A stretch of DNA of 64,000 bases, from positions 248,001 through 312,000 of the forward strand of contig JANHCV010000003.1 in NCBI GenBank assembly GCA_025594325.1, in the 5' to 3' direction. The notes beneath the pieces are model-generated. The model ran no database searches, was not told the origin of the DNA, and saw nothing but the letters and a program-made list of their open reading frames with translations. This stretch comes from Blastocladiella emersonii ATCC 22665 (taxonomy: Eukaryota; Fungi; Blastocladiomycota). This document shows positions 1 through 64,000 of the stretch, in pieces. Made by a program: the position numbers and the translations under genes. The stretch's first letter is position 1. Each line of letters begins with the position of its first letter.

Positions 1-1
1 A

Positions 2-571
2 CCACCACACCATCACCACCACCACCACGCGCCGCCCCCGCCGCCCGGTCCGCCGACGACGCTGCACGAGTTCACGGCGCTCGCCTCGGCCTCCTCAACC
101 GCCTCGACCGCCGCGGCATCCAGCTCGGCGTCGAGCGCGGCGCGGAAAAAGTCCAAGCACCGCCGGCAGTCGCACATCCTAGCCGAGCAGCGGCGGCGCG
201 AGAACATCAACGCCGGGTTCGACGCGCTGCGCGTGGCGCTGCGCAGCGACGCGTCGCAGGCGTCGGTCCTGCACCTCGCCGCGCGCCGTATCAAGGTGCT
301 CGAGGACGCGCTGCTCGCCATCGCCGAGCAGCGGTGCGACGCGTGCGCGCCGTTCTTGCACGGGCTCAGCTTGCCGACCGAGAGCGAGCGCGAGGAGGCC
401 GCGACGACCATGGCCGCCGTCAATGCCGCGGTCGCCACGGTCGCGGCCGTCACGGCGGCAACCGAAGACGCGGGACCGTTCTTGCGCGCGCCGCACCGCG
501 CCGGCGGTGGCCAGCTCGAGGGGCTCCGGGATGATGTCGCGGAGCTCGGGAGCAATAGCTCCGTGGTCTGA
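2..571 (+). CDS. bHLH transcription factor, 5'-partial
   Basis: Frame open from the window start (poly-His/poly-Pro) reads KSKHRRQSHILAEQRRRENINAGFDALRVAL...SQASVLHLAARRIKVLE, a canonical basic-HLH signature (H..AEQRRR..IN..F..L). Stop at 569-571; a further downstream exon (to ~804) cannot be excluded. Confidence 0.8.
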   Translation, partial: PPHHHHHHHAPPPPPGPPTTLHEFTALASASSTASTAAASSSASSAARKKSKHRRQSHILAEQRRRENINAGFDALRVALRSDASQASVLHLAARRIKVLEDALLAIAEQRCDACAPFLHGLSLPTESEREEAATTMAAVNAAVATVAAVTAATEDAGPFLRAPHRAGGGQLEGLRDDVAELGSNSSVV

Positions 572-824
572 GTTGTTGGGTTGTGGGCCCGTTGTGGGCA
601 CGTCGTAGTCGTAGTAGAAGTATATATCCATCCATTTTGCCCTTAGCAACCTGTCTGTGTGTGTGTGCGACCGATCCGACGGGGGACGTGAATCCGAGGC
701 CCGCAGTGGTGGCGCAGCAGAGACGCGACGAGAAGCTGATGGACGCGCCGCGCCGCGCCATGTTCGAGAACGCGCCGCTTCTCGAACCCGTCGAGGAGGA
801 CTAGAACACTCACGCATGTATAGA

Positions 825-2217
825 TCACCGAAGCGACATCGGCTCGTCGTCATCGCCCGCATCCTCGTCGTCATCGCTGTCGCCAAACCCAACGAAATCG
901 GTGCTCCCGCCCAGGTCCTGGCCAAACTTCCACGCCACGTCGGCCGCGGGGGTTTCCGCGATGCTGTCGACAGCGGCGGCGGCGCGGTAGGTTGCCCGGC
1001 GCGTCTCTACATAGATCTAGGGAGTGAGTGGGGGTGATGGGGAGGAAGAGGGTGCGGGGAGGGCGTACCGCCGTGGAGGATGGCGGCGCGGCAGTAGGTC
1101 GAGATGCTGTGCTTGGCCGCGTCCTGGTTGGCGCCGAGCAGGCACGCGCTGGGTCGACGAACGGGTGAGCGACGGTCACGGATGAGCAAAGAGTGAGTAA
1201 AGCGTACAGGTTGACGACATCGAGCGGTCCGCGCGTCTCGAGGACCGACTTGGCGCCCGACGACAGGATCACGTTCTTGCCCTTGGACACGCGCAGCAGG
1301 TTGCTCGCGTTGGCGATCAGGTTGCGTTTCGCGGTGCTGTCTACACGCGCGTGAGCATACACGAGTCAATACACACGATCGAGCGGTTTCATACCATGAA
1401 AGTACCCTTGAAGGCGCCCGAGTAGCAAATCTCGAACACGATCCCACGGCGCACGGCCTCGCCGACGAGCGAGTGCTTAAAGTAAAAGGGCAGGCGCTGG
1501 GCGAGGTCGAGCGAGATGATGTCGCAGTCGACCTGCTGGCACGCGGCCATCCACGTCTTCTCGTTGGTCGGCGTGACCGCGAACAGGTCGTACTCTTGCA
1601 GGTGCGCGTTGGTCGAGTTCTGGACACGGGCGCGCAGGTCAGCGGACGGTTACTCGATCAGGATAGCAGACAACGAACCAGCGACGGAAGCTGCGACGGG
1701 TCGTCGAGCACGACCGTGAGCCGCTTGAGCTGGCGGATGGCTACGTTGCCGCGGCCCTGCGCGGTCATGACGAGGTGCGCATCGCCCGCCCACTCGGCGG
1801 GGTCCGCGAGCTGGATCGCCGACGCCAGGTTTGCGCCCAGCTTGCCGCGGACCGTCTGGTTGAAGGCCACGACGTGGTACCCGTCTACGCGGTTGGCCGA
1901 TCGATGGGATCAGCGCGATGGTCGATACCGGACGGCTCGGTTGGTTTGTCATGTGCCTCCCAGTCGAGACAACGGACGCGGTGCGACATGCATGTCTCCC
2001 ACGCGTGTGCGAGAGGTGACACAGGCGTGCACCATGCCGCGTCATTCCAGAAGGGCTCTCACTGGTCACACAAGCGCGGGAGGCAGCGCGGGAGAACGGG
2101 AGAGGGCGGGCGGGCCGTACGGGAGACAAGGTCTGCGGCGGCGCGGCGCGCGGCATCGATGGCCGCCTGCATGTTGACGGCCGACGTGGGCCACTGCACG
2201 TTCAAGTCGCACAGCAT
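825..2217 (-). CDS. RPP1: RNase P/MRP subunit p30, multi-exon
   Basis: Exons read MLCDLNVQW, GYHVVAFNQTV, IRQLKRLTVVLDD, YDLFAVTPTNEKTWMAACQQVDCDIISLDLAQRLPFYFK...AVRRGIVFEICYS and KGKNVILSSGAKSVLETRGPLDVVNL, all typical RPP30 motifs, separated by GT-AG introns; acidic C-terminal tail. Confidence 0.85.
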
Positions 2218-3220
2218 CGTGGCGGTGCGCCGAGTAGCGTTACGTTGCAGCAAGTGGTGGGCGTCCCGATTAATCTGGGAGGGAGGGAGACGGAGACAGG
2301 GCGGGACGAGCGAGAAGAGAGACACTCGTCAGGTGACCGTGCGTCAGGCCAGCGCGTGCACGTGAGGGCGGCGCGACGCGTTGCTGCGCGCGGCCGCGGT
2401 GATGACCCAGGGCGGGCGAGCGACCGACCGACCGGCGGGCCCACCGACCCACCGACCCGCCCGACCCGCCGAACGGGCGGTCTGCGAACGCGCGCCCACG
2501 GGCCGCCCTGCTCCCAACCTTGCCCCCCCCCTTCGCCCCGCCGCCCTCCCGCGCCCGCCCCGCGCCCTGCGCACCCGAGTTCCGGTATTCGCCGCGGCGG
2601 TCTCCGCTGAGCCCCTCCACCCGCGACGTCCGTGATGAGCCGCAGACACGCACGTCGTCCCGCACGTGCGGGTACGGTGGCATCTCCGCCACGCTGCGTG
2701 ATAGCCACCGTGCCCCCCCGCTGCGCATGCTTGCCGCCGCGCCCGCACCCGCGGGCCATTCGACGCCGTGCTGCGAAATCGAGGGAACACACACTGCGCT
2801 GCCTGCCGCCGCCACGGCCTCGCGAGCCCGATCTGCATCCTCCCCCTGCTGTGCCCTGCCATGTGATGCCAGCTGCTGCGAGCGCCGCCGCCCCGTCACC
2901 ACCACCACCGCCTCTCGCCGTCGCTCCCACCGCCGACCCGCCGGCTCGTCCCTGCCCTCGCGTGCCCCACCGCCATCTGCCCGCCCGCCCGCCTGCCTTC
3001 CTCGGCCGGCGCCGCACCGGGTAAAACCTGTCTCCCGACCGCCGTCCGCGGCCGTCCCCGATCGCCGTCGCCGCCCGCCGCCCTCGTGGCCGCCGTCCCT
3101 CTGACGCGCCCTGTCATTCACCGTCATCCCACGCCCCGCGCGCGCGCCCGCTCTCTCCCTCCCCTCAACCGCTGCCACCCACCCCCCACACATTAAGAGA
3201 CTCTAGACACGTCATCGCGG

Positions 3221-6200
3221 ATGCTTCCTCGCTCACTCCGCGCCTCGTCGACGACCGGCATCCCGCTCCTCCCGCTCTCCTCCGCGTCGCCCTCCTCCCC
3301 GCGCCCGCCTGATGCCGTCGCGCGGCCTTCCCATGCACCGCCCACCACCTACGCGCCCACGACCGCCGTGTCGCGCGCATCCGCCCCCACCGGCGTCGAC
3401 CCGATCCGCTCGCGGCACTCGGCGCGCCATCCCGCCGCCGCCGCCGCCGCCCGCGGCCCGCGCTCGCCGTCCGCCACGAGCCTCGGCACCATCTCGAGCG
3501 CGCGCGCCGCGTCGCCCGCCGCCACCTCGGCCTCGGTCGCGTCCCGCGCGTCGCGCACGTCGCGCGCGTCGCGATCAGATCTCGCATCACACTCGCCGCT
3601 GCTCGGCCCCGACCGCTCCCCGCCCTCCCCGCACCCGCCACCACCACCACCACGGCTGCCCGCCGCCGCGCGCGACACCGCCCCGTCGCCGCTCCAGCGC
3701 CGCGCATGGTTCATGCCGCACGGCACCTCGGGCCGCGCCGCCGGTATCCCGATCCGCACCCTCTCGCACGACACGGCTACGGCTGGCCGCGACCGCGAGC
3801 GCGTCCCACTCTTCACGCACCTCAACCTCGCGTACCCGGCGGGCGCCGGCGGCGACGACCGCGGGGGTGGACACGGCCGCGGTGGCGACGGCGCGCCCGA
3901 GAGCCACGCGCGCAGCCGCACCGACTCGGCGTCGTGGACCGGTCCCGCCGGTGCCGGCGGCGGCGGGCCGGGCGGCCGCGACCGCGACCGGTTCGACCTC
4001 AAGAGCTTTGCCGAGTCGCGCCTGTACCGCGTGTGGCGGCACCGGCGCGGGATCGTGTCGTTCTTTGTCGCGCTGCTCCTGCTCGCCGTCGGCGTGGCCA
4101 TCGGTATCGTGCTCTTCTACTGGTTCCGCGGCGTCGAGCGGTCGTACGCCCGGTCCGAGGTCCGCCGCCGGTGCGGCTCGCTCGCGGACTCGCTCAAGCT
4201 CGAGTTTAATACCAACCTCAACACCTTTGTACGCCTCGCTCATTGTGTGTGCTGGTTGGTCGTCGGCTGACACGCGCGTTCCCCGCGTGTAGATTGTCGA
4301 CTACGCCGGGTTCATGGGCACGTCGGGCAGTATCAACAACCGTACGCTCTCTGCTGCATCGCCCGGCCTCGCTCGCTCACCACGCCGCCTTCCCTCCGTT
4401 CGAACCAGGCACCCTCATCTCGTTTGCCGAGAACGCGGCCAACCAGTCGGACCGCCTGTTCGGCGTCATGCTCGCCCCGCTGCTCTCGGGCACCAAGTTC
4501 GACCTGTACAGCACCCGCTACAACTTCACCATCGTGCGGCCCGTGCAGTCCCAGTTCCTGCTCATCTCGTTCCCCATCACGCTGCGCTTCGCGTACGTCT
4601 GTTTTGGCAATGCTCGTCGCGGCATCTCGCTCACCGCCGCGAACCTCGTAGCATGGTCCCGATGAGCAGGACGCCCTTCATCTACCCGATCGGCTACGAC
4701 CTGCAGGTCCCCATCGAGTTCTCGGCGGCGATCCGCACCGCGTTCGCGACGGGCCGCCCGGCGCTCGCCCTGGGCGCGTCCAACGTGTCGTACGTGCCGC
4801 CGCCGCGCGAGCGCATCTACGTGTTTGCGCGCATCGAGGACGCGCCCGACCCGCAGTTCTCGTCGTGGATCATGACGGCCATTGTCGACTCGGCCGCGAT
4901 CCTGGCCGCCAACTTTGACCCGGGCGCCGTCAACGGGCTCGCCATCGAGCTCGTCGACCAGTCGTCGGACGCGGTCATCCACGCGGTCCCGAGCGACGAG
5001 GCCATTGCCAGCGACATGGTGCACGTCAGCGTCGACATCGTCGACCGCGTGTGGCTGCTGTCGTGCACCAGCACGCAGTCGCTGCGGCGGTCGTTTGCGA
5101 CGCCGTGGCCGTTCGTTCTCCTGTTCATCGTGATCGCCCTATTCCTGATCCTCGCCGAGATCCTGCGCCGCGGCCTCCTGCGGTTCCTCGCGGCGCGCGC
5201 CGTCGCGCACCGCGTCGAGCAGCAGGCCGAGCTCGTCACGGCGATCCGCACCTACTCGACGGGCATCCTGCGCGCCGTCCGCGACCCGCTGCTCGTCCTC
5301 GACGGGCTCGGGTACATCATCGGGCTCAACCAGGACGCTATCGAGAAGCTCGGGCTCACGGGCGACTTCGCGCAGGCCCACGTCTCGGACCTGATCCCGT
5401 CGTCCAACGCGCTCACGACGCTGGCCCCCGGGACCTACGAGGTCGGCCAGCTCGGCGCGGGCTCGGGCCGCGCCTTCTTCGCGGAAGCCACCGTGTCCGA
5501 GGTCGCCAGCCACAAGCGCGGCGAGCTCGCGCAGGTGCTGCTGCTGCACGACGTGACGGACCGCATCCACATGCTGCAGTCGATCCAGGTCGCCGAGCAG
5601 GCGGCCAACCGCGCCAGCGCGTCCAAGACGCAGCTGCTGTATTTCGTGTGCCACGAGATGCGCAACCCGATGTACGTCATCGAGACGCTCGTCGAGTCGG
5701 TCCAGGCGCTGCTCCCCGTCCGCGAGACGCGCGGGCTCGCGCGCGTCCAGCGCGCCGTCCACTACGTGTCGGACCTGCTCGGCAACCTCGTGGACCTCAT
5801 GGCCGACGACCCGCTCGCGTGCACCGACCGCCGGTGCGGGCTCGCGGTCCCCATCCGCGCGATCCTCGACGATGCCGTGCGCCCGTGCCGCGACCGACTC
5901 GCCGCCCGCGCGATCGCCGTCCAGCTCTGGGTCGTCCCCGATAGCCAAGGCGCGCTCGTCGACTTTGACCACTGCATCTGCCTCCTCCGCCGCGTCGTCG
6001 CCAAGGCCACGTTCATCGCCATCCACTCGTCGTGCGCCCACGCCACCGTCGACCTCGAGCTCGCCTACTCACCCGCCACGCGCGCCGTCTGGTTCCACTC
6101 CCGCGGACCCGTCTGCACGCCGTACACTCGCCTCGAACTGTTCGGCCAGGGCCCGCAGGAGGTCCCCGAGCCCAGCCACCCCGAGGGGTCGCCGTGCCCG

Positions 6201-8235
6201 TCATCGTCGCCCGCGGTCTCGGACCACGGCGGCGGTGGCGGACCCGCGCCGCGCGACCCGCAGCGCAGCCTCGACAAGCTGCACGGCAGCGTGCTGAGCC
6301 TCGGACTCACGGTCGTCGACGCCCTGCTGCGGCCCATCGGCGGCACCGTCGCGCAGTTCCAGCACCCGAAGCGTGGCGGGCTGGATATCAGCCTCCAGCT
6401 CCCGTACCTTCCGCCGCGCAGCGACGCGCCGCCCGTGACCGAGCCGCCCGACGGCAGGCCGACCATCGACCCGACCAACGCAGCGGACCGCGCCCGCGCG
6501 GGCGACCTCGTTTCGCCCGCACCCGGCGAGACCGCCGACGGCGCCGTGGCCGCGGCCGCCGAGGGCGACGCGTTCGACGAGGAGATCTCGCTCCCGCCGC
6601 TGTCGCGCGGCACCTCGGCGTACCCCGAGTACGCGGGCGCCAGCCGCAACGCCACGCACGACCTGACTCACGCCATTGTCGAGATCTACGACCACGGCGT
6701 CGAGTGCCCGCTGCAGACCGCGGTCCCCGTGCCGCTCGCCGGGCTCGTGCCGAGACCATCGGGGTCGGTGGCTGCCGAGTCGACGGCGCGACGAGCTACG
6801 CCGGCGCCGCCAGAACCCGTCGTGCATCCGCCAGAACCGCCACGAACGCCGCCGCACCACGGGCTGCCGAACGGCGTCGCGGTCGCGGTCGCCGTCGAGG
6901 ACGATGAAGACGACGTCCGCCTCCTCTCCGCACCACCCTCGCCCGCCCGCTCGGTCCCCATCGTCGACGACGTCCTCGAGCGCGCCCTGCGCACCGCGCT
7001 GCCGCCGTCCATCGCCTCCTCGTCCTCGCGCGCCGCCAGCTTCGCGTCCGCTGTCACGTCGCAGGTTCCGCTCGCCGCGTCGGTCCCGCTGCCGCCGTCC
7101 CCGCTTGCCCGGCGTGCTACGGCGAGTCCCGCCGCAGTGGCGCGGCCGCCGTCGGTGCAGCTCGGACCAGCGACGCCGGGACGGTCGCCGCTCGGCGGGG
7201 GCGAGCCGGTGGTTCCTGAGCCCGCGGTCGTCGCGGCCAAGCCCGAGCCGGCAGGCTCGCCACCGAGTGCAGCGGTCCCCCGACCACCGTCGTTGCCCAC
7301 CACGCCGTCGCGACCAGCAGGACCAGCTGGACCTGCGCTCGGGACGCCCGGGCGGCGACCACCGCCAGCACCCGCCGACCCCGCCGCACCGATCCCTGGT
7401 ACGCCGCCAGCACCCGGCTCGAATGCGACCACGCCGTCGGGGATCGACTCGGCCGTGGCCGCGTCGTCTGCTGCGGCTTCCGCGGCCACGACGCCCGCGC
7501 GACCGTCGGTGCCCGCGTCGCAGTCCGTGTCGACCACGGCCTCGGTGACTACGACACCCGCTCGGCCATCGGCAACAAGCTCGGTCACCGCGTCGGCGAC
7601 TGCGTCGGCGAGTACCACGCCCGTTCGACTACCAGTACCCGTCGCCGCTACTGCGCCTGCGCCCGCTTCGGCGGCCACTGCATCTGCAACTACCCCGCTG
7701 GGCATTACGCCGTCTCGCACGTACACCACCGCCGAGCCCGCTGCGCCTGCGCCACCACCACCACTACCAGAAGAACCTGCCGCGCCCAAGAAGCGCGTGC
7801 TGGTGGTCGAGGACAACGCGCTGGTGCAGCGGGTGACGCGCAAGCTGGTCGAGGGGCTCGGGTTCGAGGCCGAGTCGGCCATGGACGGGGTGCAGGGCGT
7901 GGCCAAGGTCGCGGGGCCCGGCGCCGCGGCCGCCGCGGGGTTCGACCTGGTGCTCATGGACCTGGTGATGCCGAACATGGGGTACGCTCTCGCGACGTGG
8001 ACAGGGTGGGGCATGAGCTGACTTCATTTCGACGGCGTGTAGCGGGCACGAAGCCATGGCGGCGATCCGCGCGGCGGGGTTCGGGCAGGACTCGCTGCCG
8101 ATCGTGGCGGTGACGGCCAACGCGCTGCCCGAGGAGCGCGAGCGGTGCCTCGAGGCCGGGTTCAACGTGTTCCTGACCAAGCCGCTCAAGAAGGAGGTGC
8201 TGCGCGAGGTGTGTGTGTCGCTCGGGCTGTTGTAG
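3221..8235 (+). CDS. Hybrid histidine kinase: TM-CHASE-TM-PAS-HisKA-(degenerate HATPase)-receiver, multi-exon
   Basis: TM1 GIVSFFVALLLLAVGVAIGIVLFYWF; CHASE-like PFIYPIGYDL...IRTAFATGRPAL; TM2 WPFVLLFIVIALFLILAEIL; PAS ILRAVRDPLLVLDGLGYIIGLNQDA; H-box KTQLLYFVCHEMRNP; receiver RVLVVEDNALVQRV...FDLVLMDLVMP, then after an intron near 7982-8042 LPIVAVTANALPEERERCLEAGFNVFLTKP. Confidence 0.85.
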
Positions 8236-8620
8236 CTACTGAGTTGGGTTGGGTTGGGTTGGGTGTGATTTCTCATTGGTGACGAAGCAAATGTATCTGT
8301 GGGTGTCAGTTTTGCGTAAACGTTTGATCGGTCTGTTGTGGTGGTACGAGGGGAAGATGGGTTAGGGTATAGCGGTAGCGGTGGCCATGGTCACGATGGC
8401 CACGGCCATGGCCGCGGTCGCAGAGGGCAGGTCAAGAAGCAGCAATTCAAGGCAACAGGGAGCGATCGTTGTTGGAGCGCACGCGGCGCGAGGCCGAGCC
8501 GGGAGGGCGCGGCAGTCTAGTGGCGGGGAAGAGGATCGGGAGCAAAAACGCAAAGGTGGAGCAAGGAAGCGAAGGGAGGGGAAAAACCGTGAGCACGGCG
8601 GGGAGACAAAGCAGAAACAC

Positions 8621-10910
8621 TCAGGCGCGGGACGTCGCGGCCGCAGCAGCAGCCGCCCACGGCTCGCCAGCGGCGTCGACGAGCGTGTACATGGGCAGCA
8701 TGTGGTGGAGCACGTCGAGGTGGCACACCTCGCACAGCGTGAGATGCACCGCGACGTCCGCGAGCACCAGCCCGGCGTCGCACAGCTGGTCGGCCGTGAG
8801 CCAGAGCCGCGACGCGCGTGCGAGCGGGACGATCTGCATCCCCAAGCACCGCGCGCGGTGGCCGAACACGGGGACGCCGGCGCGCGCGTACACGGGCTGC
8901 GGGTCGGTGACGACGCACGCGGCGTAGTCGATCTGCTGGTCGGGCGTCAGGTTGGCGAGGTCGACCTGGGCGCGCTTGCACAGCGTGCACACGGCGTGGG
9001 CGAGCGGCGACGGGTGCGTGACGAGCGGCAGGGCGAGGTGCGGCGCCGGGCGCGTGCGCGGCGTCGACGACAGGACGCGCGTCGTCCACACGAGGTGGTG
9101 CGCGGCGCCCGAGGGCCCGGCCAGGCGGCAGAGTGTTGTCTGCATGTGCCGCTCGACGCGCGGCGTGTCCGAGTACCACTGGTACGCGAGCCGCGACTTG
9201 GGGCCTACACGGTTTCGGGGGGAAGAGATCACGCAGAGGAGGAGAGGAGAGCAGACACACACACAGCGAACGGTGGGTGGTGAGCCCAGCTCTCTCGCGC
9301 AGGGCGGGGATCGCAGGGGAGCGCGTACCGGCGACAAAGATGCGCAGCATGTGGCGGAATAGGCGCCGCATGTCGGGCGCGGTGATGAAGCTGAGCACGT
9401 CGCGGCCGAGCACCATCGGGTGCAGCACGAACGGCGACGCCGCGTCGAGGAACGGGTGCACGAGCGCGTTCTCGACGGCGTGGTCCCATCCACGACCGCC
9501 GCCCGCGCCGCCGGGCGAGTCGCCCTCGACGCTCACCACGGTCCCGTCGCACGACGTCACAAACGTCACCTCGTCCAGCTCGTCCAGCACCGCGCCCTTG
9601 GCCAGCAGCTCGCCCGCCGTCGCGCACGCCGTCACGTGGCCGCCGTGCAGCCCGAGGCCCGGCGGCGTGCGCGCCACGACCGCGGCAGCCGGCCCGCCCC
9701 CGTAGTCGTGCACCGCGATCGCGCGCGGGAGCGGTAGCGCGAGCGCCGGGCCCAGGTTGGGCGGCGGTGGGAGGCGCAGCGGCATCGGGAGCGGCGGGGC
9801 CAGCGCCGCCGCGGTCGCCGTGGTCGGTTCGGCGGCCAGGTTGATGCCGTGGCTCAGGGCGAGCGAGACGGCGTCGACGGTGGTGGTGCGCAGCGACCCG
9901 GAAGCCGAGGCCGAGGTCGGGGTGCGGATCGCGCCCAGGTTGACGAGCGGGAACGGGTCGAGCGCGGCCGGGTCGGTCGCAGCGGCGGTGGGGCCCGAAC
10001 GCGGCGCGGGATCGACGTCCATGCGGTGGTGGTGGTGCGGGTACCCGTTCGCGTGGTGGTGTCCGTTCGGCTGCGCGTAGGCCGGGTACGCGTGGTGGTG
10101 GCCGTGGGCATGGGCAGCGGCCGATGTCGCGAAGGCGGGCGGGGGCGGCGGGGGCGGATCGGCGGCGGCCGAGGCCGAGGTGGCGGCGCGCGCGGAGCTG
10201 GGCGCGGTGGACGATGCAGCAAGATGCATGGTTGCAGAGGGCGAGGAGGACGAAGAGGTGCGGTGATTCGGCGGGGTGAGGGATGAAGGCGAGACCGATG
10301 GCGGCGCGACCGAGGTTGCGCCCGGTTGTGAGGCGGTGGCCGAGCGCGGCGGTGCGGCGGTGATGGGGGTGGCGGCGCGGACCGAAACGGGCGCCGCCCG
10401 CGATCGCGCCCACCCGTGCCACGGCCCGATCCCGGGCGCAACGTTTGTTCCGCCCGCGCCGGACGCGTGGTCGTGGTCGTGGTCGCGGTCGCGCACCACT
10501 TGCTGGAACTCGCCCTCGGCCGTCGCCGCTGCGGGTCCACCGTGCTCGAAGCTCAGGGCCGGCGGCGCTGCGACGAGGTTGTGCTGCTGGTGGGCCGGGA
10601 GCGCCGACGGGGACACGGACGCGGCGGGCAGCCCGATGGCCGCGGCGAGACACGACGACGCGAGCGGGACGGGCTCGGCTGCGCCGGACACGGCCCCGCC
10701 CGGCAGCGCCCACAGCAGAGGAGGTGCCTCGTCGCCGCTAACGCCGTCGAGCGACAGGTACACGGCCATGTCCTCGAGCGCCGCCGCCGCGGGCAGCGCG
10801 TACGGATGATGCGCGGGCGGCGGCGGGGCGGGCGGCGGCGGGAGCGGGCCGCAGGTGCTCGGCCAGTGGGCGGTGGCCGCCGTGGTGGGAAGCAGCGTAT
10901 CGAAGCGCAT
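8621..10910 (-). CDS. Uncharacterised protein: low-complexity N-terminus, PAS-like fold and Cys/His putative Zn-binding C-terminus (intron 9205-9328)
   Basis: ORFs 8517-10910 and 8621-9493 join in frame across a GTACGC...TGTAG intron (VAG|PKSRL). The C-terminal half has LDELDEVTFVTSCDGTVV...VLGRDVLSFIT, YQWYSDTPRVERHMQTTL, CTLCKR and HLTLCEVC. Confidence 0.6.
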
Positions 10911-11623
10911 GGCGGGCCGGTGAGTGTGTGTGGACAGGCAGGGACGATGGCGATCAGCGACGGCAACGTTGCGACGAGCGGAGCCCGGACGGATCTCCGA
11001 TAAGCTGCCTCCTTATATAGCAGCGCCCCCGGTCCTCGCCACGCGGCGCGCCGCTGCGTGTCCGTGGCCATCGGGCCGGCACGGCGCGCGGGTGTGGGTG
11101 TGCGCGACTCGGGTGTCCGCAGACGTCTCCCGCGTGCGAGTGCGTCTCCGTGAGGTGTCCTCTCCCCCTGAACGGGAGAATTCGGCGCGAGACAGGAAGA
11201 AACACGACCACGCACACCCGTTCTTGTTCACCGCACACCCGCCCATGCTTGGCACGCGTGGGAATTGGCAGGGCGAGGGCTAGGGTCGTGGGAATCGTGT
11301 CCTCACGGCGCCCGTCGCCCTGCTTGCGGTTGGCCGCGAGCACGCACGCACCGCTCCCGCCCGCGGGAGACGCTCGCTCGCTCGCTCGCGTCCTCGCACT
11401 CAAGGGAGAGACGCAGCAGCTCCCGCTTCCGCGCTTGGCACGAGCGCGCGAGAGCATGAGGGACGCGTTTTCGTGCACCGTTCGCGTGAGGTTGGGTGCC
11501 GGTTGCTCGCGCCGCGCCCATCCGAGTCGCGCGGTGATCACTGCTCTGATCGGGACGCGGACACGCAGACGCAGACATGAGCTAGCTATGCAGTAGATTT
11601 CATTTTCACCCCACCGGCACTCC

Positions 11624-12880
11624 TCAATGATGATCCGCAACGTGCAGCTTGACGCTGGCCGCCGCCCCAAAGAACTTGGCGAACAGCGCCTTGTAGACGA
11701 ACAGCGACGTGCCCATCACTGTCAGCTTGGCCCGCACCGCCGCGTGGTCGCGCATGATCTCGCTGCTCTCCACCTTGGTAATCGCCGTCCGCCCAAACGC
11801 GTGGTTGACGATCACCAGGTACGGCTCGGCGCCGTCTTCCGCGCCCACGACGCGCACCAGGCCCTTGACGCGGTACACCGTGTCCTTGCTCAGCTTGCCC
11901 AAAAACTCGTCCCACGCCGCGAGCGGGACCGCGTTGGTGCCGTCGAAGCTGTCGTCCTCGATCGTCAGCAGGTCCACCTCGTTCTTCATGTGGTCGATCC
12001 CGCCGTGCGCGTCGTCGGCCTGCCCGCCGACTTTGATCTCGCCGAGCCGCGACCCGGTGGGCAGCGTCGAAAACAGCTGCGTGTCGAGTCCGAACAGCAG
12101 GTCGAGGTCCAGGTCCGACGCGTACTTGACCTTGGGCGTGTCCTCGTTGAGCTCGTACACGTGGTCCAGGACCAGGTCCAGCTCGCGCTCCGTCACCAGC
12201 TCGTGCTTGTTGAGCAGAATCAGGTCCGTGTATTGCGCCTGCATCTTGGCCGTGTACGACGTGTCTGCGCGGTCTCAGTCAGCCGTCGTGGCACGGACAG
12301 GAGAACGCATGCACACACGCACCCTCGTAGCCGCGGAAGTTGACCGCGTCAATCACCGTGACGATCGAGTCGAGGTGAAAGTCGGGCTCGATCTGCCGGA
12401 TCTGCCACGCGATGGGCGCCGGGAACGCGCTGCCGCTGCTCTCGATGATGATGCGGTCCGGGTTGTACGCCTCTACACCGTGTACAGACGTCAGCCCGGT
12501 CCGGCTGAAGTGGCCGCGATAGCGCGCCGTACCCTTGATCTCCTGCAGCGCATTCTTCATCTGGCCCACGAGCACGCAGCACAGGCACCCGTTGAGCATC
12601 TCGGTCACCTTAATCGAGCTCTCGCTTGCCAGCAGCGAGTCCACCTTGACGTCGCCAAACTCGTTCTTGAGCAGCGCCACCTTGTAGCCCGGCACCGCCT
12701 GGCCGAGCCGCTTGATCAGGTCGAAGATGATGGTCGTCTTGCCCGCGCCTACCGCATGGTGGGGGCGTCAGCCGGCGGGTGTGCGAGCGGGGCGAAGAGT
12801 GCTGCCCTACCGAGGTAGCCCGTGAACACGGTGACCTGGATCCCGGTCTGGGCCTTGCTCGCAGATGCGGTTTCTTCCAT
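11624..12880 (-). CDS. COG0523/CobW (G3E family) P-loop GTPase, putative Zn metallochaperone, multi-exon
   Basis: Spliced Walker A VTVFTGYLG|AGKTT, NEFG, EMLNGCLCC (CxCC metal motif), IIIESSG, and TDLILLNKHEL; C-terminal YRVKG CobW_C-like motif. Confidence 0.9.
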
Positions 12881-13163
12881 TTGCTATGCGTTTGCGTGTG
12901 TGCGAAGCGGTTGACGAGAAGGGGAGAGTCGTCCGCGGCGGTGGCTGTTTGGCTCGAGCTGCAGGACCGACGACGCGACGGAGAGCTCAGCCTCGCGCCT
13001 GCCACGCCCATCGCGTGCACGTTCCAACACATCCCACTTTTCTCTCTGCCTCTGCGACGCAGCCGGCCGCCGCCACGGGCGATCGTAAGTGACCTTCACA
13101 CCTCGCCAAACCCCAGGACGAGCTCGACCAGCTGCCGCGTCTCACTGCAACGGAATCAACACC

Positions 13164-13719
13164 ATGCCAGTCCCCTTCGAGGCCATCCTGCCGCTCGGCA
13201 TCATCGCCGGCATGTTCGCCGCCGCCGGCGCCGGCATCAACGCGCTCCAGCGCCAGAAGACCCTCGGCAAGGCACGGATCGCCGTCGTCGTCGATGTGTT
13301 CCCGCGGTCGCACTCGCGGGGCAGCGGGACCGTGTCGGGGATGTGGCCTCAGTCGCTGCCTCGAGAGTGCTGCCGCCGTGGGAGGGGAGATCGCACGTCG
13401 TTGCTGAGTTATGGGCTGACCTTGTCGCTGCCACCACCTCGACCTATAAACCGTCGCCCACCCGACTCGGAAACCCCACGCACTTTCCGGCCACCCGTGT
13501 AGCCCCCGCGTATCAACCTCGACCAGTGGGACCGCGCCATCATGGCCCGCAACGAGCGCCTGACCGGCCACGTCTACGGACAGTCGGTACGTCTTCGCCA
13601 CACCGCGAACCACGCATCGCCACTACTGATCCCCTTGATGTCCGCGTGCACAGGATGCAGTCGTCGCGCCAGACGAGTTCAGCCGGTCCGCGCCAGTGTT
13701 TGTGCGCAAGCTCTCGTGA
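13164..13719 (+). CDS. NDUFA1: NADH:ubiquinone oxidoreductase 1 alpha subunit 1 (fungal NIMM type), 3 exons
   Basis: MPVPFEAILPLGIIAGMFAAAGAGINALQ...GK | PPRINLDQWDRAIMARNERLTGHVYGQS | DAVVAPDEFS matches the fungal NDUFA1 pattern (PFE.l.P.g / lDqWDr.mm.R..rLTG..gQ). Confidence 0.85.
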
Positions 13720-14238
13720 GCTCGCTACCCTGTCTACATTTGCTCTCTCCACCTCTCTATTTCCCCACGCTCGATCGCTCGTCAGCGATCCCTCCCCCAC
13801 CCTCCCCTCGCCAACACGTCTGGATTTGAAACGAGCTCATCGCCCCGTCGCTCTCGCGCTACGCCGTGAGGACCGCTTCATGTCAGCAGTGAGCGGCGAT
13901 CGTTCGTGTCGCCATGCTGCGCGGGCAGTACCCTTCGCGCGCCATACCAACGCTGCACCGCGACGCTGAGGACGGGCTCGTGCGTGGGCACGGCTTGATT
14001 TGGGCGATGCTGTCCGTGAGGGATCCTCGGTGAGAGCAAGCCGCCAACTGCTGCGACGAACAAACTGCCGCCAAGGTGGGAGACAGCCGGGTCGGGTCGA
14101 CGCGTGCTGCAGCTGCGAGACGCGTGCGCTTGAGACACGCGTCCCCTTCAGCCCCACTCTCCTCCCCTCCTCCCCCTCAAAACCCACACTCCCATCTTCA
14201 CATGGATCTCTGCCGCGCCTCGACTTGATGCACCCGCC

Positions 14239-17200
14239 ATGTCGTTCCTCACGAAAAAGTTTGGTGGGGGCGGGAGCGCCAGCGGCGGTGGGAGCGGCGG
14301 CTCGGGCAACGGGCCGGGCGGGAAAAAGTCGCCGACCTCGCCGGCCTCGCACAACCACTCGGAGGGCCACCTCGTCAGCTTGAGCTCGCCCATGTCGCTG
14401 TCCGCATCGCCCACGCGCGCGTCAGGGAGTCTCGGATCGCGCGACCTCCTCGCCAGCAGCGCGTCGCCGGATACCGGATCGGCGCACAGTTTGATCCCCG
14501 ACGAGACGGAGCTCGACGCGCGGTTCGCGCAGGTCGTGGTGCGTATCGTTAGCGTGGGTGGTGGGTGAAGAGGGTCGAAGTTGACGGGGGTGGGAGTATG
14601 TAGCGCGAGATGGGCCTCTCGTCCGAAAAGGCCACGGCCATGTTCAACATGCCCAAGGAGAAGAAGTGGAAGCTCATCAGCCAGATGGCCCAGACGTCCG
14701 TGGTACGTTGGCGCGTTTACGCCGTGGAAGTGCGCGGGAAGCTGACTAACCATCGTCGCGCGCCGTAGAGCCCGACCGACAACTCGAAGCGCAAGTCGGC
14801 CATCGACGCGCTCGAGCAGCTGCGCAAGTCGCTTGCCAACCCCGACTGCACCCCGCAGAGCCTCGCGCAGATCCTCAACGGGCTCGAGATCTCCATGCGC
14901 ACCGAGGCCGTCAGGTACGGCCGCGGCGCGCTCCGCTTGCTGATCCATGAACTGACCCCCCACCCGCCCGCCCGCCGCGTAGCTGGGTCCTCGAGTTCCT
15001 GTCGCTCAACGGGCTCAGCCACCTGTTCCAGATCATGCACGCGCACGGGTCGCGCGCGTACGTGTCACACGCCGAGTGCAACGTGATGCTGCACTGCGTG
15101 CGGTGCATCAAAGCCACGGTCAACATTGGTCAGGGTCTGTCGTCGTTCCTCGAGCACGAGAACGCTATCGTCCTGCTCGCGTGCTGCTACCCGGTGTGGG
15201 ACTTCGGCGAGCCGTCCATTGTGCACATCAAGAAGGCGGTGCTCGAGCTCATGGCCATCTTCTGCTTCGTGCCCAACGGCCACGGCGCGGTTCTCGCCGC
15301 GTTTGCGCACTACACCAAGCAGAAAAAGGAACCGTTCCGGTTCGCGACGATTCTGCGCGACCTCGACGCGTACGACGACGACTTCAAGCGCACCGCGCTC
15401 ACTTTTGTGAATGCCGTGGTCAACTCGCCGCGCGAGCTCGCCGACCGCATCGCGCTCCGGTTCGAGTTCATGGACGGCGGCCTCATGGCGTCGCTCGACC
15501 AGCTCAAGTCGCTCCCCGACGGCGAGCTGCAGACCCAGGTCGGCATCTTCACCGAGGAGGCCGAGTTCGACGCGTCGCAGTCGCCCGGCGTGACCTGGCC
15601 TATGCCCGACCATCTCGATACCGCGGAACTCGTCGACCACCTCGAGGCCCTCGACAACCGCGCCAAATCCCTCGCCGTCCAGTTCCTCGCCAAGTTCACC
15701 GTGTTCCCCGCCGACCCGCCGCGACGCATCCGCCGCCTCATCGTCCTCAACCAGGTCATCAACCACCTCGCCAGCGACGCGTACATGGCCGCGGCAAGGA
15801 ACACCATGTTCGTCGAGGTGCCCAGCCCCGAGGCCGAGGCTGCCCTCGCCGACGCAAAACGCGAACTCGAAGACGTCAAGCGCAAGCTTTCGGCCGCCGC
15901 CGCCGACGTCGCCCGTGCCGAGGATACCGCCCGCGCGACCATGGCCACGATCGCCCCGCTCGAGCGCGACCGCGCTGCACTGCGCAACGAGGTGGCCGAG
16001 CTCACCGCCCAGGTCAAGCGCGAGCGCGACGCGGCCGAGGCGGCCACCGCCAGCGCCAAGGCTGCGGCTGAGACCGCGCGCGCGGAGGCCGTCAAGGAGT
16101 ACGAGACCGTGCGGGTCCGGCTCGAGGCCGAGCGCGCCGCGCTCGAGAAACGCATCGCCGAGCTCGAAGCGCGGTCCACCTCGGGCGCCGCCGTACCCGC
16201 GATCCCGGCCGCGGCTGCCGCCAGTGGCGCGGTCCAGATCCCGAGCGACGTGAATCCGACGCAGCTCGACTGGTCCCGCATCCCGGCACTCGACGCGCTC
16301 GACGCGCCAATCAAGGCCGCGATACAGGCGCTCATCAAGAAGGCCGCCGAGTCGGCTCCGCCCGCACCCACGTCCGCGGCGGCGAGCCGCATGGTCGTCT
16401 CGGGCAACGCGCCCCCGCCGCCGCCACCGCCGCCGGTCATGGGCGGAGGAGGTGGTGGTGGTGCACCGCCCCCGCCTCCACCACCTCCCGTCATGGGCGG
16501 CAGCGCGCCGCCGCCTCCACCTCCACCGCCGCCGCCGCCACAGGGTATGAGCGGTGGACCGCCTCCGCCGCCACCACCACCTCCGCCGCCGCCCGGTATG
16601 CACGGTGGACCGCCGCCTCCCCCGCCACCTCCTCCGCCACCGGGTATGAGCGGCGGCCCACCTCCCCCACCCCCGCCTCCGCCAGGCATGAGCGGCGGCC
16701 CACCGCCGCCGCCTCCACCACCCGGCATGAGCGGCGGTCCCCCTCCGCCGCCACCACCACCCGGCGGTCCGCGCCCACCTCCGCCGCCCGGCGGCATGCC
16801 CTCCGGCCCGCCGCCGCCGCCCAAGAAGCCCGACCCGAAGCCGAGCGTCAAGGTGCGCAACCTGACGTGGAGCAAGCTGCCGGCGAACGCGACCAAGGCG
16901 ACGATCTGGAAGTCGCTCGCGTCTGCGTCCGGGCCTGACGTCGACGTGGCGCTCGATCTCAAGGAGGTCGAGACGCTGTTCGCCATGGCGACCCCCGCGG
17001 CGACCGCCGTCGAGACGAAACCCCGCTCGGGGTCCGTCGCCGGCGACGCGGCGCGGCCCGCGGCCAAGCTGTCGCTGATCGACTCGAAGAAGGCGTACAA
17101 CCTGTCGATCATGTCGTCGCGGCTGAAGCAGACGTTCGGCGAGATCCGCGACGCGATCATGCACGCCGACGACGCGAAGCTGGACCTGCAGCTGCTGACG

Positions 17201-18535
17201 TCGATCAAGGCCAACGCGCCGACGCCCGACGACGAGCAGGCGCTCGCCGAGTACCTGGTCCCGGGCAACGCGGCGCGCGTCGCCGCGGAACTCGACCGGC
17301 CCGACCAGTTCCTGTGCGCGCTCCTCGCCGTCCCGCGCGTCGAGGCACGCATCGATTGTCTCATCTTCAAGCGCAAGCTCGGCGAGCGGCTCGAGGAGCT
17401 CGCGCCCATGGCGGCCGCGGTGCGCGGTGGGTCGGATGCCGTGGTCGGGAGCAAGGGGCTCAAGAAGACGCTCAAGCTGCTCCTCACGCTCGGTAACTTT
17501 GTCAACGCCGGGTCGTTCCGCGGGAACGCGCAGGGGTTCGGGATCGATTTGCTGAGCAAGGTACGCAAGGGGTGGGGTTGCGAGGAGGGTGATGGCGAGC
17601 TGACGAATTTCGTGGGAGTGTAGCTCAACGAGGTCAAGATCAACGGGCCGGGCAAGCAGACGCTGCTCAACTACGTGGCCACGGTGCTCAAGGACGACGT
17701 GGCCGCGCTCGAGACCGAGCTCGCGTGTCTCGACAAGGCGGCGCGCGGTACGCTCTCCCCCTCCCCCCTCCCTCGCTCTACAAACCCCACTCACCATTAC
17801 CGCCGCCATCTAGTCTCCATCACGACACTCCAACAAGAAGTCCGCGAAGTCGCCCAAGGCTTCGCGAAAGTCGAGTCCGAGGTCAAGGAGCACGACCCGG
17901 GCACCGCCTTCCACACGGCGCTCGCCACCTTTGTCGCGAGCAACGCGGCCGCCGTCGCCGAGCTCGCCGCGCAGACCGACGCCGCCGCCACCGCATTCAC
18001 GGCCGCCGTCGAGGCGTTCGGCGAGGACCCCGTCACCGCGACCCCCGAGTCGTTCTTCTCCCTGTTCAAGGGGTTCGTCGCGGCCGTCGCCAAGGCTGCC
18101 AAGGAGAACGCGGCGCGCGAGGCCAAGGAGGCCAAGGCCGCGGCGGCGGCGGCGACAGTGAAGCCGGGGACCGCGACGCCGCCGCCCGCGGTCATCGGTG
18201 CCAAGAAGCCCGGCTCCAGCCCGCTCAAACCTCCCACCGCGGCTACCAAGGCACCCGCACCCGCCGCCGCCGTCGCCGCGCCCGCGGCGCCCGAGATCCC
18301 GACCCTGTCTCTCCCACACGGCAACGACATCGCCGCGTCGTCCACGGTCCCCTCGCTCGCGCGGTCGGGCGGCAGCGCGAGCAGCGTCGACGACCGCAAG
18401 GGCGTGGCCGACGAGCTGCTGTCGTCGCTCAAGTCGGGCGACGCGTTCAAGCGGCGGCGCGACACGAGCTCGCGCGAGGCCGGGGACGCGGCGCGCGAGA
18501 TGGTCAGGAAGATGCGCGAACAGCAGCCGTCGTAA
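14239..18535 (+). CDS. Diaphanous-related formin (GBD/FH3, coiled coil, FH1, FH2, DAD-like tail), multi-exon
   Basis: GBD exon REMGLSSEKATAMFNMPKEKKWKLI; FH3 ALTFVNAVVNSPRELADRIALRFEF; poly-Pro FH1; FH2 VRNLTWSKLP, LIDSKKAYNLSI, LLTLGNFVNAGSFRGNAQGF, FGEDP...PESFFSLF; tail GVADELLSSLKSGDAFKRRR. Confidence 0.92.
16410..16822 (+). repeat. FH1 poly-proline coding repeats (GMSGGPPPPPPPP units)
   Basis: About ten poly-Pro runs separated by MGG/MSGG/MHGG spacers within the formin CDS. Confidence 0.85.
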
Positions 18536-18596
18536 GATGGTGGGGTATATGTGCTCAAAAAAGGTTGTTGTTAGCTGATCGGTGGTCGGTGGTGTG

Positions 18597-20101
18597 CTAG
18601 GGCAGCGAGAGCGTCAGCGGGTCGGCCAGCTGCGCGGCGAGCTCGGGCGATGTGCACAGCAGCGCCATCACGTCCTACACGCCGGGCGAGTCGACGTGAG
18701 CGAGGCGGACCGAGGCGATGGACGAGTCGTCGTACCTGCTTGCACAGCGGGCACACGCGCGCGAGCTGGAGCCAGTGGAGCAGGCACCCGGAGCAAAAGT
18801 GGTGCTTGCACGGCAGCCGCAGGACCTGCTGCCCCGCGGCGTACTCGTCGAGGCACACGACGCAGAACGCGTCGTCCGGGTCGAGCCGCAGCACACCTTC
18901 GTCGTCGGGATCGGGGTCGGGGACCGGAACGGCCACGGCTGTCGTGAACGAGTCGAGCGAGGCCGCGTCATCGTCGCTGGCCGCGGCTGCGGTGTCGGTG
19001 ATGCGCGGCACGTACACGAGCGTCGGGATCAGCTCGAGCGCCGCCGGCTTGACACCGCGCGCGCGCGTCGCCGAGGCCGCCGCCGCCGCCGCCGAGGCCG
19101 CCGCCGCCGCCGCCGCGGCAAACTCCTGGGTGCGGAACTCCTCCATGGCGCGCAGCAGATCGTCGGCCGTGACGCCCACGTACCCGTCCTGCTGCTGCGC
19201 GTGCTGATACTGCTGCATGGGCGCGAGGCGCGACTGCAGGCTCGTGGACCGGATGTGCTTGAGCAGCCACGGCAGGAAGGTGAAGGCGAAGGCGTTAAGG
19301 ACCACGGGCGTCGTGAGGTGCACGTAGTATAGCCCGACCCACAGCCACAGGCTGCCGACGAGGATCGGGTTTGGGCAGGTCGGGGCGAAGAAGAGCCAGT
19401 AGTGCGCGTTGATGAAGAGGAACGGCGCGGCGAAGTTGGCGGTTGCGCGGAGGCTATGGAGCGGTGGTTAGCGTCGTGGTCGTGGGCGAGCCGAGTTGAC
19501 GACGTACCTTGCCGCAAGCGACCGCGCAGGCACCCTCGTCTCAGCCGCGACTGCCGCCGCCGACGCCGCCGACGCGCTCGTGCGCGTCCTCGCCAACCGA
19601 TTCCTGCGCGCCTGGTGGATCGCGACGGGGTACGCAAAGATGGTGACGAGCGTGACGGCGAGCACGAACGCCTGGTGGATGACGAGCGGGCGGCAGTTAG
19701 GCGCCGGGCTCGGGTCCAGGATCCCCCACAAGGCGAGGCCGGCGTGCACCGCGTCGGTGAAGACGTGCGCGAACAGGTACCACGGCGACGCGTGCAGCTT
19801 GCGCAGCCAGTGCGTCACGATCGCCACGGACATGGTGCGGCGCGCGGACCGGGCTTCGGCGCGGGCGACTGTGGAGGGTGGGCGAGGTGAGATGGAGGTG
19901 ATGGGGACGGTGTTGGAGGGTAGAGAGCATACACAGGACGCGAGGGGTCCGGAGCGATGCTGAACGGCTCAGCATGACGGGTTCAAGTGGTGCTTCTGTT
20001 GGAGCAGGTGGAGTAGCAGTACCGGCTCCAAGGTCGACGCCGCCGCCGTCCGCGGGCTCGCGCAGAGGGATCCATGAGCCGTCGTCGCGTCGGTTGTCCA
20101 T
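18597..20101 (-). CDS. Transmembrane RING-H2 E3 ubiquitin ligase, multi-exon
   Basis: CVVCLDEYAAGQQVLRLPCKHHFCSGCLLHWLQLARVCPLCKQ (C3H2C3); several hydrophobic segments upstream; ATG at 20101 (MDNRRDD); last exon DVMALLC...LSLP*. Confidence 0.8.
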
Positions 20102-20385
20102 GGCCGGGATCGTGCTTACATGCAAGGGTTCAATTCATGGCAGGGAGAGAGCGAGGACGGCGGGCGAGGCCCTGCCTCTATCAAGTGCGTCAACCCATGG
20201 AGGAAAAGGGAAGGGAGGGGCCCCTCGGCGGCGCAGCTGGCACCACTTGAGAGGGTGAGGGCACCTTCCCTCCCTGGCAGCCGCGCCGATCGACGCGCGC
20301 GACGCGTTCCGCTCGCGTGACCGCGGACCGAGCCTGAAACCGCCGGCTCCGCTCGCGCGCGGTCCCCGCTCCCGACCCGTAAACC

Positions 20386-21250
20386 ATGGCGTCGCGCAGG
20401 AAAAAAGTACCGCATGCACCGACTCCATGCAATGTAACCCATGAATGGCCCCCGCTCACGCACCCCACCCGCCGTGCCCCGCCGCGGCTAGGGCGTGCAA
20501 CTGATCCTGCCCATCGTCTACGGCAACGAGGCGAGCAAGCTGCCCGACGGCGCGCCCGAGATGGAGCAGGGCCACACGCACCGCTGGCGCATCTACGTGT
20601 GCGGGCCCAACGGCGAGGACGTGTCGTACTTTGTCAAGAAGGTCGTCATCCGCCTGCACGAGAGTTTTGTGAATGCCGCGCGCGGTACGTCGCTCCTGTG
20701 TTCTCGCTGTACTGCGCCCTCCGTCTCACCGTATCCCGTAAACAGTCCTCGAGCAGCCGCCCTTCGAGGTCATCGAGACCGGGTGGGGCGAGTTCGAGAC
20801 CCTCATCTCCATCCACCTGCACGACTTCTCCGAGAAGCCCGTCAAGATGGCCCACATGCTGCGCCTGTTCCCGCCCGAGGGCGAGCCGCCCGTCCCCGCC
20901 GACCCGGCGCGCCCCGGCATGCTCGTCACTGAGCGCTTCGACGAGATCATCGTCAACGAGCCCACCGAGGCCTTTTACGAGACCGTCGTCAACAACCTCG
21001 GCCGGTCGTACCCGCTCGCCGGGCCCGTGTGGAGTACGCTTTTTCGCTGCGTTGCGCGATGTTGTCGGTACTCACCCGAGAGCGTGTAGATCGCACCACC
21101 GAGGCCGATGAGATCGCACGCCTGCAGTCCGCCATCGACACGGTCCAGGGCCAGATCAAGGCGTACCAGGACCGCATACAGCAGCGCGACGCCGAGCTCG
21201 CCGCCATGAAGCGCGAGTCGGCCATGGGTCTCGACGGCGGACACCGCTAG
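20386..21250 (+). CDS. YAF9: YEATS-domain protein Yaf9/GAS41, multi-exon
   Basis: PIVYGNEA, HTHRWRIYV, DVSYFVKKVVIRLHESF, PPFEVIETGWGEF, ERFDEIIVNEP and a C-terminal coiled coil. Confidence 0.88.
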
Positions 21251-21288
21251 CTAACCCAAATACACATGTAAAGAGTCTTCTATCCCCT

Positions 21289-21817
21289 TCAAGCACTATC
21301 CTCGACAACCGCCGCCAGCTGCTCAATCTCGGCGCGGATCGCGAGCTCGTCGAGCATCTCGCCGAGCCGGTGGCCCGCCACCACCCCCACGAGGTCGTGG
21401 ATCGTCAGCCCGATGCGGTGGTCCGTGACGCGGCCCTGCGGGTAGTTGTAGGTGCGGATCCGCTCGGACCGGTCGCCCGTCCCGATCTGCGACCGGCGCG
21501 CGTCGCGGCGCGCCGCGTTCGCGCGCTGCCGCTCCAGGTCGTACAGCTTGGCCCGCAGGATGCTCATGGCCTTGGCCTTGTTCTTGTGCTGCGAACGCTC
21601 GTCCTGGATCGCCACCACGAGCCCCGTCGGCAGGTGCGTGACGCGGACCGCCGACTCGGTCGTGTTGACGTGCTGGCCGCCCGCGCCCGACGCACGGTAC
21701 ACGTCGATGCGCAGATCCTTTTCAGGGACATCCACCAGTTTCTCCACCTGCTCGGGCAGCGGCAGGATCGCCACCGTCACCGTCGACGTGTGGATCCGCC
21801 CCTGCGACTCGGTCTCG

Positions 21818-21850
<33 letters not shown>

Positions 21851-22617
21851 AACTTGAGCTTGCGGAACACACCGGGCCCCGAGATCGTCGCCGTTGCGTC
21901 CTTGAACCCGCCGCTGTCCGCCGCGCTCACGTGCGCCTCCTTCCACCGCCACGCCTGCAGCTGCGCGTACGTCTCGTACATGGCAAACAGGTCGCGCGCG
22001 AACAGCGCCGCCTCGGACCCGCCGGCGCCCGCGCGCACCTCGAGCACCGCGGACCCTTCGTCCGCCAGGTCTTTCGGCAGCAGGTGCGCGATCAGCGCGC
22101 GCGCGCTCGTCTCTAGCGCCGCGTTCAGCTCGTCGTGCTCCTCCTGCGCCATGGCCCGCATCTCCGGGTCCCCCAGCAGCACGGCCACGTCCGCCAGCGC
22201 CTCCTGCGTCGACCGGAACGCCGCGTACTCGTCCGCGACGGGCGCCAGGTCGCTCAGGTCCCGCGACAGCTGCGCGATCCGGCCCGAGTCGCGCTCCTCG
22301 GTCAGCGCGTCCTGCAGCGCGCGGACTTTGGCGCCCATCGACTCGAGCCGCGCCGTGATCTTCGGGTTCGTCAGAAGCGTCACGGGGCTCACTGGACGGG
22401 GGCCGCAAGCGGTTAGGGATCGGCGCTACGGGGAGTTTTACGGGGTAGCGCGCATACCCTCAGAGTCGCCCGAGTCCTCGGCGGCGGCGAACCGGGGCCG
22501 CGACGTGCTCAGGGCCCGCGCCTGGACCGCGGTCGCGGTCGCCGACACGGCGTGCGCGAGGCACCGCGGCCGGAATGCATGCAGCGCGGCAGCGGCTCGC
22601 GCGAACGTTGGATACAT
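21289..22617 (-). CDS. MRF1: Mitochondrial peptide chain release factor 1 (intron 22392-22457)
   Basis: [48 protein letters not shown] (PxT RF1 motif), RASGAGGQHVNTTESAVR (GGQ), RSERIRTYNYPQGRVTDHRI; Arg/Ala-rich presequence-like first exon. Confidence 0.93.
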
Positions 22618-22834
22618 GGTTTACTGGCTGGGTAGCGTACAACGGTGGTGAGTTGTTGATCTCGAAAGTGTGGCTCAGGCTCGGCGTAGCGACGGGTCAG
22701 CCGCACTCAGGTGACTGAAATCATCACCGACCCCTCGATCCACCGACACCGCGTCCTCGACCGCCATCGTTGACGGCGACGAAGGCATTGCCAGAAACGG
22801 AATCCACGCAGTCACTGCAACGTAAATCAACACC

Positions 22835-23833
22835 ATGCTTCGGAGGGACACGCGCCTGCGCAAGGAGTACTTGTACCGCAAGGCCAACGAGCAGCAGGAG
22901 CAGGCCACGTTTGAGAAGAAGCAGAAGATCAAGGCTGCGCTCGACTGTATGCTTGGACTCGACATGATGAATTGGTGGGGGCGATTTGTAACACGCGAGC
23001 CCGCCGTGTGTAGCCGGAAAGCCCATCCCGCACGACCTGCGCGACGAGTCGGCCCAGTTCCGCCAGGACCTGCTCTACGATGACGCTCAGGAGGGTACGT
23101 GACCTTCACGCGTCTGCCCGATTGCTGGTTCGGGTTGCTGATGCGATAGCAATCCCGTGTAGCGCCAACGACGCACGAGGACGACGAGTACGCGCGGGCC
23201 GGCGAGTCGGACCCGAAGATCCTGATTACCACGTCGCGCGACCCGTCGTCGCGGCTGCTGCAGTTTGCCAAGGAGATGAAGCTCGTGTTCCCGAACTCGC
23301 AGCGCATGAACCGCGGTGGCTACGTGATGAAGGACATTGTCGACGCGTGCAAGGCCAACGAGGTGACGGACCTGGTCGTGTTCCACGAGCACCGCGGGCA
23401 GCCCGACGGGATGCTGGTGTGCCACTTCCCCTACGGGCCCACGGCGTACTTCACCCTGCACAACGTGGTGCTGCGCCACGACATTGCCGACAAGGGCACC
23501 GTGTCCGAGGCGTACCCGCACCTCATCTTCAACGCCTTCGAGTCCAAGCTCGGCCAGCGGTGCATGAACATCCTCAAGCACCTGTTCCCCGTGCCCAAGG
23601 AGGACTCGAAGCGCGTCATGACCTTTGCCAACCAGGACGACTTCATCTCGTTCCGCCACCACGTCTACTACCCGACGTCGCACAAGGCTGTCGAGATCGC
23701 CGAGGTCGGCCCGCGCTTCGAGGCACGCCTCTACGAGATCCGTCTCGGCACCGTCGACATGAAGGAGGCCGACGTCGAGTGGGCCCTCCGCCCCTACCAC
23801 CGCACCGCACGCAAGCGCGAGATGCTCGCGTAG
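22835..23833 (+). CDS. IMP4: U3 snoRNP protein Imp4 (Brix domain), multi-exon
   Basis: [16 protein letters not shown]; [36 protein letters not shown]; [23 protein letters not shown]; [17 protein letters not shown]. Confidence 0.95.
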
Positions 23834-24033
23834 CGGAACTCTGTACATTTCTTGCGATTGCCTCGCCCTATATAAAGATCTTAGCTGCCAACCCAACCGC
23901 GTTTCCGTGACTTGCGTGTCCCAAGTGTTCCGTGTCTCAGTAGAGCGCCAGCTTGAGCGCTGTCTCGAGTGAGACGCGTCGCCCCGCCGAGCTTTCCCAC
24001 TCCGACCGCTCACGACCCGCTCATGTAAAACGA

Positions 24034-27014
24034 ATGGAGACGCACTTCAACCCCATGCAATACGCCCAGCAGCCCTTCGGCTACCACTCGCTTGGCGATC
24101 CGCCGTGGAATCCGGGTCCCGGCCAGCTGCACCCGCCGCCGTGGCCCGCTGGAGCCGTTCCCACCGCAGCCCCTGAGGCGCCGCACCTTGCTGCGCCGAC
24201 TGCTTTACCGAACGGGGATGCTGCCCCGAACCTAGATCTCTTGCTTTTTGCTCAACAACGCCTCGTCGTGCCCGCTCTCACTGCTTCAGGCGACCCGGAT
24301 CCCGCCGCCTGGCTGCGCGTCCTCGAAGCTGATCTCACCACGCTTGGCCTGCCGCGCCGCTTCTGGCACCTCGCCGCGCTTCATTATGCCAAACCGGATC
24401 TCGCGGGTGCCCTGCGGATGCGCTCCCAGGAGCGCGTCGATGCAGCTGGTATTCCCGGCGGCGATGTTTGGACGCTTGGACTTTGCCCGGTAGTTCTCGA
24501 GCTGCAACCTCCCGTAGTGCTGGCTCAGCCGGTTTACGATGCCCGATACGACATTCCTGCTCGAGTTGACACTTGGCCTCAGCAACAAGCTGCCGCGGAA
24601 CGCTTGCCCGACTTTATGATTGGAGCGTTTGGGACCTGGCCGCTCGTGCAGCCGCTTCAGCAGCCTCGGTCTCCGCCGCGGCCCCAATCTACGCGCATGG
24701 ACACGTCGGCAGCTTTTACGACTCCCGTTGATCCTATGCAAGCTCCAGCAATCGCCAATCTCACGACCGACGCGGACTTGGTTCACGAATGCGTGCCGGT
24801 CGAGGAATCGACTGAAACCGCCGAACCGATCGACCTTTCGCACGACGACTTAACCGACAAGTCCTCTCAGTTCACGCAGTCCGACGGCGAAACTGACGAC
24901 ATTTTCGAGCTCGAGTCCGCGCTTCCTGCTTCCCCTGTTCTTGCCGATGTCGCGACGACTTCCATTTCGTCACCGCCGAGCCCGGCCGCCGACCTTCCCG
25001 GTGCGGCTGCTGTTGATGTTGACGACGCTTCTCCTCACGCCTCGCAATCACGCCCAGTTTCGCCTTCGCTGTCCGACGAACATGTTGATCACGACGACGG
25101 AATCGAACCCTCCCCATCTTTAAAGGACCCGTCTTCGGCGTCGGACGACGGCTGCGAATCGCTTGCACCGGAATCTGTTCAGCTCGACGCGTCTGTTTCT
25201 TCGCCGAAGCTCGACACGACTGCTTTGCCAATGCTCGACGTGCAGCTCGCCAACCCGATTCTGGTCAGCGACGGTACGCGATACATGGCCCACGAGCGTA
25301 CCCGCTCCCTGATCTGACTTGCTCTCACGGTGTAGACGGTTCCGCGCAGCGCGAGATCATTGAAGCGATCGAGGACGGCACCCCCGCGGAGGTCGACCAC
25401 GCGAGCGGTATGCCTTCCCGCGAGCTGGACTCCAGCGAGCTTGCCGAAATCGCTGCCGCTCCTTCCGATGCGACTTGCAGCGACAGCGCGGCGGCCGACT
25501 TGGACAGCGACAAGGCGATCTGGCTCTCAACGTTCCCATCGTTGCTTGAAGCGCCGCTCACACTTTCGCCCATGTCTTCTCCAACCACCAGCGATTTCGA
25601 GCTCGAGTCGGATTCCGAGAACGAGCCAGACTTCAACGACGAAACCAAGATCCCGTGGCTTCACTGCATTCCCGCGCCGTGTGGAACAACTGTTGGGCGG
25701 GTTCGATTCGAGACCGAAGTCCGGTCGCTTCCGATCCGCGATCCCGCTGTGCCCATGGTTTGCGTCGATATCGTCTGGTCTGACTTGATCAGCGCTCACT
25801 ATGCTGGTCCTGGCGTGTGGGACTTTGACGCGGACCTGGTCCCGTGCCATATCCGACTTTGGGTCTACCCGGAAACCAAGTGGTCCGCGGTTCGGTACTG
25901 CATCCTGCAGATGGAGGTCACCAAGAATCTTTTAGGTCGGTCGCGTACTTCTCCTGTTTTCTGGCGCTTGACAAACGGCTGCTCTGGGATCGACGCGCGA
26001 CCTGCGGCCAACGGACTGTTGCTTGAGGGTGACGCCACGGTCGAGCGGCTTCTTGCCGCGAGCAATACCAGTGTTGCACCAAAGAAAAAGCTGACGCGAG
26101 GTAAGAAACGCGCGCCGCCGCAGCCGACTGCAGCAATGCGTGACGCGGCGAGTCCTCGCATTTTGCGCGTTCTTGCGATCTCAAAGGCGACCAAAATGGA
26201 CGGCGCCCCTCTCATCAGTGCCAAGCTTTCAAACGCGCCTCTCGCCGATTCGTTTCTCAAGGAACAGCTCTCCGTCCGTCACATGCTTGTCTTTGTCAAA
26301 GTGTATGGCGATCATACTGCCCTGCACTACATTCGCGCGAGCTGGGTTTCCTCGTCTGACGTGATTGGTGACGTGGTTCCCGCTGCGCTCCGCTTCGCCA
26401 AACTTCCGCACGTCAAGGAGCTTTTCGCGTCGCCCACGGCCATCTACGAAGAGCGGCTTGGGTCTGCGCCGCCACGCAAACTCCACCCTCGTTCCACTTG
26501 GCGCGATCTTGGCGTCACTTCGGGTGCTGTCGTTGTTCTCGAATACGTTGGCACCGTGTTCAGAAATCTCATTCAAGCTCAGCTCCAGCGAGCCAACTCT
26601 GACGACGAGTTTACCTCATGGCTCAGTCCGTCGTTGCGCTACCAATTTCTGTTCCTCTTCCCCCTCTTGTGGGACCTCTGTCCGTCCAACCTCCAAATGG
26701 TTATTCACCTCGCGCTCAGCGGGCTTTGGATCTCCGCTTCGCTGGCCCTCGACGCACCCCCTATTTCGCGCCGCCATTTGGACATGCGGCGGGAGTACTG
26801 TCTGATCGTTTACCGCCAAGTTGCGCCGCACGCGTACGCGGAGTGGGCCCGCTGGTGGACCTCGGGCGAGTGGGACCACGATTTCGCGTGGCTCTGCCAC
26901 CCTGGCGCGCCTGAGTTCACGACTCGTGGGTTGGACCAGGTGGATCCTCGACTTGTAGAGGGCGGAGATCTCACGAGCGGAGCGAAGAGTCTCCGCGAAG
27001 ACGGCTTGCAGTGA
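24034..27014 (+). CDS. Chimeric protein, copy 1: Gag-like N-terminus, acidic linker, USP7/Ubp15 UBL1-2-like domains (intron 25274-25335)
   Basis: ORFs 23953-25317 and 25410-27014 splice in frame via GTACGC...CTGAC...TGTAG (62 nt, phase 1). Motifs MVCVDIVWSDLISAHYAG..VWDFD, HMLVFVKVY, IYEER and LHPRSTWRDLGVTSGAVVVLEY resemble the USP7 C-terminal UBL1-2. A paralog lies at 53433-56545. Confidence 0.7.
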
Positions 27015-27265
27015 GTGAATGTTGTTGTTGCTGGTTTGATATACATAATTGTTTGAAGAACTTGTGGCTCAGCTTTTTTGCTTGGTGAAATGCTAGGTCC
27101 CACTCGTGATACTCAAACGATGGAACAACAACGTTCAAATGCAACGCTTCAAGTCGTTACCGGCGTAGATCCAGTCAAGCTCGATCGGTATGCCCCCCTA
27201 CCTGCTCTCCGACTCCCTTCGCGCGGTAGATGTGTGGCGCGGGATGTGGCGCAGGCTGTGGCGCA

Positions 27266-27615
27266 ACGCGTCTCGCACCGCGCACGTGATTTCAAAACGC
27301 GTCTCCCGCTGGCGCGAACGCGCGCGCAAACAGGAATTGAGTCAAAAGAATCAAAACCGAAACTTCAATCTAATATCTTACACTTTCAATCAACTGGGGA
27401 ATGGGGGAGGTCGTGAGGCGCAAGCTTCTCGACGGGCAGATGGTGGCCAAGATGATCGGAGTCAGATGACCGCTGGGCATATTGATGATTTCAACTCGAA
27501 TCCACCTCCGCACAACTCCTGCAGATTCGAACCCACGCCCTGTCAACCCTCCGACCACCATTGCCAAACGCAGTCTGGTGACCACCATGCTTGCCCGCTC
27601 CACCCGCGCCTCACG
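27266..27615 (+). repeat. 350-bp direct repeat, copy 1 (partner 33073-33422)
   Basis: By eye identical to 33073-33422 except one substitution (cagtctggtg vs cagtccggtg); flanks on both sides remain weakly alignable. Confidence 0.92.
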
Positions 27616-27796
27616 TTTGCTGTTCAACTTCCTTTTGCCTAGTCCCTGTCGCCCCGACCGATGCGGGTCGCGGCAGTCTTGCAGTCGAGATTCCGAATAC
27701 CACACGTTAAATCCACGGTCCACACCGTTCCGGTGGGTAGCAGCGTTGCACGCTTCCACGGAAAGTGCGGCCGCGGCGCTCAACCGATCTGGTCTC

Positions 27797-27828
27797 CTTG
27801 ATCCTTGATCCTTGATCATTGATCCTTG
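27797..27828. repeat. Short tandem repeat (TTGATCC)x~4
   Basis: cttgatccttgatccttgatcattgatccttga. Confidence 0.7.
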
Positions 27829-28128
27829 AAGGATTGGGCGATTGGTCGAGCGGTGAGTGGAGTCACGACTTTGCGTGGTTGCGCGAAACAATCGCACCAG
27901 GCTTCAAATCGGATACTTGTTGTGGTGGGTGATTAACACGTGAAGCGCAAAGCTTTGAAAGAGTTGTGATCATTTGCGCGACTGACATCGACGACACTTA
28001 TGGCAACGGCTCAGCGTAAAACGATTGATTGGCGAGCTAATCTCGGAGCGCGACGCGTTGCGCCACACGAGGAAATGTCAGTTAGTGCAGTTCATGTATT
28101 CATCATTTCTCGCTCATCAACACTCACA

Positions 28129-28450
28129 TCATGTCAAGCGCTTCGACGTTCGGCACGCGCACATCCTTGTCCTGGTGCGCCTTGGCCCACTCTCGCAAGC
28201 GCCAAAGGCGAGCGTCGCAATCTTGCTCGCCACACGAGGCCTCGACTTTGAGCTCGTACTCAAAGAAGTCAGGAACTGGGCAGTCTTTCCGTGCTTTGAA
28301 AGCTCAGCGAGATCGTGATCCGTGAGATCAACTGGTACTCCCGGCCGAATGAACGCGACCATGGCCACGGCGTAAATCTCGTTTCTCATATTATTCCCCA
28401 ACCGGCACAACGTGAATGGGCGTAGCTCAAGGAGCTGACGGCTATTAATG
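28129..28450 (-). pseudogene. Frameshifted remnant of the 3' end of the F-box-like gene at 33773-35872
   Basis: NEIYAVAMVAFIRPGVPVDLTDHDLAELSKH parallels NEIYAAAMVAFIRLGVPVDLTDRDLEELSKH at ~33990-34080; a 1-nt deletion (ttcctg-acttc vs ttcctgcacttc) shifts the frame; no 5' part is present. Confidence 0.7.
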
Positions 28451-28604
28451 CTGCGCATCCGCTGACCGCTGGCTGGACGCTGTGCGACACTGCGCCTTGC
28501 AAGTGATCGATTGCCTTGAATCCGCTTATTCACATCCGACCCGTGCGCGCGACGCGTTTCACTAGAAGCTGTGGCTGAAGCCACCTGAAATCAATGTATA
28601 AAAT

Positions 28605-31600
28605 CTAGTATCCGATCTCGCGGAACGTGTGGTTGATCATGCGCTCGCCGTCGTCATCAACCATGTACGTGACAAGGTCGGTTCCCGCATCCTCGTCCGG
28701 GTACTGGCTCTGGATCTCAGACACGTCCAGATGCAAGGTCTCGTACACCTCAGCCTTGTCTCCCTTCGAAGCGATGAACGGGATATCAAACGTGTTGTCC
28801 TCGTAGTCGTTCTTGTCTGGGACGATGCTCCACTCGCCCACGCACAGGACGCGGCGTCCGAGATCTAGACACGGGCGGATAGTGTCAGTTTCATGCTGGC
28901 TGCTCGAGGGCCTGTGAACAACGAGAAAACGTACGCGGCTTGTCCGGGAGCGCCCTGGTCGAGACCGTGCGCGCAACGGCAAGCGTTCCGCCGCGCAGCG
29001 TCTGGTTGACGATCACGTACGAGAGGGCCGAGTGATAGGCCTCCACCTCGCCGTCGTACGACGTCTTCTTCCACGACAGCTTGGGGTGCGGGCAGTACGG
29101 ACCTGTCTCAAAGTCTTCATTGGGGAGACCCGTGAGCACGCGGAAGTGCAGTGTCGCGATCCCGTTGTCAGCCGCGTAGTCGTCGTCGCGGTCGCCGCCA
29201 AACGGGTCCTCGCCGAGCAGCGCGTACTCCTCGCCCTCGAACACCATGCCGAGACGCATCGAGTGCGCCCCGACGATCCACGCCAGGTACGCGGGCAGCT
29301 TGGACGTGCCGCCAGCCACGATGGGCTGCGCGTTGCGCGCGCGCGCCTCGGCGAGCGTGTTCCACTCGAAGTGCTGGTAGAAGGCGATGTTGCGCGAGTC
29401 GGCGATGAGGATCTCGATGGCGATATCGCGCGACAGCGGGCGGCGGAGGCTGCTCTTGGACTGGTGCGGCAGCGTCGTGTACTCGTAGGCGCCGTCACCG
29501 TCGGCGCGCGGCAGGACGAACGACACGTGCGTCTCGCCGTCCTTGATAAACAGCTTGCCGGGCAGGACCGTCTTGTCGTCGATGCGGTACCGCGCGAACC
29601 GCGTCTCGTGCTTGCGGTACTCGACGCCGGCGCGGCCCGCGAGCGGGTGCGGCGCGTCGTTGTCGAGGCGCAGCGGGACCCACTTGAGGACGCGGTCGGC
29701 GGGCTCGTCGACGGTCGACTCGACGTGCACGTTGCGCGCGCGCGTGAGCCACTGGAACGACGTCGTGTGCTGCACGCCCGCGATGGCTGCCTTGCACTTC
29801 CACTCGCCCGTCGTGGGCGACTTGTACGCGAACGAGGGCACCAGGTTGGTGCGGCCGCCGACGTTGACGAGCGCCTGGGCCAGGTACGTCGGCTCGCCGA
29901 ACAGCGTGCCACCGATCACGGCGTTCTCGGGCACGTCGGGCGACAGCTCGTTGGGGACCCACGCCGTGAGCGGGAACGGCTCCTGCAGCGTCGTGGGTGG
30001 GAAGTCGTAGATGCAGGACCAGTCGGTCGAGCCGCGCGTGGCGAGGTGGCCGTACTGCATGGTGGCCTGCTTGGCGATGGCGTCGAGCTGCAGGATCGTG
30101 TCGGGGAAGGCGGCCTCGAACAGGACGGCGATCTCGTACAGGCACGACGTGAGCTGGGTGAGCATGGGCGCGTGCTCGTCTTCGCCGGCGCGGTCGGCTG
30201 CACTCAGCTCGACCATGCAGACAATGAGCACGTCGAGCTGTGACTTGATGGACGAGGAGAAGTGCTGGTGGACTTGCGGCGCCTGGACCTTGACGAGCCG
30301 CTTGAGGTCGCGCTTGTACAGCTCCTCGTCCTCCTCGCCGTACACGTCGTCCTTCATCCAGTCCATGAGCTCGACCTGGACGTACTCCATGGCCTCGTCG
30401 TACACGTCCGAGTCAATGTCGCCGAGCTCGTCGTCCATGACGCGCTCGCACAGGTGCGCGAGCGTGAGCAGCTCGGGCGCGATGGCCTTGAACAGGATGA
30501 TGAAGGCCGCGTCGTCGTTGAGCTCGTCGATGCGGCTGCGAAGCTCGCGGCACTTTGCGGCGACGTCGAGGAGCCTGGATGGGTAAGGTCGTGGTCAGCG
30601 TCATGGCGCATGAGCAGAGCAGCGGAGAAGTAGACGTACAAGTCCTGCTCGAGCTTGCGCATGTAGAAGACGCCGATGAAGGCGTACGACACGAAGCCAA
30701 AGTCGAAGACGAAAAAGTCGTTGATCTCGCGGACCGTGACGAGGCCCGAGTTGTCGGCGTCGAGCCGCTTGAGGTGCTTGCGGAAGCCGTCCATGAGGTA
30801 GTCCTCGACGTCGATCTCCCACTCCTCGTACCAGTCGTTGTACTTGGACTGGGTCTCGGCCATGAACACCTCGATTAGGTTGACCAGCGGCACGGTCGCG
30901 CCCCAGCCGCACCGCTGCCACACGTTGCGGATCGCGCCGTTGAAGATGTCCTCGTACGCGGCGCCACGGCGCGCGAGCCCCGCGACCTCGTCCTTGACCT
31001 CCTCGAGCACCTCGGCCTGCTCGGCGAGCGCGTCAAGCGCGGCCTGGAACCCGGCGTCGAGCGACGCCTCGAGCGCGTCAAACCGCTGGCTCACCTCGGA
31101 CACGAGCGAGACCGAGTACTCGACGCTGATCGCCTTGGCGAGCTGCTCAACGAGGTCGGGGTTGTTGGCAAAGGCGTCGGCGCCGCCGTGCGACTGGATG
31201 AACTCCTCGGCCTTGGTGTCCTCGGCCGAGGGCTTGGTGAAGGTGGGCGTCGGGTCGAGGCGCAGCACCGTCTCGACCTGGAGCACGAGCTGCAGCTGCG
31301 CGAGCGCGGCGCTCAGGCCGGCGTCGAGTGCGGCGAAACGCTCGCGGATCTTGGTCGAGTAGAAGCGCTACATGTGTGTGTGCGTGCGTGGTACGAGTGA
31401 GTGAGCATGAACCCGCTGAACGAGAAGATTCTCGCGGAGCGTGCAAGTCGCGGGGCAAACGTACGCGCTGAAAAGTCGACTTGGCGCGGTACTTGTGGAA
31501 GTACTTTGAGCACTCCTGGATCGACAACTCGATGGTGCCGAGCACGCTCTGGGCGCTGTCGACGTTCCACTTCTCCATGTAGTACAGGTTGCGGACCGTG

Positions 31601-32157
31601 TCGAGGACGAAGGTAATGCGCTTGAACAGCGTCGACGCCTTGTCGTCGTTCTCCTCGGCGTTGCGCTCGGCCTGGTACATGAGCGAGAAGCACTTGGCGA
31701 TGGTCCCGCCGAACGGCACCGTCTTGGCAATGTCGCCGAGGAACTCGGCCACGACCTCGGCCATGCCGAGGTACTCGCTGATGGCGAGCACCGTTTCCTG
31801 CACGTCGATCGCCTTGGACACGACGCCGGCGGCCGCGTGCAGCGCCGAGTCGGTCCGCGAGGCGCGGCGCTCGGTGGGCGAGGCAAGATCCTCGGCGGCA
31901 CGCGCAATGTCCGGGCGCCGGCGCGGGAGCGTGTACTTGGGCGGGAGCGCCGGCGGCGCCGGCGGCGCCGTGACCTCGATCGTGGGTTGCTCCGACATGG
32001 CGAGGGCTTGCGAAGACTCAGGGACGGAGGTCGGCACTTCGTCAGCGGGACCAGTCGAGGAAGGAGGGGTGGAGCGCGAGGGGCCCGAGGTCGACTTGGA
32101 CGAGGTGCGATGCTTCGAGTAGCCGAACAGGGACGAGAGGACGCCCTTGGGTGCCAT
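28605..32157 (-). CDS. Large protein: N-terminal helical bundle (MLKL/HeLo-like pattern), EF-hand, three DM9-like (DUF3421) repeats; 4 exons
   Basis: Introns at ~31368-31464, ~30575-30638 and ~28868-28935 join four ORFs in frame. VPFGGTIAKCFSLMYQAERNAEENDDKASTLFKRITFVL; EF-hand-like LDADNSGLVTVREIN; DM9-like WVP....DVPENAVIGGTLFGEPTYLAQ, WVPL...RFARYRIDDKTVLPGKL and FEW...IVAGG....AYLAW. Confidence 0.75.
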
Positions 32158-33072
32158 ATGTAATGACTGAGGCAGAGGCCGGCGAGAGAGAAAGGGCAGG
32201 GTTTCGGCCGAGCGGTTGCTTTGCACCGACGCCCGCTGTGCTCCGCCGCGATGTGGCAAATCGGCCGGCTACTGGTGTGGCGCAGCCCTCGTGGCGCCGA
32301 CCCGGTGGCCAATGATGCCACGCCAAGCCAGCAGATTTCACTGTGGCTCTCCGACGCGTTGCTCATTTGCCTGGAGGGCAGATGGTAGTCGAGTAGTAAA
32401 TTTGCCTTGCTAGTCGACCACACCCGCAGAACCAAGGCCACTCAAGTGAAGTACGCTAGTGCATCAATCCTAGCATTCGCAGGGAAGAGCCTGCACGAGG
32501 CGTCATCAGTCGCTCCTTTATTACGTCGGCTCCGCGGATTCGACGTTGGTGGCTTGTCTACACGGCCGAGTCCGTGAGGGTCATGCTCGCCAATGCCGTC
32601 GTCACCGCTGTTTCCTACGGCTCTCCTACCCCTACTTGCCTGGCACTCCTTCAGAAGCACGACCTCCAAGGGCTCAACCTGCGTCTAGACCGCGTGGCAG
32701 TAGCTTTGCATGTGTGTGTGCTTTGCTGTAGATCTCTCGGACCGTGTGTGAGCTCGCCGCGGATGGCGTGGTCAGGGCTTCGAGAAGGCCATAATGAGAG
32801 AGCGCGTTGCATCATTACCCTGGGCCAAATTAGGCAGAAGATTTGCAAGAGCTCCAATTGAATACGATTTGGAGGCACTGACTGCGTCAGTGCGCGTTCA
32901 TCGCATGCAACGCGAGAGTGCCTCGCAGGTGCTTGCATACTATCCCAGATCGGAAAAGTGATCTCTGGCGCTGAATTTGTACATACAAATGTTTACATAG
33001 ACTCGGATCGTTATGCCTCTCGCTCTAAACACCCAGAACGCGCGATTGACGTGTGGCGCAGGATGTGGCGCG

Positions 33073-33422
33073 ACGCGTCTCGCACCGCGCACGTGATTTC
33101 AAAACGCGTCTCCCGCTGGCGCGAACGCGCGCGCAAACAGGAATTGAGTCAAAAGAATCAAAACCGAAACTTCAATCTAATATCTTACACTTTCAATCAA
33201 CTGGGGAATGGGGGAGGTCGTGAGGCGCAAGCTTCTCGACGGGCAGATGGTGGCCAAGATGATCGGAGTCAGATGACCGCTGGGCATATTGATGATTTCA
33301 ACTCGAATCCACCTCCGCACAACTCCTGCAGATTCGAACCCACGCCCTGTCAACCCTCCGACCACCATTGCCAAACGCAGTCCGGTGACCACCATGCTTG
33401 CCCGCTCCACCCGCGCCTCACG
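33073..33422 (+). repeat. 350-bp direct repeat, copy 2 (partner 27266-27615)
   Basis: See copy 1; one mismatch by eye. Confidence 0.92.
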
Positions 33423-33794
33423 AATTCCGATCAGGTTACTTTTGCCTAGTCCCTATCGCCACTACCGAACCGGGTCGCGGAAGTCTTGCAGCCGAGCTTC
33501 CGTGTACCACGCTGGATGCATGGTCCACGCCGTCGCGCTGAAAGGCAGCGTGACATGCCACTACGGAAACTGCCGCTGCGACGCTTGACCGACCTACCTT
33601 GAGTGGTTGGATAACTGGTCGAGCGCGCGATAAACGCCGGCCATTTGCAGTACTGAACTCGACAACCCTTACCACGACGTTTCTTGCGACGTTCCAGCGA
33701 ATGGTGTTGATCAGCTAGCTAGCTGACGTTGGAGCGACGCGTTGTGCAGTGTACAAATTCATCCCTCGTCCATCACAGATCAAACTGAATCGAG

Positions 33795-35872
33795 CTATTC
33801 AACATCCGGATCCGGCCCAAGTCCCCACTTGAGCACCTCGTCGGCCTCGTGCGCCTTGGCCCACCCGCGCAGCCGCTGCAGGCGAGCATCACAACCCGCC
33901 TCGCCGCGGGCTGCAGCAACCTTGAGCGCGTACTCAAAGAAGTGCAGGAATTGAACAATCCTGCCGCCCCACTCGTGCTTGGACAGCTCTTCAAGGTCGC
34001 GATCCGTGAGATCGACTGGTACACCCAGCCGAATGAACGCGACCATGGCCGCGGCGTAAATCTCGTTTCCGTTCTTGTCGCCGAAATTGGGACATGCGGC
34101 GAGCGGTGCGCGAGCAAGTAGCCGAACACAGGTCTGCGCGCTGCGACCAAGAGGTCGCGCCAGCCGTCCTCGGTGTAGTTGCGCATCCACTCGGCATCGT
34201 GGGCGGTGCTGGTGATCTGGTTCTGGTGCTCGAGCAAGCGAGTCGCGTTCGCAGCGAGCTCGGCGTCCGAGTACGGCTCAACGCGCAAGATCAGGTCGCC
34301 CGGGAACGGCCAGTCGACGGCGCCGTCGTGCTGCGCTTGATCCATGAGGCGCATGCACATCGTGCAGCTATTGGGCAAATCTTTAGGGACAAGGCTCGAG
34401 TACTGGCATTTCTTGATGACGTCGTGGTATGGTACGACAGGAACCGCATTTTGAATTGCTTGCACGGCGGGCCAGATATTGGCTTCGACGTACGAGTAGC
34501 GAAGCGAGTTGAGCAAATGGACGTGCATGCGAGTCGGGACCCAGTGACGGCACACCCAGGAGGCGTACGTCGACTTCGCGCCGGCGACGTTACGCGGGAC
34601 CCAAAGATCGAGCAAGAGGCCATCGATGTGGGCGGCGGCGACGAGCATGTCCAGAAGCTTGGTTAGATCATGCTTACGCGGCAAGGTGGAGCAGTGTGGG
34701 AGTACGCGCTCGAGTAGAAGTCGGACTGAATCGTTTCTTTCCTCGAGCCAAACGTGGAGGTGAGATTTTGAAAAGGCTTGCCCAACCATAGTCCATTGCT
34801 GTGGGGAGGATCCCCGCGGGCGCGAAACGAGCCTTGAGGAAGCGAGGACCAGCAGATCGGCGAGTACTGTGAATGAAGCAAAGCCTCGCGGGCCCTGGAG
34901 TCGCGCGAGATGAATGATCACCGCCAAGGTCAAATGTGCGGATCTGTGTTTGGTGACCGCCAGAATGCGTGACACTGCACCCACAATAGCGTGAGGGCCG
35001 ATCGTGAGCAGTGCCTTGACAGCAGGCTCGATAAGGACTTTATGGTCGGCTCGTCCAGCCGCGCTTGTCATGGAGTCGCAGATCGTGAAAGCACACGCGA
35101 GTGAAGCAGCTTCGAGCGCGAGCGTGCGATAGACTGGGTCATCGCGGTTCGTGCGTACGGCAAGCAGGCACTCGAAGATGCTCCACAAGCTGGGTAGTTG
35201 ATGGTCGAGGCCAATATAGTTGCGGACGTACGGGAATGTCGCGCGTCGGTATCGTAGTCCGCCCGTCGAGACGCCCGTCGAGACGCCCGTCGAGACGCCC
35301 GTCACCCGATCGCGCCAGTTCGAGAGTATGTATGCAAGCGCGTGCGGCGATCCCTCGGGACAATATCCAGTGCGTATCTTGTCGGCAGAAAGCACCTTGG
35401 CAGCGAGCTTGTCACGGGCAGTTGGCGGAAGCGCCGCGAAAAGGAGATCGCGGAGCTCGGCCGCCGTAGTGACGGGCACCTGGCCCTGCGCCCAAGCGCG
35501 GAGCCACGACCACGGACGCGGATCGCCCACGTCGCTGAGAGCAAGCCGGCGGGCGACGTCAAGGAAGATATTACGCATTTGAGTGTTTGAGATGGACGAG
35601 CGAGCGGCGGACATGTCACGGTGGCGCCCGCGCTTTCGGCCAAGATAAACGGGTGCGGCGGCAAAGAACGCCTCCCGGTCGGTGCCGCACAGCTTGATCG
35701 TCATTTCGAGTGCGGGAGTAGCGTTCGCACGCCATAACGGGCTCGCGAGAACCGCTCGGCAGGTCGCGCGGAGGGCGAGCCGGTCCGCGTTGGACAACCC
35801 CGCCGACGCGATCACGGCGAGGAGCTCATTAGGCAGAGTAAGCAGCAAGCAATTGGTTTCATTAGGTTGCAT
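33795..35872 (-). CDS. F-box-like protein, intronless, with probable frameshift near 34100 (possibly a pseudogene)
   Basis: N-terminal LLTLPNELLAVIASAGLSNADRLALRATCRAVL is F-box-like. The C-terminus conserved with the 28.1-kb remnant (NEIYAAAMVAFIR...) lies in a different frame (ORF 33795-34190) from the long ORF. Confidence 0.55.
35261..35303. repeat. 12-bp tandem repeat (GCCCGTCGAGAC)x~3.5 encoding STGV repeats
   Basis: gcccgtcgagacgcccgtcgagacgcccgtcgagacgcccgtc. Confidence 0.8.
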
Positions 35873-36145
35873 GGTGTCAAAACGTGTGGTTGTGGTTGCA
35901 AGGTGGTAAGGGGGATAGCTTTAGCGATCGAGGCGGAGCAGCGGGGTCCGAGTTGCTGACGTGGCTTGTCTCGTTGTGGCGCAACGCGAACTTCACGGCG
36001 AACGAGCACGGCTTCTGTGAGGGACCGCCCTATCCTGCACCATCTCCGAGCATTTCCTGACACGATCCGGCTCGACGGATGTGGTTAGATTGAAAGCAGA
36101 TGTGACCGTTGATGAGTTGAGACTAGTAACAGGAATGAAATTAAA

Positions 36146-37267
36146 CTACCCAGAAAATGTGACAGGCAGTAGAACAATCGGAAACGCGGGGAGCACAGCG
36201 GTCCCAAGGGGTCCCGTACACGGGACTGCGTGGGTGCAAGGTGCAGGGCGCAGGCTTGCAAGGTTGAGACCCTCCATGCCAGCAATCGAATCGCAAAGAT
36301 TCTTGTCGTCAAGCAGTTTGGGGATTGCGCGAAGCACTGCGTGAACTCCAGTCACGTCGTTGCGGTACACGAACGCGCGAACTGTGTCACGCATCGACGC
36401 CATCTGGGTCTGAACGGTCCGCTCAAGCTCGGCGCGCGCAGTCCAGTTTTCCGCGACAGCTTCCCAGATCCAGGTTGGGACCTCGCTCGTCCATTGGGGC
36501 ACAAGGTAGTTGACCACGTATCCCGGATCGTGCGAAAGCAAGGTGGTGAAGAGTCCGAAATTGAGCGGACCTGGTGGCGCGGGCGTATCGCGCAGACGGG
36601 TAACCCAATCAAAGATTGCGGCCGTTCGATCCCGTGGAATGGGTACACCGGGATAGCGCCGAACGAGTGCCGCGAGTAGTGTTTCAAGGCGGTCGGCATT
36701 GAATGGCATGGCCTACCACGAGAAAGTGCAGGCGCGCTCGCTCGCGACCGCGCCAAGGAACCGACTCGCCAGGGTTTGGCCAGCGAGATTGGGAGCGTTA
36801 GCTGCAATGCGGGCACCCTCCTGATCAAAGAAATCGAGCGCGCGCACAAAGATGAAGTCGCTCCGTGAGTAAGCAAGGAAGCGCCAGATAAATTTGCGGG
36901 CCATGCTGACATGATAGTATTCGGCGAGGACGCGCGAAATGACGATGAGGCTGACAAGGTACGGATCGATTGGTGACTGCGGGCTGGTCAAGTAGTCAAT
37001 GAGAGGTTCCGACGCGTGCGGGCCTGCAAGCGCTACAGACGCCAAGCTCAGCAGGCTGATATTGAGAGACGATACGAAGCTGCAAAGCCCTGGCCAAGCC
37101 TGTGGCTGCGCAAAGGTGATATCGCTTGCAACTACAGGGCAAACCGTCAGTATGAGTATGATGCGCTGCTTTCCGCGGCATGTCGAGAAAACGTGCCTCG
37201 CGACAAAACCCAGCGGCAATCGTGGTGCTGAGCCCACTCGCGGAAGCTGGCGGCGCCTGAGCCGCAA
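36146..37267 (-). pseudogene. Disrupted coding region, probably the continuation of the 37147-38499 F-box-like gene
   Basis: ORFs 36713-37267 and 36146-36709 are in the same frame, separated only by an in-frame TAG plus one codon (W*AMPF); the frame differs from 37147-38541. Confidence 0.4.
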
Positions 37268-38499
37268 GAGTCCGAAATCATGGCCGCGACGACGGGAACC
37301 CAGTCCGTATCTTTGATGATCCCGATCTCCACAAAGTACGGGACCAGTTGAAGCTGCCCCGCACGGACAAAGTCGAGAACGGCATTCGCAACAAGTGGAA
37401 TCCGCGTGGGTTCAAAGGCAACGTCCTGGCGGTCAAAGTGATCATACACGACCCGGAACAAGTCGGCCTGGCGCGTGTCCGTGATGTAGTTTGCTATAAT
37501 GTTCTGGAAGTGGCGGGAGACCTCCAAGCCCTTGAGGATTTCAAGCACCTGTGGGACCACGTGAACCGCGTCGCTCCGCAACTGCATATTTCCAAGGTAC
37601 ACGTCGCACACTTCAAAGTCGGATGCGAATTGGCGAAACCGCTCCGATCTGGCCTGGTTGTGGTCGATGCAGATCCGAAGGGCCTCGGGGTTCCAGTAGG
37701 TGAGGGACGCGAGCATAAGCGACTCGACAAAGTTCGCTTCGTGATCTTCATCGACGTGCAATTCGGCTGCGCTCAAGCGTTCGCGGGTCGCAGAGTCCTC
37801 GGTGAGCCAGAACCACAACCAAGCCCGCATAGGCGCGCGAATCGAGAGGAGCTCGGGAATGAGTCCGAGGAGACGTTCGAGACACCCCTTCAAATTGTCC
37901 ATGTCGTCGGCGAAGAGGAAGAAGTGAGGGAGCATGAGAAGCTCCGGCGCCGGGCCAAACGTGGCGACAATCCGAGACTCGGGGAATACTTTTGCTATGA
38001 CTCCAGCTCGCCGGTATTCGCGGTAAACGGCCTGGAGATTTTTGATTGGCGCTAAAGCTGCAGGCTTTGGCTGGTAGAGAGCGTCAAGGACTGCGGTCGA
38101 GAAAGGGTGGGAGGTGCGCGCACGGACCACCGCAGGCTCGCCGCCGCCACGAAGGCCGCCAGTGCCGTCCCGCAACTTGCCGGGAAAGAGCGACTTGAGG
38201 TACCAAGCAAAGGGGAGCTGGAGCTGTGCAGAATTCGGATGTTCGGTGTCAAACACGGCGCCGGGTAGACAGTCAAGCTTGTTGCCGTCGATATCGAAGC
38301 ATTGATCCAGGTACTGATCGAATGTTATGGTGTTAACGACTTGCAGCGCCCAAGTGCGGCGGACATGATTCGACGCAACGGCGCTGTAGCTGGCGCGAGA
38401 AGCAGCGGCGAGCTGACGCCGAGCGAGGGCAAGCGCAAACACCGGCTCGAGAATCTCCGGTGGTAGATGAGGTCGATGCATCAAGTTATTGTGCTCCAT
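37147..38499 (-). CDS. F-box-like protein
   Basis: MHRPHLPPEILEPVFALALARRQL is an F-box-like N-terminal motif, followed by helical, degenerate repeat-like sequence; 450+ aa open frame. Confidence 0.5.
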   Translation of the reverse strand: MEHNNLMHRPHLPPEILEPVFALALARRQLAAASRASYSAVASNHVRRTWALQVVNTITFDQYLDQCFDIDGNKLDCLPGAVFDTEHPNSAQLQLPFAWYLKSLFPGKLRDGTGGLRGGGEPAVVRARTSHPFSTAVLDALYQPKPAALAPIKNLQAVYREYRRAGVIAKVFPESRIVATFGPAPELLMLPHFFLFADDMDNLKGCLERLLGLIPELLSIRAPMRAWLWFWLTEDSATRERLSAAELHVDEDHEANFVESLMLASLTYWNPEALRICIDHNQARSERFRQFASDFEVCDVYLGNMQLRSDAVHVVPQVLEILKGLEVSRHFQNIIANYITDTRQADLFRVVYDHFDRQDVAFEPTRIPLVANAVLDFVRAGQLQLVPYFVEIGIIKDTDWVPVVAAMISDSCGSGAASFREWAQHHDCRWVLSRGTFSRHAAESSASYSY

Positions 38500-38684
38500 G
38501 GGTGCCGTGCATTGCATAAAGAGGATCGGTGAGGAGCGCAAGTGTCCCGTCGCGCTCGTTTCAGCGAGGCAGCCGCTTGCGGGACGTCACGATGACCGAG
38601 TGTGAGCGCAGGTGTGAGCGGCGCGACAAAAGGTTCTCTCGCGTCCGCCCTCACACACGCTCTTCGCTCATCAACCTGTCTAAC

Positions 38685-38792
38685 ATGGAGCGCAATATTC
38701 ATGAATCAAACATCATGCAGCGCTTACCGCGACTGCCAATCGAGGTCATCGAGCGAATTCACACTGCCATTCAGTGTCTTTCTACCCGCTAA
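38685..38792 (+). pseudogene. F-box-like fragment
   Basis: MERNIHESNIMQRLPRLPIEVIERIHTAI stops after 35 codons; LPRLPIEVIERI matches the F-box start motif. Confidence 0.35.
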
Positions 38793-38877
38793 ACAACGTC
38801 TCTCGATTGAGCCTTGGAGGCTATCAAATATTTTTTGAGTTGATTGCACGCGAATAATAAGCACAAAGTCTCTCAAC

Positions 38878-41800
38878 CTATCCCTGGACGCCGTTCGGCC
38901 GCGCCGCTTCCGCGCCGTGCGCGTCGACGGCGATGGTCAGTGGCACGGCCGCGGCGACATCGCCGCCCTTGCCGACGGCGAGCGCCGAGAGCGGCGACGC
39001 GACCGAGTCGTCGCGGGGCGTGTAGGTCGGGTTGAACCCGTCGATGGACGTGAGGAAGTAGGTCTTGATCATGCCCTTGCCGGGGATACCCATTTCGCCG
39101 CGCGGCTCGAAGTGGTAGCCACCCATGGCCTCGAGGCGGTCGTACGTGGTCTCGCTGATCTGGATCTTCATGGGCACGCCCGACGACTCCATCTTGCTGG
39201 CGATCGAAATCGTGTCGCCGAACAGGCAGTACCGCGGCATCTTGCGGCCGACGACGCCCGCCACGACGGGGCCCGTGTGGATGCCGATACGCATGCGCAG
39301 CGTCACATCAGGGCGGTGACGGATCTTGATCGAGTTGATGGCCTTGACGAGGTGGATCGCGAGCTTGGCCATCTCGCTCAGGTGCTTGTTGCCTACGCGC
39401 CGCATCAAGAGTCAGTGGACCATCACCGCGCATCGACTTCATGACAGGAAACGCGTACCGTTCGGGCGCGGCACGCCGGACGCGACCATGTACGAGTCGC
39501 CGATCGTCTCGACCTTATACACGTCGTACTGCTCGATGATCTCGTCAAAGGATGAGTACAGGTCGTTGAGCATGTCGACGACGTCGAGCGGGCGCGCCGC
39601 CGACGAGATGGCCGTGAACCCGACGAGATCCGTGTACAGGACCGTGGCGTCCGGGTACGTGGTCGGGACGACCGACTCGCCGCGCATGAGCTGGGCGGCG
39701 ATGGACTCGGGCAGAATCTCCTTGATGAGCGACTGCGACTTGGTGCGCTCCACGTCGAGCAGGTCGATGAGCGCCTTCATTTCTGCCTCCTTCTGCTCCT
39801 GCTTGGCCTTGATGGCGGCCTTCTTGGCGTTCTCCTCGGTCAGGTCGCGCACGATGCCCGTGAACAGGTGGAACTCCTCCTCCTTGACCTCGGAGACGAA
39901 GATGCACGTTGGGAACTCGCTGAAAAGGAAATCGACGTAAGCCGCGTCGGCGAGCAGTGCAGAAAAACGAGTCAGCGTACCTGCCGTCCTTCTTCTTGGC
40001 GTTGATGTACGTCGCCGATCCGATGGCGCGCTTGACTCCCGTGCGCATGTAGTTGCGCAGGAACCCGTCGTGCTGAACGGCGATATGGTGCGGCTGCAGC
40101 ATCTTGATGTTCTGGCCAATGACGTCGGCGGCGGCGTGGCCGAACATGCGCTCGGCGGCGAGGTTGAACCGGATGAGCGTGCCGTCGGGAAGGATGTTGA
40201 TGATGCCGTCAGCGACCGTGTTGAGGACCGAGTTGAGCGTGCGTCGCTCCGTGAGCATCTTGCGCTCCGTGACGCGGATACTCGCGTCCATCTGGTACTC
40301 GCGCTGCTGAGTGGCGAGCAGCTCGTCGTTCGCCGACTCGTGCGACTTGCGCATGCTGCGCATCTCCGTGTCCTGCTGCAGGTCGAGCTCGTCCATGCGC
40401 AGCTTGATGGCGCGCTCGAGCTTGCGCATCTCCTCGGTGCTCTCGCGCCGCACGCGTTTCAGCTCCTCGGCGTGCTGCGCGACCATGGCCTTGAGCTGCT
40501 CAATCAGCCGGTTCAGCTGCTCCTGCGCGCGCGCCTGGTCCTCCATGAGCGTACGCGCGGCGACGTCGCGCGGGTCGCTCGAGACGCCGCCGTCGTCGTC
40601 GCCGCCCGCGTACCGGTTGTTGTCGTCGGGATGGTTCGAGAAGCTGCTGTTGTTGGGGAAGTTGTCGGTGGAGCCGTCGGTCGTGGCCTGGCCCTCGAGC
40701 GCGGCCGAGTCGGCGTCCGAGTTGCTGAGGGAGGACATGGACCCGATGCCGGCCATGCTGGTGACCGAGTAGTCAGTGGTCTCGTCGCCCTGCTCGACAT
40801 TGAGCTCGCGCCACTTTTTCAGGCGGAGCGCCGAGGCGGTGCGCTGCGACCGGAGCGACTGCGCCGTCTGGACCTTGTGGTGCGACTGGAGGGCCTTGAT
40901 GGCGGCCATGTGCTTGATCTCGAGCTGCATGAGCTTGATCTTCTCGCGGGCCTCGTCGATGCGCTCCTTCTCGACCGAGTAGTCGATGCGCAGCTTGGCC
41001 TCGAGCTCGTTGATGAACCGGTGCTGCGTGGCGCGCAGGAAGGCCACCTCCTCGAGCGACTTGGCCTCGGCGTCGAACCGCTCCTTGCGGTGCTTGAGCT
41101 CGAGCTGCTGCAGGTCGTGGAGCTGCTCGGCAACGTGCTTGTCGAGGGCCGACTGGTGGTTCATGCGGTACGCAAAGTCCTTGAACACCTCGGCGCGCAC
41201 GTCCTCGTTGAGGCCGCGGGTCTCGATCTCGAGCAGGGCGCGCTGCTCGCGGATCTTGCGCTCCTGCGACTCCTCGAGCTGGACGCGCTGGCGGTCGTGC
41301 TTGGAGTCGATGTGGATGATGAGGAACTCGAACCGCTTGCGGTGCTGGGCCAGCGTGTTGCGCAGCTGCATGGCCATGTGCTTGGCCTCGTCCTGGTAGC
41401 ACATCTTGGTGTCGCGCGCCTTGGCCTCCTTGTGGATCGTCGCCTGCAGCTTCTTGGTGTGCTTGCGCATCTTGCGCTCCTCGAGCATCGCCTGGTACAC
41501 GTCCTCGGCGCGCTGGAGCTCGTCGGCCTGCCGCTTGAGCAGCTGGTTCACTTCGATTTCGTCCTGCCGAATGAAAAAGGCCTCTTCCTCCTACGGTACT
41601 CGCATCGGATCGCGTCAGTGGAATGCTCGGTGAGCGACCGAGTGCGCGGAGGGACGCACCTTGCGGAACACCTCGTTCTCGGCCTGGCGGATGTGCGTCT
41701 CCATGCGGTCAATGTCTACACGACGGGCACGCGGGTGTCAGTCTCGAACTCGATCCGCTCGCGCGCGAGCACGTACCGAGCCGCAGATTCTCAAAGATGC

Positions 41801-42026
41801 GGCGCAGGATTGTGTCCATGGAGTCGCGCCACGTGGTGACGGGGTCGCCCTGCTCCTCGGCGTTGCGGTACGCGGGCTCCGAGTCGGACACGACCGACGG
41901 CGCCTGGGCAAAGTCGAAGGCGCCGAGGCCGAAGGCGCCGCCGCCGGGCGCGCCATCGGTCGCGACCGACGATGACGACGTGGGGAACCCGACGCCCGAG
42001 CCGCGGCGGACGAACGGACAGGCCAT
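38878..42026 (-). CDS. Coiled-coil - FixL-type PAS - class III guanylate cyclase, multi-exon
   Basis: PAS VLNTVADGIINILPDGTLIRFNLAAERMFGHAAADVIGQNIKML...QHDGFLRNYMRTG...KKKDG|SEFP...FTGIVRDLT; cyclase VLYTDLVGF, YKVETIGDSYMV, MRIGIHTGPVVAGVVGRKMPRYCLFGD (GTP-specifying E and C). Confidence 0.9.
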
Positions 42027-42674
42027 GGTGTGCAAGGTGCAGGGAGAGGAGTGGGTTGCGTTGCGTCAAGTCGCGGCGGCGACGCGGGGTTGCATTCGAG
42101 GCGGGTAGAGAGAGAGCAAAGGTCCGGTGCCGTTACACACTCGCAGCACGTCCTGTCGCCGTGCACACGGTGCGGCGGGTAATCGGGGGCTCGATGTGCT
42201 GCGAGCAGGGTAGCGGGATACATGCAAAGGAGGGCTTTGTAATAGCTCGCGTGGGTTGAAGAGCGGCATCGGGCCTAGCGCGCGGGTTCCCCGATGCCTC
42301 GCACCCGCGGGGGGCGCGCCCCGCGCAGTGCATATCCCTGCCGCCGCCCCTGGCGCGTCTGATTCGCGCTGGCCATCGCCAAGAAGCCTCGTGGGCGAGA
42401 AAGCGGGGCAGCGCGCGGGAGAAACAAGCAAGCATGGCGCGCACGCGGGAGACGGCAGGCGGGCGGAGACGCGTCGCGCCACCGCGAGACGCCGCGTGAG
42501 CGTCACGCCGTGGCGGCCGGTGACATCACATTTTCGGGGACACGGGCCCCAACGCGCGACCGCGTGGCCCCAACCGTGGTGGTCGCTGCCGCCGCGTGGT
42601 CACCGCCGATCCTTCGTCTCCGCGCTCGCCCTCTCCCTCCCGCTGGACCGGATCAGGACCTCCACCACACTACC

Positions 42675-43834
42675 ATGAAGCTCACCTGTGTCAGCCGCAG
42701 CGGCAAGGAGCTCGCCGTGCTCGAGCTCCCGGGCAACGCCAACGCCGTGACCGTCGCCGAGCTCAAGGCCGCGTTCCACGCCACGAGTGCGTTTCCGGCG
42801 CGCGCGTGGGCAGCCGCCTCGCTACGTTGAGCGGGATCACTGACGTCGGATCACGTTTGCGCGGCGTTTAGACAAGAAGGCGACGCCCGACCGCCAGCGC
42901 TGGACGTTCGGTACGGCCTCTCCGCGTCAAACGCGACGGATCACGCGAGTACTGACCTCAGCCCCACAGGCAAGAAGGTGCTCGACGACGACGCCAAGAC
43001 GCTGTGGTCGTACCGCGTCGAGGACGGCGCGACGGTGCAGTTCAAGGACCTGGGCCCGCAGATTGGCTGGCGCACCGTGTTCCTGATCGAGTACCTCGGG
43101 CCCATGCTCATCTACCCGGTCTTCTTCCACTTCGGGCACCTGATCTACGGGCAGGACTTTGAGCACACGCCGACGCAGGGCCTGCTGTACTCGATGCTGA
43201 TGCTGCACTTCTTCAAGCGCGAGCTCGAGACGCTGTTCGTGCACCGCTTCTCGCACGGCACCATGCCGCTGTTCAACGTGTTCAAGAACTCGTTCCACTA
43301 CTGGATCCTCAGCGGCGTGCTCATCGCCTGGCACGTCTTCTCGCCCAACGCCGTCCCCGAGTACTCGGAGGAGTGGCGCGCCGCCTGCATGGCCCTGTTT
43401 GCCGTACGTTTGTCTCGGGCGTTGGACGCGTGGATCGTACTGACCCGGCACCATCTCCCCCAACACAGTTTGGCCAGACGTCCAACTTTTTGACGCACAT
43501 GACGCTGCGCAACCTGCGCCCCGCCGGGTCCAAGGAGCGCAAGATCCCGTACGGCTACGGCTTCTCGCTCGTCTCGTGCCCCAACTACTTTTTCGAGACC
43601 CTGTCGTGGCTCGCTGTGCTGCTGCTGTCGCAGAGCTGGGCCGGTACGCGTTTCTTGCGGTGTTGCCGACCCCCGCACCGACGCTGACCCACATGTGCGA
43701 CCGTAGCCCTGATCTTCTTCGTGTTCGCCGTCGGCCAGATGTTCCTGTGGGCGCAGAAGAAGCACAAGGCGTACCTCAAGGAGTTCAAGGACTACCCGAA
43801 GAACCGCAAGGCCATGTTCCCCTTCATCGCCTAA
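42675..43834 (+). CDS. TSC13: Very-long-chain enoyl-CoA reductase (Tsc13/TECR), multi-exon
   Basis: UBL-like N-terminus, then FKDLGPQIGWRTVFLIEYLGP, HFFKRELETLFVHRFSHGTMP, FKNSFHYW, NFLTHMTLRNLRP, IPYGYGFSLVSCPNYFFE, WAQKKHKAYLKEFKDYPKNRKAMFPF. Confidence 0.93.
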
Positions 43835-44162
43835 GCTGTAGGGGACCGCGGAAGCCGGATCAAGAGCTGTATCAATACACCCACTCCACTCCCACACCCG
43901 ACGTTGACCTAGTGCGGTGCCCACGGGCGTTTGCTCGAAAGCAGGGCCGGCAGGGTAATCGGCTCAGGGTTGAAGTCTATCGGGAGCGCCCACGTCCGAG
44001 TTCCCACTGCCCGAAGCGGAGTGCCGACCCCCGGCTTTCCCTCTCTTCCGCTCTCCCCTCTCCCCTCTCCCTGGATCTGCACCCGACTTCCATGTAACAA
44101 CGCATCATCGTCCTCGACTTGCAGCAAGTTAGCGAATCCAATTGCACAACGCGGATCCCGGA

Positions 44163-45990
44163 ATGGTAGCGTCTTCGCCGTCGTCGGGCTGCTGCATGGG
44201 ACCTGCAGGCTGATGCATGCGCCGTCTGTTGCGAGTAGAGCGATCCAGCACCACCACCAGTACAGACAGCAACAACTACGGCGACGAGGGTGCCCGGGAG
44301 CGGGACCGGCGGTGGCAACGGTGGAGGGGGCGGCGGGGGTGGTCGAGCGAGCAGCGGGTCGTGGACGCTGACGGGAACCGCCGCGACCCTGACCTCGTCC
44401 GCCTCGGCCGGCCCTGCAGCGCCGACGGGTACCGGTACCGATCCACTGTCGAATGGCAGTAGCAGCACGGCCACCGGCTCATCACCACCACAAGCCGCGG
44501 CCACCGACCGGCCCGCCCCTGCCACGGCCACGCGCGCGTGGCCCAACGCCGACCGCGACCGCGACCGCGACGAACTGCTCGACTGCCCAGCGTGGTGGGG
44601 CACGGGCAACGGTCCGGGCTTTGGCGCTGGTGGCGGGACCGGCGCCGGTAGTGGCGACGGCGGGTTCGGGCCCGGGACGGGGACGGGCGGCGGATGGCAC
44701 GGTCGGCGGCTGCCGTTCGACGCGTCGGACCCGTCCACGGCGACCTCGGCGCTGACGAGCCGCGAGTGCATGGGCGTGTCGACCGTCTCCCTCGCGACGA
44801 CGGCGGTGAACCAAGCGCTCGTCGGCGCGCTCCTGCTACAGATGGCGTACGCGGCGTGCGCGGGCGCGCCGCGCGGTCGGATCGGGCTCGCGATGCACAC
44901 GGCGGGCGCGCTGCTGGCGGTGAGCATGTCGCTCGACGCGTGGGCGGTGCCGATTGTTGGGTACGGTCGGCGGCGCGGGCAGAACCTGGTGCGGATGGCC
45001 GTGGCGTGGATGCAGCTCGTGGCGATCGTCCTGATCAGCGGCGTCATGGTGCGGCGGTCGCTGGCGATCCGCGTCGCGATGCCGTTCGCGGTGCTCGCAG
45101 CGCGGGTCCTAACGGGCGCGTTCCTCGTGATTCTGCTCACGGTGCGCGTGCTCGGCACGATGGTCGAGGTGCAGAGCTTCGTCGACGACGTGTCCCCGTT
45201 CGCGCGCGTCGGGTCGCGCCAGGTCCTGCGCACGCTCATCAACTGCGCGTCTGCCGTGTACGTGCTGTACATGGAGACGTTCATCTCGTCGGTCATCTTC
45301 AGCTACCGCGAGGGCCGCCACGGGACCGCCGCGCGGCGCCGCGCGCAACAGCGGCTACGCGCGCAGCAGCAAGCAGGCGGCGATCCGCGGCGGCCACGGC
45401 TCGCGCGCGCCAAGTCGCTCACGCAGCGGGTACGGCGTCGCGCGCGGCGGTGCTGGGCGTCCCCGACGAGCCGGCTGCGGCTGCTGTACTCGGTCGCCAT
45501 CACCTTCTTCTTTCTCCTGCAGGCGGCGCTGCAGCTGCTCAACCTGTACGGGCTGACCTGGTTCACGCCCTTCTACGGGTTTGCCTGGACATTGGTGCTG
45601 GTCCGGCAGTTCGAATTCCGCCTCGAGCTCGAGGAGCAGCCCGCCGCCTACAACCTGCCCAAGATCCCAACCACGGTGCTCGTCGCCGAGACCGCGCCCG
45701 CTGTGGCCCCCGGCCCGCCCGTCGACCCGCTCGCGGTCGCGGCTGCCGCGTCGCGTCGCCGGATCCTCCTGTCGGGCCGGCTCACCGGCACGACGAACAG
45801 TTCGGGGGCGTCGGGCCGCACCACGCCGCACGGGCACCGGCACCCCCCGCCGGTCGGCGGGCTCGGCCAGTTCAACGAGCACCTGATGCGGTCGTCGGGC
45901 ACCGCGACCATCTCGACCATGTCGTCGTCGGCCCACAGCCAGTGCGCGCACGACGAATCGTGCTGCACCGGCACCGGGCGCGCGGCGTGA
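44163..45990 (+). CDS. Orphan 7TM (GPCR-like) protein, paralog 1
   Basis: Seven hydrophobic segments; shares GALLLQ, METF/YxxSVI..YR, RLRxxYS and RxxxFRxE motifs with the two downstream genes. The start is uncertain: ATG 44163 plus a proposed 44166-44238 intron opens the frame into ORF 44290-45990. Confidence 0.6.
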
Positions 45991-46184
45991 GGCGTAAGAT
46001 CATCCATACAAAGAGCTACACCGTTTTGTTGTCCAGCATAGATCGGCGTGTTAGGGTAGAGGCGAGATCGCGGTGTGGCCAGTCCGGTCGGCTTGGCCGG
46101 TCGCGGCGGCTCCCTCCCATTGCCGATCGCCCTCTTCCCTCTCGATCCCTTCTCTCTTCTGCAACGCAAACGGCTCCCTATGCA

Positions 46185-47516
46185 ATGCATCATCCCAAGT
46201 GGCCGACGGCCGCAGTCGACACGGGCGTCGCGGTCGGCGTCGTGGCGAACACGCTGATGCTGGGCGCGCTGCTTCTCCAAGTCGCGAAAGCCGTGTGCGC
46301 GGGCCTGCCGTGGGCCGGCGGACGGCTCGCGCGCGCGATGCTCGCCGCGGCGGGGTTCCAGATCGCCGCGCTCGTCGTGCAGGGCGTAGTCCTGCCGCGG
46401 TTCGCGTCGGGGTCGCCGCGCAACACCATGGCGGCGTCGGTCCAGGCGTGGCTACAGGCGACGGCGGTCCTGATCATGGCGTACATCTGCTACCGGCGCG
46501 CGCTCGCGATCGGCGTCGCGAGGCCGTGGGTGCCGCGTGTTGCCAAGGCGTTGACGGTGACGTTCTGCGCCATCACGCTGTTTGCGCGCGCCGCCAGCTT
46601 CAGCTACGAGCTCGACGCGTTCACGGGCGCGGCCATGCCCGACGCGGCGGCGACGACCACGGTGCTCCGGCTGTGGGCGCGGTTCGTGATCAATATGGCC
46701 GCGCTCGTGTTCCTCGCGTTCATGGAGACGTACGTGACCTCCGTCATCGTACAGTACCGGTACCGCGCGGTCGACGCGGGCGCGGTCCCGTCATCCTCGG
46801 CGGTGGCAACGGGCCGGCGGCGAAAGAAGACCGAGTCGCCGCGCGCGAGGCCGCTGCGCATTTACTCGGCCCGCCTGCGCATCGTGTACTCGGCGGTAAT
46901 CCTGGTCCTGTTCCTCGCGCAGGGCGTGCTGCAGGTCGTCAACCTCGTGGCGCCCGGCGTCCCCTCGCCGCTGTATCTCGTCGGATGGAGCCTCGTGCTC
47001 TACCGCATCCTAATATTCCGTGAAGAGCTCGTGGAGCCCCTCGATATCGGCGCGAGCAACGCGCCGTCGCGGCTGCCGCAGCGTGGTGAGCCGCCGGCAG
47101 CGCGGCCTCACACCATCGAGATGCGCCGGATCCAACAACAGGCCCGCGCGGCGGCGGAACCTGGCGCGTTCCTCACCGACGACTCGGCTGCTGCGACCGT
47201 GCGCGCCGAGGACAACCACCTGCACCTGCTGCCGCCCACGCTGCCGTCCGCGTCGATCGCGTCGGCGGCCGAGGAAGCGCGCCTGCTCGGGACTGCGAAC
47301 CGTCTGTCCGCGCCGACGCAGCAGCGGCCCGTCGCCGCAAGGCCCCTCTCCGCGACTACGGCTGCCCGCAACGCGCGCCTCCTGTCGGGACGGCGGCCGC
47401 CGCCTGCAGCAGACCCGATGGCGGCGACGATCGTCGTCCCGGCGCACCCGGGCCTCGCCACGACCGTGATTGCCCGGTCATCAACGTCGTCGGCGACCGA
47501 CTCGCGCACGGCGTGA
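46185..47516 (+). CDS. Orphan 7TM (GPCR-like) protein, paralog 2, intronless
   Basis: MHHPKW...; seven TM segments (VAVGVVANTLMLGALLLQV; MLAAAGFQIAALVV; WLQATAVLIMAYICYRR; ALTVTFCAITLF; FVINMAALVFLAFMETYV; IVYSAVILVLFLAQGVL; PLYLVGWSLVLYRILIFREE) and a long C-terminal tail. Confidence 0.7.
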   Translation: MHHPKWPTAAVDTGVAVGVVANTLMLGALLLQVAKAVCAGLPWAGGRLARAMLAAAGFQIAALVVQGVVLPRFASGSPRNTMAASVQAWLQATAVLIMAYICYRRALAIGVARPWVPRVAKALTVTFCAITLFARAASFSYELDAFTGAAMPDAAATTTVLRLWARFVINMAALVFLAFMETYVTSVIVQYRYRAVDAGAVPSSSAVATGRRRKKTESPRARPLRIYSARLRIVYSAVILVLFLAQGVLQVVNLVAPGVPSPLYLVGWSLVLYRILIFREELVEPLDIGASNAPSRLPQRGEPPAARPHTIEMRRIQQQARAAAEPGAFLTDDSAAATVRAEDNHLHLLPPTLPSASIASAAEEARLLGTANRLSAPTQQRPVAARPLSATTAARNARLLSGRRPPPAADPMAATIVVPAHPGLATTVIARSSTSSATDSRTA

Positions 47517-47806
47517 GCTCCATTTTTGTATAGATCCCAATCCTATCCTGCCGTGTTCGTTCTGAGGCCCGCGGACACGCGTTCAGGGCGGTGCAGGTCC
47601 CACGTGTGAGTTCCCAGCCTGGTTCCCAGCCGGCTGGGCCGCGTCAGACAGCGCGTCAGATCAGCGCTTCTTCTTCCCTCCCTTTCGCTCTCTCCTCGCC
47701 CCCACATCCATCCCATGTAACTTGCATCCACCACCGCCACCAACTTGCTGCATCCCCTCCGCACACATTGCTCTAGCACCTCTTGCAAACCCCTCGCATC
47801 GCTACC

Positions 47807-49492
47807 ATGAGCACCGCGCTGCCGGGCCAGCTGGTCGCGCAGATCGCGTGCAACCACCTGTTCGGCGGCGCCATCCTGCTCGCCCAGGTCAAGGCCGTGT
47901 GCCGCGGCCTCGCGCGCCGCGGGTGGCCCGCGACCGCTGCCACCTGGGCCTTCGTCACCCTGTGGACCTCGCTCATCTTCGACGGCTTCCTCACCTCGGT
48001 CCCGTCGACCCCCGCCCACGTCGACGTCGCCCTCGCCATGGCCGGCACCTTCCTCCGCACGCTCGGCGTCGCCGCGATTGTGGTGTTGGCGGCGGCCCGC
48101 GCAACGGGCATCGTCGACGGGAACACGCTCGCGCCCGGGTTCCGCGCGTTCCTGTCGTCGTCGTCGGGCGCGCATACGGGGTCGAGCCAAGCTGCCGCAG
48201 ACGGTGACGAGTCGCCGCGCGGCCGCAGCACCGGCAAGCTCCCCGGCTCCCCCTCGCGCGTCGTCGCATGCGCGTGCCTCGCGTCGCCCGTCGCCACGAC
48301 GCTCGTCGCACTGCAGCTCGCCGCGACCGCCGCGTGGCTCATCACCAACCTCGCGTACCAGACGGCCGCGCTGAACCCCGACCCGGTCACGGGCGCCGCC
48401 AAGGCGTGGGCCGAGCAGAACGTCAACTGGACCACGCACTCGGTCGTCGGGCTCGCGCGCGCCGCGATTGCCGTCGCGTTCGTCGCGTACTTTGAGGGAT
48501 ACGTCACGTGGACGCTCCTCGCCGGCGCGTACCGGCACCAGCTCAACGACGAGGCGGACGTGGACCGGCACGTCGGGTTCCTCGAGCCGTGGGCGCTCCT
48601 GCGCACGCCCGCCGACGAGAACGAGTTTGATGATCGCGTGCGCCCGCTGTCGCGCCACGCGCGCGCCGCCGCGCGGTTCCGCGTCGTCTACGTCGTCCTG
48701 ATCGCCGCCGTGTTCGTCGCCCAGCTCGCCTTCTACCTCGCCGCCGTCATCGGCGGGAACGGGACCAGCCGCCGCGCGTTCGCCCCGCTCGACGGCATGG
48801 CGTACTCCATTATCCTGTGCAGGATCTACGAGTTTCGCGATGAATTCTTGCTCGTCGAGGATCCCGCCGCCGCGGGCGACGGTTCGTCGGCAGCGGCGAG
48901 CAGCGCGCAGGGCGCCGAGACCGCGTCGTCGGTCCTCCGCCACCGCATGCGCATGCGCCGCGGCGGGCGTGCCGGCGGCCCGCGGTACACGCCCGCCGGG
49001 TTCAGCGACGGCACGTCGACCGAGGGCGAGAGCGGCGACGAACTCGACTACGAGGATGACGCCGAGCTCGGGTTCAGCGACCACGAGCTGGTCCCGTACG
49101 CCGCGGCGGCCGCGGACGCCGACGAGGGCGTCGATCTCGACGTCGAGGAGGACGCGCGCGCGCGGTTTTACACGGCGCACACGACGCAGCAGTCGTCGTC
49201 CCAGGTCGAGATGAGCCCGAAGCTCGCCATAGCCGGGCTCGCGGCGGGCAGCGCGGGCGCCGGCGCCGGGGTCCCGCCGCCGCTGTACACGACGCGCGAC
49301 GCCATCATGGCCAACGCCGCGGCCGCGTCGGCGCTCCGGTACCACGCCGACTTTTTCCGCGCCTACTCGCCCCGCCACCAGCCGCCGACCTCGGTCCCGC
49401 TGTCCCAGGTCTCGTCGGTCGTCGCGAGTGACCAGGGTGGCGGCGGCGGCGACGCGTCGTCGGTCGGGTCGCGCGACTCGCGCACTGGGTAA
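47807..49492 (+). CDS. Orphan 7TM (GPCR-like) protein, paralog 3, intronless
   Basis: NHLFGGAILLAQVKAVC, FVAYFEGYVTWTLL..AYR, RFRVVYVVLIAAVFVAQL and YSIILCRIYEFRDE mirror paralogs 1 and 2. Confidence 0.65.
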   Translation: MSTALPGQLVAQIACNHLFGGAILLAQVKAVCRGLARRGWPATAATWAFVTLWTSLIFDGFLTSVPSTPAHVDVALAMAGTFLRTLGVAAIVVLAAARATGIVDGNTLAPGFRAFLSSSSGAHTGSSQAAADGDESPRGRSTGKLPGSPSRVVACACLASPVATTLVALQLAATAAWLITNLAYQTAALNPDPVTGAAKAWAEQNVNWTTHSVVGLARAAIAVAFVAYFEGYVTWTLLAGAYRHQLNDEADVDRHVGFLEPWALLRTPADENEFDDRVRPLSRHARAAARFRVVYVVLIAAVFVAQLAFYLAAVIGGNGTSRRAFAPLDGMAYSIILCRIYEFRDEFLLVEDPAAAGDGSSAAASSAQGAETASSVLRHRMRMRRGGRAGGPRYTPAGFSDGTSTEGESGDELDYEDDAELGFSDHELVPYAAAAADADEGVDLDVEEDARARFYTAHTTQQSSSQVEMSPKLAIAGLAAGSAGAGAGVPPPLYTTRDAIMANAAAASALRYHADFFRAYSPRHQPPTSVPLSQVSSVVASDQGGGGGDASSVGSRDSRTG

Positions 49493-49633
49493 CGCGCGCG
49501 CAGGAACCGCGCGCGGGCCGTCAATCCGTTACTAGCATTCATTCCCATCCTCGCACGCACACAACAACACGCACATATTGTCTTTATTCGCATCACCATC
49601 TCCAATCAATACACAGCACACGATCACAACGCA

Positions 49634-50902
49634 TCACGTCCCGCGCGTCGCCTTGGCCTTGAGGCGGCGGTCGAGCATCTCGGTGAGCGTGTTGGCGATG
49701 GAGAAGTGGGTCTGCTGGCACCGGTACATGGAGTTTTCGAGGTGGTACTGTGTGACCATGAACGCCTCGAACCACGTCAGGTTGCACGCGAGGTGGGTCA
49801 TGGGCACCACCTCGTCGTGGCGCAGCGTGCCCGCGAGCGACTCGAGGATCTTCTGCATGTTCTGGTTGCTCGACAGGTCGGTGCGGGCCAGCAGCTCGCG
49901 CATGTCGTTGCGCTGCTTGTCGCGGAACGCCTCCTTCTTCTCGCGCTGCGCGTCGAGCCGGATCCGCAGCTGGTTGGCCCGGTCCGCCTCGCTCGCCTCC
50001 TCGATGTTCTCGCAGATGACGCCGATGAACATGTTGGTGAAGATGAAGTTGCTGATCACCATGAACAGGATCGAGTACAGCTCCGACCCCGCGTACCCCT
50101 TGGCCGTCAGGTTCGTCTGCACCGACACCCACCCGGAGCTCGTGATGTAGTACATGAGGCTGAGCAGCGACGCGCCCAGCGTCCCAAAGTCGTCGGCGTC
50201 GGCCTTGTTGTCGGACCCGAACAGGTAGTACCCCATGACGGCGAAGATGAACGTGAAGGCGAACAGGACCGCGACAATGTCGAGCACCGACTTGCGCAGC
50301 GTCAGGAGCAGCGCGTTGACGATGATCTGCAGCCGGCGGACCGACGAAATGGACCGGAATGACCGCAGCGCGCGCAGCGACCGGAACACGCGCAGGAACG
50401 TCAGGTTGCCGAGCGACGCGCCCAGCAGCGAGATGACAAACTGCGCAATCGAAATGGCCAGGATCATGAAATCGAACTTGTTGTACCCGGACCGCCAGTA
50501 CCCGCGCGGCTCGACAAAGATTTTCAGCACAAACTCGACCGTGTAGATGCCGAGGAACAGCAGGTCCGTGTACTGCGAGAACAGCGTCTGGTCGTCCGGT
50601 AACGACGTGTCGATCCCGATCGTGACGCAGTTGGCGAAAATCGTCAGCAGCATCAGCCGCGAGAACAGCGACGAGTTGACGATCCGCGAAACGAACACGC
50701 GCTGACGGTGTAGCTCCTCGGACTGGATCCGCGCGCGCTCTTCGGCCAGCAGCGCGAGCGCGTCCGGCGCGTCGGGCGCGACTTCGTCTGTTCGGTCCGT
50801 CGGTAGACCGTTCGCCGCAAACTCCTGCAGCAGCCGAACGCCCCGCGTCGACGCCTTGTTGATGCCCCACCCGCCAAACGCGACCGAGTTGCCGTTGACC
50901 AT
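49634..50902 (-). CDS. CatSper-like single-domain 6TM voltage-gated cation channel, intronless
   Basis: S1-S3 LMLLTIFANCVTIG / IYTVEFVLKIFV / YWRSGYNKFDF; S4 FLRVFRSLRALRSFRSIS; pore FGTLGASLLSLMYYITSSGW; S6 NFIFTNMFIGVICENIEE; C-terminal coiled coil. Confidence 0.85.
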   Translation of the reverse strand: MVNGNSVAFGGWGINKASTRGVRLLQEFAANGLPTDRTDEVAPDAPDALALLAEERARIQSEELHRQRVFVSRIVNSSLFSRLMLLTIFANCVTIGIDTSLPDDQTLFSQYTDLLFLGIYTVEFVLKIFVEPRGYWRSGYNKFDFMILAISIAQFVISLLGASLGNLTFLRVFRSLRALRSFRSISSVRRLQIIVNALLLTLRKSVLDIVAVLFAFTFIFAVMGYYLFGSDNKADADDFGTLGASLLSLMYYITSSGWVSVQTNLTAKGYAGSELYSILFMVISNFIFTNMFIGVICENIEEASEADRANQLRIRLDAQREKKEAFRDKQRNDMRELLARTDLSSNQNMQKILESLAGTLRHDEVVPMTHLACNLTWFEAFMVTQYHLENSMYRCQQTHFSIANTLTEMLDRRLKAKATRGT

Positions 50903-51214
50903 AGTGGTGGTGTGTTTGTTGCAGGGAGTTTAGATACGTTTCATTCGTGTTTCATGTGTGCAGGGATGGCGGGGAGGAACGCCGCGAGACGAGCTTCGGG
51001 ACGTGTGACGCCACGCGTCGTGGATCACGTGCGAGTGAGCGGCGCGACTTGGTCGGTCGCCCGGCTTCGGGTCCCTCGGTGGCCTCGCGGCGTCACGGAT
51101 GCTCTTTTTTGGTAGGATTTAAGTGTTTAAAGCGCTGAGAAACGGAGTCGCGGGCGACGCGGTTGACTGCTTGGCCGATGTCGCGTTGATGACATGTACA
51201 CGAGCACTCACTGT

Positions 51215-51436
51215 TCAGGCAGCCTTGCTGTTGGCCCTACGGATAGATTGGGAAACACCGAGGGCTGACCTAAATGCTATAGTAAGCCTCCCATTCGGCA
51301 CATGACAGCACTGTAGACGCATTCCACTCAGGGGCAGCACGCAGACGCATTCGACGTGCGCGGCGTCCGCTATACAAGCTTCGCTCAGTTCTATTCTCCC
51401 CCAATCGGCTCCCCTCACCAGCAAGACTTCAATCAT
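51215..51436 (-). pseudogene. Possible ankyrin-like gene remnant
   Basis: Only MIEVLLVRGADW resembles an ankyrin repeat end; short ORF in a lower-GC segment. Confidence 0.2.
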
Positions 51437-51499
51437 TCAATTCAATAAATTCAATAAAATCAACTCAACGAATGCCTTACAATCAAACAACAAAAATTG

Positions 51500-51740
51500 G
51501 AGGGTAAGTGCACCGGCCGAAAATGCGGCCGAACGAGGGTCACCCGGCCCAGCAGGGCAAGGGCACCTCGCAGCTAGGCTCGGTTGCTACTATTCGAGCC
51601 ACCGCCCCGCCGCTGACTCCTAAGCACAGCGCGTGCTCGTGGTCTTGGCAAGGGAAGCACGGACGTGCGGACACGATGCGTGTCACACGCTCCAACCCAG
51701 CTGGTGGATGGTGAGGGAAGGAGGGTAAGGACGGCTTGCA
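51500..51740 (-). ncRNA. Candidate Fanzor omegaRNA scaffold / element right end
   Basis: Lies immediately 3' of the Fanzor stop codon, where TnpB/Fanzor omegaRNAs are encoded. At least five stems: 51678-51690, 51623-51637, 51577-51600 (GGCTCG/CGAGCC), 51533-51571 and 51514-51531 (CGGCCG/CGGCCG). Ends at an abrupt switch to AT-rich sequence below ~51500. Confidence 0.5.
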
Positions 51741-53168
51741 CTACTCGACCGTGGGCGTGGTGCGGCGCTTGCGGTGGTAGCGGTGCTTGGGGCGGGCGGC
51801 GGGCAGCGGGTTGCCGTCCGCGTCCTTGGCCTGGTCCTCGAAGACGAGCTGCTTGATGGCGAACGAGAGGATGTTGACGGCCGCGTTGCGGTCGCGCTGC
51901 ACGCGGACGCCGCAGCGACGGCACGCGCGCGTCTGGTACACCTTCTTGTTGGTCTTGCCGAGCAGGTTGGTCTTGTCGGCCTTGGCGGCGGCGGGGTCGG
52001 CCATGGCGCACGCGGCGCACCACTTGCTCGAGAAGTTCTCGTTGACGGCGTACACGGTGACGCCGCGCGAGCGCAGCTCCTTGACCATCTCGACCACGGG
52101 GCCCTTGTCAGCCGCCGAGATCACGCCGAAGCCCGAGAAGTTGCGGCCAATGAGCACGACGTGGCCGCGCAGCGCGCGGGCGAGGTCGGCCCAGTACGCC
52201 TTGCGGCGGCCCTCGTTGGTGAACTTGGTGCTGCACACGCCGTGGCTGCAGCTCTCCTCGATCTTGGGCTCCATGTACTCGGTGGCGACCCGAGCGACCG
52301 CGCGGTGGTCGCCGGCAACGCACGAATGCGCTGCATCGCCTGGTACGAGGCCCGCCTCGGCGCGCGACGCCTTGCGCTGCTCGCGGGCCTGGTCGGTGCC
52401 GACGTGGTGGTGGAACTCGTCACTCGACAGCGACCGGAACAGCGGCCGGGTCAGGACGACGCGCGAGACCGCCGACCGAATGTACGCCTTGAGCACCTCG
52501 GACCACGGGCCGTCGCCACCCCGCGCCGCCAAGTACGCAAGGTACTGGAGCCGCCGGAACAGGCGCGCGAGCTCGAACGGCACGACGAAGCCGGTGAGAA
52601 AGCCGCGCACGCCGGCGTCAATGACAAACATGCGCTGGCCGTAGCGGACGACGATCTTCTTCTTGTGCGACTCGATCTTGTCGCGACCGCCGGGGATCGG
52701 AACCTGGACCGAGCCATGGGGCGCGAGCTTGTCGGCCTCAGCGAGCACCTGGTTGAGCATGAGGCCGCCCGCGCCGTCGACCGAGACGCCTGCAAACGGC
52801 TTGTCGAACTTGTCCGTGGAGCGACGCCCTTGACGCCCGCCCGTCGTGGTGGTGGTGGTGGTGGCCTTGGTCCCGGCCTTCTTCTTGCCGGCAGCCTTCT
52901 TGACCGTGTTGCCGCCGGCGCCCTCCTCGTCGTCCTCCTCGTTACCGCCGTCGCCGACCGTGTCCGCCCTGGGCCGGATGCCGCCCTTGTACAGGTACAC
53001 GCGAACGACATGGCCGTCGGTCGAGATGCGGCCCTGGAACTGGTTGATGAGCGAGCCGCCGGGCCCGTCACGCCGCAGGATGCGCGGGTCGACGAAGCCG
53101 TTGTACAGGTCGAGCAGCGCCGTCCAGTGGGCGAGGTCGGAGCGGGCGCGCTCGAGGTCGGACGAGCA
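51741..53168 (-). mobile_element. Fanzor1-type (eukaryotic TnpB-derived) RNA-guided RuvC nuclease, apparently 5'-truncated
   Basis: 475 stop-free codons. FQGRISTDGHVVRV (Fanzor1-like TDG motif); RuvC-I FVIDAG (D at 52617-52619); VVLIG..., KGP, then relocated RuvC-II VNENFSSKWC (E at 52038-52040); CAAC...CRRC Zn finger; RuvC-III QRDRNAAVNIL (D at 51891-51893); basic C-terminus RPKHRYHRKRR. Confidence 0.88.
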
Positions 53169-53174
53169 TCAGAC

Positions 53175-53385
53175 GTACCCCGCAGGACTTGGGCAGCTCG
53201 GCACGTGAAGAAACAGGAACGCCCGTGTGAACCCCTCAATGATTTCGTCGACAAAGGGACTACATTGTCGCGAGCCAGGGTCAGGTTGAGCGCTAATCGC
53301 CAGCGCCAGCGCCAAGCAACAGACGCACCCAGTGAACGTGTCGGTGATCCCGAGCTGCTTCTTCAGCGCCGCGTCACGGTAGTGT
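53175..53385 (-). pseudogene. Spliced gene relic abutting the 5' end of the Fanzor frame
   Basis: HYRDAALKKQLGITDTFTG | intron GTGCGT...CTGAC...TGTAG | PFVDEIIEGFTRAFLFLHVPSCPSPAG | donor GTACGT, after which no in-phase acceptor exists before the Fanzor frame. Confidence 0.35.
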
Positions 53386-53432
53386 CACAAAAGATCGTCT
53401 ATAACAAAATACCAAACGCGAGTAGTCCTCGC

Positions 53433-56400
53433 TCAGCTCTCATCATCCTTGACCTCTGAGAGTCGAGAATCAACCTCGTCCAACCCGCGCGTGGTGAAAA
53501 CAGGCGCAACCGGATGGCAAAACCACGAAAAGTCGCGGTTCCACTTGCCGTTGGTCCAGCACCGCGTCCAATCAGCAAACGTGAACGGCGCATTTCGTCC
53601 GCTCATGACCACTTGGTACCCGTAGCGGAAATCGAGCTCCCGGCGCGAGATCGGTGCAGAGTCATGGTACAGGACAGCGGATATCCAGAAATCGGCCATG
53701 ACCTTGCTGAAAAGCGGATGCAAAGCCGGTGGACAGAGTTCCGCCATGGGCGAGATGAGGAGAACGAGTTGAGTACACAGCGGCGGGCTAAACCAAGACA
53801 TGTGCGGCCCGTCATGATTGATTCGTGCCAGTTGCTCCTGGACAAGGGTTCCAAACGGAACGCCCATGTACTCAAGGACAATGACGGCACCAAAAGAGAC
53901 GCCAAGCTCGCGCCAAGTGGATCGAGCGTGAAGCTTACGCGGCGGCCCCAAGCCTGGTCGCTCTTCATAGATAGCCGTTGGAGAAGAAAAGAGCTCCTTA
54001 GCGTGAGGAAACTTGGAGAACCGAAGAGCTGCAGCAATCACATCGCCGATCACGTCAGAAGGGGCAACCCAGCTCGCACGGATGTAGTGCAGGCCAGTAT
54101 GGCCCGCGTACACCTTGACAAAAACAAGCATGTGGCGGGAAGCGAGGAGGTCCACAAGGGCTGCATCTGACCGTGAGGCTGCGGCCCCAAGAAGAGAAGT
54201 GCCGTCCATCATGGTGGGCTGCGAGATCGCGAGAACGCGCAGGACGCGATTGTTGGCTGCGTCGCGCGTTGCAGCCGTCAGCTGCGGCGCGCGTTTCTTG
54301 CCTCGCTGCGGCTTTTTCTTTGTCTCGAGTTTGAAGCTGCTAGCCGTAAGAAGCTGTTGAACCGTGGCATCGCCGTCAAGCAAGAGTCCATCCGTCACAG
54401 GCCGCGCATCGGTTCCAGCACAGTCGCTGGTCAATTGCCAAAAGAGCGGCGAGGCGGAAAATTGACCCAAAATCTTTTTCGTGAGCTCCATTTGCATGAG
54501 GCAGTATCGGACAGTGGACCATTTGGTTTCCGGGTAGACCCAAAGCCGAATGTGGCACGGCACCAAGTCCGAGTCAAAGTCCCACACGCCAGCACCGGCG
54601 TAGTGCGCGCTGATCAGGTCGGACCAGACCACGTCGACGCACACCATAGAAGTGGGAAGATCGCGGACAAGAAGCGACCGGACCTCGGTCTCGAATCGCG
54701 CGCGTCCACCGGTCGTCCCGCACGGAGCAGAGATGCGGTGCAGCGCTGGAATTCCACGTTTGGTGAAGGCGTCTGGCTCGTCTGGCAACCCGGCCTCCAG
54801 GTCTGCCTCAAAGTCGCTGGTGGTTGGAGAATGCGGCGGTGCGCGAGGGAGTGGCTCTTTGAGCAATGCTGGGAATGTCAAGCGCCAGATCGCCTCGTCA
54901 TCGTCCAAGTCTGAAGTCGTGTCGGAGCTGAAAGCTGCAACAGAAGAAGGAACAGAAGTGTCGATGAGATCGCAGGAAGTCAGCTCGAAAGAAGGCGTGA
55001 CGTCAGAAGGCTCCATTTCCGCGGAGACACTAAAGTCTACGATTAAGCCAATGTCATCGTGCTGCTCAGAGCCACCTACACCGTTGAGGCGAGTCAGATC
55101 TGCATGTAAGTGCGCTTTTGGGCAGTATATCGCGTACCTTCGTCGACCGTGATCGCGTCGTCAACCTGCGCGTCAAGCGTCGACAAGGCAAGCGCGTCAA
55201 GCGTCGACAAAGTAGGCGCATCGAGCGCTGACAAAGCAGGCGCATCGAGCGCTGACAAACCAGGCGCATCGAGCGCTGACAAACCAGGCGCGACGAGCGC
55301 TGGCAAAGCAGGCGCGACGAGCGCTGGCGAAGCAGTCGCGACGAGCGCTGGCGAAGCAGTCGCGACGAGCGCTGGCGAAGCAGTCGCGACGAGCGCTGGC
55401 GAAGCAGTCGCGTCAAGCGGCTCGCAGGCGTCGCCTCGCGCCAGAGCCTCGCCCTCAAGCGGTGAGTTGGGCTCAGTGTCTTCGAATTCAACATCTTCGG
55501 CAAGTAACGCAGGCGAGATTCGGCAAGTTTCCAACTCGCGAGAGGAAGGTTCGTCGGCATCAACAGCAGCCACGCTATCGTTGGCTAGAGGAATGTCCGC
55601 GGATGGGCTCGACGGTGACGAAATGGTGGGTGCAGCGGAATCGACCGGGCTTGATGAAGCAGAATGTACGGATTCAAAATCAGAAGTAGTGTCTTGATCG
55701 TCATCCGACTCGCATGGCCCGTCAGACTCTGACTGTGAAAATTGCGAAGCCTCGTCAACAAGATCGACGTGTTCCGCAAGCTCGGCCGAGTCATTGGTCA
55801 GCACGATCTCGCGAGTTGCGTCAGCGACCGCATTTAGCGTGGGAATGACGAGGGTCGGAGATTGCATGGGAGTCGCGACTGGTGGGTCCGTCCAAGCAGG
55901 CTGCGGTTGCGGCGGAGGCTGCGACGACTGATGCGGCTGCATGAACGGCCAAGTCCCGAAAGCTCCGGTCAAAAAGTCGGGCAAGTGGTCGGTCGCAGCA
56001 TGCTGGGGCCAATCCTTCGCTTGGGCAGAATTGTCGTATCGGGCATCGTAAACCGGCGGAGCCGGCACTACGGGAGGTTGCAGCTCGAGAACTACCGGGC
56101 AAAGTCCAAGCGTCCAACTATCGCCGCCGGGAATACCAGCTACATCGACGCGTTCCTGGGCGCGCATGCGCAGAGTACCCGCGAGCTCCGGCTTGGCATA
56201 GTGAAGCGCGGCGAGGTGCCAGAAGCGGCGCGGCAAGCCAAGCGTGGTGAAATCGGCCTCGAGGACGCGAAGCCAGGCGGCGGGATCCGGGTCCCCGGAA
56301 GCGCTGAGAGCGGGAACGACGAGTCGTTGCTGAGCAAAATGCAAGAGATCGAGGTTCAGAGCTGCATCGTCGACCGAGAAGGTGGCAGGCATGGCGTGAT

Positions 56401-56545
56401 GCGTAGCGTCAGGGGCAGCGGCGGGAACTGTTCCAGAAGGCCAGGGTGGCGGGTGCGGCAGATCCGCATCCCACGGCGGAGCGCCAAACGGACCATAGCC
56501 ATGGTCCTGCTGAGCATAATTCATGGGGTTGAAGTGCGTCTCCAT
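53433..56545 (-). CDS. Chimeric protein, copy 2: Gag-like N-terminus, acidic linker, USP7/Ubp15 UBL1-2-like domains (one intron at ~55076-55137)
   Basis: ORFs 55094-56545 and 53433-55016 are collinear paralogs of 24034-27014 (METHFNPM.YAQQ, DPDPAAWLRVLEAD.TTLGLPRRFWHLAALHYAKP, HMLVFVKVY) and have the same GTACGC...CTGAC...TGTAG intron at the same position. Confidence 0.7.
55185..55410 (-). repeat. 24-bp coding minisatellite (ATASPALV x~4, then PxLSALDA x~5)
   Basis: Repeated agcgctggcgaagcagtcgcgacg and gcatcgagcgctgacaaa units; absent from the paralog at 24034-27014. Confidence 0.85.
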
Positions 56546-56759
56546 TCGTTTTACATGAGCGGGCGAGGAGGGTTCGGAGGCCCGCTAGCGCTGCTTGTTT
56601 TGCCGCGGCGTTTCTCAGCCACAGCAGCCGCCAGTCACATGGCCGCAATCGACGCATCCATCCACGCGTCGCGTTCCGCGCTTTCGCAGGCCGGCCACCC
56701 CGCAACCCTCGCACATCGATTCTTCAATGCAGCTATAACCTATTGCATCGGCCACAACC

Positions 56760-59700
56760 ATGGATCCTACATCAAATTTGGCGACGCAGGGTGGAATGCT
56801 GCCGGCGCGGTCCTCGACCAGCATGGCCTCAATGGCCGCGTCCGCCGAAGCGCTAGACCGCATCGAGGACCTGCAAGTTCTCGACAAGGAGGTGGACCGG
56901 GTATGCTACTGCCCTGCACGTTCGCACTACATCCGCTCGGACAACTGAGTCATTGAGAAACGAACGTAGATCAAGCGCGACATTGAGAACCTCCTCGGGC
57001 ACCGAGCCAAGGAGGGCGCCAAACACGACGGCAAACGATACCGCATGTCCATTGTCCCAAGGATAGAGTACGTTCGAGACCAAATCGGTTCTCCAGCCGA
57101 TTTCTAACTCCGCGCCGCGTCACGCCCAGGATTCTCTCACAGTACCAGGAGATTCGCGACGCCAAGCTCGCCGAGGTCACGCACGTGTCTACGCCATCAC
57201 GGGTCGCTACCGGCTGGGACACGATGCGCAAGGATGTACGTTTGCCGGACCACGTTTGCGGACCCGAGCTGATCTCCCGTTCCGAGTAGATCGAGACGCT
57301 TTGGGCCGTCAACGAGCCGTTCCGCCCCAAGAACCTGCCCGTGACCCTCATCAAGTTCTTCCGGGAACGGATACACGGCCTCATGGAGGAGAAGCAGATG
57401 CTGCTCCATCGCGCTCGCACTATCGGCCAAGACGAGCAGAACCTCGCAAAGTACCGCATCTCGCTCGTCCAGCACTTCGACGCGGTCGAGCAGACGCTCG
57501 CCGACGCCGTCGAGCGGTACGACCGGCTCATGACCGCCGGCTACATGGTCCCGGGCAAGCCGGGCAAGGTACGCGCTGGTGCCGTCCTGAAGGTCGCTGC
57601 TTCTAACGTCAAATCGCCTCGCTAGGGTCACGCCAAGGGAGCAGTATCGCACTCGGCCGATTCCAAGCGTGCGCTCGAGGCCGTCGAGACGGACGACATC
57701 AAGCTGCTCGCGCAGTACCGCGCGCGGACGCTCCGCGCGAGCCGCGACTTTGACACGTTTGTCGCACGCGTGCAGGTACACTGCTTTCGTTGGAGCAAGC
57801 ATGTATCGTTGACTGACTTCCCGCCCACGCGCGCGAGTAGAACCTCTCGAGCACCGACGTGGAGGAAATCGCGTCGCTCATCCGCGAGGAACGCGACCAG
57901 CCGAGCCCGTATCGGTACGTCGCCTCGCGCCTTCTCATCTCGTTCGCTCACGCTGACTCGAGTCATGTAGCACCTCGTTACCGCAGAAGCAACCCATCGC
58001 CGACGACTTCCTCGCCGATTTCGAGAGTCTCGCGACGTGGTTCAGTCTCGACACGTCCATCGAGGCCGAGGACGGGCGCGCCTTCGCCTACGCCGTCGAC
58101 CGTCTGTTCCAGCGCCGGTACACGCAGCTCAAGCTCGCGCCCAACCCAGTCGAGCTCACACCGCCGCCGGTGCAGACGCTCGGCGACGCCATGGTCAACG
58201 CGCTCGACGCTGAGGACGAGCCGCGCATCGTGGCCCTCGAGCACATTCCGATCAAGGTCGTCAAGGCGACGTGGCTCGACGATGTCCAGAACCATTTCGG
58301 TGAGCTGCGCGACACGGACATGGCGACGCAGAAGGTATGCACCATCTTGCTCCCTGAATCCGTTACCCGCCGTACTCACCGAGACTCTGGCGAACCGTAC
58401 AGCACGAGCGCATCGACTTCCAGCTCCGCTACGAGTACGACCTAATCGCTTCCGACAACCAGATCAACGCCAAGGACCACCTCCAGATGACGCTCAAGTA
58501 CTACACCGAGGAGACCATGCAGCAGGTCGACCGCGACCTGCTCGGCGACGACGACGGCAACAACAAGCCGTCCAAGCAGATCCACGCCCACCCCAAGTCG
58601 AACCCGTCCTCGGCGTCGCTCGGCATCAACCAGTCGGGCGGCGCCGCTCACCTTCACTCGGCCAGAACGCGCTCGTCGGACCCGAGCCAGCAGGGCACGC
58701 TCCTCGGCATGCTCGTGCCCAAGTCCGAGGGCGGCACCGTCCAGATGACGGCCAAGCGCCAGCAGCTCGTCGAGATCAAGAAGATGGCCGACGACCCGCT
58801 CTCGGCGCAGGTCATCGACGTTCTGGGCCCAAAGTCGCCAGTCCGTTCGCTCGTTTGCTTGCCGCGAAATGGCCTCACTGACGCCCTGCTCCGCGATACG
58901 TAGGATAATGTGGGCTCCATCTTCTCGCCGCATGAAGTACACGCGTTCCTGCAGCTCCGGTTCCTCAAAACCCGCGAGCTGCGCATGATCCTGCTCCGGC
59001 AGCTCAACTTCTTCCGCTCCGTCGAGCGCCGGCTGGTCCAGGACCTCCAGGACCTGCCGTGGCAGGCCGACGAGACGCTCGACCCCATGTCGTTCGAGAC
59101 AGGCGCGCCATTACGCGACCTCAGCAGGTACGTTCATCCGCAGCACGAGTTCTTCCAGCGCTCGTTCACACTCACCACTTTTTGTAGCTTCGTGTACAAG
59201 CGCAACGTCGACCTCGCGCAGACCCTCGAGAACCACACGCTCAACCGGCTCGCGCGCGACGACACGCGGACGATCCACCACCGGCTCGTGTACCTGAGCA
59301 ACGACGAGGGCCAGAACATCATCTACGACGTGTCGTATGCGGACCTCAAAACGGTCGAGGCGCGGCTGATGCGCATGGCGTCGGCCATGATCAACCGCAA
59401 CGCCAAGGAGAGCGAGGACCACCGCGACGACTTCTTCATGGAGCACGCGCGGCTCAAGCTGCGCGACCACAAGGACATCATGGACGTGTCGTTTGCGGCG
59501 CCCGAGATTGACCGCCAGCAGATGCTGCTCGAGCTGTTCGAGTCCGAGGTCAAGCTCAACGAGCGCAAGATGATGCTCGTCAACGCGCTGCTCGAAATGT
59601 ACGAGCACGTCTCGTGGCCGACGCACCGCCGCGCCCTCGTCCACCGCGCCGTCCAGATCATGTGCATGCCGCGCGTCCACGACCAGTCCGAGGAGTCGCC

Positions 59701-62700
59701 GCTACGCGCCGTCGCCCTCCAGATGAAGGCGCTCGAGGCGCAGGAGCAGCTCGTCGTCGAGGCCCTCAACCACGCCATCTCGCAGCAGTGCGCCGTCGAC
59801 TGGGGCAACTTCAACTTCCACCACGGCTCCGTCTCGCCCATCCACATCAGCGAATTCGTCATGGGCCTCGGCCCCATGGTCGGCTTGCACCAGCTCGTCG
59901 ACGGCCAGGCCCACGACCTGCACCTCGCGGTCACGTCGACCAAGGACGGGTCCGCGGTCAGCCGCACGCTCGTCGAGTGCGCGGTCTGGCAGCGCGTCCT
60001 CGCGCTGTGGCACGGCGCGGCCGTGACGGGTTTCCTGCTGCCCGAGACCCCGCGCAAGCTGCTGTTCCACTTTGACCTGATCAGCCGCCCCGAGACGGTC
60101 GACCAGCTGCTCGCCGACATCTACACGGCGCAGAACGGGTCGCTCGAGTCGCTCGTGCACCCGATCATGGGCAACACCATGGCGCCGTCGCCCGAGAACG
60201 ACCCGGCGTTCCAGGCGCGCGGCATCGAGTACGCGTCTACGTACGTCGAGCTGCTCGAGGCGTACCACCGGCTCAAGTCGCAGTGGCTCGAGACCCACTA
60301 CCTCCACCAGATTATTCACGCCCAGATCGATATGCTCGGCGTCTCGTCCAAGATCTTCTTCGCCAACCTGTCGCCGCTCCCGTTCGACTTGGCCGAGGCC
60401 GGCGACCTCCACGTACGCTAGCTTGAGTCGATAAGAAGGTTATCACTAACTCCGCTCCCTATCGGCCGCGTAGACCCAGAGCGTCGACCTGTCGGATGAT
60501 GAGGACACGTTCAAGGTCCACCAGCAAAAGGAAAAGGTCCAGGCGCCGACCGCGACGCCGCTCGGCATCACTGAGCTCGACGAGACGTGGGGCAACGTGG
60601 TCCTCGAGTCTATGGCCGTCCTGCGCCAATTCACGACCGGCAGGTCGACCATTCTCCGCGAGGCTCTCCGTGTACGTCATCTTCGCATCCACGTTTCACC
60701 GACCACTGACCACCGTCCCGCGCAGTGCCAAATCCTCGAAAAGTACCTCGCCCTCGCCGTGTGCCAGACCAACCACATCATCTTCAACCGCATCGAGGAC
60801 CGGCTGCGATCCGACGGCGTGCTCTCGTCCGTCTACTCGGGCGACTACACGGCGGTTGCCCTGCTGCCCAACTCGTTCAAGCGCCAGATCCGCCGGCAGA
60901 CGCTGGCCACGTTCCAGGCCGAGTACGTGGCCTTCATCAACGAACTTTGTGCGTAGCTCACATCTCGTACGTGAATCGTAGCTGGAAGAAGATCAGCGTG
61001 ACCGCGGCCAACCCGGTCGAGGACAAGATCCAGGCCAAGGCGCGCGCCATCGCCTTCTACGGCCACCACCTCAGCGGGCTTCTGCAGGAGCAGGCATCGC
61101 GGATCCACCTCATCAAGATCCAGCGGTGCCTGCCCGCGGGCACGCTGTCTCCCGCCTCCGCCGCTCGCCCGGCCATCATGCTGTCCAAGGCCGACACCGA
61201 GAGCGCGTCGCGCGGCACCAGCAACGTCGGTGGCGGGAGCGGCGGCGGCGACGAGTCGAGCAACCAGGCGCCCGAGTCCATGGTCGACATTGACCGCGGC
61301 AAGTACCTGCGGATCTGGTGCACCATGACGGCGCACGAGGTGCTGGCGCTGCACCACCGCGCCAAGTTCCCGGACCAGGAGCTGTCGGGGGCGTGCTCGC
61401 CCGTGTTCGCCAAGCTGGTCCAGGTGTACTCGCTGCTGCGCGAGATCATGCGGCTGTCGTACGCGCTCGGCGACCACCTCAACGAGCGCGGTGAGGAGAC
61501 GTCGCGCCAGCTGCTGCTCGCCATCAAGAAGGAGGTGCTCAACTTCGGGTCGCCCGTCGCCATGGACAAGCTGCTCGCGTATTTCGCGCACCGGTGGACC
61601 GTGCTGCGGCTCCGGCTCACCATGTCCCTGCTCTCGTCGTCGTACTGCCTGCTCGTCTCGCCCACACTCGCGCCCACCATGGCGCCGTTTTTCGCGCTGC
61701 ACCAGTACTACCGCCGCATCGCCAGCTACCCGCGGCCGCCCGCGCCCGTCCTGCCGTTCGGAATCCCGCTCGATATCAGCTTCCGGTCCAGCGCCATGGA
61801 GCAGTTGTCGCTCACGGACCGCAAGATCTGCAGCGAGCGATTCAACGAGGTACGTGTCTCCTCCGCGTTCGATGAGGCCGCAACCAACGCCCTGGCTTCG
61901 TGTAGCTCGAGGCGTTCCTGGAGGACATCTTCCACCAGTCGAACCTCGAGAGTCTGGCGGTCGAGAGCGCGCTGATCAACCAGACCGAGTACCTGAAGAT
62001 GGTCTCTCGGCTGCTGCAGCTGCGCTTCGAACTGCTGTCGGTGACCGCGAAACGGCGGCCGTTCCAGTACTCGCAGGTGTCGACGTTCGTGTCCGTGTAC
62101 AAGACGCAGGTGATCTCCACGGCGTACCGCGAGTTTGTGGCGAACCAGCGGCGCAAGGGGTCGCACATCGAGGACGTGACGGCGACGCGCAACGCGCAGA
62201 TGGAGTTCGAGAAGTGCCAGGTCAGCGCGCTCCGCCAGACGCTGCTCCTCGCCTACACGCGCGCCATGGTCCGCAGCCTAAGGTCCGTGTTTGACCTGCT
62301 TGTCGACGAGCGCACCGACGCCCTGTTCGCGCACCGCGAGGCGTTCACGGTCCCGCGCCCGTACATGGTCCAGGCGTACCCGGTCGAGCTCCACGCGAGC
62401 GATTTCTCGCACAAGGCCGCGCTGTTCGACGACTTTAACTATGAGTTGTACGCGTGCTCGCTCAAGACGACGGTGCGTCAGCTTCCATGGCTGTTGAGGT
62501 TGTAACTGACCTCGTGTGTGTAGGCCGCGCTGATCCAAGCGTGTCGTGACAAGGGCCGCGTGATCCTCGACGAGCGGACGGCCACGGTCGAGGTCGACAC
62601 GAACGTGCACTTTGTGGTCCGGCGCGAGTTTCTCGCGCAGGCGGTGCGTCCTCTTGTAACCATCCTCGCTCACGGCCATGATGGCTGACGCGGCGACACG

Positions 62701-64000
62701 CATAGCTTGCGACGCTCTCGACCAAGCTCACGGCGTGGAACCAGATCAAGTGGAAGGAGTTTGACGAGTTCTACTCGAACCTGCACTCGCTCACGCTCGA
62801 CCTGCTCACGCGCCAGCGCAACCTGCTCGAGAGCTACTCGATTGAGCAGTCGCTCACGGCCGGCGTGCGTCCCGCCCCCGTCCCCACCCGCGACCCGCCA
62901 CTGACCTCAGCCACCGACACCGTGCGTAGGCCTACGAGCGCGACGTGCGCCTCGGCGCGTCGATCAAGGCGTCCGAGATCTTTCTCGAGCTATCGACGAT
63001 CGGCTCCGAGCTGGCCGAGCTCAAGAAGGCGCGGCGGACCGAGGAGAAGCTGATCCGGGCGCGCGTCCGGCAAGAGTACGAGGAGCTCGTCGGCGAGCTG
63101 TCGTCGCAGATTCACAAGCTCAAGGCGCGGTTCACCGAGTTCCGCATCAACTCGGTCGACGAGGCGCTGTCGGCGCTCAGCGAGGTCAAGAAGGACGACC
63201 TGCTCGCCTTCATCAACAAGGACTACCACGCCAAGGCGCGCGAGACGGGGAACACGATCATCTCGCTGCAGGAGACCATCGACGAGATCCGCAGCGACAA
63301 CGCGGAGCTCAAGCAAGTGGCACGTTTTCGCGGTGGTCGGTGGCCATGGTCTCGTCGACTGACCACTTTGCCCGCGCTCCCTCCCACAGATGTCCAAGCT
63401 CAAGTCCATGTACGCGCTTAAGTCGATGACGTCGCGGTCCGTGTACGCGAAGCGGGTCGCGCACCTGATCGAGGAGAAGCGCGTGGCCGAGGAGCGCCTG
63501 TGGGAGAGCTACCGCGACTCGGAGGCGCGCGAGCGCGTCCTGCGACGCAACCTGATCAAGTGCCAAAAGGACCTGGTCTCGATCCAGACCCAGCACGACT
63601 CGCTCAAGCGCGCCATGCGCGAGGAGCAGCGCGCCAAGGAGCTCCTGCAGAAGGCCCTGTCGGTGCACGTGTCCGAGAACAAGTCGGCCATGGAGATGGC
63701 CAGCCTGCGCAAGGTCGAGAACTTTACCCGGTTCGAGTTCGAGCGCATCCTCGACGAGAACAAGCGGCTGTCCGAGGAGTGCGGCGCCCTCAAGCTCGAG
63801 GTCGCGCGCCTCCAGAACATCATCCAGGCCCAGGAGTGGCGCACGGCTACCAAGCAGCGGCTCCGCATGTCCACGTCGCGCCCATCGTCGCCGAGCCCGC
63901 TGTCGCCAAACATGGCCGCCGCGTCCATGGCCACCGCTGCGTCGCCCACCCCCGAACCGCTCGCGATGCCGCACCTCACCTCGACCTCGCTCCCGCCAGC
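56760..64000 (+). CDS. Large multi-exon coiled-coil protein, CCDC162/DUF4549-like, 3'-partial
   Basis: Many GT-AG-separated exons with strong coding bias. NLPVTLIKFFRERIHGLMEEKQMLLHR and C-terminal YEELVGELSSQIHKLKARFTEFR recall the CCDC162 family; the assignment is from memory of the family pattern only. Confidence 0.55.

Follow-up and report, generated by a model that had tools for sequence, protein, structure and literature searches.

A 5′-truncated Fanzor1-like sequence and its dispersed relatives in the genome of Blastocladiella emersonii

Fanzors are eukaryotic RNA-guided nucleases that are of interest for genome editing, and the question raised by the present locus is whether a long open frame with the motifs of such an enzyme encodes an intact nuclease. 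Fanzor1 had previously been found to be widespread among early-diverging fungi, with the blastocladiomycete Allomyces as one example (PMC3627910), so that its occurrence in Blastocladiella emersonii is to be expected. The window (the whole stretch of DNA that was analysed, 64,000 nucleotides from B. emersonii ATCC 22665) contains on its minus strand an open frame of 475 sense codons plus stop (51741-53168), which a first-pass annotation had taken for a Fanzor1-type nuclease with an intact catalytic triad. Translation and mapping of motif positions established that the frame and all of the motifs listed for it are present. The first codon lies directly after an upstream stop and the frame lacks its own initiation codon; it represents approximately the C-terminal three quarters of a Fanzor1-type gene, comprising part of the WED/REC region, the RuvC domain and the TNB zinc finger, and its homology to other genomic copies starts at 53165 rather than at 53168. 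All features of the frame lie on the minus strand. The most upstream motif, ISTDG (residues 48-52; 53013-53027), is part of a longer motif, N-x-F-x-G-x3-T-D-G-x3-R, which is kept in most subfamilies of a 17-member family alignment; judged from its position this is presumably a WED/REC strand, and it was modelled by AlphaFold2, at low confidence, as strands 46-50 and 55-59. It is followed by a low-complexity loop of G, E, D, K and T (residues 67-116; 52821-52970), within which a Lys-rich stretch could be a nuclear localisation signal. The RuvC-I aspartate, D184 (codon 52617-52619), was assigned by motif and model and lies in FVIDAG (residues 181-186). The canonical RuvC-II Glu position is occupied by G341 (codon 52146-52148) in VVLIG (residues 337-341; PMC3627910, PMC10530073), and the relocated RuvC-II glutamate, E377 (codon 52038-52040), is found 36 residues further on in VNENFSSKWC (residues 375-384). 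The C4 zinc finger of the TNB domain is formed by C384/C387/C416/C419 (CxxC at 384-387 and 416-419; 51912-52019), and the RuvC-III aspartate, D426 (codon 51891-51893), lies in the RDRNAA of QRDRNAAVNIL (residues 424-434).

The frame contains PF07282 (Cas12f1-like TNB) at 38.5 bits (E 1.3e-9, against a Pfam cut-off of 26.3). The motif described for TnpB and Fanzor by Bao & Jurka, D-X(125,275)-[TS]-[TS]-X-X-[C4 zinc finger]-X(5,50)-RD (PMC3627910), can be followed in full, namely D184, 195 residues, S380-S381, K382-W383, C384/C387/C416/C419, 5 residues and R425-D426. In addition, G500 and E536 of SPu-1-1p, which are extremely conserved in Fanzor1, lie 36 residues apart (PMC3627910), a spacing identical to that of G341 and E377. 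Jiang et al. describe how Gly or Pro substitutes the canonical RuvC-II Glu while a later Glu is catalytic (PMC10530073), and the glycine at the canonical site and the glutamate just before the finger are present here as in these two studies; the earlier use of the relocated glutamate as a mark of Fanzor1 fell, however, as the same arrangement occurs in Fanzor2 and in some TnpBs and is therefore not diagnostic (PMC10530073). NCBIfam returned sub-threshold TnpB matches and nothing stronger, over residues 368-434, and the family profile searched against the PDB gave weak matches to chains of TnpB, Cas12f, TranC, SpuFz1 and ApmFz2. A repeat-protein match with no qualifying matched stretch also appeared in that search. 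A profile of the region from RuvC-I to the finger gave weak hits only against PDB sequences, and a scan of viral contigs found ordinary phage TnpBs alone, at 23-34% identity over the C-terminus. An hhalign comparison with four phage TnpBs reached 96.6% probability over the last 67 columns only (the TNB and RuvC-III region), so that it cannot place the RuvC-I aspartate; at the sequence level, homologues among known proteins can be recognised over the last ~70 residues only. Judged on its sequence, the match of the frame in motifs and domain is far beyond chance, and with Pfam TNB, the alignment, Foldseek and VIA-align in agreement, the frame is, as had been annotated, a TnpB-derived, Fanzor1-like RuvC/zinc-finger nuclease sequence.

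The annotated protein H9P43_002944 of B. emersonii ATCC 22665 has a C-terminal part identical with the window frame, and near paralogues at 86-94% identity are found in the B. emersonii genome, as are full-length relatives of 570-790 aa (e.g. H9P43_004874 and H9P43_006016; P0013 has 639 aa and P0020 572 aa). A HMMER search of 1.84 billion cluster representatives, with the longest paralogue as query, yielded 16 hits, falling into some ten subfamilies at 22-46% identity; every family hit with a source looked up came from B. emersonii, and no relative outside this genome was detected among these representatives. One of the 16, the repeat protein P0022, looks spurious as a family member. Similarly, a word-indexed protein search with the single query, the family profile and P0020 returned same-genome proteins only. 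The alignment used to assess conservation comprises 17 family members with identities to the window frame down to 22%, and in it E377, C384, C416, C419, D426 and N428 do not vary and G341 hardly varies, and the first-motif aspartate is present in all but one of the members covering that position. PF07282 scores above its cut-off in 17 of the 17 aligned members, which hit no second Pfam family, and with Pfam at E values up to 10 no family besides TNB was found in the full-length members. The alignment also bears on two insertions that had been called unusual. The description holds for the low-complexity loop, which is predicted to be disordered and is a subfamily-specific expansion of a linker that varies across all subfamilies; it does not hold for the insert after RuvC-I, which alignment and model place in all subfamilies as a predicted helical region, where it makes the distance from Asp to Glu 35 residues longer than in SpuFz1. 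A precedent for an insertion in the RuvC domain of a Fanzor1 is the FRI domain of PpFz1 (PMC11423790).

The frame does not encode an intact nuclease. Homology to longer copies ceases abruptly at 53165, within a 5′ breakpoint at 53163-53168 on the minus strand, and the sequence upstream is unrelated to that of the other copies. Residue 4 of the window frame aligns with residue 160 of P0020, and at least ~160 N-terminal residues are missing, as is the motif P-x-L-x2-R-F, which is conserved upstream of the breakpoint in longer members. To go by its position, the lost part would be WED/REC. In the solved complexes of Fanzor1, the TAM duplex is held, together with the first nucleotides of the guide, by the N-terminal REC and WED domains, and in GtFz1 the N-terminal TAM/REC residues R85, S123, H126 and Y130 are required for cleavage (PMC11423790). 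Since the window product would start beyond this N-terminal TAM/guide region it should be unable to target DNA, and it most likely can neither load a guide nor recognise a TAM; the copy is a 5′-truncated and probably dead relic. It is also far from alone, and to call it an orphan copy, as had been suggested, understates the case, as it is one of at least ten dispersed copies in the genome with a common 3′ terminus. Ten genomic copies (window, L001-L006 and L016-L018) were compared by blastn, and the seven compared mutually are 93-96% identical in pairs. Nine of the ten, including that of the window, break at nine different 5′ positions (11082, 11279 for the window copy, 11323, 11400, 11505, 11597, 11676, 11748 and 12201 in the coordinates of L001), and only L001 reaches further 5′. 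The annotated intron of L001 (11022-11101) is coding sequence in a third frame, which amounts to two frameshifts, and L001 is also without eight codons near RuvC-II. Accordingly, no examined copy of the window subfamily is intact, nine being 5′-truncated and the tenth frameshifted and eight codons short. The window copy is 2.4% from the family consensus, like its sibling copies, and its frame is still open; pairwise dN/dS values among the copies of 0.3-0.65 fit a divergence gained in part in an active master lineage and are not proof of selection on the window copy.

The 3′ side of these copies presents the opposite picture. One terminus, ~270 nt past the stop (...GTTTGATTGTAAATATGCAT), is common to all ten, in a sample that favours copies retaining the C-terminus; in the window it lies at 51470-51480 (minus strand), where other copies end in ...GATTGTAAATATGCAT and the window copy in ...GATTGTAAGGCAT, and the flank beyond it is unrelated, AT-rich sequence. 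Between stop and terminus lies a non-coding tail of 264 nt (51477-51740, minus strand), common to all copies, which is a candidate omega-RNA scaffold and/or right-end recognition sequence. Two variants of this tail diverge right after the stop and converge on the last 98 nt (51477-51574, minus strand), a terminal module in which a three-tier stem-loop and a second hairpin precede a T-rich tail, TTTTTGTTGTTTGATTGTAA. Both stem-loops are GC-rich and lie 35-95 nt from the terminus. Folded as RNA, the whole tail had a z-score of -1.9, and folded as DNA, its terminal part had one of -2.9; the module is supported by 1-2 compensatory pairs only, from two lineages. The tail matched no Rfam family, and a covariance model of the module found these copies only, detecting neither solo ends nor a match in any other subfamily. 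The module could be an omega-RNA scaffold, a rolling-circle recognition hairpin, or both.

Taken together, it is very likely that the frame is a remnant of a B. emersonii Fanzor1-type element, in which the RuvC and TNB core and the 3′ tail were kept and everything upstream of 53165 was lost, that it was dead on arrival, and that the copies were made, probably, by a 3′-anchored process. By extension from the solved Fanzor1 complexes, the protein of an intact member would associate with an omega-RNA derived from the 3′ tail and would cut DNA via the D184/E377/D426 site; the window copy would be an insertion that was inactive from the start, left by copying that probably is anchored at the 3′ terminus and often halts before the 5′ end. 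The closest precedent may be one-ended rolling-circle (Helitron2-type) mobilisation in trans: the CRe-1, 2 and 3 Fanzor1 families of Chlamydomonas are “frequently 5′-truncated” with intact 3′ ends, a pattern that Bao & Jurka attribute to one-ended rolling-circle copying starting at the 3′ end (PMC3627910, section 8). The traits of this type that are present in B. emersonii are the subterminal 3′ hairpin and the truncation of the 5′ end in nine of the ten copies with the 3′ end intact in all of them; the likeness is an analogy and not an assignment, because the target site duplications and T-rich targets of the Chlamydomonas type are absent. No duplication was found in six copies, the longest flank repeat being 4-5 nt, the 5′ flanks of the copies are not T-rich, and neither terminal inverted repeats nor other inverted repeats were found in the longest copy, L001. 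None of the copies examined has a defined 5′ terminus. The upstream genes exist in a second, paralogous copy, which stops at 53453, 288 nt short of the junction, and offers no empty-site paralogue. Truncation through deletion after insertion is judged unlikely, since the 3′ end has been lost in none of the ten copies, albeit in a sample biased towards those with the C-terminus.

That no transposase stands beside the frame, as annotated earlier, was corroborated over ~4 kb, where it is flanked by the gene of an ion-transport channel and two ORFs with no Pfam match, and no transposase domain was found in the gene tables of twelve related loci. A wider reading would take B. emersonii to carry a private and deeply diversified Fanzor1-like radiation, with its members alone between host genes and spreading in a 3′-anchored, 5′-truncating manner with no adjacent transposase, which would amount either to an undescribed fungal partnership of Helitron2 and Fanzor or to RNA-mediated spread; we regard this as rather doubtful. 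The main alternative to rolling-circle copying is reverse transcription, in which a LINE-type enzyme would copy Fanzor transcripts, starting at the 3′ end, in the manner of processed pseudogenes. Such a route would leave what is seen in nine copies, a different 5′ end in each and a single precise 3′ end in all; the terminus contains TGTAAATA, which on our reading resembles a polyadenylation signal, and Jiang et al. noted Fanzor1c in the vicinity of LINEs (PMC10530073). The copies are, however, without poly(A) tails, shared repeat tails or target site duplications, and this route is judged unlikely. AT-rich, microsatellite-like 3′ flanks occur in four of seven copies and were rejected as LINE-type tails, as their units differ and three copies are without them. 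Splicing is of no use as a test of this route because the window subfamily has no confirmed intron, that of L001 being coding sequence as described above.

A separate matter is whether the family is Fanzor1 at all, a label which rests on motifs and on the ranking of structures. The structure and HMM searches named as a check on the annotation both led into the superfamily, with TNB above its cut-off and the top 50 Foldseek hits against the PDB all Fanzor, TnpB or Cas12. The AlphaFold2 model of the window frame, built on the family alignment, has a pLDDT of ~80-90 over residues 165-445, and residues 42-161 are disordered; SpuFz1 is its top Foldseek match (E 1.3e-6), and VIA-align superposed 219 residues on SpuFz1 at 3.7 Å (Z 12.8), model residues 164-443 falling on chain residues 362-623. 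Further Z values were 11.0 for PpFz1, 10.1 for CasPhi, 9.4 for ApmFz2 and 9.3 for ISDra2 TnpB. TM-scores for the model are low (~0.3) because one third of it is disordered. Reckoned from the offsets of the aligned ranges only, D184 comes within one residue of D383 and D426 on D606 of SpuFz1, where D383, E541 and D606 are the metal-binding residues (PMC10432273, PMC11423790). The model has D184 at the end of strand 180-184, G341 within strand 337-342, E377 just past strand 371-376 and D426 at the start of helix 425-440, a predicted layout which is that of a RuvC site with its glutamate shifted one strand over. Among AlphaFold DB clusters the best matches are mostly uncharacterised or TNB-domain proteins, and the model of full-length P0020 is unusable over residues 1-279. 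Against this background it could be supposed that the family belongs to the TnpB superfamily and not to Fanzor1, as a separate eukaryotic acquisition (Fanzor2-like or a transfer of TnpB2 type) that converged on the Gly/Glu arrangement. Such a supposition draws on the relocated glutamate of Fanzor2 and TnpB2 (PMC10530073), on homology to known proteins that is confined to the last ~70 residues and on the lack of any relative outside the genome among the 1.84 billion representatives. It is opposed by the ranking, in which the five best VIA-align matches are all Fanzor1 (SpuFz1 four times and PpFz1) with ApmFz2 and TnpB scoring lower, by a length of 570-790 aa in full-length members that is typical of Fanzor1 (PMC11423790), by the G-to-E spacing shared with SPu-1-1p and, as a lead only, by the language-model features of P0020, which gave a match of 0.97 to TNB-bearing clusters of 600-800 aa from giant viruses and eukaryotes. 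We consider a separate origin quite improbable and retain the Fanzor1-like reading.

The gene model that contains the frame, H9P43_002944, splices 82 residues of an upstream ORF and two small exons onto it; we regard it as a chimera that is not to be read as a real protein. That the truncated frame was exapted through this splicing, as a RuvC/TNB-only protein with a host function such as a guide-independent nuclease or a DNA-binding factor, is highly improbable, for although the annotation joins these parts, no stop interrupts 475 codons, D184, E377, D426 and the four cysteines are kept and dN/dS among the copies is below 1, most other truncated copies are equally open, each in a different genomic setting, the window copy is no closer to or further from the consensus than its neighbours, the gene model may be the outcome of ab initio prediction alone, and long open frames arise by chance in this GC-rich DNA, an example being a frame of 561 codons on the opposite strand in a stretch of 64% GC.

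The window copy, a 5′-truncated remnant, is a real and very divergent Fanzor1-like sequence; the full-length members of the divergent B. emersonii clade form a small untapped pool for nuclease mining, which is of modest value. How the family stands towards characterised systems can be set out as follows. ISDra2 TnpB (PDB 8H1J, 8EXA) and Cas12f share the RuvC and TNB fold (Z 8-9.3); in canonical TnpB, however, the glutamate stays in RuvC-II, with a Pro at the position of E377 by alignment to Cas12f, and unlike the window family TnpB is a prokaryotic protein of ~400 aa that is paired with TnpA. ApmFz2, a mimivirus Fanzor2 (PDB 9B0L), has the relocated glutamate and the RuvC/TNB fold, whereas its structural score is below those of the Fanzor1 structures and Fanzor2 is smaller and found in an IS607-type context. 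The best structural match is SpuFz1, the Fanzor1 of Spizellomyces punctatus (PDB 8GKH, 9CEU-9CEZ), which has in common with the window frame the RuvC-I Asp, the Gly at the canonical Glu site, the Glu at +36, the C4 TNB finger and the RD, and likewise comes from an early-diverging fungal host with many partial genomic copies (PMC10432273). The two differ in that identity is only 14-17%, HMMER with the family profile sees just the C-terminal part of SpuFz1 (E 0.021), the RuvC-I-to-Glu segment of the window frame is the longer by the 35 residues noted above and its finger region the shorter by 16 residues, SpuFz1 has the N-terminal lobe which the window copy is without, and SpuFz1 loci are bounded on either side by conserved inverted repeats, of which none were found in the B. 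emersonii copies. The CRe-1/2/3 elements of Chlamydomonas reinhardtii (non-autonomous Helitron2; Bao & Jurka 2013, PMC3627910) have genes of 5-10 exons, in contrast to a window subfamily with no confirmed intron, and their truncated copies show 7-19 bp target site duplications after T-rich tetranucleotides, neither of which is seen in B. emersonii. They resemble the present family in being single-gene Fanzor1 elements with no transposase of their own, with frequent 5′ truncation, intact 3′ termini and a subterminal 3′ hairpin, and this pattern, which was known before only from the Helitron2-borne Fanzor1 of a green alga, bears on how Fanzors move.

The longest genomic copy of the subfamily to which the 5'-truncated Fanzor1-type element of the window belongs, located at L001 of B. 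emersonii, carries two frameshifts, and the intron annotated there in H9P43_000824 (P0002; L001 11022-11101; GCA_025594325.1, JANHCV010000001.1) is an annotation artefact, as this segment reads as good protein in a third frame and can be aligned with other Fanzor subfamilies. Two of these subfamilies co-occur at a further genomic locus, L005, where a copy of the first (11051-12411, plus strand) and the 505-aa P0014 of the second (19090-20631, minus strand) lie on opposite strands approximately 7 kb apart, with a core nucleotide identity of about 70%; P0014 retains the D/E/D residues and has Ser at the Gly position, the site of the canonical RuvC-II Glu.

Among the other protein relatives, P0025 (H9P43_004178) carries a Leu at the position of the RuvC-I Asp but retains both the Glu at its relocated site and the Asp of RuvC-III, and may represent a naturally inactivated variant. 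The gene model of P0027 (H9P43_001163) joins a Fanzor core to alpha/beta-hydrolase Pfam domains, and that of P0018 (H9P43_003300) combines such a core with a long Cys-rich/Pro-rich N-terminus; each of these may be either a real fusion or an annotation artefact.

Upstream of the Fanzor remnant lie two ORFs of 527 and 483 aa (window 53453-56579), neither of which gave a Pfam match. A paralogous copy of the pair occurs in inverted orientation at a distance of 27 kb (24000-26961; 66-81% nucleotide identity); the paralogy extends no further than 53453, which leaves 288 nt to the Fanzor junction, the 5' breakpoint of the window copy. The 483-aa ORF contains a 24/48/72-nt minisatellite (55168-55419; approximately 10 copies of 24 nt) specifying repeated ALVATASP-like units.

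Directly downstream of the element, a 422-aa ORF (49634-50902, minus strand), which matches Pfam Ion_trans at E 2e-42 and, weakly, PKD_channel, is predicted to encode a single-repeat voltage-gated-type cation channel. Immediately past the element terminus the window is AT-rich (51381-51470), with a 9-nt tandem repeat at 51439-51463, and the terminus is likewise bordered by AT-rich, microsatellite-like flanks in the copies at L001, L003 and L004.
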